This document shows, one piece after another, positions 1-64,000 of a stretch of 64,000 nucleotides of DNA (the stretch's first letter is position 1; each line of letters opens with the position of its first letter). The notes under the pieces were generated by a model. The model had not been told where the DNA came from. It saw only the letters and a list, made by a program, of their open reading frames with translations, and did not search any database. The stretch covers positions 70,975-134,974 of the forward strand of contig CAWDSI010000014.1 of NCBI GenBank assembly GCA_963804915.1, written 5' to 3'. The position numbers and the translations under genes are program-made. The stretch is from an uncultured Acidobacteriota bacterium. Lineage in GTDB: Bacteria; Acidobacteriota; Thermoanaerobaculia; UBA5066; Gp7-AA6.

Positions 1-2385
1 TTCCCGTTCATCATCCTGCCGCTCTCGGTGTCCCGCGAGAAGTCCATCAACGCGGTGGACGCGGCCCTCGCCGAGCAGCGCATCATCATGCTGGTCGCCC
101 AGAAGGACGCGCAGAACGACTCGCCGCGTCCCGAAGACCTCTACCCCGTCGGCACGGTCGCGGCGATCATGCGCATGCTGAAGCTCCCCGACGGGCGCAT
201 CCGCCTCCTCGTCCAGGGCCTCTCGCGCGCCCGCCTCGACTCGACGCTCGCCGAAGAGCCCTACATCAAGGCCAAGATCACGCGCCTCGAAGAGAGCGCG
301 GCCAGCGAGGAGCTCCCGCCCGAGCACGAGGCCCTGCTGCGGAGCGTCAAGCAGAACCTCGAGAAGTCCGTCTCGCTGGGCAAGAGCATCTCTCCGGAAG
401 TGATGGTCATCGCCGGGAACCTCGACGATCCCGCGCGCCTGGCGGACCTCGCCGCCTCCAACCTCGACCTGAAGCTCGAAGAGGCGCAGAAGATCCTGGA
501 ATCGACGGATCCGATCGAGCGCCTGCGGCTCGTCAACGACAACCTCGCCAAAGAGATCACCGTCCTGACGATGCAGCAGGAGATCTCGACGCAGGCCCGC
601 GGCGAAATGGACAAGTCGCAGCGCGAGTACTACCTGCGACAGCAGCTCCGGGCGATCCAGCAGGAGCTCGGCGAAGGCGAGGAGATCTCCGAAGAGCTCG
701 ACGCGTTCCGCAAGGTCATCGTCGACAAGAAGATCCCGCAGGAGGCCGCGACCGAGATCGAAAAGCAGATCAAGCGGCTCGAGCGCAGCCATCCCGACTC
801 CGCCGAGACGGCGATCATCCGCACGTATCTCGACTGGATGACCGGGCTTCCCTGGAGCAACGTTTCCGACGACTCCAAGGACATCGACCGCGCCCGCAAG
901 ATCCTGGACGAGGACCACTACGACATCGAGAAGGTCAAGGAGCGCATCCTCGAGTTCCTCGCGGTCCACGCCCTGAAGCAGAGCCTGAAGGGCCCGATCC
1001 TCTGTTTCGTCGGGCCGCCGGGCGTGGGCAAGACGTCGTTGGGCCGCTCGGTCGCCCGCGCCCTCGACCGCAAGTTCGTGCGGCTGTCGCTGGGCGGCGT
1101 GCGGGACGAGGCCGAGATCCGGGGCCATCGCCGGACCTACGTCGGCGCCATGCCCGGAAGGATCATCCAGGGCCTCCATCAGGCCGGGACGTCGAACCCG
1201 GTGTTCATGCTGGACGAGATCGACAAGATCGGCGCCGACTACCGGGGCGACCCGTCCGCCGCGCTCCTCGAGGTCCTGGATCCGGAACAGAACTTCTCGT
1301 TCCGCGATCACTACCTCTCGGTGCCGTACGACCTGTCGCGCGTCCTCTTCATCGCCACGGCGAACGTCCTCGACCCCATCCAGCCCGCGTTCCTCGACCG
1401 GATGGAGGTGATCCGCCTCTCCGGGTACACGCTCGAGGAAAAGAAGGCCATCGCCCGCCGCCACCTGATCCCCAAGCAGATGGACGAGAACGGCATCACG
1501 GACGCGTCGATCGAGTTCACCGACTCGGGCGTCGAGAAGATCATCGAGGCCTACACGCGCGAGGCCGGCCTGCGCAACCTCGAGCGCGAGATCGGATCCA
1601 TCTGCCGCAAGGTCGCCGTCTCGGTCGCCAAGGGCAAGAGCCGCCGTTACCGGATCAGCGGGGCTTCCGTGGAGAAGATGCTCGGTCCCGTGAAGCACTT
1701 CCGCGACGAGCAGCTCAAGCAGGATCAGGTCGGCGTGGCCACGGGCCTGGCCTGGACTTCGGTCGGCGGCGACATCCTGTTCGTCGAGTCGCTCGCCGTC
1801 CGCGGCAAGGGCGGGCTGCGGCTGACGGGGCAGCTCGGAGACATCATGAAGGAGTCGGCGCAGGCCGCGATGTCCTACGCGCGCGCCCACGCCTCGGAGC
1901 TCGACATCAAGCACGACTTCTTCGAGACGCACGACGTGCACGTCCACGTGCCCGAGGGGGCCATCCCCAAGGACGGGCCCTCCGCCGGCATCACGATCGC
2001 CACCGCGATGATCTCGGCCTTCACCGGCCGCAAGGTGCGCCGGGACGTCGCGATGACCGGAGAGATCACGCTTCGCGGCGAGGTCCTGCCGATCGGGGGC
2101 GTCAAGGAAAAGGTCCTCGCCGCCCGGGCGGCCAAGATCACGACGATCGTCCTCCCGAAGATGAACCGGCGCGACGTCGTGCAGATCTCGCCGCGCATCC
2201 TGCACGGGATCACGTTCCGCTACGTCGACAACATGGAAGAAGTCCTGTCGATCGCCGTGATGCCGCCGGAGCCGCCTTCGAGCACCGATTCCGAAGCGGC
2301 CGACAAGCCGCCCGAGAAGTCCGGCCGCGAGATCCCGGTCTCGGCTCCGGCCCGTCGCCGGGCGCCCGCCGCGCCGCGCGCGTGA
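1..2385 (+). CDS. lon: ATP-dependent Lon protease (5' end cut by window edge)
   Basis: Frame 1 is open from nt 1 (FPFIILPLSVSREKSI, Lon N-domain). Walker A GPPGVGKTS, Walker B FMLDEIDK, S16 protease motif KDGPSAGIT and GGVKEKV. Confidence 0.95.
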   Translation, partial: FPFIILPLSVSREKSINAVDAALAEQRIIMLVAQKDAQNDSPRPEDLYPVGTVAAIMRMLKLPDGRIRLLVQGLSRARLDSTLAEEPYIKAKITRLEESAASEELPPEHEALLRSVKQNLEKSVSLGKSISPEVMVIAGNLDDPARLADLAASNLDLKLEEAQKILESTDPIERLRLVNDNLAKEITVLTMQQEISTQARGEMDKSQREYYLRQQLRAIQQELGEGEEISEELDAFRKVIVDKKIPQEAATEIEKQIKRLERSHPDSAETAIIRTYLDWMTGLPWSNVSDDSKDIDRARKILDEDHYDIEKVKERILEFLAVHALKQSLKGPILCFVGPPGVGKTSLGRSVARALDRKFVRLSLGGVRDEAEIRGHRRTYVGAMPGRIIQGLHQAGTSNPVFMLDEIDKIGADYRGDPSAALLEVLDPEQNFSFRDHYLSVPYDLSRVLFIATANVLDPIQPAFLDRMEVIRLSGYTLEEKKAIARRHLIPKQMDENGITDASIEFTDSGVEKIIEAYTREAGLRNLEREIGSICRKVAVSVAKGKSRRYRISGASVEKMLGPVKHFRDEQLKQDQVGVATGLAWTSVGGDILFVESLAVRGKGGLRLTGQLGDIMKESAQAAMSYARAHASELDIKHDFFETHDVHVHVPEGAIPKDGPSAGITIATAMISAFTGRKVRRDVAMTGEITLRGEVLPIGGVKEKVLAARAAKITTIVLPKMNRRDVVQISPRILHGITFRYVDNMEEVLSIAVMPPEPPSSTDSEAADKPPEKSGREIPVSAPARRRAPAAPRA

Positions 2386-3392
2386 TCGCGGTGAGCACGG
2401 TGAGCCGCGAAGACCGGATCGTCGAGAAGATCCGGGCCCTCGCGACGACATCCCCCGGCCTCACGATCGGTCCCGGCGACGACGCGGCCGTCGTGGCCCG
2501 GGCGGCGGGCCTTCTGGCCGCGACGACCGACATGCTCGTCGAAGGCGTCGACTTCCTTCCGGGCGAGGACCCCGAACGGCTCGGCCGCCGGGCGGTGGCC
2601 GTCAACCTCTCGGATCTCGCCGCCATGGGAGCCGAGCCCGAGTTCTTTCTCCTCTCGATCGCCGTGCCGCCGGAACGCGGCGAAGAGGTGCCCCTCGGCA
2701 TCGTGCGCGGCGCGATCGCCCGCGCGGCGGCCCACGGAGCGACGCTCGCGGGCGGAGACCTCTCGGCGGCGCCCCTTCTCGTCATCTCGATCGCCTTCTG
2801 GGGACGGCCGGCCGGCGATCCGCTGACGCGTTCCGGCGCCTCCCCGGGCGATCTCGTCTACGTCACCGGTCATCCGGGCGAAGCGGCCGCCGGGCTCCGG
2901 CTCGCCGCGGCGGCGCCGCCGGATGTTCCCGGGCTCGCGGCCGCCGACCGGCAGCGTCTCCTCGCCGCGTTTCGCGACCCCGAGCCCCGTGTCGCCTTCG
3001 GGGCCTGGCTCGGGCGCGAGCGCCTCGCCACGGCCGCGATCGATGTCTCCGACGGTCTCGGCCTCGACGCCGGCCGTCTCGCGCGGGCCTCGGGCGTTCG
3101 CCTGAGGCTCGAACGCGAGCGCCTTCCGATCTCCCCCGCTCTGGCGGCTTTCGCCGCCGCGGCGGGCGTCGATCCGATCGAGCTCGCGGTCGGCGGAGGC
3201 GACGACTACGAGCTGCTCTTCACCGTGCGGGAGGCCGACGCCCCGCGGCTCGGCGAAAAGGCCGACGCTCTCGGGGTTCCGATCCGCGCGATCGGACGCG
3301 TGAGCTCGGGAAGCGGCGCCGTGCTGTCCGACTCGCGCGGCGAGCGCGACATCGCGTCTCTCGGCCACGACCACTTCGAGGCCGCGCGATGA
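2382..3392 (+). CDS. thiL: thiamine-monophosphate kinase
   Basis: AIR-synthase-fold ThiL motifs: GDDAAVV, DMLVEGVDF, NLSDLAAMGA, DVSDGL, GGDDYELLFT. GTG start overlaps the lon stop (GTGA). Confidence 0.85.
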   Translation: MIAVSTVSREDRIVEKIRALATTSPGLTIGPGDDAAVVARAAGLLAATTDMLVEGVDFLPGEDPERLGRRAVAVNLSDLAAMGAEPEFFLLSIAVPPERGEEVPLGIVRGAIARAAAHGATLAGGDLSAAPLLVISIAFWGRPAGDPLTRSGASPGDLVYVTGHPGEAAAGLRLAAAAPPDVPGLAAADRQRLLAAFRDPEPRVAFGAWLGRERLATAAIDVSDGLGLDAGRLARASGVRLRLERERLPISPALAAFAAAAGVDPIELAVGGGDDYELLFTVREADAPRLGEKADALGVPIRAIGRVSSGSGAVLSDSRGERDIASLGHDHFEAAR

Positions 3393-4018
3393 CCGACGTG
3401 GTCGTGCCCCCGGAGCCCGGCACCGAGCCTCGGAAGCGCCGGCTGTCGCTTCGGCGCCGCAGCCTCAAGCTGCTCCTGGACCTGATGGGGCGTCAGGAGT
3501 CGCCGGAACGCGTCGCCGCGGCGGTCGCGCTGGGCGTCGGCATCGGCCTCTCGCCGTTCATCGGCTTCCACTTCCTGCTCGCGATCGTCCTCGCGTCGCT
3601 GTTCCGTCTGAGCCGGCTGGACACGGTCCTGGGCTCGCTCGTGGGAAACCCCTGGACGCTGCCGCCCTTCTTCGCCGTCGGTTACCGGGTGGGACGGGCG
3701 CTCCTCGGCTACAGCACGACTCGCGTCCCGCCGCTCCAGTGGGAGCGCATCCTGCACCAGGACTTCTGGATCTCCTTCCGCGGGCCCGGGTTCCGTCCCC
3801 GCCTGACGTCGTTCCTTCTGGGCACGACGCTGCTCGCGGTCATCCTCGCGCTCGCGTCGTACTGGATCATGCTCGGCGCTCTCCGCCTCTACCATCGCCG
3901 CCATCCCCGGGTCGCCGCGAGGGCCGCACTTCGGCGGGAACGCGCCGCCCGGCTCAAGCACGCGCACGAAACGACGCCTAAGGCCGCGCCGCCGGGCCCC
4001 GGGGATCGCGTCCACTGA
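3389..4018 (+). CDS. DUF2062-family membrane protein
   Basis: The GVGIGLSPFIGFHFLLAIVLASLFRLSRL..GNPWT pattern is typical of DUF2062. The ATGA overlap with the thiL stop suggests co-translation. Confidence 0.7.
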   Translation: MTDVVVPPEPGTEPRKRRLSLRRRSLKLLLDLMGRQESPERVAAAVALGVGIGLSPFIGFHFLLAIVLASLFRLSRLDTVLGSLVGNPWTLPPFFAVGYRVGRALLGYSTTRVPPLQWERILHQDFWISFRGPGFRPRLTSFLLGTTLLAVILALASYWIMLGALRLYHRRHPRVAARAALRRERAARLKHAHETTPKAAPPGPGDRVH

Positions 4019-5780
4019 CTTCCCAGGCGCGCAGGCCCTCGCGCGCCGCCGCCGACCTGGGCTCGATCGCCAGGGCTCGACGCCAGGCATAGAGCGCGAC
4101 GGGCCGGCGCTCCGCCGCGAGGATGAGCGCGAGGCGATACGCCAGCGGCAGCGACCGCGGGTTCTGGCGGAGACCGTCCCGGTACGCGCGCTCCGCCCCG
4201 GCCGTGTCGCCGAGGGCCTCCTTCGCGAGTCCGACGCCGAAGAATCCGTTCTCGTAGGTCGGAGCGATCCTCAACGCTTCCTCGTAGGCGCGAAGCGACG
4301 CGCGGGGATCCCCGAGCTCGCGCTCCATCCGGCCTCGTCCCGCCCAGGCGTCCCAGTACCCCGGATAGATCTCGGTCGCCCGGACGTAGTGCTCGAGCGC
4401 ACGGCGCGGGTGCCCGGTCTGCGCCGACATGTAGGCATAGTCGTAGTGCGCCTTGGCGCTCTTCGGAGAAACCCGGAGCATGTTCGTGAAGAGCGCCTCG
4501 TCGCTGGCCCACACGGGATTGCGGACGATCGTGCGCATCGACAGAAGCAGGGTCGCGGCGCCGAGGACGGCGAGACGTCTCCGCGGCAGCGCGTCGAACG
4601 CCGGGGCGGAACCGGCGATCCAGGAAGCCGCGATCAGGCAGAAGCCGGCCGACGGCAGGTAGGCGAGTCTTTCGGCGAAGATCGTTCCCGTCGGAAAGAG
4701 CAGGTTCGAGGTCGGCAGGGCCGCCACAGCCATGAAGAGAAAGCCCAGCGCCGGCAAAGACTTCTCGCGGAGCCTGCGAAGCGCCGCAACCCCGAGCAGC
4801 AGGAGCAATCCCGCCGCGGCCCAGGCCGTGGGATCCGCGAGGCCGAGCGCCCGGATGGACCAGGCCGACTCGTCCGACGAGAGCCGCAGGGGAAGCGCCA
4901 GCCGTCCGAGCGTCCGGACGAACACCGCGCAGGCATTCAAGCTCCGGACGAGCGGCGGAAGCGGCGCGAAGGGATTCTCGAGCTCGAAAATGCCGGTGCG
5001 TTCCGACTTCAGAGGCCCGCCGAGCACCCCGGAGCGTATCCAGAAGACCGCTCCCAGAACGAGGGCCGCGCCGACGTAGAACGGGAGGCCGCGCGAGAAC
5101 GCGGAGCGCAATCGCGGACCCAGGCCATTCGAATCCGACTCCCTGGAATCGGGCTCCTTTGAATCGGACCCGGACCACGCCAGAATCAGGAACAACAGCG
5201 CCGGCGCGACCGCCGCGCTCTCCTTCGTGAGGTTGCCCAGGAAATAGAGCAGCAGCGCTCCGGCCCAGGCCCACCACCGCCTCGGTCCCCCGTCGACGAA
5301 ACGCAGCGCGCAGAGCAGACATCCCAGAACCAGGGTCGCGGCGAGCGTCTCGCCTCGGCCGACGATGCTGGTCACCGCCTCGACGTGTATCGGGTGCACC
5401 GCGAAGAGGAGGGCGGCCCCGACGGCGACCGGCGGCGGCGCGAGGCGCAGGAGCAGCCGGGCCAGGAGCAGCGTCGCCGCGGCGTGCCACAGGAGATTGA
5501 CGACGTGGAAGGGAACCGGATCTGCGCCGTGGATCCACCACTGCGCGGCGAACGAGAGCAGAAGCAGCGGACGGTAGGCCGTGCCGGTGCCCTTCGCGCC
5601 TCCGAAATACTGCGTGGTGAAGAGGTCGACGACGCGCTCGGGAGACCGCAGCCGGAAGTTGTCCCGGACGATCGCCTTGTCGTCGTAGGTGAATGCGCCG
5701 GTCAGCCCGTTGGCGTAGGCGAGAGCGCACGCGCCGAGCAGCAGGAGCGCCCACGGAAGCCGGAGGCGCTCGCGCGTCAC
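3978..5780 (-). CDS. polytopic membrane protein with C-terminal TPR repeats (PMT_2/TMTC-like glycosyltransferase family)
   Basis: The N-terminus has many hydrophobic helices (WALLLLGACALAYANGLTGAFTYDDKAIV). The C-terminus has TPR repeats (AHYDYAYM.., AWAGRGRMEREL..). Start trimmed to the GTG at 5780, which overlaps the sdaAA stop (GTGA). The ORF-track extension to 6515 is an off-frame shadow over sdaAA. Confidence 0.75.
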   Translation of the reverse strand: MTRERLRLPWALLLLGACALAYANGLTGAFTYDDKAIVRDNFRLRSPERVVDLFTTQYFGGAKGTGTAYRPLLLLSFAAQWWIHGADPVPFHVVNLLWHAAATLLLARLLLRLAPPPVAVGAALLFAVHPIHVEAVTSIVGRGETLAATLVLGCLLCALRFVDGGPRRWWAWAGALLLYFLGNLTKESAAVAPALLFLILAWSGSDSKEPDSRESDSNGLGPRLRSAFSRGLPFYVGAALVLGAVFWIRSGVLGGPLKSERTGIFELENPFAPLPPLVRSLNACAVFVRTLGRLALPLRLSSDESAWSIRALGLADPTAWAAAGLLLLLGVAALRRLREKSLPALGFLFMAVAALPTSNLLFPTGTIFAERLAYLPSAGFCLIAASWIAGSAPAFDALPRRRLAVLGAATLLLSMRTIVRNPVWASDEALFTNMLRVSPKSAKAHYDYAYMSAQTGHPRRALEHYVRATEIYPGYWDAWAGRGRMERELGDPRASLRAYEEALRIAPTYENGFFGVGLAKEALGDTAGAERAYRDGLRQNPRSLPLAYRLALILAAERRPVALYAWRRALAIEPRSAAAREGLRAWEVSGRDPRGPAARP

Positions 5781-6655
5781 CGGATCGCGTAGAGCTGGTT
5801 GCGGATACGGCACCCGGTCGGCGTCATCGCCAGGCCGCCGTCGGCGGTCTCCTTGAGGCTCCGGGGCATGGCCTCGCCGATCTTGACCATGGCCTCCACC
5901 ACTTCGTCCATCGGGATCACGCTCTCCACGCCGGCGAGGGCCGTCTGCGCGCCCGCGAGCGCGAGCATGGCCGTGAAGCCGTTGCGCACGACGCAGGGCA
6001 CTTCGACGAGGCCCGCGACCGGGTCGCAGGCCAGGCCGAGCGTGTTCTGCAGGGTCAGCGCCGCCGCATGCACGCTCATGGCCGGCGTCCCCCCGAGCAG
6101 GAACGCCAGGGCTCCCGCGGCCATCGAGGCGCCCACGCCCTGCTCGGCCTGGCAGCCGCCCGCCGCCCCGGACAGCTCCGCTTTGGCCGCCACCAGGGCG
6201 CCGAAGCCTCCGGCGACCACGAGCCCCCGGGCCGTTTCGACGTCCGAGAACCCGCGCTCCTCGGAGATCGCGAGCAGCGTGCCCGGGACCATGCCCGCGG
6301 CGCCGGCCGTCGGGGCGGCGACGATGATTCCCATGCGCGAATTCTCCTCGAGCACGGCGATCGAGTAGGCGATCGCCCGCGCGACGAGACGGCCCCCGGC
6401 GATGTCGCCGTCGCGGGTGAACTCGATGACCTTCTTCGCGTCGCCGCCGACGAGGCCCGAGAAGGATTTCCCTCCCGCGAGACCCCGGCGAACCGAGTCC
6501 TTCATGATCGCCCATCGGTCGAGGAACGTCTCGAACACGCGCTCGGCGGACAGGTCGCGCTCCGCCGCTTCCTGCTCGAGGAAGATCACGTCGAGGGGCT
6601 TCCCGCTCTCCTCGGCGACGGCGAGCAGATCGGCGAAGGATTCGAGCTGAGGCAT
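5777..6655 (-). CDS. sdaAA: L-serine ammonia-lyase (iron-sulfur dependent), alpha subunit
   Basis: Strong similarity pattern to SdaAA (MPQLESFADLL.., GGDAKKV, AAPTAGAAG, GGCQAEQGVGASMAA, GLACDPVAGLVEVPC). Start set at the ATG at 6655 (MPQLES). Confidence 0.9.
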   Translation of the reverse strand: MPQLESFADLLAVAEESGKPLDVIFLEQEAAERDLSAERVFETFLDRWAIMKDSVRRGLAGGKSFSGLVGGDAKKVIEFTRDGDIAGGRLVARAIAYSIAVLEENSRMGIIVAAPTAGAAGMVPGTLLAISEERGFSDVETARGLVVAGGFGALVAAKAELSGAAGGCQAEQGVGASMAAGALAFLLGGTPAMSVHAAALTLQNTLGLACDPVAGLVEVPCVVRNGFTAMLALAGAQTALAGVESVIPMDEVVEAMVKIGEAMPRSLKETADGGLAMTPTGCRIRNQLYAIR

Positions 6656-6665
6656 GAACGGTCTC

Positions 6666-7349
6666 CTATGTGATGGGGGCGCCGCCGGCCACGCGATCGA
6701 GCACGTGCACGCGGTGGATGCCCGGCATCGCCTTGAGGGCGTCGACGTCGTCCGCGGGGAGGGGCGCATCGAGATCGATGCGCATGAACGCCTGCTCCCC
6801 TTTTCCCCGGCGCAGGACCTCCATCGACGCGATGTTGATGCCGCGGCGGCCGATGATCTCGGAAGCGCGCATCACGACGCCGGGCCGGTCCTCGTAGAAG
6901 AGCAGCAGGCAGGGATCCTTGGCCGACAACGCGACGGGAAAGCCGTCGACCTCGCGAATCTCGATCATGCCTCCGCCGGTCGACGCGCCCAGGATCGAGA
7001 TGGCGCGCGTGGCCCCGCGCAGGTGGATCGCCACGCTGTTCGGGTGGGCCTCGGGCCCCATGTTCCTGGGCTTCAACTGGAAGGCCAGGCCCCGTTCCCG
7101 GGCCAGATCGAGCGCGTCCTTGATGCGCGCGTCGTCGACCTCGAACCCGAGCGTGCCCGCGACGAGCGCGCGGTCCGTGCCGTGGCCGCGCATCGTCTTC
7201 GCGAACGCCGAGTGGAGCTCGAACCGCGCCTCGACGGGCTCTTCCTCGAGCAGCGCGCGGGCCACGCGGGACAGCCGGCAGGCGCCGGCGGTGTGAGAAG
7301 ACGACGGGCCCACCATCACGGGCCCCACGATGTCGAGGAGCGAGATCAC
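6666..7349 (-). CDS. sdaAB: L-serine ammonia-lyase, beta subunit (with ACT domain)
   Basis: VISLLDIVGPVMVGPSSSHTAGA is the canonical SdaAB N-terminus, followed by a C-terminal ACT-like domain. Start set at the GTG at 7349. No obvious SD upstream. Confidence 0.85.
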   Translation of the reverse strand: MISLLDIVGPVMVGPSSSHTAGACRLSRVARALLEEEPVEARFELHSAFAKTMRGHGTDRALVAGTLGFEVDDARIKDALDLARERGLAFQLKPRNMGPEAHPNSVAIHLRGATRAISILGASTGGGMIEIREVDGFPVALSAKDPCLLLFYEDRPGVVMRASEIIGRRGINIASMEVLRRGKGEQAFMRIDLDAPLPADDVDALKAMPGIHRVHVLDRVAGGAPIT

Positions 7350-7362
7350 GGGGGGAGTATAG

Positions 7363-7445
7363 GTTGAGAGTTGAGAGTTAAGAGTTGAAGGTTGAGAGTC
7401 CGAGCGTCGCCCGCTCAACCCTCAACGCTCAACGCTTCAACTCTT
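7363..7445. repeat. inverted arrays of a 7-nt repeat (5x GTTGAGA-like, then 4x CTCAAC-containing units) forming a long imperfect hairpin
   Basis: 7363-7397 reads gttgaga gttgaga gttaaga gttgaag gttgaga. 7414-7443 reads ctcaacc ctcaacg ctcaacg cttcaac tc. The arms are reverse complements separated by about 16 nt. The right arm contains the stop codon of the sigma-54 activator gene. Confidence 0.8.
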
Positions 7446-10400
7446 CTTCACCTCCACCTTCAGTTCCCGGATCAGGTACAGCAACGCCTGCCGCGACAGC
7501 CCCAGCTCTCTCGCGGCCCGGCTGCGATTCCCACCGGCACGGTCCAGCGCGTCGGCGATGAGGTCGCGCCGGTGCGCGTCCACGCGGGCGCGATAGCCCC
7601 CCGGCCGGGACGCCGCGGCGCGGACGGGCCGCACGCAATCCGGCAGCATCTCCCGCGTCACGAAGGACGCGGCGTCGCAGAGCGCCACCGCCTGCGCCAT
7701 GGCGTTCTGCAGCTCGCGCACGTTGCCCGGCCATCCGTGGGACGCGATCGCCGCCGCGGCCTCCGGGGAGAGCGACAGGACGCCCTTCCCGTAGTCGCGG
7801 GCGTAGCGTTCGAGAAAGTACCGCGCGAGAAGCAGCGCGTCCCGGCCGCGCTCGCGCAGGGGCGGCAGCCGGATCACCGCAACGTGGAGGCGGTAGAAGA
7901 GATCCTCCCGGAAGCGCCCGGCCTCGACGTCCCGAGCCAGGTCGCGCGACGTCGCGGAAACGACGCGGACGTCGATCGGACGCGGGCGGTTCTCGCCGAC
8001 GCGCCTCAGCTCCCGTTCCTGGAGCGCCCGCAAGAGCTTGACCTGCAGGGCCAGGTCGAGATCGCCGATCTCGTCGAAGAAGATCGTCCCGCCGGCAGCC
8101 TCTTCGAGCAGTCCCCGGCGCTCCTTCTCCGCTCCGGTGAATGCGCCCCGCGCATGGCCGAACAGCTCGCTTTCGAGAACGCCGCCGGGAATCGCGGCCA
8201 CGTTCACGGCCGTGAACGGGCCCGCCGAACGGCGCGAGAGGCGATGAATCGCTCGCGCCACGGCTTCTTTTCCCGAGCCCGACTCGCCGAGGATCACGAC
8301 GGTGACGTCCTGAGGCGCGAATCGATTCAGCCGGAGCGTAGGGCTCCTCCATCGACGCGTCGCCGGTCACGATCCCGAGCCGCTTCCACTCGTGGACCCG
8401 GCTCGCCGGCGGAGAGCCCGTCGATTCCGCACTTCCGTTATTCCGATTCAGGGTGTTCCGATACAGGAGCGTCTCGAGAAGCAGCGCGACGGACGCGAGG
8501 ACTTCGCGCGGCGGCGCCGGATGGAGCGCGATCGAGAAGCGGGCCGCGCCGGCTTCGAGAGGATGCCAGGCGGCGCCCTCCGCCGAAGGGAGGCTCCCGA
8601 ACGCGAGAACCTCGCGGCCGTGCGCGTCCCGGACCGCGAGACCCTCGAGGCCCAGGCGGCCGAGCGCTCCATCGAGGGTCGGCGTCTCGCCGCGAGAGAA
8701 CCGCGAGCACCGCGGCGCGCAGGGGTCGAAGCGAGTCGCTCCGAACCTCGGCCGGAGGCGGACCGAAGACACGCGCGGCGAGCTCCGCGCCCCCGGATTC
8801 CCGGAGGCATCGCGCCGCGCGTTCGCGCCAGCGCGCGGGGATCGCCGCCTCCGAGAAGAGCCGCGTCCACCGCACCACCGTCTCGGAGGCGGCGTACGGG
8901 TCGCGCGCGAACAGACCTTCGAGCTCGTCCCAGGCGGCGCGCGGCGGGCCGCCGGAGCTCCGCCAGGCCGCCTCCGCGAGACGCTCCCGGGCGAGCCGCT
9001 CCCGGTCGCATCGATCCGAAGGCGCCGCCGCGGCGAGCTCCCACGCGGCCACCGCGGCGTCGGCGTCGCCCTCGTAGAGTCGGCGGTCGCCCTCTTCCAG
9101 CCACAGCTCGCCGATCTCGAGCCGGTCGGAGACGGCGTCGGCGACACGCCGGGCCTCCGCGTTTTCGCGCGCGGCGTCGGCGAGAAATCCCCGCCGCAGG
9201 GCCAGCCGGCTCCCGTGATGCAGCGCGATGAGCAGACGCATGTCGTCCCGCTCCGCCCGTGCGCTCCTCGCGAGCGCCGCGATCTCCGACGTCGCCTCGT
9301 CCCAGGCGCATCGGTTCACGAGGATCTCGACCCGGTTGCCCCGGGCGATACGGAGAAGATCCTCGCGTCCGGCCGAGGCCGCCGCCGCCGAGCGCGCTCT
9401 CGAGGGCCCTCTCGCATTCGGCCGTTCGCCCGGAGTGGTACAGCGCGGCGGAAAGATCGAGGGCCAGCGCCGCGCGCTCCGCGGGATCCGCCGCCGAAGC
9501 CGCCATCGCTTCCTCGAAACGGACGATCGCACGCGCGTACTCGCGGCGGTCGAGCAGGCCGCGCGCCTCCTGGGAAAGGAATCGCGCGGCGAGCCCGTCG
9601 TCCTCCGCGCCGAGAGCGATCGGACGAACGGACTCGTAGACGGCGGACTCCTCCTCGAGGCGGCCCGCCAGCGCGAACACCCGCGCTCGGGCCAGCGCCG
9701 TCTCCACGGCGTCTTCGACGGGGAGGGCTCGCCCGAGCCGCTCGGCCTCGTCCAGAAGAGCGAGCGCGCAGTCCACGCGACCCTCACGCGAGAATCCGGC
9801 GGCGCCGAGACGCAGGGCTCGCACCGATTCGGCGGCCGGCGCTTCGGGATGCATTCGGCGAAATTCCGCCGCCCGCCGCGCCGCCTCGCCCGGTTGGCCC
9901 TGCATGACTGTGATCTCGGCCGCGCGCAGCCGGCACCGGCGCCGCAGCCCGGCATCCGCGTCCAGAGCCCGGACGACCCGCTCGAGACGCCCCTTCGCCT
10001 CGGCCGGGCGCCCGCCGACGATCTCCCGCTCGGCCTCGATCGCTTCGAGCCAGGCGGGCGCCGGGGCGCCCGAGGCCCCGAGGCGCGCCGCGAGATGCGC
10101 GGCGAGGGAAAACCACGCGACCGCCGGCCGGTTCGGGAATGCGGCCACCCAGCTCTCGGCCTCGCGCAGCGCCGCTTCCGTCCGGCCCTCCTCGAGCAGG
10201 CGCTCGATGCGCAGCCCCGGATCGCGCGAGGCGAGGTCTCGTTCGCGGCGCGTCGGGGGCGAAGCCGAGGGCACGGCTTCGAAGAGAGCCGGAGGAAGCG
10301 GCGCGTCGCCCGTGGGGTCCGCCGCGAACGACGCCCAGAAGCGGCCTCCGAGCACTCCCCGGATCAGCGAGCGCGCCCGATGAGAGTGCGACGACGCGGC

Positions 10401-11441
10401 GGCCGAGAGCCCCTCGTAGAACCGGACCGAGCCGGCGAGGCTTCCGCAGGGAACCCAGGCCGCTCGCCGCCATTCCGACGGGGAGTCGGGAGCCGGAAGG
10501 GCTCCCGGAACGACGATCACCTCGAGATGGCCGTCGCGAGCGAGAGCGAGAGAATGTCTCGCGGCCTCGAACGCGCGGCGCGAAACCGGGTCCCATGTCT
10601 CGGGCTCCACGGCGATCCAGCTGGGCGCTCGCCTCGAAGTCATCGTCGCGAGGGACTTCAGGCGGTGGGCCGCGTCCGCCGGACCATCGGCCGGAGGGAG
10701 GAGGCGCAACGCGCCTCCGGGGGTCAGCGGCGAGCTTCCCGCTTCGAAGAGGCGCGGCGCCCGGCCGCGCAGGATCGCCCGCGCCTTCTCGGCGAGCGCC
10801 CGCGCCCGAGGGCTGCGCAGGGCTTCGGACGCGAAACCCAGGCAGCGCTCGCGCGCGTTCGCGGCCTGCGCCGCCGCGAGCTCCGGAAAGGCGCGGAGGA
10901 CCGACGCGACCCAGTGCTCGGGTCGCTTCCACGTCGCTTCGGAAGCCTCGAGGGCCGCGGCGAGGGTTCGGGCGCCTTCCGGAGAAAGTCGGCCGCTCTC
11001 CCCCGCGAACAGACGCCGGACCACGGCACGGAGCGCCTCCGGCGACGGCGTGTCCGCGGCGGCCGGTGCGCGGACGGACGCCGGCGTGCGTGTCAGCCAG
11101 AATCGGGCCGCGCCGCCATCACCGTCCCAGACGGCGTGCTCGAAGTCCTCGGGCGACAGCGGGAATCCGCGCGCGCCGAAGAAGGCCGCGGCCGCCGCGG
11201 CCTGCAGGAGCAGCGCCGCTCGCGCGGGCCGTGGAATTCGAGCGGCCGAAAGCGGGCGACCGCCGCCCGGCAGCGGTGCGCGCCGCACGAGGAGCTCGTC
11301 TCCGACGGGATCCTCGGAAAGAGCGAAGTCCTCTACGGGAAGGAGGGTCTCGTGCTCGAGGGCCGCGAATTCGAGCCATCTCTCGCGGCAGAGAGCGATG
11401 CGGAATCTCTCGGGGGCGTCGTCGGCACGCGGCGTCGGCAC
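7437..11441 (-). pseudogene. sigma-54-dependent transcriptional activator (about 1330 aa) with a very long N-terminal sensory/TPR-like region, interrupted by 3 frame shifts
   Basis: The C-terminus (7437-8297) has the AAA+ EBP core (ILGESGSGKE, GAFTGA, DEIGDL) and a Fis-type HTH (GNRSRAARELGLSRQAL). Coherent protein sequence continues upstream by hopping frames at about 8338-8345, about 8725-8750 and about 9375-9392. Each hop behaves as a +1 insertion, and the net length is divisible by 3. The first 640 aa (frame of 8448..11441) read as genuine protein. Confidence 0.7.
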
Positions 11442-11503
11442 GAAATCATGTCGCCTTCTGCTTTCTTATTGTCGCGAACGTGTCTCCGTTCGTCAGCTCG
11501 CGC

Positions 11504-12791
11504 TCAACGTACACAGAGCCGCTCGAGGTCCCGAAAGAAAGACGGGTACGACTTCGAAACGCACGCGGGATTCTCGACGAGGAGCGACGGGAGTCGCAGC
11601 GAGAGGATCGCGGCCGCCATGGCCATGCGGTGATCCCGATGCGTCGGCAGCCGCGACCGACGCCTGGCACTCGGTCGCGGCCGGTCCTTCGACCACGAGC
11701 GCGTCGCCGTCCGCGCACGCGTCTCGCTCCCGCCGAGCGTCAGGATCTCGACCAGCGCGCCGATGCGATCGCTCTCCTTCAGCCGCAGGTGGCCGACGCC
11801 GTCGAAGCGGCTCCGGCCTTCGGCGAGCGCCGCGACGGCGGCGAGCGCGGGCACGGCGTCGGGAAATTCGGTCGCGCGGACGGAGACCGGCCTCGGGGCT
11901 CGTCCCGGAGCCGACGCTTCGATGCCGTCCTTCGATCCGGCGAGGGCGAGGCCCATCGATTCGAGCACCGGCAGGGCGCGGGCGTCCGCGTCGGCCGACG
12001 GCCACCGCAGGCCGGTGAGGCGTATCCGGCCGCCGACCGCGGTGACCGCCGCGAGCAGCGGGACGGCGGACGAGTAGTCTCCCGGAACGTCGTATCTCGA
12101 TGCGAGTGCTCGACCCGCGGCGGACACGGATCGCACCGCCGTCCTCGGACACATCGTGCCCCAGGTCGCGCAGCGTCTGGACCGTCATGCCCACGTACGG
12201 CGCCGAAGCCACCGCGCCGGAGGCCTGCACGGTGAGGCCGCCGTCGACCGCGAGCGCCGCGAGGAGGAGCGCCGAGAAGAACTGGCTCGAGCGTGAGGCG
12301 TCGACGGTGATCGTTCCGGAGGTGAGCGATCCGCCTTCGATCGAGAGCGGGAGACATCCTTCCTGACCGGCGTACTCCATCCGCGCTCCGGCGCTGCGGA
12401 GCGCATCGACGAGCTCGCCGATCGGACGCTCGCGCAGCCGGGCGGATCCGGTGAGCGCGAAGCGCCCCGGAACGGCGGCGGCGGCGGCGGCGAGGAAGCG
12501 GGCCGCGGTCCCGGAATCGCCCGCGTCGAGAGCCGCCGGACCTCCGGCCGGGCCGGAAAGCGGACCGCGGACCGCCAGGCCTCCGCGGACCTCCGTGATC
12601 TTCGCTCCCATCGCCGCGAGGCAGCGCCGCAGTGCCGCCGTGTCGTCGCTGTCGAGAGGTCCCGCGATCTCGAGAGCCTCCGAGCTCAGCGCTCCGGCCA
12701 GGAGCGCGCGATTCGTGGCGCTTTTCGAAGCGGGGACGCGCAGCTCCCCCGCCATCTCCCGCGCCGGCGGAATCGCGAGGTAGTCCGTCAT
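11504..12791 (-). pseudogene. aroA: 3-phosphoshikimate 1-carboxyvinyltransferase (EPSP synthase), 3 frame disruptions
   Basis: N-terminus: LRVPASKSATNRALLAGAL, SGTAARFL. After a shift at about 12115: RYDVPGDYSSAVPLLAAV, LRLKESDRIGAL. A compensating pair of shifts follows (deletion at about 11730, insertion at about 11655), with DGDALVVEGP readable only in the other frame. The C-terminus is DHRMAMAAA..VSKSYPSFF. Confidence 0.8.
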
Positions 12792-12810
12792 GCCGCGGCG
12801 AATGCCAGAG

Positions 12811-13515
12811 CTAGAGAGAGACGAGCGACGTGGAGCCGTCGTCCGCGATCTCCATCCAGCGCCGCTCTTCGACGAAGGCCGGCAGGATCTCGACGCGACC
12901 GCCGTCGACGCGCTCGCTCCAGGACTTGTGGAAGTGCCCGAGAAGCAGGACGTCGATCCCCGAGCGGAACCGGCGCGCCGCGAAGTCGCGAATCATTTCC
13001 ACCGGAAGCCGCGACTTGTGCTTGAAGTTGGAGCGATACAGGCGCGCCTCCACCTTCCAGACCAGACGGTTGCCGGCGTCTTTCGGGACGACGCCGATCG
13101 CGGCGCGGGAGAGCGGGTTCTTCGACAGGAAGCGCCAGAAGCGGTACGGGATGTCCTTCTCGTTCAGCAGGTCGCCATGCGTCGCGAGAAAGCGGACGCC
13201 GCCGGCCTCGAAGACCTCCTCGTCACAGACCCGGCCGAAGTCCTTCTCGACGTAGCTTCCGCGCAGAAAGAAGTCGCGGTTGCCCTCGACGTAGGTCACG
13301 GGGACGCCGCCGGCCGCCAGCCGCCGGACCGTCTCGAGGAAGCGGGCGATGGCGGGAGTCTCGAATTTCGGGTGAGCGATGAAGAAATGGAATATGTCGC
13401 CGAGCAGCGTGATGCGGCTCACTCCTCGCCGGCGGGCGGCTTCGAGGGCCTCGAGAAACGGCCCTTCGTCGCCCGGGCGGCGGCCGACGTGACAATCCGC
13501 GAACACGGCGCGCAT
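12811..13515 (-). CDS. lpxH: UDP-2,3-diacylglucosamine hydrolase-like metallophosphoesterase
   Basis: MRAVFADCHVG..., LLGDIFHFF, VEGNRDFF, ATHGD and LGHFH are calcineurin-like/LpxH motifs. Start trimmed to the ATG at 13515. The symbol is tentative. Confidence 0.7.
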   Translation of the reverse strand: MRAVFADCHVGRRPGDEGPFLEALEAARRRGVSRITLLGDIFHFFIAHPKFETPAIARFLETVRRLAAGGVPVTYVEGNRDFFLRGSYVEKDFGRVCDEEVFEAGGVRFLATHGDLLNEKDIPYRFWRFLSKNPLSRAAIGVVPKDAGNRLVWKVEARLYRSNFKHKSRLPVEMIRDFAARRFRSGIDVLLLGHFHKSWSERVDGGRVEILPAFVEERRWMEIADDGSTSLVSL

Positions 13516-13540
13516 CGTCCTTAAGATACCGCGTGGCGAA

Positions 13541-16500
13541 ATGACGCCCGCGACCGCTGCGGAATGCCTTAAGCTCAGTCGGTTCCCATCGCGAGGCGAA
13601 CGAAGAACCTTGAACACCCGGCTCATCGCGGCCGCGCTCCTCTGGACGGCGGTGCTCCCGGCGCGCGCGGTCTCGCGGATCGTCGAGCCCGCGAGTGTTC
13701 CGCGCGCCGACGCTTCCGTCCTCGCCGCGCTCCGGCGGGGCGACGCGACGCTCGACGTTCTCGTCGGGATTCGGGAGGCCGCGGCTCTGCGGGAGCGCCT
13801 TCCGCGGCGCGACGCGGAGAGCCGCCTCGAGGCCCAGCGGCGGATCCTCGCCGCGATGCGCCCCGGAACCGTGCGTCTGCGCCGCCAGTACACCGGCTTC
13901 TCCGCCTTCGCGGCGCGCGCGACGCGGACGTCCGTCCTCGCGCTCGCGAACCGTTCCGACGTCGCCTGGATCACGCTCGACGCGGTCCGCTACGCCTCCG
14001 ATACGGAGCCTCAGGCCGCCCAGCGGCTCATCCGATCGAGCGACGCCAACGCCCGCGGATTGGACGGATCGGGTCAGACGATCGCCATTCTCGATACCGG
14101 GGTCGACTACAACGCTCCGGGCCTCGGCGGCGCCGCGTTTCCGAACGCGAAGGTGGTCGGCGGCGCCGACCTCGGCGACGACGACGCGGACCCCATGGAC
14201 TGCGAGGGCCACGGCACGTCCGTGGCGTCGGTCGCGGCCGGCCCCGCCGGGGTCGCGCCCGCGGCCCGGCTCGTCGCGCTGAAGATCTCCCCGACCACGA
14301 GCTGCGGAACGGCCCAGGACTCCGACATCCTGGCCGCGATGGACTGGGTGCTCGCCCACCGCGACGAGTTCGACATCGGCACCGTCAATCTCTCCTTCGG
14401 CTCGACGCCCTTCGACGGACGGGACCACGGCTACTGCGACGCGGAGATTCCGCAGTACGCGGCGGCGGTCGAGGCCCTGAACGCCGCCGGTGTCGTGCTG
14501 ACGGCGGCCGCCGGCAATGAAGGCGTGACGAACGCCATCTCGGCGCCGGCCTGCCTGTCCGGCGCGTTGGGGGTCGGCGCGGTCTATCCCGATTTCTTCA
14601 CGTCGGTCTCCTGGGGCGCCGGGGCAAACGAGTTCTGCGGGGATCACTCGGTCGGGCCCGATTCGATCGTGTGCTTCTCCAACTCGGCTTCGAGCCTCGC
14701 CCTCCTCGCGCCCGGAGCCTTCTGGAACGTCGAGACGCTCGGCGGCGCCGCCGAAGAGTTCCACGGAACCTCGGTCGCGGCGCCTGCCGTCGCCGGCGCC
14801 GCGGCGCTCCTGCGTCAGGCGCGGCCCGGCCTGTCTCCTTCGGCGGTCGCGAGCCTCCTGCGTGCGACGGGCCGGCCCGTCTCCGACGACCGCAACGGCG
14901 TTCTCGCGCCGCGCGTCGACGTGCTCGCGGCGATCGACCTTCCCGACGAGGCCTTCGGCGCGTTCGACGGGACGCCCGTGGCGTTGCCGGACGGCACGTC
15001 CGCGGCCGTGACGGCGACGGCGACGATCTCGGGCTTCTCCGGCAACCTCGCGAGCGTCGCGGCGGTGGTCGAGATCGAGCACGACGACCCCCGGCAGATC
15101 GTTGCGACGCTCATCGGCCCGGACGGCACCCGCGTGCGCCTCCACGATCGGACCGGATCTCCCGGACGGCCCATCAACGCCATCTACGGACGCACGCTCG
15201 GCGCCGCCCAGTCGCTCAAGGCCTTCGAGGCGAAGCTCGCGAACGGGACCTGGACGCTCGAAGTGACCGACGAGGTCCCCGGTGTGGAGGGGCACATCCG
15301 GAATTTCGCCGTCCGGCTGACGGCGGGTCAGCCCGCCGTGGCGATCCCGCGTAACGCCGCGGCTCGAGTCCTTCCCGTCGTCGGGCGGGTCCAGGGTACG
15401 AAGTTCTTTCTGTCCGACGCGCGGGTGTTCAACCCCGGCGAGGCGCCCAACACCCTGTCGCTCTTCTACGTGCCGCAGGGCGCGAGCGGTGCGCAGGCGG
15501 TCCGGGCGACGCGCACGGTCGGTCCCGGGGAGGTCCTCGCTCTCGACGACGTGATCGGCTCCGAGTTCGGATACGACCAGTCGATCGGCCAGATCACGGT
15601 GACCGGCTCCGACCCGGGCTTCCTCGCGACGAGCCGCGCGTATACCCGCGGCGGCAACGGCACGTTCGGCGTCTTCGTTCCGTCCTTCGCGATCTCCGGG
15701 GCGATCGGGCCCGGTGAGACGGCGACGGCAAACGGCCTCTTCAAGGGCCAGGTCCGGCACACGAACGCGGGCTTCACGGAGGTCTCGGGCTCCCCCGCGA
15801 CCGTCCGCATGGACCTCTACGGCTTTGACGGCCTCCTCCTCGCCTCGGCCACGCGCGCGGCGCCGCCCAACGGCAGCGTCCTCGTGACCGACATCGTCAC
15901 GGACCGCGGCCTCGGCGCCACGCCCAACTTCCGCATCGACTACACCGTCGTGAGCGCGGGCGGCCGCGTCGTGCCTTACGCGACCGTCGTCGACGACACG
16001 ACCGGCGACGGGTTGTTCGCGGCGGCGGAGCGCGTGCCTCTCTCGTCCGACGACATCGTGATCGCCCAGGCCTCGCATGCCACCGGCGCGAACTCGGACT
16101 TTTTCCGTACGGACCTGTACGTCACGAACGTCTCGGGCTCGCCGGCGACGTTCACGATGACGCTTCTGCCCCGAGTGGTCCACGGGACTCCGCCGGACCC
16201 CGCGACCGTCACTCTCGCCGCGGGGCAGACTCTCGAAGCGACCGATGTCCTGCCGACGTACTTCGGGATCGGGGATCCGTCCGCGGCCGGTGTGCGGATC
16301 CACCCGGCGGGCCCGGCGCGCCTCCGGGTCTCGAGCCGCACGTACGTCGAGAAGTTCGGCGGAACGTTCGGCTTCTCGATACCCGGGGTCCCGGTCTCCC
16401 GCGCCATCGGGGCGGGAGACGGCTTCGCCACGATTCTCCAGCTCGACCAGAGCTCCGCGGCCCACGGATTCCGCTCCAACGTCGGCTTCGCCGAGGTCAC

Positions 16501-16759
16501 GGGCGCGGATGCGCTCGTCCTCATCGAAGTGCTGGGCAGCGACGGACCGACTCCGATCCACGCGCGATTCACACGCCCCGTCGCCGGAGGGCAGTCGGTC
16601 CAGTTCCCCCTCAGCGACTTTCTGACGTCGGCCGGCGGTCGAAACCTCTACGTTCGCGTGAGCGTCGAGAGCGGCGCCGGCCGGATCCTCGCCTACGGCG
16701 TTTCGATCGACAACATCTCGGGAGACGCGATCTACATCCCCGCCGAAACCATAGAATAA
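13541..16759 (+). CDS. secreted subtilisin-family (S8) serine protease with proprotein-convertase P-domain and two about 200-aa C-terminal modules of unknown function
   Basis: Catalytic triad motifs ILDTGVD, HGTSVASV, GTSVAAPAVAG. P-domain pattern VEIEHDDPRQIVATLIGPDGTRV...GTWTLEVTD..G.IRNFAVRL. An alternative TTG start at 13610 would give a classical signal peptide, MNTRLIAAALLWTAVLPARA/VS. Confidence 0.9.
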   Translation: MTPATAAECLKLSRFPSRGERRTLNTRLIAAALLWTAVLPARAVSRIVEPASVPRADASVLAALRRGDATLDVLVGIREAAALRERLPRRDAESRLEAQRRILAAMRPGTVRLRRQYTGFSAFAARATRTSVLALANRSDVAWITLDAVRYASDTEPQAAQRLIRSSDANARGLDGSGQTIAILDTGVDYNAPGLGGAAFPNAKVVGGADLGDDDADPMDCEGHGTSVASVAAGPAGVAPAARLVALKISPTTSCGTAQDSDILAAMDWVLAHRDEFDIGTVNLSFGSTPFDGRDHGYCDAEIPQYAAAVEALNAAGVVLTAAAGNEGVTNAISAPACLSGALGVGAVYPDFFTSVSWGAGANEFCGDHSVGPDSIVCFSNSASSLALLAPGAFWNVETLGGAAEEFHGTSVAAPAVAGAAALLRQARPGLSPSAVASLLRATGRPVSDDRNGVLAPRVDVLAAIDLPDEAFGAFDGTPVALPDGTSAAVTATATISGFSGNLASVAAVVEIEHDDPRQIVATLIGPDGTRVRLHDRTGSPGRPINAIYGRTLGAAQSLKAFEAKLANGTWTLEVTDEVPGVEGHIRNFAVRLTAGQPAVAIPRNAAARVLPVVGRVQGTKFFLSDARVFNPGEAPNTLSLFYVPQGASGAQAVRATRTVGPGEVLALDDVIGSEFGYDQSIGQITVTGSDPGFLATSRAYTRGGNGTFGVFVPSFAISGAIGPGETATANGLFKGQVRHTNAGFTEVSGSPATVRMDLYGFDGLLLASATRAAPPNGSVLVTDIVTDRGLGATPNFRIDYTVVSAGGRVVPYATVVDDTTGDGLFAAAERVPLSSDDIVIAQASHATGANSDFFRTDLYVTNVSGSPATFTMTLLPRVVHGTPPDPATVTLAAGQTLEATDVLPTYFGIGDPSAAGVRIHPAGPARLRVSSRTYVEKFGGTFGFSIPGVPVSRAIGAGDGFATILQLDQSSAAHGFRSNVGFAEVTGADALVLIEVLGSDGPTPIHARFTRPVAGGQSVQFPLSDFLTSAGGRNLYVRVSVESGAGRILAYGVSIDNISGDAIYIPAETIE

Positions 16760-16764
16760 GAGGG

Positions 16765-19527
16765 ATGTCGCCGGATCCTTCGCGCCCCGCGGGCGTCCTG
16801 AAACCCTGGCAACGCCGCCTCTACGGGCTCCTCCTCATCCCTCTCGGACTGATCGCGGCGAACTCCATCTTCATCGCGGCCTTCACCCGCGACACGGCGT
16901 TCTTCTACGCGATGCTGCTCCTGCATCTGACGCTGGGCGTGCTCATCGCCATTCCCTTCTTCGTCTTCGCCGTGACCCACGCCAAACGAATGATCCGGAT
17001 GTGGAACAAGCGCGCGAAGTACGCGGGCCTCGCCATCTTCACGCTGGCGATCGTCTGCGTCTCGACCGGCGTGTTCATGATCTTCCGCGGCGCGACGCTC
17101 GCCAATCGCGCGATCTGGCTCGCCCACGTCGCGTCGGTTCCGCTGGCCCTCGTGGCTTTCATCCTCCACCGCCGGGCCCACACGCACCGGCTGCAGTTCC
17201 GCCGGCTTTACGCCTGGGGCGGCGCCGTGGCTCTCTTCCTGGCGGCGATGGCGGTCCTCGCCCGGCTCGAGAAACCGCCCAAACGCATCGTGAACGTCAA
17301 CGGCGACACGGTCTTCTATCCCTCGGCCTCGGAGACGTTCGACCAGGGCCTGCTGGACGGGAAGAAGCTCGCGGCCAACGAGTACTGCAAGAGTTGCCAC
17401 CCCGACTCGTTCCATCAGTGGGAACGCTCCGCGCACCGCTTTTCCTCGTTCAACAACCCGTTCTATCGAAAGAGCGTCGAGCTCATGGCGGATCAGGTCG
17501 GCCGCGAGAGGACGAAGTGGTGCTCGGGATGCCACGATCCCGTCGTTCTCTTCACGGGGCAGATGGGCGCGGCGACTCAGGCCGCGTTCTCCTACGACTC
17601 CTGGGAGGCGCAACAGGGGTTGACCTGCATGTCCTGCCACTCGATCGCCGAGGTCAAGGACACGGGCGGCAACGGAGCCTACGTGATCGAGGAGTCGAAG
17701 CAGTATCCGTTCGCCTTCACGGACAACGCGGCGCTGGCCGCGGTCAACCGGCTGCTCATCCGCATGGAGCCCTCGCTTCACCGCAAGACGTTCATGAAAC
17801 CCTTCATGCGGACGCCCGAGTTCTGCTCCACGTGCCACAAGGTCGCCCTGATTCCGGCCCTGAACGGCTACCGCTGGCTCCGCGGCCAGAATCACTACGA
17901 CACCTGGTACGACTCGGGCGTCTCGGGGCGCGCGGTCCGGTCGTTCTACGATCCGCCCAAGGCCAAGGCCTGCCGCGACTGCCACCTGCCGGATTTCCCG
18001 TCGGCCGAGTTCGGCAACAAGAACGGCTACCTCCACGATCACCTCTTTCCGGCCGCGAACACCGCCCTGCCCTTCATCCGCCAGGACGCCGCGACGCAGA
18101 AGCGGACCGAAGACTTCCTGAAGGACAAGGTGCTGACGGTGGACCTGTTCGCCGTGCGGCGCGAGAACGGCGAGCTCGTCGTGCTCGGCGAGACGCCGCC
18201 CGGCCTCGTCGTCCGGCCCGGCGAGACCCTCGACGTCGAGGTGGTCGTGCGCACGCGCGGCATCGGGCATCCCTACACGAACGGCACCGCCGACTCGAAC
18301 GAGACCTGGGTCTCACTCGAGGCCGAGGCGGATGGACGCGGATTCTTCGCGAGCGGCGTTCTCGATGAGACCGGGCGCCTCGACGCGGGCGCCGACCGGC
18401 TATGGACGCTCGTGATCGACGAGAACGGCGGCCACATGGATCGCCGCCAGCCGCAGGACATCCGTGTGCCGCTCTACAACAACGCGATCGGCCCGGGCGC
18501 CGCCCGCGTCGTCCACTACCGGATGACCGTCCCGAAGGACGCGAAGGGATCGGTGACCCTGTCCGCCGGGACGCACTACCGCAAGTTCACGCGCGACTAC
18601 ACGACGTTCTCGCTGGGGGCGGCCCATCCGTCGCTGCCGGTGACGACGCTCGCCCGCGACGCGGTCACGCTCGCGGTCGGACGGCCTCCCGCAACCGGTC
18701 TCCCGACTTCGGCCCCGCGCGGCAACCCCGATCCCCTCTGGCTGCGCTGGAACGACTACGGCATCGGCCTCTTCCTGCAGGGCGACCTCAAGGGCGCGGC
18801 GGCCGCGTGGACGAAGGTCACGGAGCTCGCCCCCGACAAGCCGGACGGGCCCCTCAACCGCGCCCGCGCCGAGATCGCCGAGGGCCGGCTGCGCGACGCG
18901 AAGGAATCGCTGGCCGAGGCCGAGCGACGGCGGCCGGGCTGGGGCAAGACGGCGTTCTTCCGCGCCGTCGTATCCAAGGACGAGGGACGCCTCGCGGACG
19001 CCGAAACGGATCTCCTCGCGGTGCTCGACAAGTTCCCCCTCGACCGCGTCGCCTGGAACAACCTCGGCCTCGTCTACTGGCTGGACGGAAAGTTCCCCGA
19101 AGCGATCGCCGCCTACGGGAAGACCCTCGCGATCGATCCGGAGGACTTGAACGCGCATTACAACCTGATGCGCGTCTACCGGGCCACCGGCGACCGGAAG
19201 AACGCCGAGATCCACGATGCGGCCTACCGCAAGTTCAAGGAGGACGAGTCGATTCGCGCGGTCCCCGGGAAGTTCCGCCTCGACAACCCGTTCGCCAACC
19301 GGGAATCGCTGCCGATTCACGTCCACGCCGAGGCCGCGCCGCCTCCCGCGTCCGCCGCGGACTGGGTCGCCTCGATTGGACCGAAGGGCTACGAGACCGA
19401 CCACGGTTACCTCACGCGCGCGCATCCACCCGTGCCGAGCGAGCAGGATCAGTGGTCGTACGTGTCGGCGCATCGGAGCGGGCAACCCGTCGCGCCGTCC
19501 GCGCCGCGCGTTTCGTCGGCCCCCTGA
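16765..19527 (+). CDS. membrane-anchored pentaheme c-type cytochrome (Cytochrome_C554-like) with C-terminal TPR domain
   Basis: About five N-terminal hydrophobic helices. Five CxxCH motifs (CKSCH, CSGCH, CMSCH, CSTCH, CRDCH). C-terminal TPR repeats (AWNNLGLVYWLDGKFPEAIAAYGKTLAIDPEDLNAHYNL). Starts 6 nt after the S8 protease stop. Confidence 0.85.
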   Translation: MSPDPSRPAGVLKPWQRRLYGLLLIPLGLIAANSIFIAAFTRDTAFFYAMLLLHLTLGVLIAIPFFVFAVTHAKRMIRMWNKRAKYAGLAIFTLAIVCVSTGVFMIFRGATLANRAIWLAHVASVPLALVAFILHRRAHTHRLQFRRLYAWGGAVALFLAAMAVLARLEKPPKRIVNVNGDTVFYPSASETFDQGLLDGKKLAANEYCKSCHPDSFHQWERSAHRFSSFNNPFYRKSVELMADQVGRERTKWCSGCHDPVVLFTGQMGAATQAAFSYDSWEAQQGLTCMSCHSIAEVKDTGGNGAYVIEESKQYPFAFTDNAALAAVNRLLIRMEPSLHRKTFMKPFMRTPEFCSTCHKVALIPALNGYRWLRGQNHYDTWYDSGVSGRAVRSFYDPPKAKACRDCHLPDFPSAEFGNKNGYLHDHLFPAANTALPFIRQDAATQKRTEDFLKDKVLTVDLFAVRRENGELVVLGETPPGLVVRPGETLDVEVVVRTRGIGHPYTNGTADSNETWVSLEAEADGRGFFASGVLDETGRLDAGADRLWTLVIDENGGHMDRRQPQDIRVPLYNNAIGPGAARVVHYRMTVPKDAKGSVTLSAGTHYRKFTRDYTTFSLGAAHPSLPVTTLARDAVTLAVGRPPATGLPTSAPRGNPDPLWLRWNDYGIGLFLQGDLKGAAAAWTKVTELAPDKPDGPLNRARAEIAEGRLRDAKESLAEAERRRPGWGKTAFFRAVVSKDEGRLADAETDLLAVLDKFPLDRVAWNNLGLVYWLDGKFPEAIAAYGKTLAIDPEDLNAHYNLMRVYRATGDRKNAEIHDAAYRKFKEDESIRAVPGKFRLDNPFANRESLPIHVHAEAAPPPASAADWVASIGPKGYETDHGYLTRAHPPVPSEQDQWSYVSAHRSGQPVAPSAPRVSSAP

Positions 19528-19849
19528 CTTTTCGCGGCGACGCACAATCGTGCGCGTCGGCAAGAAATCGCGGTTGCACGCGATCATTACGATATAGATT
19601 GATGTCGACGGGGCGTCCAAGTCCGATGCCGTCGATCGCAGAGCCCGACCGCGGGCGTGATCGATGAGCGATTTGGGAGAAACCGACGATCGTCGAGTTC
19701 CTGGGTGAAACCGCAACGCGTCTTCCGGAGACGCCGGCACGAAGACGGCCCCCGACACGAGGGCCGCCCGATGGGAGACAACGGGCGAAAACTTCGGGCG
19801 GCGCCCGGGACCAATCCCTCCGCCTGATCCCAAACAAGGAGAACCAACG

Positions 19850-20323
19850 ATGGCGATGAGAAAGAGAGTCGCGAGGAGGCGGGTGCGAAGGGCCGTGCGC
19901 AGGGTACGCAGGGTCAGGCGCGTCGCCAAGAGGGCGGTGGGCGGCCGCGGAGTTCGGAAGAACGTGGCTCGCAGGCGGCTTCGCCGGACCGTGAGGAGGG
20001 TCGCACGCCGTCGCGCCCGGAGGGGCGCTGGGCTTCGCCGGGCCGTCGTCCGGAGGGCCGTGGCTCGCCGCGCCGTCAAGAGAGCCGTCGTGCGTCGCAG
20101 AGTCAAGAGAGCCGTCGTGCGCCGCGGAGTCAAGAGAGCCGCCGTCCGCCGCGGAGTCAAGAGAGCCGCCGTGCGCCGCGGCGTCAAGAGAGCCGCCGTG
20201 CGCCGCGGAGTGCGCCGCCGGGCCGTGAAGAGGACCGCAGTTCGCCGGGTCGTCCGGGCCGCAAAGAAGAAGCAGGTCGCGGCGGATCTGGGGATGACCT
20301 CGCCGATGTTCCAGTCGAGCTAG
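19850..20323 (+). CDS. hypothetical highly basic Arg/Val/Ala tandem-repeat protein (157 aa)
   Basis: ATG preceded by AAGGAG with 8-nt spacing. G/C-rich third codon positions support this frame. By my count it has 57 Arg, 12 Lys and 1 Asp. It contains 9-aa repeats, KRAAVRRGV. It has its own upstream 320-nt non-coding region and a downstream hairpin. I recognise no homolog. Confidence 0.55.
   Translation: MAMRKRVARRRVRRAVRRVRRVRRVAKRAVGGRGVRKNVARRRLRRTVRRVARRRARRGAGLRRAVVRRAVARRAVKRAVVRRRVKRAVVRRGVKRAAVRRGVKRAAVRRGVKRAAVRRGVRRRAVKRTAVRRVVRAAKKKQVAADLGMTSPMFQSS
20075..20209 (+). repeat. 5 tandem copies of a 27-bp unit (gtcaagagagccgccgtgcgccgcgga) inside the Arg-rich CDS
   Basis: Units begin at 20075, 20102, 20129, 20156 and 20183 with only a few substitutions. 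They are contiguous with no spacers. Confidence 0.9.
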
Positions 20324-20347
20324 CGGCGCCGTATCGGCATCCGTGAA

Positions 20348-20380
20348 GGCAATCTGTCGCCGCCCGGGCGGCAGATTGCC
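20348..20380 (+). terminator. GC-rich stem-loop downstream of the Arg-rich gene (putative intrinsic terminator, no U-tract)
   Basis: In ggcaatctg-tcg-ccgcc-cg-ggcgg-cagattgcc, a 9-bp outer stem and a 5-bp inner stem give 14 bp of pairing. It lies 25 nt after the stop codon. Confidence 0.45.
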
Positions 20381-20410
20381 CCACCCGGATCGCGGCTAAA
20401 CTCCCCTCCC

Positions 20411-22132
20411 GTGAGGCGCCTGCCGCGAATCGCCATCCTTCTCTGCCTCGCGTTCGCGTGTCGCCGCGACGAGAAAGTCGCCGTCGCTCCAAAGCCGACG
20501 CCCGCGCCTGCTCCTCCCGCGATCGCGTTCGCCGAGAAGGCCGCGGCGATGGGCATCGATTTCACGCACGTCAACGGCGCTCGCGGACAGAAATGGATGC
20601 CCGAGACGATGGGCGGCGGCGTCGCCGTGCTGGACTACGACGGCGACGGCAAGCCGGACCTCCTCTTCGTGTCGAGCGCCTACTGGCCCGACGACGAGCG
20701 GGCGAAGGGCCAGAAGAGCTCCCTCGCGCTCTACCGCAACGAGGGACCGGACCCGAACGGAATCCCGCACTTCCGGAACGTCACGCGCGAGGCGGGGCTC
20801 GAGCGGGTCGTCTTCGGGATGGGAGCCTCGGTCGCCGACTACGACGGCGACGGCAAAGATGACGTCTACGTCACGGCGGTGGGCCGTAACTTCCTGTTCC
20901 ATAACAAGGGCGGCCGCTTCGAGGAGGTCGCTTCCGCAGCGGGCGTCCGGGACAACGGCTGGGGCACCTCCTCGGCCTGGCTCGACTACGACGCCGACGG
21001 GCTTGCCGACCTCTACGTCTGCCGCTACGTCGACTGGAGCCCGAGCCACGACCTCTTCTGTACGCTCGACGGAAAGACCAAGTCCTACTGCACGCCGGAG
21101 CGCTATGCCGGCGTCCCGTCCCACCTCTACCGCAACGCGGGAGGCGGTCGTTTCATCGACGTCACGACTTCGACCGGGACGGGGAACACCAACCAGAAGG
21201 CCCTCGGGGTCGCGCCCTGGGACTTCGACGGCGACGGCCGGGTGGATCTGCTCGTGGCCAACGACACCGCGCCGAACAATCTCTTCCGCAACAAGGGCGA
21301 CGGGACGTTCGAGGACGTCGGCATCCCGGCGGGGATCGCCGTCGACGAGGCCGGCCGGGCGCGCGGCGCGATGGGCGCCGCCTGGGCCGACACCAAGAAC
21401 GGCCCCGGCGCGGCGGTGGCGATCGGGAACTTCTCGAACGAGCTCAAGTCCCTTTACTGGACGGATTCGGGCGAGGTCTTCCTCGACGAGTCGCCGCGCA
21501 GCGGGATCGGCCCGTCGTCGCTTCTGGACCTGACCTTCGGAGTCCTCTTTCTCGACGCCGACCTCGACGGCCGGATGGATCTCCTCCTCGCCAACGGCCA
21601 CGTCGAGCCCACGGTGCAGGCCGTGCAGAAGGACGTCGCGTACCGGCAGGCGCCCGCCCTCTACTGGAACGCGGGCCACGGGCGTTTCTCGCTCCTCGGC
21701 GCGCGCTCCGGCGATCTCTCGGCGCCGCTCGTCGCCCGCGGCGGCGCGTCCGCGGATCTCGACGGCGACGGCGACCTGGACGTCGTGCTCGTCGAGAACG
21801 GCGGGCCGGCGCGCGTGTACCTCAATCCGACGGACGCCCCCGCGAAGAGCGTCCGCATCCGCCTGGAAGGCGCGGGCCGGTCCAACCGCGACGCGATCGG
21901 CGCCCGCGTCACGGCCTCGATCGGAGGTCGCACGCTCACCCAGCAGGTCTCCGGAGGACAGTCCTACCTCTCCGCCTCCGAGAAGACGCTCACGTTCGGT
22001 CTCGATGGCGCCACGAAGATCGACACCCTCGAGATCCGCTGGCCCGACGGCGCCACGCAGACGCTCCGCGACGTCCCGGGCGGCGCACGTCTCGCGATTC
22101 GTCAGGAGCCAGCGGCGGCAGGAGCGCCATGA
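20411..22132 (+). CDS. CRTAC1-family lipoprotein (FG-GAP/VCBS repeats + ASPIC/UnbV domain)
   Basis: Lipobox LCLAFAC. Repeated DYDGDGKxDL / DFDGDGRVDL FG-GAP motifs. C-terminal ASPIC/UnbV pattern (IGARV..GG.SYLSASE..L.FGL.....D.LEIRWPDG). Confidence 0.85.
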   Translation: MRRLPRIAILLCLAFACRRDEKVAVAPKPTPAPAPPAIAFAEKAAAMGIDFTHVNGARGQKWMPETMGGGVAVLDYDGDGKPDLLFVSSAYWPDDERAKGQKSSLALYRNEGPDPNGIPHFRNVTREAGLERVVFGMGASVADYDGDGKDDVYVTAVGRNFLFHNKGGRFEEVASAAGVRDNGWGTSSAWLDYDADGLADLYVCRYVDWSPSHDLFCTLDGKTKSYCTPERYAGVPSHLYRNAGGGRFIDVTTSTGTGNTNQKALGVAPWDFDGDGRVDLLVANDTAPNNLFRNKGDGTFEDVGIPAGIAVDEAGRARGAMGAAWADTKNGPGAAVAIGNFSNELKSLYWTDSGEVFLDESPRSGIGPSSLLDLTFGVLFLDADLDGRMDLLLANGHVEPTVQAVQKDVAYRQAPALYWNAGHGRFSLLGARSGDLSAPLVARGGASADLDGDGDLDVVLVENGGPARVYLNPTDAPAKSVRIRLEGAGRSNRDAIGARVTASIGGRTLTQQVSGGQSYLSASEKTLTFGLDGATKIDTLEIRWPDGATQTLRDVPGGARLAIRQEPAAAGAP

Positions 22133-22602
22133 GCAATTCCGTCCGCGTCCGCCCCGCGCGCCCCGACGACCGCGACTTCGTCCTCGAGACGGCGAAGCGG
22201 CTCGCCGAGTTCGGACCTCCGCCCTGGCGGAGCCCCGAGCTCGTCGTGACGGCGGAGTCGCGCGTGCTCCACGCGTTTTTCGAGGCGCCGCTGCCGGCCA
22301 CCGCTCTCCTCGTCGCCGAGAGCGCGGACGGCACGCGCCTCGGTTTCGCCTATCTCGAGACGCTCGTCGACTATTTCGAACAGCGTCCCCACGCGCATCT
22401 CGCCGAGCTCGCCGTCTCCCGCCAGGCGGAAGGGTCGGGCGCCGGCGGCGCTCTCCTCGCCGCGTCGGAGGAATGGGCCCGGACGTGCGGCTACTCCGTG
22501 CTGACCCTCAACGTCTTCGAGGGCAACCGCCACGCGCGCGCGGTCTACGAGCGCCGCGGCTTCCGCCCCGAGACGCTCCGCTACGTCAAGATCCTTGGCT
22601 GA
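22129..22602 (+). CDS. GNAT-family N-acetyltransferase
   Basis: The acetyl-CoA binding motif region (LAVSRQAEGSGAGGALL..., VFEGNRHARAVYERRGF) is typical of GNAT. ATGA overlap with the upstream stop. Confidence 0.8.
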   Translation: MSNSVRVRPARPDDRDFVLETAKRLAEFGPPPWRSPELVVTAESRVLHAFFEAPLPATALLVAESADGTRLGFAYLETLVDYFEQRPHAHLAELAVSRQAEGSGAGGALLAASEEWARTCGYSVLTLNVFEGNRHARAVYERRGFRPETLRYVKILG

Positions 22603-23050
22603 GATGCCGGCACCCGCGATCCGCCAGGCGCGCCCGGACGACGCGGCCGAGCTCGCTCGGCTCTCGACGCAGCTCGGGTACCCCATGACTCCGTCGGTCG
22701 CGGCGGCGCAGCTCGCGGAGGTGGCGGGGCATGCCGACCACGCCCTGCTCGTGGCCGAGACGCCGGGCGGGCTCGCCGGCTGGATCCAGGTGAGCGTGCC
22801 GCGGATCTTCGAGTCCCCGGCCGCGGCCGAGATCGCGGGGCTCATCGTCGACGAAACCGCCCGAGGCGAGGGCGTGGGACCGCGCCTGCTCCGCGCGGCG
22901 GAGGACTGGGCGCATGCCCGCGGCTGCCGCGCGGTGCGCGTCCGGTCCAACGTCGTGCGCGCCCGGGCGCACGCGTTCTACGAGCGCGAGGGTTACCGCA
23001 AGGTCAAGGTCCAGCAGGTCTTCGAGAAGCGGATTCGCGACTCGCGATAA
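22595..23050 (+). CDS. GNAT-family N-acetyltransferase (tandem paralogue)
   Basis: IRQARPDD..., LIVDETARGEGVGPRLL, RARAHAFYEREGY. Overlaps the previous GNAT by 8 nt. Confidence 0.8.
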   Translation: MAEMPAPAIRQARPDDAAELARLSTQLGYPMTPSVAAAQLAEVAGHADHALLVAETPGGLAGWIQVSVPRIFESPAAAEIAGLIVDETARGEGVGPRLLRAAEDWAHARGCRAVRVRSNVVRARAHAFYEREGYRKVKVQQVFEKRIRDSR

Positions 23051-23081
23051 GGGTCAAGGGAAAGAGGTAGACTGCCCCGCC

Positions 23082-23465
23082 ATGCGAGGCATCACGATCG
23101 TCCGGGTCGCCGCGGCGGCGATGATGATCATCCACGGAACCTTCCGCGTGTTCGACGGAGGCGTGGCGGGGTTCGGCGGGTTTCTCGGGTCTCAGGGGAT
23201 GCCGGCCGGCGTCGCGGTCGCCTGGCTCATGACGATCGTCGAGATCGCCGGCGGCTTCCTGCTCGTGGCGGGCCGCTTCGTGCGCCCGTTGTGCGCCTGG
23301 TTCATCCTCGAGCTGCTCGGCGGCATCGCCCTCGTCCACTTCAAGGAAGGCTGGTTCGTGGTCGGGGGAGGACGGAACGGTTTCGAGTACTCCGTCCTCT
23401 TGATCGTCTGCTTCGCGGCCGTGGCCGTGGACGCCGCCGCGCGCGTCCGCCGCGGGTCCCGCGGC
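23082..23465 (+). CDS. DoxX-family membrane protein (3' end uncertain)
   Basis: MRGITIVRVAAAAMMIIHG..., VEIAGGFLLVAGRFVRP and LLGGIALVHFKEGWF are DoxX-like. The frame has no stop until 24266, where it runs antisense to the rhomboid gene. Only the DoxX-like core is annotated. Confidence 0.55.
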
Positions 23466-24203
23466 TCAGACCACCTGATAGGCCGGACGGGCCGGAACGA
23501 ACAGCTTCACGAGCACGGCCCCGGCGATGAACCCGCCGATGTGGGCGCCGTATGCGACGCCGCCTCCGCTCGCCCCGAGGGTCCCCGCGCTGCTGATGAG
23601 CTGAAACAGGAACCAGATCCCGATCGCCAGGATCGCCGGAACCTGCATCACCTGGTACAGCCAGAGCACCCGCACGCGCCGCTGCGGATACATGACGATG
23701 TATCCCCCGAGCACTCCCGAGATCGCGCCGGACGCGCCGAGCGAGGGGATCAGCGGATCGCCCCCGAAGAACGCCGTGACGAAGACGTGAGCGAGACCCG
23801 CGAGGATCCCCGTCAGCAGGTAGAAGACGAGGTACCTCCCGTGGCCCAGGGCGTCCTCGAGGTTGTCGCCGAAGATCCAGAGGTAGAGCATGTTGCCGAG
23901 AAGGTGCATGAGCGAGCCGTGCATGAACATCGAGGTGATCAGCGTGAAGTAGACGGGGATCGGCGTCGGAGGGATCTCGACTTCTCCGACCGGACGGCCG
24001 TAAGCGTCGCGGACGGGAATGACTTCCGCGACGTCCCGGCCCGTCAGGATCTCCGCCGGCACGGTCGCGAACGCCATCGTGAACCGCTCGTTGCTCCCGA
24101 GGCCCTGCAGGAATACGAACACGAAGACGTTGGCCGCGAGCAGAAGCCAGTTGACGATCGGACGGATGCGCCGATCCGAGTTGTCGTCGCCGATCGGGAT
24201 CAT
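23466..24203 (-). CDS. rhomboid-family intramembrane serine protease
   Basis: MIPIGDDNSDRRIRP..., FMHGSLMHLLGNMLYLWIFGDNLE, GASGAISGVLGGY (GxSG catalytic Ser) and AHIGGFIAG (catalytic His). The ATG overlaps the stop of the upstream FG-GAP gene (ATGA). Confidence 0.88.
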   Translation of the reverse strand: MIPIGDDNSDRRIRPIVNWLLLAANVFVFVFLQGLGSNERFTMAFATVPAEILTGRDVAEVIPVRDAYGRPVGEVEIPPTPIPVYFTLITSMFMHGSLMHLLGNMLYLWIFGDNLEDALGHGRYLVFYLLTGILAGLAHVFVTAFFGGDPLIPSLGASGAISGVLGGYIVMYPQRRVRVLWLYQVMQVPAILAIGIWFLFQLISSAGTLGASGGGVAYGAHIGGFIAGAVLVKLFVPARPAYQVV

Positions 24204-25907
24204 GGGCGGGCGTTCCTGACGGCAGGCATCATATCTGCGGGCGCGGCGCCGCGACGGACGACGTAGGTCTTTCCTCCCGCGAGCGGCCCGAGCTCCTGGC
24301 GCTCGCCTCCCGGCCAGACGATCGCGACGCTCTCGGCTCCCGTCCGCGGAGCCCAAACCGAAGTGCAACGGGACGAGCGAGCCCGAGGCGTAGGACGGCG
24401 AGACGCGGTAGACCTGCACCTGCGTGCGGCCGCCGGCGGTGACCGCCACCCGGGTCTCGAGAACGGCCCGGGAGTCACCGGACGCCACCCTGGGCTCGAT
24501 CGCGATCCAGCGGCCGGCAGGAAGCGCGTTGCGGAACACGCGCACCGGGCCGTCGGTGTCGACGACGACGAGATCGAGGGCGCCGTCCCCGTCGATGTCG
24601 GCGACGGCGCTCCCCCGGGCGGACATGCGCTGCCGCCCGAGGTCGCCCGAGTCCGTCCATTCGGCGAAGCGTCCCTCCCCGAGGTTGTGGAGCAGGACCG
24701 TCTTCTGGTCGAAGGCCCGGTCGCCCGCCTCGACGTATGCCGCCGAGGTGCCCTTTCGGTATTTGCCGAACGTCCGGACGATGCGCGGCGCGAGATGGCC
24801 GCCCGCGGCGTAGAGATCCGCCCAGCCGTCGTTGTCGAAGTCGGCGAAGTGGGTTCCCCAGCGGACGTACGGCTGCCCGATCGGCCCGGCGCCCGAGCTG
24901 CCCGCGGCGTTTTCGAAGAGCGTGCCTTCGACGTTGCGAAACAGGCTGTTCTCCTCGGCGCCGAAGTTGGTCACGAAGAGAGAATCGCGGCCGTCGCCGA
25001 ACGGGTCTCCGACGGCGGTTCCCATGCCGGCCGGGGCCTGTTCTCCCGCAGGCGTCCCCACGCCGGTCTCGGCGGTCGTCTCTTCGAACTTCCCGCCGCC
25101 GAGATTACGGAAGAGACGGTTGGATGTGCGGTCGTTCACGAAGTAGAGGTCCGGCCGGCCGTCGCCGTCGTAGTCGAGCACGGCGATGCCCAGAGTCTTC
25201 GTGTCCGCCGGGGCCATGGCCAGGCCGGCCTCCGCGGTCACGTCCTTGAATTTCCGGCCGCCGAGGTTGCGGTAGAGGCGGGGCGGCTGGCCGAGATAAT
25301 CCTCCGGCACGCGAAGCTCGAACTGCTCCTGCGAAACTTCCCATTCCGGCGTGGAGTCGAGGTAGTTGGCCACCGCGACGTCCAGCCGGCCGTCGCCGTC
25401 GTAGTCGAGAAAGGCCGCGCCCACCGAAAAGAGAGGGTCCTCGAGGCCCGTGTCCCGTCCTTCTTCGAATGTGCCGTCGCCCCGGTTCCACCAGACGGCG
25501 TTCGGCCCGACGTTCGTCAGGTAGAGGTCGAGCCGGCCGTCGCCGTCCAGATCCGACCAGAATGCCCCCATGCCGAGGCCGCATGCCCGAATGCCTGCGT
25601 TGGCCGTCACGTCTTCGAAGCGACCGCCGACGTTGCGATACAGCCGGCCGCAGCGATCGGTGTTCGGCTTCCCCCAGCGCGGGATCGTGTTGGTGATGTA
25701 GAGGTCCGGCCGGCCGTCGCCGTCGTAGTCCCCCATCGCACAGCCGCCGTTCATGGTCGCGATGAGCTTGAGCCGCCTCAGGTCGGACTCGATGCGCACC
25801 GAGACGCCGGAAGCCTTCGTGACGTCCCGGAAAACGCCTTTTTGCGCCGGCGCGGAAGCCAGGCCGAGGATGAAGACCGTCCCGACGAGAAGCGTCGCGC
25901 GTTTCAC
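24200..25907 (-). pseudogene. CRTAC1-family FG-GAP/ASPIC protein, one +1 frame disruption near 24338
   Basis: Signal peptide MKRATLLVGTVFILGLASAPA, then FG-GAP repeats (DYDGDGRPDLY). The ASPIC tail reads ...LHFGLGSADG in one frame and AESVAIVWPGGERQELGPLAGGKTYVV in the next. Removing one base restores LGSADGAESVAIVWPGG. Confidence 0.8.
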
Positions 25908-28900
25908 TCTCGACCCTCGACCCTCGACCCTCGACTCTCCCTCACCGCGTCCCGAAACTCGTCCGGTCCGCCCTCGCGCGTCAAATACTCCCGGATGAAT
26001 TCGCGATGCTCGGGGCTGTCCGGAAACTCGAGCTCGCCGTACTGTCCGTCGTCCATGCCGTGGAACGGCAGCGGCTCGACCGTCTGGCCGGCGACCGTGT
26101 TCTTGTCGGCGTCCTTGTCCCAGCCGTCGGAGACGAACAACCAGTCGCGCACCCAGCCTTCGGGAAGAGGCGGAAGGACCGCGGCGTCGAATTCGAGGCG
26201 CACGGCGTCGCCTCCCTTCATGATCACGTACCGGTCGTCCGCCGCCGTCAGGAGAGACCGGACGTCGCCGAAGCGCGTGTAGCGACCGGCCATGTCTGCC
26301 CAGCGGGGCTCGATCGAGACGTCGTCGTGCACGAAGACGTGCGGGGCTTCGTCATGCGCGCGCGTCATCCTCGAGAAACCGCGAAAGAAGAGCTCGGCCG
26401 ACAACAACGGCGCCGGCGTGAGCCGCATCGGCACCGAAGCATCGTCGACCGTGTAGGCGATGCGGTCCCAGTAGATGGCAAGGTCGGTGCGGATGCGCAC
26501 GCGCGGGTCGGAGCGGTCGAGGACGCTCGAAAGGTCGATGGGCATGGTCTTGGTCTTGCCCGCCGGATAGCCCATCGGCGCGATCGCCGTTTTCCAGCCC
26601 CCTCTTCCGTCCGGGACTTCGAGCACCGGACCGAACGGCGCCAGATCCCGGCGTTGAGAGAGCGAGACGTTGATCGAGGTATCGGCGTACTGGATCCAGC
26701 CGGTGAGATAGAGCATCACCCGTTCGCCCCGGCGTGCCTCCGGGAGCTCGAGGACCAGCTCGTGCGGCGCGACGATGCCCTGATAGCGAGTCGGCGTGAA
26801 GCCGCCGAGAAAGCGGCCGTCCTCGACCGCGATCTCGGCGGTGCGGTCGCGACCCGCGCCGTCGACGGCCCGGGGCACGCGCGGAGCGGCCACCGTGAAG
26901 AGCTTCTTTTCCGGAAAGGGCGGCGGCACCATCCTCTCGTTGGCCACCAGGCCCACGCCCGCCGGGTGATCGACGGCGAGGAGCTCGGCGAGATCGAAGT
27001 ACACGGCTTCCCAGAGCTCTTCGGTGAAGTCGAGCGCGAGACGGCCGTCGCGCGGCGCGAGCAGATTCCCGGGAACGACGAGCCACTCGCGGGTGTCGGC
27101 CGGCGCCTGGTGCACGCCGTCATAGAGGAGGCCTGCCGGCGCGCGGCCGAGCACGTCGGTCACGAAGTGCCACCGCGCGCCGTCGAAGGCGTAGAGGAAC
27201 GGACAGGAGCCCTTGAGCTGCTGGACCTCGCGAAGCACCGTGCGCACCTTCGGGTCGAGGGCGTTCTGCGGGACGCCGTTCGTCCAGACGATCCGGAGCA
27301 CGTCGGCGCGGCGGCGGGCACCGAGGCCGAGCCGCGTCACGGGACGCCAGGCCACCCGGTAAACGTAGAGCTCCTGCGCTCTCAGCTCGACGTCCGAGCC
27401 GAAACCGAACCGGTTGACCTTCGCCGAGCCCGTGGGCAGTCCTTCGAGCGAAACGTCGACCCACCCATTGGCGTTGCCACCCTCGTTCGCATACAGCGTC
27501 GCGGTGCCCTTCGGGGAAAGGAACACGAGATCCAGGTCGCCGTCGCCGTCGGCATCCACGGACTCGGCCTCGCTCGCCGGCGGAAGAGCGCCCACGGAGG
27601 CCTCCGTCAGCTTTCCGGCTCCGTCGTTGCGCAGAAGCAAAGAGGGACCGTCCCCGGACAGGAGCAGAGCATCCAGAAATCCGTCGTTGTCGTAGTCGAG
27701 CAGGCGCACGATGTTTTGATGCGCAGGCACCCCGCCGAGCGCCCGGGCCTCGCCGAAGGTTCCGTCGCCGCGGTTCTCGGCGACCGAAGCGGTTCCGTCG
27801 GCCGCAAACACGAGGTCCACCCGTCCATCGCCATTCAGGTCCCCCGCCGCGGCGGAGGAGACCGCGCCGCGCTTTGGCAGCCCGGTTTCTCGCGGAGCCA
27901 GCTTCCCGCCGCGGAGGTTGTCGAGGAGCGCGAAGCCTCCTCCCGGCGCGAACAGGAGCAGGTCCACGTCGCCGTCCCGGTCGAAATCCGCGGCGACCGC
28001 TCCGCGCGAAGCGGTCCCCTTCGGGATTCCGGAGGCTTCGGTCACGTCCGCGAATGTGCCGTCCAGGTTGTTCCGGAAGAGCCGGTCGCCGGAGGATCGC
28101 GAGACGTAGAGATCCAGATCGCCGTCCGCGTCCACGTCGAAAGGAGTGACGGCGCGAGCGTCGGCTCCTCCCGGCCCGAGCGTCGTCTTCTTGTACGCTC
28201 CGCCCGCCGGCGTCCAGAGCGCGTCCGGAGTCACCAGGTCGAGCTCTCCCGAGTTCGTGACGTCGGCGACGGCGAGATCCCGGCCGCCGGCGGAGCCCGG
28301 GATCTCCGGACTCCAGCGGAAGCGCCCGGCGCTCTCCGTCGAAGCGGTGCGACGCGACTCGCAGCCCGGAAGGCGCCGCGAACGCCAGATCGCGGGCCGA
28401 CTTCCCGGCAACCCGAACCGCGAGCGCGCCTTCGATCCCGGAGAGGCCCGAATCGGGCCGGAGCGCGAAGCGGACCGGAATCGGCTCGCCGGCTCGCGCC
28501 CGGACCGCCGAGGCGAGTGGCTCCGACCAGTCCTCGAGAGGCAGTCCCACGACTCCGGGCTCCACGTCGCGCCGGGCTTGCTGGTAGCGCGGGTTCGCCT
28601 TGAGCAGATTCTCGACGATCCGGTACTTCAGATCCGCCGTCTTCGCGTCCCCCGAGTCGACGGCAGCCTTCGCTTCGGCCAGCGCCCGATCGAGCCGCGC
28701 GTCCCCGGCGACGAGCGTCGCGAGCCTCTCGTGCGCGGACACGGCCGCGGGCGCGTCGCCGGTTGCGCGTGCCAGCTCCAGGAGGCGGAGGAGGAGGAAC
28801 AGATTCGCGGGCGCCTGCGACAGCGCCGCCTCGAGATCCGCTCGGGCGCGGCGCTTGTCCTCGGGACTCCCCGCGCTCAGGATGCGCACGGCAGCCCATC

Positions 28901-29294
28901 GGGATGCGACGTCCCGGGGCGCGGCCGTGGCCGCCCGTGCATACGTCTCCGCGGCGCCGGCGGTATCGCCGGACAGCTCTTTCCGCGTCGCCTCGAGCGC
29001 GAGCACCCGCGGATCGCCGGGCGAGAGCCGGAGCGCCTCGGCCAGAAGCGTCTTCGCCGTCTCGAGGTCGCGCGCGCGCATCGCGGCGACCGCGCCGTCG
29101 GCCCAGCCGACCGGATCCGACGGCGCCAGGCGCCGCACCTCGGCGAATCGGCGTGTCGCCTCGGCGAGGTCGTTCTCCTCGAGGGCGGCGAGACCGACGT
29201 TGCGGTCGGACTGAAGCGTCCGGATGTCGGAGGCGGACGGAGACGCGGCGGCGGCGAAGGGAGCGAGGAGGGCGAAGAGGAAAACCGGGAACAC
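25904..29294 (-). pseudogene. large secreted TPR + FG-GAP + ASPIC/UnbV protein with about 350-aa C-terminal extension, one +1 frame disruption near 28338
   Basis: The GTG at 29294 gives signal peptide MFPVFLFALLAPFAAAAS. TPR-like helical region to about 28400. The frame then switches (..SHRFD | ESAGRFRWSPEIPGSAGGRDLAVADV) into FG-GAP repeats (DVDADGDLDLY, DFDRDGDVDLL, DLNGDGRVDLV) and ASPIC (RIVWTNG). Confidence 0.75.
25909..25943 (-). repeat. direct heptamer array (ctcgacc x4 plus a degenerate copy), purine-rich GAGGG repeats on the mRNA strand
   Basis: 25909-25936 reads ctcgacc ctcgacc ctcgacc ctcgact. It lies in the last codons of the upstream gene (..SRGSRVEGRE*), immediately 5' of the GTG start at 25907. 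Confidence 0.75.
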
Positions 29295-29809
29295 TACGCC
29301 TTTTGGCCGATGGCCTTGCGGAACGCGTCGTAGACCGTGTCGTCGTACAGGCAGAAGACGATTTTCTGGACGTACTCGGCGGAGGGGATGAACGAGCGCA
29401 CGGCGGCGACCGAGATCTCGGCGGCCCGCTCGATCGGGAATCCGAAGACTCCGGCCGAGATCGCCGGAAGCGCGACGGACGTGGCCCCGATGTCCTCGGC
29501 GCGGCGCAGCGCCTGGAGCACGGCGGACGCCAGCAGCATCTCCTCGCCGTACTCTCCCCCTTTCCAGACCGGTCCGACGGCGTGGATGACCCACTTCGCG
29601 TGGAGCTTCCCGCCTTTCGTCACGACGGCCTGGCCGACGGCGCACGTGCCGATGCGGTCGCACTCCTCCTGGATCGTCGGCCCGCCGCGCTGCCGGATCG
29701 CGCCGGCGACGCCCGAGCCCAGCTGCAGGGCCTCGTTCGCGGGGTTGACGACCGCGTCCACCGGCAGGGTGGTGATGTCCGACTTGACGATGTCGAGAGC
29801 AACGGCCAT
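29294..29809 (-). CDS. macro-domain protein (O-acetyl-ADP-ribose deacetylase-like)
   Basis: DITTLPVDAVVNPANEALQLGSGVAGAI..., HAVGPVW and LPAISAGVFGFP are canonical macro-domain motifs. Confidence 0.85.
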   Translation of the reverse strand: MAVALDIVKSDITTLPVDAVVNPANEALQLGSGVAGAIRQRGGPTIQEECDRIGTCAVGQAVVTKGGKLHAKWVIHAVGPVWKGGEYGEEMLLASAVLQALRRAEDIGATSVALPAISAGVFGFPIERAAEISVAAVRSFIPSAEYVQKIVFCLYDDTVYDAFRKAIGQKA

Positions 29810-29833
29810 CGGCGGTGCGGTCCCTTCTCCCGT

Positions 29834-30937
29834 TTACCGTTCCAGGGAGCCGATGATGGCGTCGGCGATCCGCATGTACGCTTCGGTGACCTGCGATTTG
29901 GGCTCCCCGGCGACGATCGGCTTGCCCGCGTCTCCGCCCAGGGTGACCTTGGGATCGAGCGGGATCTCCCCGAGGAACGGCACCCCGAGCTGCTTCGCCG
30001 TCCGCGCTCCTCCTCCGTGCTTGAAGATCTCTTCGCGGTGTCCGCAGCTCGGGCACACGAAGTACGACATGTTCTCCACGATCCCGAGCACCGGGACATT
30101 CACCTTCTGAAACATCGCCAGCCCCTTGCGGGCGTCGATGAGCGAGACGTCCTGGGGAGTCGTGACGATGACCGCTCCGGAGAGCTGGATCTTCTGCGTC
30201 AGCGTGAGCTGGGCGTCTCCCGTCCCCGGCGGCAGGTCGATCACGAGCACGTCGAGCGTCCCCCATGCCACGTCCTGGAGAAACTGCTCGACGGCCTTCA
30301 TGACCATCGGGCCGCGCCAGATCACGGGCTGGTCGACGTCCATGAGGAAGCCCAGAGACATGACCTTGACGCCGTAGCGCTCGATCGGGACGATCTGGTT
30401 CGTCTCGTTGACGTAGGGCTTTTCGTCGATCCCCATCATCATCTGCTGCGAGGGCCCGTAGATGTCGGAGTCCATGAGGCCGACGCGCCGGCCGATGCGC
30501 TCCAGGGCGAGAGCCAGGTTGGCGGCGACGGTCGACTTGCCGACGCCTCCCTTTCCCGAGGCGACGGCGATCTTGAATCGGACGTTCTGCAGGATCTGCG
30601 CGGCGGCCGGCGGCGCCGCACTTCCCCCGGCGCGCGGAGGCGCCGACGTGGGAGGCTTGAGGTCGAGGCGGATCGTGACGGCCGAAACGCCGGGCAGGCT
30701 TCGGAGTTTCTCGGTGGCGTCGCGCTGGATCTCTTCGGCGGCCTTCGGGGACTCGGTCGTGATCTCGAGCCGGAAGGCGACGTTGCCTCCCCCGACCGTC
30801 AGGTCCTTGACGAAGCCGAAGGAGACGATGTCGCGGGAGAGACCCGGAAACCGCACCCCTTTCAGGGCCTCGAGCACCCTCTCCTCGGTGAGCTCCGTGG
30901 CCGCGGTCAATCGGCCCTTCCCTTTCGCTCCGCTCAA
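29834..30937 (-). CDS. apbC: Mrp/NBP35-family Fe-S cluster carrier ATPase
   Basis: N-terminal DUF59-like region, deviant Walker A VASGKGGVGKST, and the CPSCGH pair typical of Mrp/ApbC. Confidence 0.9.
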   Translation of the reverse strand: MSGAKGKGRLTAATELTEERVLEALKGVRFPGLSRDIVSFGFVKDLTVGGGNVAFRLEITTESPKAAEEIQRDATEKLRSLPGVSAVTIRLDLKPPTSAPPRAGGSAAPPAAAQILQNVRFKIAVASGKGGVGKSTVAANLALALERIGRRVGLMDSDIYGPSQQMMMGIDEKPYVNETNQIVPIERYGVKVMSLGFLMDVDQPVIWRGPMVMKAVEQFLQDVAWGTLDVLVIDLPPGTGDAQLTLTQKIQLSGAVIVTTPQDVSLIDARKGLAMFQKVNVPVLGIVENMSYFVCPSCGHREEIFKHGGGARTAKQLGVPFLGEIPLDPKVTLGGDAGKPIVAGEPKSQVTEAYMRIADAIIGSLER

Positions 30938-31005
30938 GGATCGTCGCGGCGGTATCGCCGCGCAGCTTGATCGCCGCGCTCACGCGGCCCTCGAAATCGT
31001 CGTGG

Positions 31006-31788
31006 TCATGAACGGTCGAAATTGTATGCCAGCGCGGCCCGGGCCTCCTCGCGGAGAGCCGCCACCTGCTCGCGGAGCCGGTCCGTGACCTCGTTTCGGT
31101 CGCGAATCGTCAGGCCCTCCACCGGAATCGGCTCTCCGATGGCCGCCACGACCTCCGAGGGCGTGATCGTGAACCCCCCGCGTCTCTGAACACCGAACGT
31201 CCCCGCGATGCCGATCGGCTGCAGCGGGAGTCCCGAACGGATGGCGAGGAGAGCCGCTCCGGCCTTGAAAGGGAGCAGCTCGCCCGTCCGCGTCCGCGTC
31301 TCCTCCGGGAACACGATCAGAGAGCTGCCACGCCCCAGCCGCCGCAGCGCCGCGTCGATCGTGGCGGTGCCACGGCGGTGCTCGCCACGGTCGACCGGCA
31401 CGAACCCGGCCGCATGCATCGACCAGCCGAGGATCGGGATCCGGAAGAGGTTGCGCTTGGCGAGAAACGCGAACCGCATCGGCAGGATGTGAAAGAGGAC
31501 CAGGATGTCGTAGAAACTCTCGTGGTTCGGAGCGATCACGGCGCTTCGGCCCGCAAACCGTTCTGCGTGAAGCACGCGCACGGTCACGCCGGTGCCGCGG
31601 AGGATCATCCGGGCCCATGCGCGGCCGAAAGGGATGGACAAGGAGCCGCGCGGCGGCAGGAAGCCCATCGGAATCGCCGGAAGGCCGCAGAGGATCGTCG
31701 AACCGGCGATCACGACCCAGCTGGCGAGAGATCGCAGGAATCGCACGGCGCGGCATCCTAGCAGGTGAGGGGTAACCGAGAGCGACAA
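31006..31788 (-). CDS. plsC: 1-acyl-sn-glycerol-3-phosphate acyltransferase
   Basis: HX4D motif NHESFYD, FPEETRTRTG block, N-terminal membrane anchor. Confidence 0.85.
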   Translation of the reverse strand: MSLSVTPHLLGCRAVRFLRSLASWVVIAGSTILCGLPAIPMGFLPPRGSLSIPFGRAWARMILRGTGVTVRVLHAERFAGRSAVIAPNHESFYDILVLFHILPMRFAFLAKRNLFRIPILGWSMHAAGFVPVDRGEHRRGTATIDAALRRLGRGSSLIVFPEETRTRTGELLPFKAGAALLAIRSGLPLQPIGIAGTFGVQRRGGFTITPSEVVAAIGEPIPVEGLTIRDRNEVTDRLREQVAALREEARAALAYNFDRS

Positions 31789-31806
31789 CCCTCGCCGCTT
31801 CCGGCA

Positions 31807-31836
31807 TTTACACCGTACGGAACGACGGCGTAGAAT
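31807..31836 (+). promoter_or_regulatory. sigma-70-like promoter (TTTACA-18 nt-TAGAAT) immediately upstream of mlaE
   Basis: -35 TTTACA at 31807-31812, -10 TAGAAT at 31831-31836. The mlaE ATG is at 31848, so the predicted transcript is leaderless or nearly so. Confidence 0.45.
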
Positions 31837-31847
31837 GCCGCGTCCTC

Positions 31848-32675
31848 ATGACTCAACCTCAGCCGTCCGCGACGGCGATCTTCTATCGGAATCTTCGCTG
31901 GCTCCGGTTCGTCGACCGCTTCGGCCGCAAGGGCCAGCAGGCGGTCGAGTACGTCGGGGGCCTGGCGGAGCTTGTGGCCCAGACCTTTACGGGGTGCTTC
32001 ACTCGCCCCTTCTACTCCTCGGAGCTCCTCCGCCAGATGGACGAGCTCGGCGTGAAGTCCGTCTCGATCACCGGCATCACCGCCCTCTTCACCGGCATGG
32101 TGCTGGCGCTGCAGAGTGCCTACTCGCTCGAAGCCTTCGGCGGGAAGGCCTTCATCGGACGCGTCGTGTCCCTCTCGCTGGTTCGCGAGCTCGGCCCCGT
32201 CTTGACGGCCCTGATGGTGGGCGGCCGCGTCGGCTCGGGAATCACGGCGGAGATCGGATCGATGACCGTGACCGAGCAGGTGGATGCCCTGCGCGCCATG
32301 GCGATCTCGCCGATCCGGCGGCTCGTCGTGCCGCGGGTGCTCGCGACCGTCATCATGATGCCCGTTCTGACGGCGATCGCCGATCTGCTCGGCATCCTGG
32401 GCGGCCTCCTCATCGCCGTCGTCGAGCTCAACATGACACCTCAGGACTACATCACCAGCATCTGGCAGCAGCTGTCGATTTCCGACATCTTCAGCGGCCT
32501 CGGCAAGACGGTCTTCTTCGGACTCGAGATCGCGGCGATCGGCTGCTACAACGGTTTGCAGGCCCAGGGAGGCGCGGCGTCCGTGGGCGAGGCGACCACG
32601 CGCACCGTCGTCCTGGCCTCCATCTGCGTCCTGATCTCGGACTTCTTCCTGACCAAGCTCTTCCTCGCCATCTGA
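31848..32675 (+). CDS. mlaE: MlaE-family ABC transporter permease
   Basis: Typical MlaE sequence (GVKSVSITGITALFTGMVLALQ, REL GPVLTALMVGGRVGSGITAEIGSM.VTEQVDAL). Confidence 0.88.
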   Translation: MTQPQPSATAIFYRNLRWLRFVDRFGRKGQQAVEYVGGLAELVAQTFTGCFTRPFYSSELLRQMDELGVKSVSITGITALFTGMVLALQSAYSLEAFGGKAFIGRVVSLSLVRELGPVLTALMVGGRVGSGITAEIGSMTVTEQVDALRAMAISPIRRLVVPRVLATVIMMPVLTAIADLLGILGGLLIAVVELNMTPQDYITSIWQQLSISDIFSGLGKTVFFGLEIAAIGCYNGLQAQGGAASVGEATTRTVVLASICVLISDFFLTKLFLAI

Positions 32676-33568
32676 TGAGCAGCGCCGCCGCCACCCCGGC
32701 CTCGTCGCCCGCGCCGAAAGACCGCGGCGAAACGCCCGCGCCCGGGCAGCGCGGCGAAACCCCGCGCTCCGCCAGCGCGGCGAAACGATCGTCGAGTTCA
32801 AAGAAGTCTGGAAGAGCTACTCCGGCCGCGACGTTCTCGCGGGCGTCAATCTCAAGATCCGCCGCGGCGAGGTTCTCTGCGTCCTCGGGCCGTCGGGCAC
32901 CGGCAAGAGCGTCACTCTCCGCCACATCAACGGCCTCACGCAGCCGGACGCCGGCGACGTGCTCGTGTTCGGCGAGTCGGTCGTCGGCCTCTCGGAGGAG
33001 GACCTCTCCCCGGTCCGGCGCCGGACGGCCATGCTGTTCCAGGGCGGCGCCCTGTTCGACTCCATGAACGTCGAGGAGAACGTGGGCTTTCCGGTCACGC
33101 GAGCACACGGACAAGACGCCCGAGAGGTGTGCCGCGATCGTCGCCGAGAAGCTCACCATGGTCGGCCTGCCGGGCATCCAGCGCAAGATGCCGTCCGAGC
33201 TCTCGGGAGGCATGCGCAAGCGCGTGGCCCTCGCCCGCTCGATCGCGCTGGATCCGGAAATCATCCTCTACGACGAGCCGACGACCGGTCTCGACCCCCT
33301 GAGCTCGGAGAAGATCGCGCAGCTCATCGTCGACATCAACGTCCGGCTGCAGACGACCTCGGTCGTCGTCACCCACGACATCGTGGCTTCCCGGACGGTG
33401 GCCGACCGGCTGGCCTTCCTGCAGCAGGGCCGCTTTCAGTTCATCGGGACCTTCGACGAAGCCGCACGCGGCGGCCACCCCGTGCTCATGGAGTACTTCC
33501 GCTCCATGGGTTTCCCGTGCGGCACCGGCGTCTTCGCGGCGGTTTCGGACGCACCGAAAGGAACGTAG
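32675..33568 (+). pseudogene. mlaF: MlaF-family ABC transporter ATP-binding protein, two frame disruptions (-1 near 32761-32775, +1 at about 33097)
   Basis: The ATG overlaps the mlaE stop. After a low-complexity N-terminus, the ATPase reads IVEFKEVWKSY..LGPSGTGKS..FPV in one frame and REHTDKTPE..LSGGMRKRVALARS..ILYDEPTTGLDP in another. The consensus FPLREHT is split by an extra A. Confidence 0.8.
32723..32786 (+). repeat. 27-nt coding repeat (cgcggcgaaac core, RGET...) x3 with the last period only 26 nt
   Basis: Core copies start at 32723, 32750 and 32776, with spacing of 27 then 26 nt. The missing base explains the first mlaF frameshift. Confidence 0.8.
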
Positions 33569-33571
33569 GAC

Positions 33572-34762
33572 GTGGCAGGCGAACAACAGGTCAGCCGGCG
33601 ATTCCGCGTCGGCCTCGTGGTCGTCATCGCGCTCGTCGCGACGATGATCGGGGTCTTCATGGTGGGCCAGCGGGCGAATCTCTTTCGCAAGAAGTTCCCC
33701 TACTCGACGCACTTCGAGACGGCCGCCGGGCTCGTTCCCGGGAACGTCGTGATGCTCAACGGCGTCGTCGTCGGCAACGTCCTCGAAGTCAACCTCTCGG
33801 GCGATCCGGCGGACCGGACCGTACGCATCGTCTACGACGTCGTGCGGCGGTGGGCGCCGATGCTCCGCAAGGGCACGCGGGCCTCGATCAAGACGCGGGG
33901 CCTGCTCGGCGACAAGTACATCGAGCTTGCCGGCGGCCTCCCGACCGAGCCCGAGGTGCCTGTCGAGGGCGAGATCCCGGCGGCGCCCGGGGCCGGTCTC
34001 GAAAAGTTCCTCGAGGGCAGCGGCGATCTCCTGACCGACCTCGGGGCCATCGCCAAGTCGCTCAAGGCGATCCTCGGCCGCACCGAGAAGGGCGAAGGAT
34101 TCCTGGGCGCGATCACATCGGAAAGCCCGGAAAGCAAGGAGCTCGGCAACAGCTTCAACGACGCGCTCCACTCGCTCAACGCCATCCTGAAGAAAATCGA
34201 CGGCGGAAAGGGGCTCGTCGGCAAGCTGCTCGTCGACGAGAAGTACGGAACGGAAACGGCGGACTCGCTGGCCGGAGCCATCCGCTCCGTCCAGTCCCTG
34301 GCCGCCAAGATCGACGAGGGTGTGCGGACCGGCGAGGGGGCCATCCCCGCCCTGCTCTCCGACCCCGAGGGCAAGAAGAAGATCTACGCCCTGGTCGACG
34401 ACCTCGCGACGGCCGCCGCGACCCTCGCCGCGGTCGCGCAGAACCTGCAGAAGGGCGACGGAGCCATCCCGATCCTGCTCAACGATCCGCAGTTCGGGAA
34501 ACAGTTCACGCAGAACCTCCAGAGCTTCTCCCAGCATCTCGACTCGATCGGGCGCAAGCTCGACGAGGGCCAGGGCACGGTTGGCCTGCTCATCAACGAT
34601 CCCTCCGTGTTCGACGCCGCGCACAACCTCGTCATCGGCGTCAACGAGTCGGCGATCCTGAAATGGCTTCTGAAGGACCGCCAGAAGGCGGGCATCAAGA
34701 AGCAGTACAACGACGGCGTCGAGTCCGGGCGCATCGAGCCGATGCCGACAACGTCGCATTAG
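33572..34762 (+). CDS. mlaD: MlaD/MCE-domain protein with long C-terminal helical region
   Basis: N-terminal TM helix, MCE domain (AAGLVPGNVVMLNGVVVGNVLEVNL), then an extended coiled-coil-like tail. Confidence 0.85.
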   Translation: MAGEQQVSRRFRVGLVVVIALVATMIGVFMVGQRANLFRKKFPYSTHFETAAGLVPGNVVMLNGVVVGNVLEVNLSGDPADRTVRIVYDVVRRWAPMLRKGTRASIKTRGLLGDKYIELAGGLPTEPEVPVEGEIPAAPGAGLEKFLEGSGDLLTDLGAIAKSLKAILGRTEKGEGFLGAITSESPESKELGNSFNDALHSLNAILKKIDGGKGLVGKLLVDEKYGTETADSLAGAIRSVQSLAAKIDEGVRTGEGAIPALLSDPEGKKKIYALVDDLATAAATLAAVAQNLQKGDGAIPILLNDPQFGKQFTQNLQSFSQHLDSIGRKLDEGQGTVGLLINDPSVFDAAHNLVIGVNESAILKWLLKDRQKAGIKKQYNDGVESGRIEPMPTTSH

Positions 34763-34773
34763 GCCGGGGCCAA

Positions 34774-35736
34774 ATGAAGATTCTCGTCACCGGCGGCGCC
34801 GGCTTCATCGGCTCGCACCTCGTCGAGCGCCTCCTCGCGCGCGGAGACCGGATCGTCGTGCTCGACGACTTCAACGACTTCTACGATCCCGCGCTCAAGC
34901 GCGCCAACGTCGCCGTGACGGCCGGCAACCCGGCCTACCGCCTGGTCGAGGGCGACATCCGCGACCGCGCCCTCGTCTTTCGGCTCTTCGCCGAGGAGCG
35001 CTTCGACGCGGTCGTCCACCTCGCCGCCCGCGCGGGCGTTCGCCCCTCGCTGACCCAGCCGGTCCTCTACGAAGAGGTCAATTGCGTCGCCACGCTCCAT
35101 CTGCTGGAAGCGGCCGTCGCGCACGGCCGCCCGCGATTCGTCTTCGCCTCCTCGTCCTCGGTCTACGGCGTCAACTCGAAGCTCCCCTTCTCCGAAGAGG
35201 ACCCGATCGAGCGCCCGGTCTCGCCCTACGCGACGACCAAGCGGGCGGGCGAGCTCCACGTGTTCACCGCCCATCACCTCCACGGGCTGCCGGCCGTCTG
35301 CCTGCGTTTCTTCACGGTCTACGGGCCGCGGCAGCGTCCGGAGATGGCGATCGCGCGGTTCCTCCGGTGCCTCGAGTCCGGCGAGACCATTCCGTTCTAC
35401 GGCGACGGAAGCTCCCGGCGGGACTACACGTACATCGACGACATCCTGGACGGCATCGCGGCGGCGCTCGACCGCTCGCTGTCTTTCGAGATCGTCAACC
35501 TCGGCGGCGCCCATCCGGTCACGCTCTCCGAGCTCGTTTCGGCGCTCGAGCGCGCGACCGGCCACGAGGCCAGACTGGAACGGCTGCCGGACCAGCCGGG
35601 CGACGTGCCCGTGACGTTCGCGGCGGTGGAAAAGGCGGAACGGGTGCTCGGCTTCCGGGCGCGGGTGCCGCTCGAGGAGGGCCTCCGCCGGACGGTGGCC
35701 TGGTATCGCGCTCACGCCCTGGCGGCAAGAACCTGA
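34774..35736 (+). CDS. NAD-dependent sugar-nucleotide epimerase (UDP-glucuronate 4-epimerase-like)
   Basis: [34 protein letters not shown] (YxxxK), LRFFTVYGPRQRPEMAI. Confidence 0.85.
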   Translation: MKILVTGGAGFIGSHLVERLLARGDRIVVLDDFNDFYDPALKRANVAVTAGNPAYRLVEGDIRDRALVFRLFAEERFDAVVHLAARAGVRPSLTQPVLYEEVNCVATLHLLEAAVAHGRPRFVFASSSSVYGVNSKLPFSEEDPIERPVSPYATTKRAGELHVFTAHHLHGLPAVCLRFFTVYGPRQRPEMAIARFLRCLESGETIPFYGDGSSRRDYTYIDDILDGIAAALDRSLSFEIVNLGGAHPVTLSELVSALERATGHEARLERLPDQPGDVPVTFAAVEKAERVLGFRARVPLEEGLRRTVAWYRAHALAART

Positions 35737-35755
35737 GAGGAAACGGCTCGCGTCT

Positions 35756-37054
35756 ATGAACATCTGCATGGTCGGAACCGGCTACGTCGGCCTCGTCACC
35801 GGGGCGTGCCTCGCGGACTTCGGGATGAACGTCGTCTGCGTGGACAAGGACGCCGACAAGATCGCGGCTCTCCAGAGCGGCCACGTGCCCATCTACGAGC
35901 CGGGGCTCGAAGAGGTCATCGCGCGCAACGAGCGGGCCGGGCGCCTGAGCTTCACGACGGATCTCAAGCGCGGCATCGAGGACGCCCTCGCCATCTTCAT
36001 CGCCGTCGGAACGCCGCCGAAGCCGGACGGCTCGCCGGACCTGACGTTCGTCCGCCAGGTCGCCGAGGCCATCGCCGAGCACATGAACGGATACAAGGTC
36101 GTCGTGACGAAGTCCACGGTGCCCACCGGCACCGGCCGCATGATCGAGCAGATCCTGCGGGCCAAGAACGGCCGGCACGAGTTCTCCGTCGCCTCGAACC
36201 CGGAGTTCCTCCGCGAGGGCTCGGCGGTCTCCGACTTCCTGCGTCCCGATCGCGTCGTCATCGGCGCGGGCGACGCCCGCGCGATCGAGATCCTCAAAGA
36301 GATCTACAGCCCGCTCTACCTGGTCGAAACGCCCTTCGTCATCACCGACGTGACGTCGGCCGAGCTCATCAAGTACGCCTCCAACGGATTCCTCGCCGTC
36401 AAGATCTCCTTCATCAACGAGATCGCGAAGATGTGCGAGCTGATGGGCGCCGACGTCCACGACGTCGCCCGGGGCATGGGTCTGGACAAGCGGATCGGGG
36501 GCAAGTTCCTGCATCCCGGTCCCGGCTTCGGCGGCTCCTGCTTTCCGAAGGATACGGCCGCGGCCGCGGATCTGGCCCGGCAGGCCGGCTACAACTTCGA
36601 GATCATCGAGGCCACGATCCGGGTCAACGAGAAGACGAAGCGACGCATGATCGAAAAGATCCGGGACGCCGCCGGACCGCTCGCGGGCAAGACGGCCGCG
36701 GTCCTGGGCCTCTCCTTCAAGCCCGAGACCGACGACATCCGCGAGTCGCCCGCCCTCGCGGTGGTCGAGGACCTGCGGAAGGAGGGCGCCCGCGTGCGCG
36801 CCTTCGATCCGGCGGCCATGCCGAACGCCCGCGCCCTGCATCCCGACCTCGAATACGCGAAGGACGCCTACGACTGCGCCGCGGGCGCGGACTTCCTGGT
36901 CCTCGCGACCGAGTGGAACGTCTTTCGAAAGCTGGACCTCAACCGCCTGGCCTCGCTCATGAAGAGCCGGACCATGATCGATCTGCGCAACGTCTACGAG
37001 CCCGCGGAGTTGCGGCGGCTCGGCTGGACCTACGCGGGAGTGGGGCGCGGATGA
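35756..37054 (+). CDS. ugd: UDP-glucose 6-dehydrogenase
   Basis: [34 protein letters not shown] (catalytic Cys), [17 protein letters not shown]. Confidence 0.93.
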
Positions 37055-37995
37055 GCATGCGCGTTCTGGTCACCGGAGGCGCGGGGTTCCTGGGGAGCCA
37101 CGTCTGCGACCGCCTGCTCGCCGAAGGCCATGAGGTCGTCGCGATGGACAACCTCCTCACGGGCAACATGCACAATCTCGCCCACCTCGAGGAGAACCGC
37201 CGCTTCCGATTCGTGCGGCACAACGTCGCGGAGTACATCTTCGTCGACGGGCCGCTCGATGCCGTGCTCCACTTCGCCTCTCCGGCCTCGCCGATCGACT
37301 ACCTCGAGCTTCCGATTCAGACGCTGAAGGTCGGCTCGCTCGGCACGCACAACGCCCTGGGGACCGCGATGTCGAAGAAGGCGCGTTTCCTCCTCGCGTC
37401 GACGTCGGAGGTCTACGGCGACCCGCTCGTCCACCCGCAGCCCGAGACCTACTGGGGCAACGTCAACCCGATCGGGCCCCGCGGTGTCTACGACGAAGCC
37501 AAGCGCTTTTCCGAGGCCATCACGATGGCCTATCACCGCGCCCACGCCGTGGACACGCGCATCGTCCGGATCTTCAACACCTACGGCGAGCGCATGCGGC
37601 CGCGCGACGGGCGCGTCGTCCCGGCCCTGATCTGCCAGGCCCTGGCCGGCGAGCCGCTCACGGTTTTCGGCGACGGCTCCCAGACCCGTTCCTTCTGCTA
37701 CGTCGCGGACCTGATCGACGGAATTTACCGGCTCCTGCTCTCCGACGTGACCGAGCCCGTGAACATCGGCAATCCGGCCGAGCTCTCCGTGCTGGATTTC
37801 GCGAAGACGATCAAGACGCTGACCGGGACCTCGAGCGAGATCGTGTTCAAGCCGCTGCCCGTGGACGACCCGAAGGTCCGCCAGCCCGACATCACGAAGG
37901 CGAAGGCGAAGCTGGGCTGGGAACCGAGGGTCCGGCTCGAGGAAGGCCTCTCGAAGACGATCGAATATTTCCGGGGGCTTCCGCAGCAGCCCTGA
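37051..37995 (+). CDS. uxs: UDP-glucuronate decarboxylase (UDP-xylose synthase)
   Basis: [53 protein letters not shown] overlap with the ugd stop. Confidence 0.9.
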
Positions 37996-38050
37996 TCGGT
38001 CGCGCCGTCGGCTCCGGCGCGCGGCGCTCGAGGGCGGCGGCAGGCGCGAT

Positions 38051-40495
38051 TCAGGCTCGGCTCGCGGACTCCGAGCGGCGTGCCCGCAACGCCGCGCCCA
38101 GAACGACGACCGTCGCGAGCGAGACGAGCCCACCCCAGCGAAAAGACATCGGGCGGTAGCGCCGCTCGATCACGTGACGCCCCGCGGGAAGGTAAACGGC
38201 CCCGAAGGCCGAGTTGGCCGGCACGATCGGGGCCTCCCGGCCGTCCACCTCCACTCTCCAGCCCGGCACCAGCGGCTCGGAAAAAACGAGATACGCGGCG
38301 CTCGAGGTCTCGGCGCGCACCGTCGACCTCGTCGGCCCGGCGGAGACGACGTCGAGCTTGGAGACCGCCGCCGGGCCGCTCGGGGAAGCCGGTCCGGATC
38401 CTTCGAGCGCGACGTGTCGGCGCGGGTCGAATCCCGGAGACGCGATGGCGGCGCGGGCCTGTTCGGCCGAGGAGACGTATTTCCAGTAGTGCACGAGTCC
38501 GGTGCGCGGTGCGGCCCGGTCGTTGACGTAGACGAAGAACGAGCGATTACTGGCGTTCTGCAGCTCCCCCAGCAATTTCCAACCGTCGAGTTGGAGCGGT
38601 TCGTCCGAAATCGCGGCGCGGACGGACGCCGCCGACAAGACGGAAGCCCGACGATCCCAGGGAAGCGACCGGACAAACCGCGTCAGATCCGTCATCCGAG
38701 CCGGCGCCAGGCCATCGAAGTCGTCGTGGAAGACGACCGGGAGATCGAACGCCGCGCCTGTGTAGAAGGCGAGCGTCTCTTTGTTCCAGGCGTAAAGCCA
38801 CTCGATCCGATTGGACGGCGCCCGCTGGATCAGCCCCGGCGGATCCTCGGCTCGGAACACGCGTCCCTCCCCGAGCACTCGATGGACCGCCGCCGCCGCC
38901 GGCGGTTCCTTTGTCAGGAAGTCCCGGGAGACGCTGGGGTTGACGTCCCGGCCGGCCCAGAGCAGCTCGGCCGCCACGACCGCGGTCAGGAGGGGAATCG
39001 CCCGGGGACCGAGCCGACCGCGCCATGCGAAGACCGCGGACGCGAGGGCGGTGAAGAGTGCGGTCCGCCCGAGCGCCGAGGCCAGGCCGATCCGGGCAGG
39101 CTCCGAGACGTCGATGAACAGGAGCCGCTGAAGTGCCGCACCCGCGGCCGTCCCGGCGAAGAGAAGCGCCGCGCCGCCCGCCAGCAGGAGCGTGCTGGAG
39201 CCGAGGATGAACGCGATCGTCCGGGCGGAGCTTCCGGGCCGGTCCGGCCGCAGGAGTGCGCGCTCCGCGCCGTCCGCCGCCAGAAGCGCGATGGCCAGCC
39301 CGGTCGGGACGAGAAACTTGACGGGGTATCGAAAGAGCCCGCCCACGGACCAGAGTCTCTCCAGCCACGCCACGGGGAGAAACCGTCCGAGCGAAAGAAT
39401 CAAACCGAGAACGGCGGTGCCGGCGAGAAAGCGGCGGGTTCGCATCGACAGCGGCCCGTCCGGGCGGCGCGAGATCGCCGACGACGCCGCGAGGCAAAGG
39501 ACGGTCATTCCGAAGAACACCGACAGCAGATATGGAAAACCCTCGTCCTCGAATCGGGATCCCCAGTAGTCCGCCGGATCGAGAGTGTGCACCCGCCCGA
39601 AGTAACCGGACACGCCCAGCTCCGGCAGGCGCCGCGGAGACAGCGACCAGACGGCGGCCTGGGCCGAGGAGAACCGGCGGCCGCGTTCCGACGACGCGAC
39701 CATCTCCGCCGCCGGAAGCACCTGGATCGCCGCGAGCCCGACCGCCGCGGCGCCGAGCAGTGCGGCCGCAAGGACCTGCCGTCGCAGCGGCCGCCCGGCC
39801 GGGCCCGGGGGATCCACGAGCCCCCAGACGACGGCCAGGAGGAACGAAACGAGAAAGAACTCCGGCGAGCCGGCCAGAAGCTGGAGCGCCCCGGCCACCG
39901 CGGCGGCGACGAACCAGCCGCGCCGTCCCTCTCGAAGGTAGAGGCGCCAGAAGAGGAGCAGCAGAATCAAGTGTGGCAGGGCGACGAGCCGATTGAAGAG
40001 GTTGCCGAGCGCGAGGACCACGCCGCTTCCGACGAGCGCCACGCCGGCGAAGACGGCTCCCGCCGGCGAGAGACCGAGCGAGCGCGCGAGGAGGTAGGCG
40101 GCGGTCGCGACCAGCGCGAAGTGGAGAGCGATCTCGAGGTTGACGGCCGTCACGACGGGCATCAGAAACGAGAGAACGGCCGTGGGATACAACGCGAGGT
40201 TGTTGACGTTTCCGAGGAACGGCTCTCCCCCGTGCAGAAAGGGATCCCACAGCGGAAGGCCGCCGGCGCGGACGAGATCGACGAGCCTCTGGCGCTGAGG
40301 AAACGTCCAGAGGTACAGGTCCCGGAAGAAATAGGTGCGACCCAGCACCAGCGGAAAAACGGCGAGCCCGAAGGTCGCGACGCCGAGCAGCCAGAGCGAG
40401 CGCTCCTTGAGGAGGGCGCGAATCGATGGCGAGGACGTCGACGCCGAGTCGGAGGTCCCCGCCCGCGCGGAGTCGTCTCGCATCCTCCGCTCCAT
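38051..40495 (-). CDS. YfhO-family polytopic membrane protein (putative glycosyl-transfer or flippase-associated)
   Basis: The N-terminal pattern FFRDLYLWTFPQRQRLVDLVRAGGLPLWDPFLHGGEPFLGNVNNLALYP is typical of YfhO. At least 12 hydrophobic segments, then a large C-terminal extracytoplasmic domain and a terminal TM. Confidence 0.72.
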   Translation of the reverse strand: MERRMRDDSARAGTSDSASTSSPSIRALLKERSLWLLGVATFGLAVFPLVLGRTYFFRDLYLWTFPQRQRLVDLVRAGGLPLWDPFLHGGEPFLGNVNNLALYPTAVLSFLMPVVTAVNLEIALHFALVATAAYLLARSLGLSPAGAVFAGVALVGSGVVLALGNLFNRLVALPHLILLLLFWRLYLREGRRGWFVAAAVAGALQLLAGSPEFFLVSFLLAVVWGLVDPPGPAGRPLRRQVLAAALLGAAAVGLAAIQVLPAAEMVASSERGRRFSSAQAAVWSLSPRRLPELGVSGYFGRVHTLDPADYWGSRFEDEGFPYLLSVFFGMTVLCLAASSAISRRPDGPLSMRTRRFLAGTAVLGLILSLGRFLPVAWLERLWSVGGLFRYPVKFLVPTGLAIALLAADGAERALLRPDRPGSSARTIAFILGSSTLLLAGGAALLFAGTAAGAALQRLLFIDVSEPARIGLASALGRTALFTALASAVFAWRGRLGPRAIPLLTAVVAAELLWAGRDVNPSVSRDFLTKEPPAAAAVHRVLGEGRVFRAEDPPGLIQRAPSNRIEWLYAWNKETLAFYTGAAFDLPVVFHDDFDGLAPARMTDLTRFVRSLPWDRRASVLSAASVRAAISDEPLQLDGWKLLGELQNASNRSFFVYVNDRAAPRTGLVHYWKYVSSAEQARAAIASPGFDPRRHVALEGSGPASPSGPAAVSKLDVVSAGPTRSTVRAETSSAAYLVFSEPLVPGWRVEVDGREAPIVPANSAFGAVYLPAGRHVIERRYRPMSFRWGGLVSLATVVVLGAALRARRSESASRA

Positions 40496-40523
40496 TCTAC
40501 GCTCGGGGAAAAGGCTCTTTCGG

Positions 40524-40760
40524 CTATTCCTGACCGTCGCTGCCGATCGCCTCGACGGGGCAGGAATCCATGGCCTCCTGGCAGCGGGCCTCCTGGTCCG
40601 GAGTCACCGGCTGATGCGACACGTAGGAATAGCCCCGGTCTTCGTTCCGCTGGAAATTGTCCGGAGCGGTGACGCGACAGACGTCGCAGTCGATGCACTG
40701 GCTGTCGACGTAGTACTTTCCCGGGACGGTTTCGGCGACTTTGTCCTTCCGGTCGGCCAT
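40524..40760 (-). CDS. small 4Fe-4S ferredoxin
   Basis: The YYVDSQCIDCDVCRVTAPDNF ... CQEAMDSCPVEAI cysteine pattern of single-cluster ferredoxins. Confidence 0.85.
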   Translation of the reverse strand: MADRKDKVAETVPGKYYVDSQCIDCDVCRVTAPDNFQRNEDRGYSYVSHQPVTPDQEARCQEAMDSCPVEAIGSDGQE

Positions 40761-40844
40761 GAGGGCGGGAAGTTAGCACAGCCTCAAATGAACGTTGGGT
40801 CAAGGGCGGACCGCGCCGAAACGGGCCGCGCTAGACTGCCCGGC

Positions 40845-41252
40845 GTGTCTCCCCGGCGCATCGTGGTGCTCCTTCTGGCAGGCCTCGCCGCGGGCGTCGC
40901 GGCCGCGTGCAACAACGCACCGCTGCCGGAAAGCGCCCGGGCGGGACGGGACGAGGCGGCGGGCCGCCGGATTTTCCAGCGCAAGTGCGCCTCCTGCCAC
41001 GCGCCGAACGGAGACGGAAAGACGATCGTCGCGGGGCACTTTCCCTACGCCAATCTCATCGACGGCCGGTGGCGCTCCGACGGGAGCGCCGCCGCGATCG
41101 AGCTGCAGATCCGCGACGGCCGCGACCCCATGCCCAAGTTCGAAGGTAAACTGACCGACGAGGAGATCCGGCAGACCGTGGCCTACGTCCAGGCGTTGTC
41201 CCGCGCGGCCGAGAGCCGCGGCCCCGAGTCCGGCGCCGGCGCCGCGCCTTGA
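40845..41252 (+). CDS. class I c-type cytochrome lipoprotein
   Basis: The GTG start gives VSPRRIVVLLLAGLAAGVAAAC (lipobox). Single CASCH heme motif. Distal Met region DPMPKF. Confidence 0.72.
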   Translation: MSPRRIVVLLLAGLAAGVAAACNNAPLPESARAGRDEAAGRRIFQRKCASCHAPNGDGKTIVAGHFPYANLIDGRWRSDGSAAAIELQIRDGRDPMPKFEGKLTDEEIRQTVAYVQALSRAAESRGPESGAGAAP

Positions 41253-41908
41253 CGGCGTCCCTGGGCGCGTCCCGCCGCATCCCCCTCTTCCCGCTCCCGG
41301 GCGTCGTCCTGATGCCCGGCACGATGCTCCCGCTCCACATTTTCGAGCCCCGCTACCGGGCCATGGTCGCCGACGCGCTCGCCGGAGACCGGACGATCGG
41401 CATGGCGATGCTGTACCCGGGATGGGAAGCGGGCGGCGACGATCCGCGGATCTACGCGGTGGGCGGCGCCGGCGAGATCGTGGAGTCCGAGGAGCTCGAG
41501 GACGGCCGTTACAACATCCTCCTCGAGGGGCGCTTCCGCTACCGCGTGATCGAAGAAACGCCCGCGAATCCCTACCGCATCGCTCGTGTCGAGGAGGTTC
41601 GCTCGGTCCCGTTCCCCGACCCCGACGAGGAGCAGCGGGTCACACGGGCCGCGGCCGCGCTCTTCGGCAACGTCTCCCGAGAGCTCGAGCTGCCGCCGCT
41701 GCCCGACGAGGTTTTCTCCCCCGAGCGTCTGGCCTCGGAAATCGCGCTCCGGCTGCGCTACACGCCCCCGGAGCTCCAGGCGATGCTCGAGACCGATTCG
41801 CTGGCCTCGCGCTTCGAGGCGCTGACGGGACGGATGCTCGAATGGAAGGGCCGCGTGCAGTTCCTGGCGCCCTTCCGCCCGACGGATCTCGATCCAAGGC
41901 AGAATTGA
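41249..41908 (+). CDS. stand-alone LON N-terminal (substrate-binding) domain protein
   Basis: IPLFPLPGVVLMPGTMLPLHIFEPRYRAMV, as in the Lon N-domain / PUA-like fold. No AAA or protease domain. The TTG start overlaps the cytochrome c stop (TTGA). Confidence 0.82.
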   Translation: MTASLGASRRIPLFPLPGVVLMPGTMLPLHIFEPRYRAMVADALAGDRTIGMAMLYPGWEAGGDDPRIYAVGGAGEIVESEELEDGRYNILLEGRFRYRVIEETPANPYRIARVEEVRSVPFPDPDEEQRVTRAAAALFGNVSRELELPPLPDEVFSPERLASEIALRLRYTPPELQAMLETDSLASRFEALTGRMLEWKGRVQFLAPFRPTDLDPRQN

Positions 41909-41942
41909 CGAGCGACGCGCGCTTCGCGCGCCTTCGCTCGTC
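41907..41942. terminator. GC-rich hairpin overlapping the stop codon of the LON-N gene
   Basis: gacgagcga (41907-41915) pairs with tcgctcgtc (41934-41942). An inner cgcgcg / cgcgcg stem has a 3-nt loop. It lies between convergent genes. Confidence 0.5.
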
Positions 41943-42029
41943 ATCCCGAGGGCCGAAGGCCCGAGGGATCCCGTCACTGAACGGCGCCTTCGCTCGTCAT
42001 CCCGAGGGCCGAAGGCCCGAGGGATCCCG
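41930..42029. repeat. two identical 44-nt REP-like units (gccttcgctcgtcatcccgagggccgaaggcccgagggatcccg), period 56 nt
   Basis: Copy 1 at 41930-41973, copy 2 at 41986-42029. Each unit contains an internal atccc..ggcc-gaa-ggcc..gggat hairpin. Intergenic between convergent genes. Confidence 0.85.
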
Positions 42030-42052
42030 ACTCTCGCCACCGACCCGCGGCG

Positions 42053-42505
42053 CTACCGCCTCCGCGTCGACACCGCCTCCAGGAACGTCGGCTCGAACGC
42101 CGCCACTTTCCAGCCGTCCGCCGTCTTCTTCATCGTGACGACGTGTCGGAAGGTCGCCGCCATCGACGATGCGAACCCGGACGTCTGGCCGGGAGGGTCG
42201 AAGGACACGATCTGCCCCATCGTCAGCCGCACCTCGCCGCCGGGAGACTCCGCTCGCGATTCCAGCGTCGTCCGGGAATTCCCGAGGGCTTCCATCGGCG
42301 CGTGGCAGACGCCCCGGAGGATGTGCGTCTCGACGGCCTTCTTCGCCGCCTCTCCGTCGGTCATGGCGGCCGCCGCCGGAGTGTCCTCCTTCGCCCAGGC
42401 GCGCAGAAACTCGCGGCAGGCCCGGACGGGAGCATCCACGACGGCGTAGCGATAGGCGACGACCCCGCCTCCCGCCAGGAGGAGGAGCAGAAGAATCCTT
42501 TTCAA
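42053..42505 (-). CDS. hypothetical membrane-anchored or secreted protein
   Basis: N-terminal hydrophobic anchor MKRILLLLLLAGGGVVAY. Coherent non-repetitive sequence. Starts 8 nt after the AAA+ gene stop on the same strand. No motif recognised. Confidence 0.55.
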   Translation of the reverse strand: MKRILLLLLLAGGGVVAYRYAVVDAPVRACREFLRAWAKEDTPAAAAMTDGEAAKKAVETHILRGVCHAPMEALGNSRTTLESRAESPGGEVRLTMGQIVSFDPPGQTSGFASSMAATFRHVVTMKKTADGWKVAAFEPTFLEAVSTRRR

Positions 42506-42512
42506 GGAGGCG

Positions 42513-43967
42513 CTACTGCGACGCGTTGAGCGCGCGTTCGTGGGCCCAGCTGCGGATGGCCTTGATCTGCTCCTCCATCGTCACGGCGAGAGGCACCGTC
42601 GCCGAGATCATCCGATAGAGGTCGTCCTCCGTCAGCGAGCGGTTTTCCGCGTAGGCGTCCACGACGGCCGAGACCACGGCCTGCTCGATCTCGGCGCCGT
42701 TCCAGCCGTTGGTCGCCTTGGCCAGGAACACGAGATCGAAGCGCCCGACGTCCATCTTGCTCTTCTTGAGGTGGATGCCGAAGATCTGCTTGCGCTCTTC
42801 CTCGTTCGGCAGGTCGACGAAGAAGACCTGGTCGAAACGGCCCTTGCGGATGATCTCCGCGGGCAGCAGGTGGATGCGGTTGGCCGTCGCCGCCACGAAG
42901 ACGAGCGCGGCCTTCTCCTGCATCCACGTCAGGAATCCCGAGAAGATGCGCGACATCGAGGCGTCCTGGCCTTCCCGGTACCCGCCGACGCCCATCTCGA
43001 TCTCGTCGATCCAGAGAACGGCCGGCGAGACGGCTTCGACGGCGCGCAACGCCCGGAGAAACGTCATCTCCGCGTTGTCCGTCCCGAAGACCGCATTCAT
43101 GTCGAGGCGGAAGAGCGGCAGGTTCCAGAGCGTGGAGATCGTCTTGACGCAGAGGCTCTTGCCGCAGCCCGAGATCCCCATCAGCAGGATGCCCTTCGGG
43201 ATCGGGATGCCGGCCTCGATCGCGTCCCGCGAGAAAAGCGCCTGCCGCTTCAGCAGCCATGTCTTCAGGACGGCGTATCCGCCGATGTCGTCCAGCGAGA
43301 AGCGGGGCGGCACGAATTCGAGCACGCCCTCCTTCCGCGACATCTGCTCCTTCTCGGCGAGGATCTCGAGGAACGCGGCCTCGTCGAAAGTCTTTCTCGC
43401 GGCGAAGACCTTGGAGACGACGTGCCCGATCTCGTCGGCCGTCAGGCCTCGCATCGCGAGGGCGAGGCGGCGCATCGCGGGCTCGTCGATGTCGATCCCG
43501 AGGCGCCGGCGCAGGTGCGCTTCGAGGATCTTGGAGATCTCGGCGTCGTCGGGCAGCTCGTACTCGACGACGTAGATCTCCTTCTTGGCGTCCTCCGGGA
43601 TCGCCAGGCGCGGCGAGACGAAGAGCACGTGGCGCCCCCGCTCCTTCAGCGCGCGATAGAGGTCGCGGATGCGCCGGATGATCTCCGGACGGCCGTCGCC
43701 GGCGGTCGGGAAATCCTTCATCAGGTAGAAGCCCTTGCCGCTCGCGGCGAGGATCGTCTCGAGCGCTTTCAGGGGATCCTGCGAGCCCGGCACCGGGTTT
43801 CCGTCGACGACGAGTCCATCCACCACCGACCACACGCCGTAGGTCGCGGGCGCGCCGTAGAACGTCTTCGCGAGATGCTGCGCGAAGCGCTCGACTCGCG
43901 CCTCCTCCCACGTCAGGACGTAGAGCAGCGGATGGCCTCCGAGGAGGGCCTTGCGAATCCGATCCAT
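42513..43967 (-). CDS. AAA+ ATPase, Ycf46-like family
   Basis: C-terminal AAA module: PKGILLMGISGCGKSL (Walker A), VLWIDEIE (Walker B), FLTWMQEK..VFVAATAN..LPAEIIRKGRFDQVFFVDLP, SGAEIEQ. About 230-aa N-terminal domain. Start set at the ATG at 43967, with an alternative GTG at 44012. The ORF-track extension to 44978 is antisense shadow of the pentapeptide gene. Confidence 0.85.
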   Translation of the reverse strand: MDRIRKALLGGHPLLYVLTWEEARVERFAQHLAKTFYGAPATYGVWSVVDGLVVDGNPVPGSQDPLKALETILAASGKGFYLMKDFPTAGDGRPEIIRRIRDLYRALKERGRHVLFVSPRLAIPEDAKKEIYVVEYELPDDAEISKILEAHLRRRLGIDIDEPAMRRLALAMRGLTADEIGHVVSKVFAARKTFDEAAFLEILAEKEQMSRKEGVLEFVPPRFSLDDIGGYAVLKTWLLKRQALFSRDAIEAGIPIPKGILLMGISGCGKSLCVKTISTLWNLPLFRLDMNAVFGTDNAEMTFLRALRAVEAVSPAVLWIDEIEMGVGGYREGQDASMSRIFSGFLTWMQEKAALVFVAATANRIHLLPAEIIRKGRFDQVFFVDLPNEEERKQIFGIHLKKSKMDVGRFDLVFLAKATNGWNGAEIEQAVVSAVVDAYAENRSLTEDDLYRMISATVPLAVTMEEQIKAIRSWAHERALNASQ

Positions 43968-44064
43968 CGCCTTCGTCGGCGCGGCAATCGGCGTCGTCGT
44001 CGCGGTGCTCACTGCGAGGGATTGTAACGCGCCTTCCGCGCCGGGCCGGTTACAATGGCCGCAG

Positions 44065-45507
44065 ATGGCCAATCCCGAACACTTGCGGATCCTTCTCACA
44101 CCCGAGTGGAACGACTGGCGCGCGAAGAATCCGAACGTGACTCCGGATCTGACCGGCGCCGACCTCACGGGCAAGGACATCTCCGGCAAAGATCTCAAGC
44201 GCGCCGACCTGACCCGCGCCGACCTCTCGCGCGCCACGCTTTCGGGCACGGACCTCTCGCGCGCGACGCTGCGCAACGCGAAGTTCGCGGAGATGCAGGC
44301 GCCCGGCGCCATCTTCGAGCACTGCGCCCTCGACTTCCTGGACTTCTCCAAAGTCTTCTTCGCAGGCGTGCGGTTGCGTTCGGCTTCGCTCCAGAGCACC
44401 TCTTTCGTCGGGGCGGATCTCGCCGGCGCCGACCTCTCGTTCACGCGGCTCGAGGGCGCCGACATCTCGGGGGCGAACCTCGCCGGCGCGAACCTGCGCG
44501 ACGTCAACTTCCGCGGCGTCAAGGTCGGCGGCGCCCACTTCGACGGCGCGGACCTCTCGCGCGCCGTCCTCGAGGGGGTCTCGGCCGTCCGGGGCTCCTT
44601 CCCGAACGCGAACTTCACGGGCGCCAACCTGAAGACGGCGGACCTCACGGGCGCGGACCTGCGCAAGGCCAACTTCTCCGGTTCGATCCTCCGCCAGGCC
44701 GCCATGAACGCCGCCGACTGCGAACGGGCCGATTTCACCGACGCCGACATGGAGCTCCTCTCCGCGATCGAGGCCAACTTCACGTCGGCCGGCTTCGACC
44801 GGGCCAAGGTCCGGAAGGCCGACCTCAAGCGCGCGATCTTCCTCGACGCCGGCGGCTCCGACGTGAGCTTCGCGGAATCCAAGCTCACCGAGGTCGACCT
44901 GCGGTCGGCGAAGTTCGAAAAAGCCAACTTCCAGAACGCGGACCTTTCGAAGGCGATCTTCCGCCGCGCGAACCTCAAGCCCTACTCCTTCGTCGGCGCG
45001 ACGTTCTCGAACGCGGACCTCGCCGAGGTGCAGGCGGAAGGCGTCAACTTCCAGCGCGCCGACCTGTCGCTCGGCAGCTTTCGCCTGGCCAACCTCAAGC
45101 GGGCCGACTTCTCGGGCTGCAAGGGGTTCGACGTGGACCTCTCGGGCTCGCTTCTGATCGGAGCCAACTTCTCGAGCGCCAACCTCCAGGAGGCCGACCT
45201 GCGATTCGCCCGGGCGATCGGAGCGAATTTCACCGGCGCCGACCTCAAGGGCGCAGACCTCGCCAACTCCGACTTCTCGGAGGCCGTCTTCAAGAAGACG
45301 AAGTTCTGGGGGGCGACCGCGCGTCGGGCCAAGCCGCCCAAGGGAAAGGGGCTTCTCTTCTCGCTCTCGACGTCCTTCTCCAAGGCCAAGGAGAAGAAGA
45401 CGAAAGCCGCAGACGAGAAGGAGTCCAAGCGTCAGAAGCGGATCGCCGAGCTCGAGGCCGAGGCTTCGAAGAAAGCGCCGCACCTCACCGGCCGGCGCAA
45501 GAGCTGA
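44065..45507 (+). CDS. pentapeptide-repeat protein (480 aa) with Lys-rich C-terminal tail
   Basis: Starts MANPEHLRILLTPEWNDWRAKNPNVTPDLTGADLTG. Dozens of A(D/N)LxG/R pentapeptides follow (ADLSRATLSGTDLSRATLRNAKF...). The tail is KAKEKKTKAADEKESKRQKRIAELEAEASKK. Confidence 0.88.
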   Translation: MANPEHLRILLTPEWNDWRAKNPNVTPDLTGADLTGKDISGKDLKRADLTRADLSRATLSGTDLSRATLRNAKFAEMQAPGAIFEHCALDFLDFSKVFFAGVRLRSASLQSTSFVGADLAGADLSFTRLEGADISGANLAGANLRDVNFRGVKVGGAHFDGADLSRAVLEGVSAVRGSFPNANFTGANLKTADLTGADLRKANFSGSILRQAAMNAADCERADFTDADMELLSAIEANFTSAGFDRAKVRKADLKRAIFLDAGGSDVSFAESKLTEVDLRSAKFEKANFQNADLSKAIFRRANLKPYSFVGATFSNADLAEVQAEGVNFQRADLSLGSFRLANLKRADFSGCKGFDVDLSGSLLIGANFSSANLQEADLRFARAIGANFTGADLKGADLANSDFSEAVFKKTKFWGATARRAKPPKGKGLLFSLSTSFSKAKEKKTKAADEKESKRQKRIAELEAEASKKAPHLTGRRKS

Positions 45508-45508
45508 C

Positions 45509-45525
45509 GGGCGGACCCTCCGCCC
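45509..45525. terminator. short GC hairpin between convergent genes
   Basis: gggcgga-ccc-tccgccc gives a 7-bp stem, 2 nt after the pentapeptide gene stop. Confidence 0.35.
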
Positions 45526-45555
45526 CGCCGGCGTCCCGGGTCTCGCGCTGAGCGC

Positions 45556-46909
45556 TTAGCGTTTCTTGGTCGGAGCCGGGGTCGGCGGCGAGACGACCCT
45601 CCGGAACGACTTCTGGAGATCTTCGACGACGTCCTTGCGGACGGCGAAGCCGCCGGGACGGCCCGAGACCCGCGCGACCATGTCCGTCGCCCGGGGATGG
45701 AACGCGATCGTCCACGCCGGGACCTTCTGGCCCTTGTTCTTGATGGCGACCGTCGCCGTCGCGGGGTCGAGCGCCTTCGCCGAAGCCTCGTCGACGAACC
45801 TCTGGCTCTTGACGTCCTCGAGCGCCCGCAGAACGTCGTCCGCGGACGCGGCGATGACCGGCCGGCCGCCCGCGGACCAGCCGGCGGCTTCCTGGGCCAG
45901 GGCGAAGGACTCGTCGCCGAACCGGGCATCGACCCCGGCGACGTCCCCGCGATTGAACGCCACGAGCGCCGTGGAGCGGAACGGCTCCGCCTCCTTCGAG
46001 AGCTCGTCGACGATCTCGCGCTCGACGGTGAGCACCTGCCCGTCGCGCCGCGCGTAGACGGTATTCCCGTCGGAGCGCGTCGCGCCGAAGTCGACCGACA
46101 GTGACCACGCCCTTCTCCCCCGTGACGCTGACGCGGTAGAGCGGCGGATTCAGCGAGAGCGCCGCGAGATCCTCGTTCGAATGGATGAAGTCCCGCACGC
46201 GCAGGGCCGTGAGCTCGCCGACGAGACGGTCGGCCGCCGCGCCATCGGCGAGATCGGCGATCGGTGAGGAGATCCACCAGATGCCTTCGCGCCGGGCGAG
46301 CACCAGGCTTCCCTGGCCCCGGCTGATCTCGAGGCGCGTCACCTGCGAGGTGGGTCCGCCGAAGAGCTCCTTGCTCCGGTACTCGTCCGCGGGCCGGCGG
46401 ATCGACGTGAGGAGCGAGGTCGGGATGAACAGCACGCGGCTCTGGCCCGAAACGCGGGCGGCCGTCATGTCGGTCCCCGGCACCGCGCCGCCGAACTCGA
46501 GCGTCCGCGTCTGTTTCGCGGCCGGGTCGTCGGCCTCCGTCCAGACGATCGTCGCCGTGGCCACCGGCTTCTCGAGGCCGAAGGCTTCCGGCTTCGCCTC
46601 GCCGGAGTCGCTGCCGGCGCGCTTGAGGTCGGAGAGCTCCGAGACCAGGCCGTTCACGGCGAACGCGTCCGCCGGATACGGCGCCGGCTTGACCATGCGC
46701 CAGGGGCCGTCGCCGGTACGCTGGAACTCGAGGGTCTCCCCTTCCCGCGTCACGGTGGCCTGCGTCATCCGATCCTCGGGGAGGTCCCAGTAGAGCTCCC
46801 CCTTCCGCTGCCGGTCGGCGGTGGAGGGCATCTTGCGCTCCCAGAGAACGATGAACGCAAAGAGCACCGCCACGACCGCCGTGAGAACGACGAGTTTGCG
46901 CGGCGACAC
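45556..46909 (-). pseudogene. DUF4340-domain protein (accessory to GldG-type ABC system), one +1 frame disruption near 46094-46099
   Basis: N-terminal anchor MSPRKLVVLTAVVAVLFAFIV, then DUF4340-like repeats. The frame switches at ..VSVTGEKGVVTV | VDFGATRSDGNTVYARRDGQVLTVEREIV. Confidence 0.7.
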
Positions 46910-46911
46910 GG

Positions 46912-48378
46912 TCAGTCCCTCCGGCGGTACCAGACCCAGAGGCCGAGGAGGATGGCGAGGCCGGGCAGGCCCGCGATGCTCGCGATCGCGATGCGGCGGA
47001 GCTGGGTCTCCGAGAGCGTCAGCGACGTCTGGTCGGGAGTCTTGGGCGGGATGCCGATCTGCTTTTCGGCGCCCGCGAGCCAGTGGATCGCGTTCGCGAA
47101 GAAGATGCCGTTGGCGCCGTTCGACAGCGCGCCGTTGGTCGCGTAGCGCGAGTTTCCAACGACCACGATGCGGGCGGCGGTCGAGGGCGCGGGCTTCGCC
47201 TCGTCCGCCGGACCGACGGCCACCGCCAGCGAGACGGGGCCGGCGAGATCGGTCGGATCCTTCTTGACCTCGCTCGCGAGGTCTTTCAGGTTCATTTCCC
47301 CCCAGCCCTCGGCCGAGGTCTCGACGAGCATCGCCTCGGCCACGCCGTCAGGGGGCTTCTCGGCCTTGGCCACCGACCGGGAGAGCTGGAAGATGACCGG
47401 CAGCTTCGCATCGGCGAGCGGGCGCACGGTGGGGTGGTTGCCGTAGCGGTCGGCGAGCACGACCTCGGCGCCCATCTGCGCCAGCGCGTTCGCCGGATCG
47501 ATCACGATGTCGTCGCCGATCTTGAGTCCGTACTTTTCGGCGAGGCCCCGGAAGCCCAGATCGGACGGGGGCGCGCCCGGCCCCGGCAGCACCGGATCGA
47601 GCATGATCAGCGCCCGCCCGCCGCCGGCGAGGTACTTGTCGAGAGCCTCGGATTCCGGCGCCAGGAACGCCGTCTGCGGGCCCGCGACGACGACCACGTC
47701 CGCGTCGGCGGGGAGATTGCCCTTGCCCAGCGAATCCCACGTCGCGACGATCATGTTGTCGCGCTCCAGCGTCTGCTTGACGTCCGAATACCCCAGGCCG
47801 CGCTGGGTCGAATCGAGGGACGCTTCGCCGTGGCCCTGGGAGAAAACGATCTTCGGCTGCTTCTTTTCCGTCACCGAGAGGATCGCGGAGGTGAACGCCT
47901 CCTCGCCCTTGAAGGCCTTCATCGTCGGCGCGCCACCACCCTGCATGCCGGCGAAGTCGTAGTCGGCGAGCTTGTCCTCGGGCACGAACTTGCTGCGATC
48001 GCCGGAACGGAAGACGATCGTGTTCAGGCGCACGCCGGCCGACTCCTTGATGAGGGCCTCGGCCCGGGCGGGATTGCGCTCCGGGTCCAGGTACTCCACC
48101 TCGATCTTGGGCGAGAGGGCCTGGTAACGCGTCAGGAGCTCCTTGACTTCGGGAAGCAGGCGCGACTGCCGCGGCGTCATGAACACCGTGACGCGCACGG
48201 GCTCCTTGAGGCCCGCGAGGATCTTCTTCGTCTGCTCGGAGAGCGAATAGATCCGGGAGCGGGTCCAGTCGGCCCGGGCCCAGTGGCGCGCGGCGAGATA
48301 GTTGGCCCCGAGGATGATCGCGGCCGCGAGCAGGATGCCGACGGCCGACGTGCCCGTGCGGACGCTGCGGGCGCTCAC
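46912..48378 (-). CDS. GldG-like ABC-transporter auxiliary protein
   Basis: N- and C-terminal TM anchors flank a large periplasmic domain (RIYSLSEQTKKIL..., VVVAGPQTAFLAPE..., IVVVGNSRYATN). The GTG start overlaps the permease stop (GTGA). Confidence 0.8.
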   Translation of the reverse strand: MSARSVRTGTSAVGILLAAAIILGANYLAARHWARADWTRSRIYSLSEQTKKILAGLKEPVRVTVFMTPRQSRLLPEVKELLTRYQALSPKIEVEYLDPERNPARAEALIKESAGVRLNTIVFRSGDRSKFVPEDKLADYDFAGMQGGGAPTMKAFKGEEAFTSAILSVTEKKQPKIVFSQGHGEASLDSTQRGLGYSDVKQTLERDNMIVATWDSLGKGNLPADADVVVVAGPQTAFLAPESEALDKYLAGGGRALIMLDPVLPGPGAPPSDLGFRGLAEKYGLKIGDDIVIDPANALAQMGAEVVLADRYGNHPTVRPLADAKLPVIFQLSRSVAKAEKPPDGVAEAMLVETSAEGWGEMNLKDLASEVKKDPTDLAGPVSLAVAVGPADEAKPAPSTAARIVVVGNSRYATNGALSNGANGIFFANAIHWLAGAEKQIGIPPKTPDQTSLTLSETQLRRIAIASIAGLPGLAILLGLWVWYRRRD

Positions 48379-49112
48379 GGCGTCTCCTTCTTCGAGGACA
48401 GCACCACCGTCGAGAGGAACAGGAAGAACGCCATTCCCGAGAGGTAGTAGACGAGACGCCGCGTGTCGACGATGCCGCGCGCGAACTCGTCCATGTGGTC
48501 CCACATGTTGAGGTAATCGATGATCGTCTGCCGGCTCGGGTCGGCGCCCGACTGGAAGAGCCCGGCGGAGAAGAGCGGGATCAGCATCGCGAAGGTCAGG
48601 ATCGCCGCGACGATCTGGTTCTTGGACAGCGTCGAGGCGAAGACGCCGATCGCGATGAAGTACGCGCCGATGAGCGCGATGCCCAGGTAGCCCGAAGCGA
48701 CCGCGCCGAAGTCGACGGCCGTCTGGGACGCGAGGTAGAGGATGAAGACCAGGCTCGGGATCCAGACGACCAGGAAGAAGCCGAGGGCCCCGAGGAACTT
48801 CCCGAGAACCACGGTCGCCTCCGACACCGGCGACGTCAGCAGGACTTCGAGCGTTCCGGCCTTCCGCTCCTCGGCCAGCAGCCGCATCGTGATGATGGGG
48901 ACGATGAAGAGCGTGAAGATCCAGAAGTAGGTGTTCGTGAACATCAGCGACAGGAACCGCTCCCGCGCCACGCCGGGCGTGGCGAGGAACGCGACGATGC
49001 GGGAGAAGATGAAGCCGTTCAGGAACATGTAAGCCGCGAGGATCACGTAGGCGAGGGGCGAGAAGAAGTACGCCCGCCACTCCCGGCCGACGATCGCGAA
49101 GAGCTTCCTCAC
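48375..49112 (-). CDS. ABC-2 type transporter permease (GldF-like)
   Basis: Six hydrophobic segments. The EERKAGTLEVLLTSP motif is characteristic of ABC-2/GldF permeases. Confidence 0.82.
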   Translation of the reverse strand: MRKLFAIVGREWRAYFFSPLAYVILAAYMFLNGFIFSRIVAFLATPGVARERFLSLMFTNTYFWIFTLFIVPIITMRLLAEERKAGTLEVLLTSPVSEATVVLGKFLGALGFFLVVWIPSLVFILYLASQTAVDFGAVASGYLGIALIGAYFIAIGVFASTLSKNQIVAAILTFAMLIPLFSAGLFQSGADPSRQTIIDYLNMWDHMDEFARGIVDTRRLVYYLSGMAFFLFLSTVVLSSKKETP

Positions 49113-50131
49113 GACACCGGCCCCTCTCCGCCGTCGGCCGGCGACGAGGACGACGAAGGCGTCGAAGACGGCTCGGCCGCGACCGGCTCCTCCGCCGGAA
49201 CGGCCTCGTCGTGGCGGGTCAGCCGCACGAACACGTCCTCGAGCGTCATCGCCTCACGGCCGAGCTCCCGGAGCACCCAGCCCTTCTGGACCGCGAGCCG
49301 GAAGACGTCCTCGCGCGGGTCGCCCTCCGGCGCGCAGGTCAGGCGGACGCGCGTTTCGTCGGCCGTCTCCTCGACCTCGACCGCGGCCACGCCCGGGAGC
49401 ACGGCGAGCGCCTCGCGGGCCGCCACGACGCCCCGAATCGCCACGCGGATCACGGGCGAGCCGGCAAGCTTGCCGCGCAGCTCCGAGGGCGTGCCTTCGG
49501 CCACGATACGTCCGCGATCGATGATGAGGACGCGGTCGCAGACGGCTTCGACCTCGGGAAGGATGTGCGTGGACAGCAGCACGGAGCGGTTCTTCCCGAG
49601 CTCGCGGATGGTCTCGCGGATCTTGATGATCTGCACGGGATCGAGCCCGATCGTCGGCTCGTCGAGGATCAGCACCGGCGGCTGGTGGACGAGCGCGCCC
49701 GCGAGGGCCGTCCGCTGCCGGAACCCCTTCGAGAGGTTCTCGATTTTCCGACCGGCCACCTCGGACAGCAGGCACCGATCGAGAGCCTCCTGGACACGTC
49801 CGCGCACGAGCCCGCGCGGGACGCCTTCGAGCCGGGCGCGGAACGCGAGGTACTCGCGCACCCGCATTTCGGGGTACGTGGCGGCGGACTCCGGCAGGTA
49901 GCCCAGCGACGCCCGCGCGGCATTCGACTGGCTCACGACGTCGTGTCCGGCGACCCGGGCCGTTCCCGCGCTCGGCGGGAGGAACCCCGTCAGCACCCGC
50001 ATCGTCGTGGTCTTCCCGGCCCCGTTGGGCCCGAGGAATCCGACGATCTCGCCTTCCTTCACGGAAAAGGTGACGTCGTCGACCGCGAGCCGGGTCGGGT
50101 AGCGCTTCGACAGATTTTGGACTTCGATCAT
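49109..50131 (-). CDS. ABC transporter ATP-binding protein (GldA-like) with C-terminal extension
   Basis: [33 protein letters not shown]. Confidence 0.9.
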   Translation of the reverse strand: MIEVQNLSKRYPTRLAVDDVTFSVKEGEIVGFLGPNGAGKTTTMRVLTGFLPPSAGTARVAGHDVVSQSNAARASLGYLPESAATYPEMRVREYLAFRARLEGVPRGLVRGRVQEALDRCLLSEVAGRKIENLSKGFRQRTALAGALVHQPPVLILDEPTIGLDPVQIIKIRETIRELGKNRSVLLSTHILPEVEAVCDRVLIIDRGRIVAEGTPSELRGKLAGSPVIRVAIRGVVAAREALAVLPGVAAVEVEETADETRVRLTCAPEGDPREDVFRLAVQKGWVLRELGREAMTLEDVFVRLTRHDEAVPAEEPVAAEPSSTPSSSSSPADGGEGPVS

Positions 50132-50233
50132 GGGAGAACTTTGGAAACCCCGCTATGGAACGCGGAAGAATAATCCATATTCCCGACGAAAGGCGTTCCA
50201 GGAAGGAAAAGTCCGGTCGCGTATCATCGCCGG

Positions 50234-51136
50234 GTGATCGTCGTCGACAACGTCTCGAAGACCTACGGGCGGCGGCGAACCCGCGCGCTCGACGGCGTTT
50301 CCCTCGAGATCGCCCGCGGCGAGACGGTGGGTCTGATCGGTCCCAACGGCGCCGGCAAGACGACGCTCCTCTCCTGTCTGCTGGGCTTTCTTCGACCGGA
50401 CTCCGGGACCATCCGCATCGACGGGCGGCCTGTCGACGATCTCTCCATCCGCGCCCGCACGGGCTACATGCCCGAGCGGCTGGGCTTCGACCGCGAGCTG
50501 ACCGGCGCGGACTTCCTCGCCTTTCACTGGCGGCTCGCCGGGGGCGATCCGAGCCGCACGAAGGAGGAAACCTCCGCGGCGGCGGCCCGGGTCGGCCTCG
50601 AAGCCGAAGCGCTCTCGCGCAAGCTCCGAACCTACTCCCGGGGCATGCTCCAGCGCATCGGTGTCGCCCAGGCCACGCTGCGCGATCCGGACCTGCTCTT
50701 TCTGGACGAGCCGGCCTCGGGCACGGACCCGCTCGGTGTCGTCACGGTCCGGGACCGGATCCTCGAGGCGAGGAAGCGCGGCGCGACCATCGTGCTCAAC
50801 TCTCACCAGCTCCCGGAAGTCGAAAAGGTCTGCGACCGCGTCGTGTTCATCGACCACGGACGGCTGACGCGCACCGAGACCCTGACCGGCGAGACCGCAT
50901 CGCGGCGGCGCGTCACGATCCGCGTGCGCGAAAGCGACGCCGCCCGGGCCGCCGAGGTCCTCGCCGGGGCGGGTCTCGCCGCGGAGACCGACGGGAGCGG
51001 CCAGCTGCGTCTTCCCGGAGGCAGCGAAGAGGAGGCCGCGCGCGTGGTCAAGACGCTCGCGCTCGCCGACGTGCCGGTCCTCGAGGTCCGCTCTTCCGCC
51101 GAGCTCGAAGAGCTCTTCCGAAGCCGCCCGTCGTGA
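50234..51136 (+). CDS. ABC transporter ATP-binding protein
   Basis: GPNGAGKTT, YSRGMLQR, LFLDEPASGTDP, NSHQL. Divergent from the GldA-like gene. Confidence 0.88.
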   Translation: MIVVDNVSKTYGRRRTRALDGVSLEIARGETVGLIGPNGAGKTTLLSCLLGFLRPDSGTIRIDGRPVDDLSIRARTGYMPERLGFDRELTGADFLAFHWRLAGGDPSRTKEETSAAAARVGLEAEALSRKLRTYSRGMLQRIGVAQATLRDPDLLFLDEPASGTDPLGVVTVRDRILEARKRGATIVLNSHQLPEVEKVCDRVVFIDHGRLTRTETLTGETASRRRVTIRVRESDAARAAEVLAGAGLAAETDGSGQLRLPGGSEEEAARVVKTLALADVPVLEVRSSAELEELFRSRPS

Positions 51137-51146
51137 AGGAAGCCTC

Positions 51147-51839
51147 GTGATCGAAATGGTCCGGCGATTCCTGCGGCAGAAGGCGCGCAGCGGCGGCACC
51201 CTCGTGCTGCTCGGGCTGCTGGCGGGAATGTCGGGCCTGTCGATCCTGGTCTCCGGCGGTCCGGGCGGGCCCGGCGGGGGCGGCTACATCGCCCTCCTCG
51301 TCCTCGCGGCCGCCTCGGTGTCGAAGGACGCGTCCTCGGGCGCCCTGCAGATGATCCTGGCTCGCCCGATCCGCCGCACGGACTACCTTTTCGGGCGCTA
51401 TCTCGGGATCGTGGTCGCATTCGCGGCGTTCTCCGTCGCGTGCGTGGCGCTCGGCCTGCTGACCCGGACTCTCTGGGGGCCCCGAGGCCCGCTCGCACCG
51501 CTCGAGCTGGCGGGGAGCATCGGATTCGCCACGCTCTGGGCCGCGCAGATGGCGGCCGTGCTCATCTTTTTCTCGACGTTCCTGCCGGGCTACGGGGATG
51601 TCGTCGCGTTGCTGCTGCTGCAGATCTTCGTCTCGCTGCGCACCAACGTGCCGTGGATGGTCAAGACGTCTCAGGCACTCGGGCGCGATCTGCTCCCCTC
51701 GGTCGCCTGGGAAGGCGTCTTTCGGGGCCATCCCGACGCGGTGGCCGCCGCCGGACGCGCCGTCCTGGCGGCATCGCTCTTCCTCACGGCCGCGGCCGTG
51801 GTTTTTTCCCGAAGGGAGTTTGCGTATGGACGCGATTGA
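51147..51839 (+). CDS. ABC-2-like membrane permease
   Basis: Six predicted hydrophobic helices. Directly follows the ATPase gene. Confidence 0.6.
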   Translation: MIEMVRRFLRQKARSGGTLVLLGLLAGMSGLSILVSGGPGGPGGGGYIALLVLAAASVSKDASSGALQMILARPIRRTDYLFGRYLGIVVAFAAFSVACVALGLLTRTLWGPRGPLAPLELAGSIGFATLWAAQMAAVLIFFSTFLPGYGDVVALLLLQIFVSLRTNVPWMVKTSQALGRDLLPSVAWEGVFRGHPDAVAAAGRAVLAASLFLTAAAVVFSRREFAYGRD

Positions 51840-52362
51840 CGCCGGCGCCGGCGCCCTTCCTCGATCCCGATCCCAGTCGGCCCTCTCTCCGATCCTGCTC
51901 TGGATCCTGCTCGCCGCCGTGCTGCTTCGGATCGTGACCGCCGTCATGGACCGGGCCGGGAAGGACGGTCCGGGGCTGGTCCAGTGGCAAAGGCGCGGAG
52001 AAGCTTCGGCCCAGGCGGCGCGCTCGGGCAAGCCCGTGCTCTACGACTTCACGGCCGCGTGGTGCGGCCCGTGCAAGCTCCTCGACGAGGCCTGGGCAGA
52101 CAGTTCCGTCGCCGACAAGGTCAACGCGGGGTTCGTGCCCGTGCGCATTACGGACCGCGTGCGCGAGGACGGACGGAACCCTCCCGATATCGCCGAGCTC
52201 CAGCGTCGATACGAGGTCTCGGTCTTTCCGACGGTCGTGATTGCCGCGCCCGACGGCCGCCTCATCGCGAAGCACGAAGGCTTCCGGAACCCGGAAGCCC
52301 TCGCCGAGTTTCTCGCCGAAGCGGCGGGCGGCGCGGGAGCCCGGCCGCCCACATCCTTCTAG
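51826..52362 (+). CDS. membrane-anchored thioredoxin-family protein
   Basis: TM helix LSPILLWILLAAVLLRIV, then a thioredoxin fold with a WCGPC active site. Confidence 0.75.
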   Translation: MDAIDAGAGALPRSRSQSALSPILLWILLAAVLLRIVTAVMDRAGKDGPGLVQWQRRGEASAQAARSGKPVLYDFTAAWCGPCKLLDEAWADSSVADKVNAGFVPVRITDRVREDGRNPPDIAELQRRYEVSVFPTVVIAAPDGRLIAKHEGFRNPEALAEFLAEAAGGAGARPPTSF

Positions 52363-52377
52363 TCTTCGAGTCTTCGT

Positions 52378-53298
52378 CTACTCTTCGTCTTCGTCTTCGT
52401 CGCCGGTCGCGCCGGTCCGCACGGAGACCGGACCGTTCACCGTCGCCACGCGAACGAGCACGGGCCCGTCTCCGACCTCGATCTTCCGCCCGTCGTCGTC
52501 CCAGGTCTTGCGCGCCGAGCCGCACCCCTCGCCACGACACTGGAACGGCGAGCGGCCGGCCGATTCCACGACCGCCGACGACGCGTAGCCCGCCGGTATG
52601 GACAGGCTCACGGGGCCGTTGACCGCGCGGGCGTCCAGACCGTCGCCCTCCCAGGAGCGGCCGCCCAGCGTCACGCCGATGGGGCCGTTCTGCGTCCGGA
52701 GCTTCGAGCGGCCGGACGCCCCGACGAAGGAGATCGGGCCGTTCTCGGCCTCGAGGTCCAGCTCGCCGGTCGCCCGGCGGGCCGAGATGGGACCGTTCTC
52801 CGTTCGCGCCGTGACCCGGCCGGAGAGCCCGATCAGACCGATGGGCCCGTTGGACGCCGAGATCTCGAGCGAGGCTCCTCGCGGCGCCGCCACGAGGAGG
52901 TAGCCGGCCCAGTCCCCGCTCGAGGGACCGGTCACGGAGACCTGGCTGGCGGAGCGCGCCAGGGCGATCGCGGCCAGGCTCGATTGTTTCGGAGCCGCCT
53001 TGCAGAGGACGACCTCGAAGTCGGCGCGGTCGGCCTCCCGCACGTAGATACCGGAGTTCTCGGCCGCCTCCAGCCGCAGCGTGCCGCCGGCCGGAAGCGT
53101 CGTCGTCTCCTCCGCCCGAACGGCGGGACGGTCGTCGAACTCGACCTGGATGTCGTCGCAGGTCGCGGGCTCGTCGTGATCGATCGAGACGTTTCTATGG
53201 CCGTGGCTGTGACGATGCCCCTCTCCGGCGAGCGATGTGCCCGCGGTCAGGGCCAGGGTCACGGCACAGCAGAGAACGAGGTCCGGGCGTATCCGCAT
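52378..53298 (-). CDS. DUF4097-like beta-strand repeat protein (secreted)
   Basis: ATG at 53298 preceded by GGGAGGAAG. Signal peptide MRIRPDLVLCCAVTLALTAGTSLA. His-rich GEGHRHSHGHRN. Repeated NGPI(S/G) units. Acidic tail GDEDEDEE. Confidence 0.7.
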   Translation of the reverse strand: MRIRPDLVLCCAVTLALTAGTSLAGEGHRHSHGHRNVSIDHDEPATCDDIQVEFDDRPAVRAEETTTLPAGGTLRLEAAENSGIYVREADRADFEVVLCKAAPKQSSLAAIALARSASQVSVTGPSSGDWAGYLLVAAPRGASLEISASNGPIGLIGLSGRVTARTENGPISARRATGELDLEAENGPISFVGASGRSKLRTQNGPIGVTLGGRSWEGDGLDARAVNGPVSLSIPAGYASSAVVESAGRSPFQCRGEGCGSARKTWDDDGRKIEVGDGPVLVRVATVNGPVSVRTGATGDEDEDEE

Positions 53299-53359
53299 GG
53301 CTTCCTCCCGAACCCGGATACGCCGGAACACCCCCGAGGTTACGGGGATCGGAAGGAAC

Positions 53360-56300
53360 TCACTCCGCGACCAGGACCGGCCCGCCGGTCCGCACGATCG
53401 TGACCGCGGAGCCCTCGGCGTCCGTGAGCGGCTTCTCCCACCAGTCGCCATTCCGGCTCCCGACCTCGGAGTACGGCCCCGCGGGCACCACTCCCACCGA
53501 TCGGTTGCGCCCGGACTGTTTCGCCAGGTACAGGGCGCGGTCGGCGAGCTTGAGGACCTCGGTGAAGGCGAACGTGCGCGTCGAGTCCGGGTACCAGGGG
53601 AAAGGCGCCCAGCCCACCGAGCAGGTGCGTCGGACACGCTGCCCGCCGCCGAGGTCGAAGGGCTCGGATCCGACGGCGGTCATGACCCGGCCCGCGAGGA
53701 CGTCGCCGCGCGTCCGGTCGGCGTCGCGCGAGATCAGGAGGAACTCCTCGCCGCCCCAGCGGATGAGGCGGTCGGAGTCGCGCACGACGCCGGTGAGCCG
53801 GCGCGCCATTTCGGCGAGCACGCCGTCGCCGCGGTCGTGGCCGTAGTCGTCGTTGACTTCTTTGAAGTGGTCGATGTCGACGATGTAGAAGATGAGATCG
53901 CAGTTGCGCGGGCGGCTGGCCGGCGGCGTCGAGTGGACCCGCAGCGTCCGGTTCACGTCGTCCTCGATGACGGTCGAGAAGAAGCGCCGGTTGCGAGCTC
54001 CGGTCAGGGCGTCGGTGAAAGACGCTTCGCGCAGCTCCCGGTTGGCCGCGGCGAGCTCGGCGCTCCGCGCGGCCACGGCTTCCTCCAGACTCCGCCGCTC
54101 GGCCTCCAGGTGTCGCGTCCGCCAGCGGACGACGAGAACGAGGACCGCGGCCGCGAGGACGCCCCAGAGGATCCGGGCCCAGAGGGTCTGCCACCAGGCG
54201 GGCTGCACGCGGAGCCGGAAGACGGCCGGCTGGCGGGATTCCTTTCCGAGCGCGGAGACGCAGAGGACCTCGAAGCGATAGTCGCCGCTCGGGAGCGCGG
54301 GGAACCGCGCCTCGATGAGGTCGGTCTCCGTGTACTGGTCGACCAGGCCGATCATGCGGTAGCGGTAGCGGACCTTGCGAGGCTCGACGAAGGTCAACCC
54401 CGCCCAGGCCACGCTGAAGTTGCGGTCGCGCGGACCGAGCACCGCGCCGGCGGGATCCAGGCGCCGGTCTCCCGTGACCACCGAGGTGATCACGACGTGC
54501 GGCGGCGGCTCGGGCGCCGGAGGAATCCCCGAGCGGAAGCGGACGAGGCCCCGGCTCGTGCCCAGCCAGACCGTGCCGTCGGCGTCGGCGAAGAACGCGT
54601 TCTGATCGAGGTCGTCGCTGATCATGCCGTTCGCCTTGCCGTAACGCGCCGTCAGCGCCCAGTTCGGGCCGTAGACGTCGACTCCCGAGCCCGTGCCGAT
54701 CCAGGTCGCTCCGGCCGCATCGCGTCCCGCGAGAACGACCTTGTTGGACACGAGCCCCGTCGCGACGTCGATGGGCCGCACGGTCAGGCGATCTCCCTGG
54801 AGGATCACCTTGGCGCCGCCGATCGCTTCGCGATAGGCGATCACGAGACTGCCGTCGGACGCGAAGGCGATCGACGACACGAAATCCTCGCGCAGACCAT
54901 CGCGGACCGTGAAGCGCCGGGGAGCGGGACCGTTGACCCGGAGGATCCCCTGCTTGCTGGCGGCGTAGACGATCCCGGCCGGATCTTCGGCGAAGGCGCG
55001 GACGTTGTCGGGCTTGTCGCGGCCGATCGAGACGCGCTCGAGCCGGTCGGCGCGGGAGCCGGGCGCGAGACGGTAGAGGCCGTTGACGGCTCCGACCCAG
55101 ACCTCCCCGTCGGGCCGCACGTGGATCGCCGCCACGCGCAATTGCTCGCCCGCGGCGTCCTCGGCGGCGAGGCGGCGGAGGCGGCCGTCCGGCGCGATGT
55201 GGGTGACGCCCCCGGGCCACGATCCCGCCCAGACGCTGCCGTCCTCGGCGGAGGCGAGCGCATTGACGACGTTGCCCGCGAGGCCGTCGGCCTCGAAGTA
55301 ATGTCGGATCGCTCCGGTCGTGGGATCGATGCGATTGAGGCCCTGCTCGGTGCCGACCCAGACCGGGCCCGGGCCGGGCCGCGTCTTCTGCCGCGTGATC
55401 GACCAGACGACGTCGTGCGACAGTCCATCCGAGGCGGACCAGTTCGTGATCTGGCCGTGCCCCAGCCGCCGCGCCAGGCCGCCGCCGAGCAGGCCGACCC
55501 AGAGCGAGCCCTCACGATCGACGGTCGCGGCGAGCGCCGTGTCGACCGGGAGCCCTTCGCGACGCCCGATGAGGCGCCAGAGTCCTCCGTCGCGCGACGC
55601 CAGGCCCTGGACCGTGGGCACGAGCACGCGGCCGAGATCGTCGACCGCCAGCCGTCCGATCTCGCTCGAGTCCGGAAGGCCCTTGTCGTCGCGTTCGAAG
55701 CGTTGCGCGCCCCGCGGGAGGAGATAGAGCCGCTTGACGGTCCGGACCCAGAGGCGGCCCTCGCCGTCCGTCCGGATGTCGTCCAGAGTCTCGTCGGCCG
55801 GCAGTCCTCGCGGCCGCCCGAACTCGACGGTCCGGCCGGACTCCTTGCGGAAGAGCTGGCCGCCGCGCGAGAAATACACGACGCCGCTCGGGTCCGCGTG
55901 CACCGCGCTGACCGGACCGCTGCCCACCGAATTGGCCTCCTGGTCGAACTGGAACCGATCCGCGCGTCCGACGTAGAGGCCCCGGTCGGTGCCGACGAAC
56001 AGCGTGCCCGACGCGTCCGAGGCGATCCCCTGGTGCGCGAATCGAGAAGATGCCGAGGCCCTCCTTCTCGTCGAGGACCGTGAAGCGCTCGTTGCCGTAG
56101 CGCGCGAGGCCCGCCGCGGTCGCGACGTACAGCCGGCCGTCGACGGTCTCGTGAAGCTGAAAGATCCGCAGCCGCGGCAGGCCGTCGCGATGGCCGAACT
56201 TGCGGAAACGGCTCCCGTCGTAGCGGAACAGGCCGTCGTCGGTTCCGACCCAGATGAAGCCGACGCGGTCCTGGATCACGCACTCGACCGAGAGGTCCTC

Positions 56301-56444
56301 GAGGCCGTCTTCCTTCGTGAAGCTGCGGAACTCGAAGCGGCCTTCGAACGGCGCGCGGCCTCCCTCGTCGGCCGCGAGCGCGGCGGCGACCGCGGCGAAC
56401 GCGGTCACGAGACACACCGCCGGTATTCGGAGGATTTTGCGCAC
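53360..56444 (-). pseudogene. periplasmic beta-propeller (two-component regulator propeller / Y_Y_Y) sensor diguanylate cyclase (GGDEF), one +1 frame disruption near 56034-56040
   Basis: Signal peptide MRKILRIPAVCLVTAFAAVAAALA. Many W(V/I)GT..GL propeller repeats. TM WARILWGVLAAAVLVLVV, a coiled coil, then a GGDEF domain (DIDHFKEVNDDYGHDRGD, RWGGEEF). The frame switches at ..EKEGLGIFSIR | HQGIASDASGTLFVGTDRGLY. Confidence 0.8.
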
Positions 56445-56460
56445 GCGAAAAAAACGGAGC

Positions 56461-59401
56461 CTACGGAATCTCGGTCACATTATAGGGGGGCTCCGTGGCC
56501 GCTCCGGGAGCGCTCGGCCCCGAGAGAAAGCGGCCGGTCAGACTCTTCGGATTCTTCCGGATCTCGGGGGGCGGCCCTTCGGCCACGACGCGTCCGCCTT
56601 CGTCGCCGCCGCCCGGCCCGAGCTCGATGATCCAGTCGGAGGCCTCGAGAAAGCCGAGGTGGTGCTCGACGGCCAGCACCGAGTGGCCCCGGGCGATGAT
56701 GCGCCGCAGGGTGGCGATCAGCCGATCGACGTCCTTCGCGTGCAGGCCCGTGGTCGGCTCGTCGAACAGGAACAGAGATCCCCGCGAGGACGCCGGACGG
56801 ATCCCGAGAAACGCGGCGAGCTTGAGGCGCTGGGCCTCCCCGCCGGACAGGGTCGCCGTGGGCTGGCCGAGGCGCATGTAGCCCAGGCCCGCTTCGCGGA
56901 GCGGCTCCAGGCGGCGCACGATTTTCTCCTCGTCCCGGAAGAACGCCGCCGCGTCGTCGATCGTCATCTCCAGGACGTCGTCGACGTTCTGGCCGCGCAG
57001 CCTCACGGCCAGCACGCGGCTCTGGAAGCGCCGGCCGTCGCAGACGTCGCACCGCACCGTCACGTCCGCCAGAAACTGCATGTCGATCGTCTGCCAGCCC
57101 GTGCCGCGGCAGGCCTCGCAGCGGCCGCCCGCAGAATTGAACGAAAAGTCGCGCGCCGTGACTCCGCGGGAGACCGCGCGCCCGGATCGGGCGAGGGCCT
57201 TGCGGATCTCGTCCCAGGCCTTGCTGTACGTGACCGGGTTGGAGCGAGCCGAACGCCCCAGGGGGCTCTGATCGACGAGCAGCAGGTCCGAGATCCCCTC
57301 GAGGCCGTCGATCCGCTCGTGGGCGCCGACCTCGAACTGGGCGGCGCCCTTGACGCGACGGGCGTAGGCGTTGTGCAGGACGTCGCGCACCAGCGTCGAT
57401 TTGCCCGACCCCGAGACTCCGGCGACCGCGACGAGGCGTCCGAGCGGGATGCGCACGTTCACGTCGCGGAGGTTGTTCTGCCGGGCGCCGACGATGGTGA
57501 TCGCGCCCTCGGCGCGGCGGAACGGCACGACGCGGCGGGCAACCCTCGATCCCCCTTCGCCGCCCTCTCCCCCTCCGCCGTCCGAACGCGGCCCTCCGCT
57601 GCTCGCCTCCAGCCTCCTCCGCAACAGCTCCCCGGTCGCCGAACCCTTCACGCGAGCCAGAGCCAGCGGCGTGCCCTCGAAGAGCAGACGCCCGCCGAGC
57701 CGGCCGGCCCCCGGACCGAGGTCGATCAGGTGGTCCGCGGCTTCGATGGCCTCGGGGTCGTGCTCCACGACGACCACGGTGTTTCCACGGTCGGCCAGTC
57801 TCCGAAGAATGGAAAGGAGCCGCCGCGTGTCCACGGCGTGGAGCCCGATCGTCGGCTCGTCGAGCACGTAGAGCGTGCCGGTCAGCGCGCCTCCGAGCGC
57901 GGATGCCAGGCCGATGCGCTGCGCCTCCCCTCCGGAGAGCGTGCGCGCCGGACGCGCGAGGGTCAGATAACCGAGGCCCACGTCGTTCATGTAGCGGACG
58001 CGGGAGGAGAGCTCCGAGAGCACGGAGCCCAGACGTTTTTCTTCGGCGGGCGAGGGCGCGACCTCGGCGAAAAAGCGCTGGAGGTCCCTCAGCGGGAGCT
58101 CCGTGAGCTCGGCGATCGTGCGCCCCCGAAAGCGCACCCAGAGCGCCGGAGGCGCGACCCGAGCCCCGCCGCACGCGACGCAGGGCGTGTACGCGCGATA
58201 GCGCGCCAGAAGCACCCGGACGTGGATCTTGTACCGCTTGGTCTCGAGCCAGTCGAAGAAGCCCCGCACGCCGTAGAAGTCGCCGCGGCCCTGGATGAGG
58301 ACCTCGCGCTCGTGGGCCGAGAGGCGCGCCACGGGAACGTCCGTGCGCACGGAATACCGGCGGCAGGCGCGAAACAGGTCCGTGTACGCGGACTCGTAGG
58401 CCGGCGTGTTCCACGGTGCCACCGGCCGCTCGGCGAGCGTGCGACTCCGGTCCGGGATCGCCTTTTCCAGATCCACGCCGATGACGCGGCCGAAGCCCTG
58501 GCAGGCCGGACACGCGCCGAGCGGCGAGTTGAACGCGAACATCGGCGGCGTCGGATCGCGGAACTCGCGCCCGCAGCGGGGACAGTGGAGCCCCCGCCGG
58601 AACACGCGCGGACGTTCCGAACCCTGCACCCGGACTTCGAGCGTCCCCGCCAGGGAGAACGCGGTCTCCGCCGCCGAGGCGATCTCGGGGCGCGCGGCTT
58701 CGCTGACGACGAAACGCCCCACGACGAGCGGCAGCCGCCCCTCGGCGTCGATCAGGGGCCCTACGTCCTCGCCGATCTCGACGGTCTCCCCCTCCGGCGA
58801 GAGCGCGCGGAAGAACCCCGCGCGGCGGAATTCCGCGATTCGCGCGCCGTCGCTGGCCGCGCGCTTGCGCTTCCGCCCGGCTCCCGTCGCCACGGACGGT
58901 TCGCGCCAGGGCACCGGCGCCACGAGCGTCGCGCGCGCCCCCGGCTCGGCCGCGCAGAGCTCCTCGACCGCGCGATCCACCCCGCCCGGCACCGCCGCCT
59001 CGCGCGCAGTCGGGGCAGGACGTCGTCCCGCCGTGGGCGAAGAGCAGCCGGAGGGAGTCGTGGATCTCGGTCTGCGTGCCGACGGTGGAGCGCGCGTTGC
59101 GCACCCCGTTCTTCTGCTCGAGGGCGATGGCGGGAGGCACCGGCTCGATCGAGTCGGCGTCCGGACGATCCAGCCTCTCGAGGAACTGGCGGGCGTAGGT
59201 CGAGAGCGACTCCGCGTATCGCCTCTGCCCTTCGGCGTAAAGGGTGTCGAAGGCGAGGCTCGACTTGCCCGAGCCCGAGACGCCGGTGACCACGGTCAGC
59301 CGGCCGATCGGGATGTCGACCGAAACGTTGCGGAGGTTGTGGGTCCGCGCCCCCCGGATGCGGATGACAGGCGTGGAGCCCGGTTTGGCGGCTCGCTTCA
59401 A
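56461..59401 (-). pseudogene. uvrA: excinuclease ABC subunit A family protein, one +1 frame disruption near 59000
   Basis: N-terminus (TTG at 59401): [62 protein letters not shown]. After the shift come zinc-finger cysteines, two LSGGEAQR signatures and a second [10 protein letters not shown]. It may be a UvrA paralogue rather than the canonical enzyme. Confidence 0.85.
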
Positions 59402-59448
59402 ACGAACGAGATTACCATCAGCATCAGGATCAAGCCCCGGGGCGTCGG

Positions 59449-61785
59449 CTACTGCGTCCCGACCGAGAGGTCGCCGCCGTGCGTCGGGCAGTACGACGTG
59501 GGCGCCGTGCCCTGGATGAAGACCTCGGTCATCCTCTTCGGGCACCCCGGCGCCGCGAGCAGGCCGGTGTCCGGATCGATCTCGGCCGTCACGATGTTCG
59601 ACGGCACGGGAAACGGCTCGGTGAAATGCTGGGACGGGATGAAGCGCGAGAAATCCGCGAAGATCGGGACGGCGGCCTGCGTGCCCGAGAGATTCAGGCC
59701 GCGGTTGTCGTCGTAGCCGACCCAGACGACCGAGAGAAACCGGGGCGAGTACCCGGCGAACCAGGCGTCCCGGCCGTCGTTCGTCGTGCCCGTCTTGCCC
59801 GCGAGCACTCCCGTGAGCCCCCGGGCGCGCGCGCCCGCGCCCGTGCCGCGCGTGGCCGCGCCCTGCAGGATCGAGTTCACCAGGAAGGTGGCATCCGCGG
59901 GGAGCGCCGGCGCGAGGGAGGTGGCCTTGCGGTCGAGCACGGTGCCGTCGCCGGTCATCACGCCGACGATGGCGTTCGGCGCGATCCGGACGCCGCTGTT
60001 CGCGAGGGCGGCGTACGCGCCGGCGATCTCCATGGGCGAGGCCTCGAACGCGCCCAGGGCGATCGACGGATACGCGCGCAGCCGGGAGGTCATTCCGGCG
60101 TCTCGCGCGGCGGCCAGGACGAAGGGCAGTCCGGCCTTCAACGAGACCCGGACCGTCGGCACGTTGATCGAAAGTTCGAGGGCCCCCCGCGCCGTCATCC
60201 AGCCGCGATAGTCGTTGTCGTAGTTGCGGGGCGTCCACTGCTCTTCCTCGGTCTTCGTGCCCCACTCGACGACGATCGGGGAATCCAGGAGCCGCGTCGC
60301 GGGCGTCACCGGCGGGTCGACGTCGCGGCGAGCGAACGCCGCGAGATACACGAAAGGCTTGAACAGGCTGCCCGGCTGTCGATGGGCCTGCGTGACGCGG
60401 TTGAACTGCGAGAGGGAGTAGTCCCGTCCCCCGACGAGCGCCCGCACGTTGCCGGTCTGGGGCTCGAGAGCGATCAGCGCTCCCTGGAGGGGCGCCTGGC
60501 GGGCGGCCGAGGCCAGGCGCTTGTAGGTCTTCTCGAGGCTCTCGAGGCCGTCGATCACCGCCCGCTGGCCGGCGAGCTGGAGATCGACGTCGAGCGTCGT
60601 GTAGATCTGCAGGCCTTCGGTCTGGAGCTTCTGGCCGTAACGCTCGGCGAGCTCTCCCTTCACGAAGTCGACGAAGTGCGGAGCCTTGGTCCGCTCCTCG
60701 GTCCGCGTCCGGGGCGTGAGGGGCTGCGCCAGCGCGTCGGCCAGCGCGGCCTCGTCGATGCGTCCCTCCTCGCGCATGAGCCGGAGGATGAGGTTGCGCC
60801 GCTCGCGGGTGCGCTCCGGGTTTCGAAAGGGCGAGTAGGCATTGGGCGCGCGGATCATGCCCGCGATCGTGGCGGACTCGGCCAGGTCGAGGTCCGCCAC
60901 TTCCTTGCCGAAGTAGTAGCGGGCGGCTTCGCCGACGCCGGTGATCCCGATGGCTCCCCGCCTCCCGAGGTAGATCTCGTTCAGGTAGGTCTCGAGGATC
61001 TCGTCCTTGGAATAGCGGGCGTCGAGGATCACGGCCATGATGGCTTCGGTCGCCTTGCGGCGGACCGTGCGCTCCGGCGACAGGTAGAGATTCTTCACGA
61101 GCTGCTGCGTGAGGGTCGAGCCGCCCTGCGTCCGGCCGCCCTTGAGCGACGCGAAGATCGCGCCGAAGACGCGGCGGACCGAGAAGCCGGCGTGGCGATA
61201 GAAGTCGCGGTCCTCCGTCACGAGCACGGCATCGACCAGAGAATGTGGCGCGTCCGCGAGACGGATGATCGTCCGATCCTCGAGCTCCGCCGAGAAGACC
61301 GAGCCCAGCCGCTCGGGCTCGAGGAACAGAGCCGGCAGCTTCTGGCCCGTCGGGTCGGCGATGGACTTCGCCTTCTTGCCCGCGACGGTCAGTCGGAACC
61401 GCAGCGCGGCGAAGTCGTGCCCGGGATAGCGGAAGGGCCGCGTGTGGATCTCGATCGCGTCCTTGTCGATGCGATAGCGCCCCGGCCGCTCCGGGGCCGC
61501 CTCGGTCTGCTGGTAATAGAGCCGCGCGAGCTTCGCCTGGAGCTCCGCGACCGAGACCGCATCGCCCGGCCGCAGGACGTAGAGATCCGAGTAGATGCGC
61601 GAGGGAAGGTCCCAGCGCCTCCCGTCGAAGCGGGCGACGACCCGGGTCGTGAAGTACCCGAGCACGAGCACGCCGGCGAGGAGCAGGCCGCCAAACACCG
61701 CCAGGATCGGCAGGCGGTGCCGGTAAACCCAGAGCGGGAGGGAAACGGTGCGCGCGTGCGGCGGGGACGGGGTCTCGGAAGTCAC
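59449..61785 (-). CDS. class A penicillin-binding protein (PBP1A-type transglycosylase/transpeptidase)
   Basis: TM anchor. GT51 motifs [32 protein letters not shown]. Transpeptidase motifs SLFKP (SxxK), SIN, KTGTT. Confidence 0.92.
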
Positions 61786-61822
61786 CCGCGGGCGAGCATA
61801 ACGTCATAACATCCCGGCCGGC

Positions 61823-63703
61823 GTGGGGAAGAAGCAGCAAAGGCGGCCGGCCGCGGCTCCGCCGGCCCGGGATCTCGCCGCCGGCGTCGCCTCCGCCATC
61901 CTGTGCGTGGTCCTCGCCGGAACGGCGCTGGCCGTCGACACCCGCGCGGCGGCGGCGTTCGACTCGCCCAAGCGGCTCGTCGCACTGCTCGGGACCGCTC
62001 TCGCCGCCGCGTGCCTCCTGCTCCCGGGCCCTCGCGCCGAACGCGCGCGCGCTTCGCTCCGCGAGATCCCGCTCTTGCCGCGCGTCGCGATGATCCTGGC
62101 GGCATGCGCGCTCGCGCTCGCCGGGCTCTCGGCCCTCGCCTCGCCCCGCCGGATCATCGCGCTCGACACGCTGCGGACGATCGCGATCCTCGCCCTGCTT
62201 CTGCCGCTCGGCGCTTCGCGCGTGTTCCCCAGGGCGCGCGCCGCCCTGACGGCCGTATTCCTCGGAGCCGCCTCCCTCAACGCGGCCATCGCCGTGCTCG
62301 AGGCGCGCGGGATCTACAGCCCGTTTCAGCTGGAAACCTTCGGCACGCGTCAGGAGACGGGAGCCTACGCCGGCAACGTCGGCTATCTGGCGATCACGCT
62401 CGCGCTCGCCTCCGTCGTCGCCCTCGGGGTCCTCGTCAGCGGCCGGAAGCGGCCGGCACGGATTCTCGCGGGCGTGGCGCTCGCCGTCTTCGCGGCCGGG
62501 CTCGTCGTGAACCAGAACCTGACGGCACTCACCGCGGTCCTCGCCGGAAGCGCCGTCCTTCTCATCCTGCGCTTTCGCAAACGCGCCATCCTGCCGATCG
62601 GCGCCGCGGCCGCCGCGGTCCTGGTCGCCGTCCTGGCCTACCCTCCGCTCTCTCACCGGGCGCAGGAGCTCGCGAAGGCCGCGCGGCACGGCAACTGGGA
62701 CGCGCTCGTCTCGTTCCGGGGCGGCCCGTGGGCCTCCGCGGTCGAGATGACGCGCGAGCGGCCGCTTCTCGGATTCGGTCCGGGGACGTTCCCCTCCGAG
62801 TACGTCCCGCACCGGCTCGCCGCCGAGATCCGGGCGAAGCGGCGTTTCGTCAGCCCGCTCATCACGAGCTCGTACGCCGAGGCGCACAGCGACTATCTGC
62901 AGGTGGCGAGCGACGCCGGAATCCCCGCGGCGATCCTGGCGGTCGGCGCCGCGGGGTGCCTGTTGGCAGCCATCCTTCGGGCCGCCTGGCGGCGAAGAGA
63001 TCCCGAGGCGATCGTCCTCGCGGCCCTGCTCGCAACCGGAGCGGCGGCCGCCCTGACGTGGTTCCCTTTTCAGCGGCCGATCACGGCCGTCCCGCTGCTC
63101 CTGGCGGCGGGTCGCGCCTGGCAGGTGGCCGCCCGGCCGCCTCGAGCCCGAACCCGAGGACACCGAGCCGTGAAGACGCTCCTGCGGGTCGCCGCGGTCG
63201 CCCTCCTCGTGTGGCTCCTTGCCCCGGAGATCCCGCGTTACCGCGCCGAGCGCCGGATCGGCCTGGCCACGTCCGCGTTCCGGAGCCTGATCGACCGGGT
63301 CCAGGAGCCCGAGGCGACCGAGGAGATCCTGCGCGTCGGGCGGATCGCCCTCGCCTCGAGCCCGGATCTGCCGGGGGATGCACGGCCGGCGATGATCGCG
63401 GGCTCCGCGTTCCTCGTCACGGGACAGCCCGAGCGGGCTCTCGAAACCTACCGGGAGGCGTTCGCGACGGGCGAGCGCGCCGAGATCGACCTCAACCTCG
63501 GGCGCGCCTACATGCTGGGACGTCGCCGGGAGAGCGGCGACGCGGCGCTCCTGCGCGCCGGCTGGATCAGCCCCGAGATCCTGTCGACCCTCTCGCCCGC
63601 CGTCCGAGACCCTCTGCTCTTCCGCATCGGCCGCCTCTCCGCCGATCTCGCCGCGGGCCGCCTGACCGAGCCGCCGCCCCTCCCGCCCGAGGAGCGAAGG
63701 TAG
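61823..63703 (+). CDS. O-antigen ligase (Wzy_C)-family polytopic membrane protein with C-terminal TPR-like domain
   Basis: At least 10 hydrophobic helices. Wzy_C-like block GFGPGTF...[16 protein letters not shown]. Soluble helical-repeat tail. Confidence 0.7.
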
Positions 63704-63706
63704 CAG

Positions 63707-64000
63707 CTAACTGAGAGGCCTGGGGTCGTCCCGGAAGATCCGGCTCGAGTAGATCCCCCAGACGTGCAGCTTGTAGAGCAGCATCGTCTTGAGGATCGCG
63801 AGACCGTAGCGCACCGAGGGTCCGAACGCGATCTGCGAGGCCTCGTCGAAGTAGCGCGTCTCGATCGGGATCTCGCAGATCCGCAGGCCCTTCGCCATGC
63901 CCTGCGCGATGATCTCGGTGTCGAAGACGAATCCGTCGGAGTTGGCCTCGAGGTTGACCGTCTCGAGGTACTTGCGCGTGTACGCGCGAAACCCGCTGTG
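63707..64000 (-). CDS. family-2 glycosyltransferase, C-terminal fragment (gene continues beyond window)
   Basis: Reverse frame reads HSGFRAYTRKYLETV..DGFVFDTEIIAQGMAKGLRICEIPIETRYFDEAS, a typical GT2 (polyprenyl-phosphate sugar transferase) C-terminal region. Confidence 0.75.
   Translation of the reverse strand, partial: HSGFRAYTRKYLETVNLEANSDGFVFDTEIIAQGMAKGLRICEIPIETRYFDEASQIAFGPSVRYGLAILKTMLLYKLHVWGIYSSRIFRDDPRPLS

Follow-up and report, generated by a model that had tools for sequence, protein, structure and literature searches.

A conserved arginine-rich repeat protein of soil Acidobacteriota is a candidate tail-only, nucleoid-binding polycation with the residue pattern of HU tails

The window (the whole 64,000-nt stretch of Acidobacteriota DNA that was analysed) carries, between a multihaem cytochrome gene and a CRTAC1-like gene, an open reading frame for a strongly basic protein of 157 residues (Table 1). 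An earlier note on this DNA, made from the letters alone, had placed the frame at these coordinates and among these neighbours (S8 protease, cytochrome and CRTAC1 gene). On recounting, its inventory was reproduced: 57 Arg, 12 Lys, one Asp and no Glu (net charge +68), an AAGGAG 8 nt ahead of the ATG, a 14-bp hairpin and a 27-bp repeat, each where it had been reported, and AT-richer non-coding DNA ahead of the ORF. Arginine accounts for 36% of the protein and Arg+Lys for 44%, so that R/(R+K) is 0.83. As the note had said, the 157-aa sequence has no signal peptide; nor was a hydrophobic segment found in it, and the protein is thus likely to be cytoplasmic. Residues 1-75 contain no recent tandem repeat and are well conserved among orthologues, as is a Gly-rich interruption near aa 31-34 in the orthologue alignment. 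The non-repetitive tail, KKKQVAADLGMTSPMFQSS, holds the only acidic residue and the only proline of the protein.

Table 1. Features of the polycation locus and its flanking genes, with positions in the window
Feature	Position	Strand	Basis or detail
S8 protease with proprotein-convertase P-domain	13541-16759		domain search
Multihaem cytochrome with TPR repeats	16765-19527		domain search
Imperfect inverted repeat	19530-19567	+	arms 19530-19546 / 19551-19567, 17 nt, 76% complementary
Promoter-like patch: TTGCAC, 15-nt spacer, TAGATT	19574-19600	+	sequence and conservation
Conserved 5' leader, about 250-255 nt	19601-19849	+	cassette comparison
RBS AAGGAG, 8 nt before ATG	19836-19841	+	sequence
157-aa polycation CDS	19850-20323	+	ORF list and composition count
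N-terminal basic region, aa 1-75	19850-20074	+	orthologue alignment
27-bp tandem repeat, 5.4 copies	20066-20211	+	TRF (90% matches, score 229)
C-terminal tail KKKQVAADLGMTSPMFQSS, non-repetitive, 19 aa	20264-20320	+	orthologue alignment
14-bp GC-rich hairpin after stop codon, no U-tract	20348-20380	+	folding
FG-GAP/UnbV_ASPIC (CRTAC1-like) gene	20411-22132		domain search

The ORF is preceded by 322 nt of non-coding DNA (19528-19849) with a GC content of 0.627, compared with 0.699 for the window. Directly after the cytochrome stop codon lies an imperfect inverted repeat that could serve as the terminator of the cytochrome gene or, lying just ahead of the promoter-like patch, as an operator. The patch itself comprises TTGCAC (19574-19579) and TATAGATT (19593-19600, containing TAGATT), and it is kept as TTGCAY..GATRTAGATTG in 8 orthologous cassettes from different genomic contexts. 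A sigma-70 consensus scan gave no match at the patch, where the spacer is 15 nt; from its sequence and conservation, we infer that it is a promoter. The leader sequence is conserved in 8 of 9 cassettes compared and has a minimum free energy of -110.8 kcal/mol (z = -2.2). Covariation analysis of the leader (RNAalifold, 8 sequences) returned only one compensatory pair and did not demonstrate a structure, and Rfam covariance models gave nothing at the gathering threshold across the window and only noise at E<=10 in 19400-20500. The conserved leader may mask the RBS, with GGUUCAUCC/GGAGAACC as a candidate stem.

Downstream of the stop codon, a 77-nt stretch with the hairpin folds at -41.7 kcal/mol (z = -3.9 versus shuffles). 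The hairpin is conserved in L054, L080, L083, L089, L090, L091, L094 and L096; its stem carries base changes in L080 and L090, and those in the two arms of L080 compensate each other (GCAGTCTG...CAGACTGC). An intrinsic-terminator consensus scan rejected the hairpin for its missing T-run, and it is probably a transcript 3'-end or stabilising structure. The arrangement supports a stand-alone transcription and translation unit for a cytoplasmic polycation.

The earlier note had called the protein an orphan, a description that no longer applies. Ten orthologues were found, all in metagenome-assembled Acidobacteriota genomes and in Thermoanaerobaculia wherever the class is given, together with two related subfamilies from other Acidobacteriota and Gemmatimonadales and with metagenome homologues that share the 9-residue repeat and have a similar tail. 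Most of the ten share the promoter-like patch, leader, RBS, ATG, stop, C-terminal tail and hairpin. The tail follows the consensus [KR]K[LQM][AV]AA[ED][ML]G[LM]xSP[ML][FL]xSS in 9 orthologues, and subfamily 2 has the related tail RKLAAAEIRRMALEF. The C-terminal peptide of subfamily 2 resembles a beta-clamp-binding motif. The family is without annotation, with no Pfam or NCBIfam model covering it, and gene callers often give its members false N-terminal extensions. An exact-sequence lookup of the 157-aa protein in public assemblies returned no record, and viral contigs and phage genomes held no relatives. Since every frame is Arg-rich at 70% GC, a first filter for Arg-rich ORFs proved useless and was replaced by one for R/K plus A/V and little else; a pattern search for related loci with a single protein returned 600 stretches, 3 of them true and the rest chance matches.

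That long Arg-rich ORFs occur in many frames at 70% GC raises the alternative that the frame is a by-product of a GC-rich repeat, or that the real gene is the antisense frame sharing its wobble positions, which 9 of 10 relatives likewise keep open. However, the sense frame is open in 10 of 10, and among the six frames it has the fewest differing residues (20.8%, against 23-33% in the others) and the most conservative changes (mean BLOSUM62 +0.08, against -0.6 to -1.7). Differences from the L054 orthologue fall 21/31/52 over the three codon positions, and GC3 (0.83) lies above GC1 (0.71) and GC2 (0.64). Conservation extends to the AAGGAG, the ATG, the stop codon, the downstream hairpin and the non-repetitive tail, and the antisense ORF is interrupted by a stop in L048 and extends beyond the leader into the cytochrome gene. 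This evidence makes a non-coding or antisense reading very improbable, and the comparison of these sequences indicates that the annotated frame is under purifying selection. The ORF is a real gene, small and conserved in soil Acidobacteria, and accessory in Thermoanaerobaculia.

The earlier note had also remarked on an excess of AGA and AGG codons, and this was borne out: the two codons (8 AGA and 13 AGG) supply 21 of the 57 Arg codons, against 2 of 110 in the two flanking genes. In the orthologue alignment, AGR codons are enriched at positions where K and R alternate. The excess is genuine and conserved, and K<->R toggling (AAG<->AGG) would account for part of it better than a foreign origin. 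The sister subfamilies are Lys-richer at similar GC content.

Each 27-bp unit encodes V-K-R-A-A-V-R-R-G, in which basic pairs follow one another in a 5+4 spacing. A search of relatives for variation in this repeat, which the earlier note had suggested, showed that both unit length and copy number vary between orthologues, with layouts of 27 bp x5.4, 69 bp x2 plus 27 bp x2.4, 27 bp x6.1 and 42 bp x5, and with Arg-rich units of 9, 14 or 23 aa. An assembly artefact could be ruled out, as independently assembled relatives have equivalent, differently organised repeats. The variation parallels that of the DNA-binding chlamydial protein Hc2, whose size varies through intragenic repeat turnover (PMC2848022).

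The genomic surroundings of the gene are variable. In about 60 relatives the flanking genes abut without a polycation gene, and other relatives have the gene at different loci. The earlier note had taken kept flanks without the ORF as a sign against the gene; such relatives do exist and mark it as accessory. Across the family contexts no recurrent functional partner was seen, nor any DNA-related clue among the neighbours. A mobile element or integrase as the cause of the patchy distribution found no support, the neighbours in L090 being a CLC channel, an EAL protein, UDG and tRNAs.

The P-domain S8 protease encoded upstream, together with the abundant dibasic sites of the protein, had led the earlier note to suggest a multi-copy precursor that this kexin-type enzyme would cut at KR/RR into cationic peptides. 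However, the protein has no signal peptide or hydrophobic segment, and gene and protease occur independently: 43 related loci keep the S8-cytochrome-CRTAC1 block but mostly lack the polycation gene, and 6 orthologues reside at other loci without the cytochrome or CRTAC1 gene. Moreover, the repeat unit varies in length between orthologues, unlike conserved peptide cassettes. We therefore regard a peptide precursor as scarcely credible and abandon the suggestion.

A profile built from the family (A1) matched dozens of HU proteins of about 210 aa (PF00216, some also PF07382 HC2) with E-values down to 6.7e-21, and the region matched was their AVARKAVKK tails. Two real HU tails scored 104 and 64 bits against A1, compared with -18 +/- 5 and -16 +/- 4 for shuffled versions; the match thus depends on residue order and not on composition. 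Basic residues recur every 4.5-4.7 residues in the window protein, both sister subfamilies, the HU tails and three fusion proteins. In these fusions the same repeat type is joined to a receiver domain (P0091), a DksA/TraR zinc finger (P0026) or DUF892 (P0019), where it appears to behave as a portable nucleic-acid-binding module. A helicase and a membrane transporter among the phmmer matches were set aside as compositional.

By itself, the window protein reaches the cut-off of no curated family. Pfam gave no family at E<=10, and hence neither PF00216 nor PF07382; PHROGs and PADLOC models did not match the protein, and a PDB sequence search gave as its best hit ribosomal L15, a noise-level match (E = 3.5). 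The NCBIfam Hc2 model (NF038052) left it unmatched and gave the L048 orthologue 29.6 bits against a cut-off of 135, and the model for H1-like proteins of Burkholderia/Bordetella (NF038053) gave the two proteins 13.9 and 25.8 bits, respectively, against a cut-off of 80. The earlier claim that the protein is unlike HC1/HC2 and H1-like proteins is nevertheless not borne out, given the HU-tail matches and the weak Hc2 match of an orthologue. BLASTP of the window protein against the best-matching HU tail gave no alignment, so that common descent with the HU tail is unproven; the likeness is one between simple repeats and could reflect convergence.

AlphaFold2 predicted one helix over residues 2-150 (pLDDT 85, pTM 0.34), with pLDDT dipping at 30-40 and only residues 151-157 predicted as non-helical coil; for a repeat of such composition, a helix prediction is a weak indication. 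The hydrophobic moment of the 157-aa protein at 100 degrees is low (0.30), which argues against an amphipathic, membrane-active helix. Taken with the profile matches, the reading that we favour, with a probability of about 0.5, is that the protein is a stand-alone, tail-only polycation similar to H1, Hc2 and the HupB tail that binds the nucleoid, an Arg-rich counterpart of Lys/Ala-rich repeats. That the ligand is DNA, that the protein compacts it, how the gene is regulated and what the tail does are all inferred. The earlier note's proposal of a protamine-like compactor or an RNA- or polyphosphate-binding polycation was the right class of idea, and RNA and polyphosphate are serious alternatives to DNA as the ligand.

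In the favoured model, the free protein would probably be disordered owing to its charge of +68 and would, on a polyanion, form one helix some 150 residues long. R/K pairs at each 4.5 residues would correspond to a helix rise of about 6.75 A, a value near the distance between successive phosphates of a DNA strand. The pairs would wind round the whole helix surface and leave no hydrophobic face, which would suit binding to duplex DNA without sequence specificity; such binding may neutralise charge and bridge or compact the nucleoid, most likely under a particular physiological state. The gene's own conserved promoter-like patch and leader, and its dispensability in most relatives, could be seen as supporting features of this model. 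The conserved C-terminal peptide, the only non-basic part, would probably be the point at which a partner binds or proteolysis exerts control.

RNA and polyphosphate are bound by Arg-rich polycations no less well than DNA, and the three ligands cannot be told apart from sequence. Polyphosphate is bound avidly by such proteins, and the polycation might associate with polyphosphate granules, possibly tethering DNA to them or forming complex coacervates. The precedent is AlgP, an H1-like repeat protein at polyphosphate granules whose basic repeat domain is needed for granule spacing (PMC9239181). One subfamily 2 member (L001) adjoins a gene with a CHAD domain, a family linked to polyphosphate granules; however, this is 1 of about 10 distinct contexts, and the others are unrelated. 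Neither ppk nor ppx was seen adjacent to any family member, and the protein has no KPAA-type repeats, its single Pro lying in the tail. We consider an AlgP-like role rather unlikely.

An RNA or ribosome ligand, with the protein as an RNA chaperone or condensate scaffold, would place Arg-rich helices on structured RNA or rRNA and affect translation, RNA stability or stress condensates. Of the basic residues 83% are Arg, and motifs rich in Arg typically prefer RNA; the predicted long helix resembles arginine-rich-motif peptides such as viral ones, and tRNA genes lie near the polycation gene in four orthologous loci. The closest repeat architecture, however, is that of HU tails and of Hc2-like proteins, both DNA binders. 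Beyond the noise-level L15 hit there is no likeness to a ribosomal or RNA-binding family, and the gene is accessory and unlinked to translation genes. An RNA-directed function is accordingly judged unlikely.

A bolder form of the nucleoid-binding model would make the family a bacterial analogue of protamines, in which Lys-rich H1-like repeats gave rise, through K-to-R conversion, to an Arg-dominated single-helix protein. Induced through its leader, it would condense the chromosome, or co-condense DNA with polyphosphate or RNA, during dormancy or desiccation of soil Acidobacteria and Gemmatimonadota, and its C-terminal peptide would dock a specific partner. Such a route would mirror that of animal sperm, from H1 via protamine-like proteins to protamine. 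A literature search on bacterial protamines or this repeat type found nothing specific, and we regard the scenario as conceivable but doubtful.

To our knowledge, little or no work has addressed the nucleoid-associated proteins of Acidobacteriota and Gemmatimonadota, two major soil phyla that are mostly uncultured. The family appears to provide, as a free-standing protein, the basic tail on which mycobacterial HupB depends for its function. If this protein compacts DNA, it would offer a minimal, regular model polycation (basic pairs per 4.5 residues, one helix) for condensation of DNA, RNA or polyphosphate driven by charge pattern. It would also mark a dormancy-type state of chromatin in bacteria of the soil. 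If it is merely another H1-like low-complexity protein, its orphan status is corrected and an annotation profile is supplied.

Among known systems, the tails of actinobacterial HU proteins (HupB/Hlp/MDP1, in AVARKAVKK variants that include environmental Mycobacterium-like HU) offer the nearest likeness, with basic pairs in 9-residue (5+4) units, Ala/Val between them and the 4.5-residue periodicity in common. The HupB tail is indispensable for nucleoid association (PMC5676037). In contrast to HupB-type HU, the window protein is tail-only, a repeat plus 19-aa tail with no HU fold; it is dominated by Arg instead of Lys and has a conserved C-terminal peptide of its own. Hc2 (HctB) and the Bordetella/Burkholderia H1-like proteins are likewise small, stand-alone and composed almost entirely of short basic repeats, and Hc2, like the present family, differs in the number and layout of its repeats from one close relative to the next. 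They differ in that Hc2 has Lys-rich pentamers in 36-aa elements, whereas the window family has its Arg-rich 9-, 14- or 23-aa units, belongs to Acidobacteriota and scores far under the model cut-offs. Pseudomonas AlgP, also H1-like, resembles the window protein in having a basic repeat domain that is long and of low complexity, and each is a candidate bridge between polyanions (PMC9239181). AlgP, however, has a KPAA repeat with a Pro per unit and an N-terminal domain, whereas the window protein has one Pro and no extra domain. Eukaryotic protamines and protamine-like sperm nuclear basic proteins are similarly Arg-dominated, and both groups plausibly derive from Lys-rich H1-like sequence. Arg typically makes up 50-70% of protamines; the window protein, with 36%, is much longer, has regular Ala/Val spacers, is predicted to be helical and shows no homology to them, so that the likeness is best seen as a functional analogy only.

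The arginine-rich ORF between the multihaem cytochrome and CRTAC1-like genes of the window (the poly-Arg gene) encodes a protein with 57 arginine, 12 lysine, 32 valine, 27 alanine and 10 glycine residues, a single aspartate and no glutamate, giving a net charge of +68. Recounting returned the same charged residues as the earlier note, and AGA (8) and AGG (13) together make up 21/57 arginine codons, as it had estimated. The ribosome-binding site, 27-bp repeat, 14-bp hairpin and neighbouring genes that it described are all present in the window (see table). Within the ORF the GC content is highest at the third codon position (0.83, compared to 0.71 and 0.64 at the first and second). A 77-nt stretch containing the 3′ hairpin, which is not followed by a U-tract, folds with -41.7 kcal/mol (z = -3.9).

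Features of the poly-Arg locus and its neighbours in the window
Feature	Coordinates	Strand	Remarks
S8 protease	13541-16759		with proprotein-convertase P-domain
Multihaem cytochrome	16765-19527		with TPR repeats
Imperfect inverted repeat	19530-19567		17 nt; right after cytochrome stop, just 5′ of promoter-like patch
Leader	19601-19849		~255 nt
Ribosome-binding site	19836-19841		AAGGAG, 8 nt 5′ of ATG
Poly-Arg ORF	19850-20323	+	ATG start, 157 codons
Tandem repeat	20066-20211		27-bp unit x5.4 copies, 90% matches (Tandem Repeats Finder)
Hairpin 3′ of ORF	20348-20380		14-bp stem
FG-GAP/UnbV_ASPIC (CRTAC1-like) gene	20411-22132

The sense frame is open in 10/10 relatives. In gap-free blocks it has the lowest share of amino-acid differences (20.8%), which are also the most conservative by mean BLOSUM62 score (+0.08), compared with 23.3% and a mean score of -1.03 for the wobble-sharing antisense frame, which has a stop in the orthologue L048, and 31-33% differences for the remaining four frames. 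Differences are in excess at third positions (21/31/52 and 22/29/56 by codon position), a pattern explained equally by the wobble-sharing antisense frame. Most relatives also retain the ribosome-binding site, start codon, stop codon and hairpin, and the hairpin of L080 carries compensating changes on both stem arms (GCAGTCTG...CAGACTGC). Judged from these sequence comparisons the ORF is a coding gene read in the sense frame; that it is a non-coding artefact is very improbable given the substitution pattern.

The search for syntenic ORFs and repeat-copy variation proposed earlier yielded orthologues with differing repeat layouts: 27 bp x5.4 in both the window and its closest relative L083, 69 bp x2 plus 27 bp x2.4 in L054, 27 bp x6.1 in L080, and 42 bp x5 in L048. 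Because independent assemblies contain equivalent repeats, each with its own layout, the suspicion of an assembly artefact falls away. In L083, tblastn recovered the cytochrome gene (1612-4372) as five fragments that differ in frame, while the poly-Arg ORF is intact; the broken matches are probably indel errors of that assembly.

Using the cytochrome gene as query, 80 syntenic loci were retrieved, nearly all from Acidobacteriota metagenome-assembled genomes of the class Thermoanaerobaculia. The cytochrome and CRTAC1 genes abut (gap < 300 nt) in approximately 60 of these. The intervening gap (window 19528-20410) is a variable slot in Thermoanaerobaculia, empty in those ~60 relatives and occupied in a minority of loci by an aquaporin (L031, L050, L052), a porin-like gene (L013), a sulfatase (L049) or a PIN/antitoxin pair (L025, L045). 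Only L054, L080, L048 and the near-identical L083 hold a poly-Arg orthologue there. A DNA pattern derived from the C-terminal tail identified six further orthologues (L089, L090, L091, L094, L095, L096), none adjoining a cytochrome or CRTAC1 gene. All six retain the hairpin, whole or in part, and all except L094 also keep the promoter-like patch, the leader of ~255 nt and AAGGAG-N8-ATG. A tRNA-Val(TAC) gene lies near the cassette in L090 (3102-3955), L096 (1249-2174), L091 and L089, and in L090 and L096 the cassette has tRNA-Val on one side and tRNA-Asp on the other. Neither an integrase nor mobile-element genes were seen. The L094 copy, on the minus strand with its stop near 4144, has unrelated sequence in place of its 5′ part, so that the ribosome-binding site and ATG are gone; after this copy comes a 32-aa remnant of the N-terminus of CRTAC1, suggesting that a rearrangement moved the cassette together with a piece of its former flank.

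The poly-Arg gene is accessory, since many genomes hold the flanks without the ORF. Several genomes, in turn, retain the complete cassette after loss of the flanks, and the cassette itself is therefore maintained. With ten relatives and two further subfamilies, the protein is no longer an orphan. The earlier suggestion that it is a precursor processed by the neighbouring S8 protease was rejected as exceedingly improbable, because the protein has no signal peptide and because the gene is found without the protease block and the block without the gene.

Between the cytochrome stop and the ATG lie 322 nt with a GC content of 0.627, compared to 0.699 for the window. The inverted repeat at the start of this region may be either a terminator or an operator. 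Eight cassettes (leader alignment A4) from at least three genomic contexts, including unrelated loci, show sequence conservation of both the promoter-like patch (TTGCAY, 15 nt, TAGATT) and the leader; the leader is diverged in L080 and missing from L048, where the gap after the cytochrome stop is only ~40 nt. Predicted folding of the leader is somewhat more stable than that of shuffled sequences (z = -2.2), RNAalifold detected a single compensatory pair in the alignment, and Rfam returned no match. A predicted stem pairing GGUUCAUCC with GGAGAACC of the ribosome-binding site suggests possible translational masking.

Word-seeded and exhaustive searches gave three groups of stand-alone proteins of 100-160 aa, to which gene callers often assign false N-terminal extensions. 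Subfamily 1, the window type, ends in [KR]K[LQM][AV]AA[ED][ML]G[LM]xSP[ML][FL]xSS, a conserved tail that might act as a handle, either for a partner or in turnover. Subfamily 2 starts with 'MANH...' and carries the tail RKLAAAEIRRMALEF. Its probable source is Vicinamibacterales, since the adjacent gene in L088 shares 85% identity with a gene from a Vicinamibacterales genome; the related genomes found lack a poly-Arg gene at the equivalent site. Its extreme C-termini (RRMALEF, KRMSLGL, RRMSLEY and RRMGLEF in the metagenome proteins P0001-P0005, P0013, P0031 and P0032) appear to resemble beta-sliding-clamp-binding motifs (QLxLxF/L). Subfamily 3 (KRAVKKRAV repeats, tail RAIIARAL..GEG) is represented in two genomes, one from a further Acidobacteriota bacterium (L084) and one from Gemmatimonadales (L085).

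No gene neighbourhood is conserved across the three subfamilies. Single subfamily-2 members adjoin a CHAD-domain gene (L001 3792-4700) and a spermine-synthase-like gene (L088 986-2650), both tied to polyanion or polycation metabolism. Binding of polyP granules by the window protein, for which AlgP provides a precedent (PMC9239181) and the CHAD-domain neighbour a hint, is unlikely.

Arginine dominance is a trait of subfamily 1 and not just a GC effect: R/(R+K) is 0.77-0.83 in this group, whereas the two flanking genes have 0.65 and subfamily 3, with a similar GC content, has 0.47-0.64. AGR codons account for 18-37% of arginine codons in the five orthologues tabulated (window, L083, L054, L080, L048) versus 1-8% in adjacent cytochrome genes, and for 2/110 in the two genes flanking the window ORF. 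Across the orthologue alignment, they form 42% of arginine codons in lysine-containing columns versus 26% in arginine-only columns (odds ratio 2.0, Fisher p = 0.003, uncorrected for phylogeny). This fits an AGR excess that would stem in part, and only in part, from K(AAG)<->R(AGG) toggling and a lysine-rich ancestry; the window's AGA count partly reflects amplification of one unit containing AAG-AGA.

In the window protein, basic residues recur with a single sharp period of 80 degrees per residue (4.5 residues), with no periodicity at the 100 degrees expected for an amphipathic alpha-helix. AlphaFold2, supplied with a 14-sequence family alignment, predicted one unbroken helix over residues 2-150 (mean pLDDT 85, pTM 0.34), with lower pLDDT at the Gly-rich residues 30-40 and coil in the last seven residues only. 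Consecutive basic pairs of the 9-residue (5+4) repeat turn ~90 degrees around such a helix, thereby placing charge all over its surface; together with a mean hydrophobic moment of only 0.30 at 100 degrees, this speaks against both a coiled coil and an amphipathic helix acting on membranes. The rise per basic pair (4.5 residues x 1.5 A = 6.75 A) would be near the phosphate spacing of a nucleic-acid strand, and a +68 helix would exist only if neutralised, that is, bound to a polyanion. Binding of RNA or ribosomes, or condensate formation, is quite unlikely.

The profile of the poly-Arg family (A1) matches dozens of ~210-aa HU proteins (PF00216, several with PF07382 HC2) with E down to 6.7e-21, inside their C-terminal AVARKAVKK repeat tails. 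Real tails of the HU proteins reach 104 bits (P0027) and 64 bits (P0036); the corresponding averages over 200 shuffles apiece are far lower (-18 +/- 5 and -16 +/- 4 bits), and the match is therefore more than composition. A period of 4.5-4.7 residues recurs in L048, subfamilies 2 and 3, HU tails, and metagenome proteins that join this repeat type to a response-regulator receiver domain (P0091), a DksA/TraR zinc finger (P0026) or DUF892 (P0019). In P0091 it would be an unusual output domain for a receiver.

The earlier view that the protein is unlike HC1/HC2 or H1-like proteins is not supported in view of the matches to HU tails. All NCBIfam matches are below threshold (window protein, NF038053, 13.9 bits, cut-off 80; L048, Hc2 model NF038052, 29.6 bits, cut-off 135). 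Pfam, PHROGs, PADLOC, PDB and phage collections returned nothing, and BLASTP against the top HU tail gave no alignment. On sequence grounds, membership of the Hc2, Burkholderia H1-like or HU families is not demonstrable, and likeness to HU tails may reflect convergence of such simple repeats; the window protein is built like, and would work like, an H1-like repeat domain.

We favour, with a probability of about 0.5, a stand-alone, nucleoid-associated polycation analogous to H1, Hc2 and the HupB tail, which would bind DNA non-specifically, compact or bridge it, and be expressed conditionally. HupB cannot associate with the nucleoid without its tail (PMC5676037), and Hc2 binds DNA and varies via turnover of repeat elements (PMC2848022), which supports the analogy. 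Literature searches for a poly-Arg protein or 'bacterial protamine' found no describing paper. Nucleoid proteins of basic, low-complexity sequence are already well established as a category, and the function of the window protein is inferred. Among the known H1-like basic repeat proteins it is a variant that lacks annotation, is dominated by Arg and consists of the tail only; it comes from poorly studied soil phyla, is extreme and very regular, and offers a clean, testable model.
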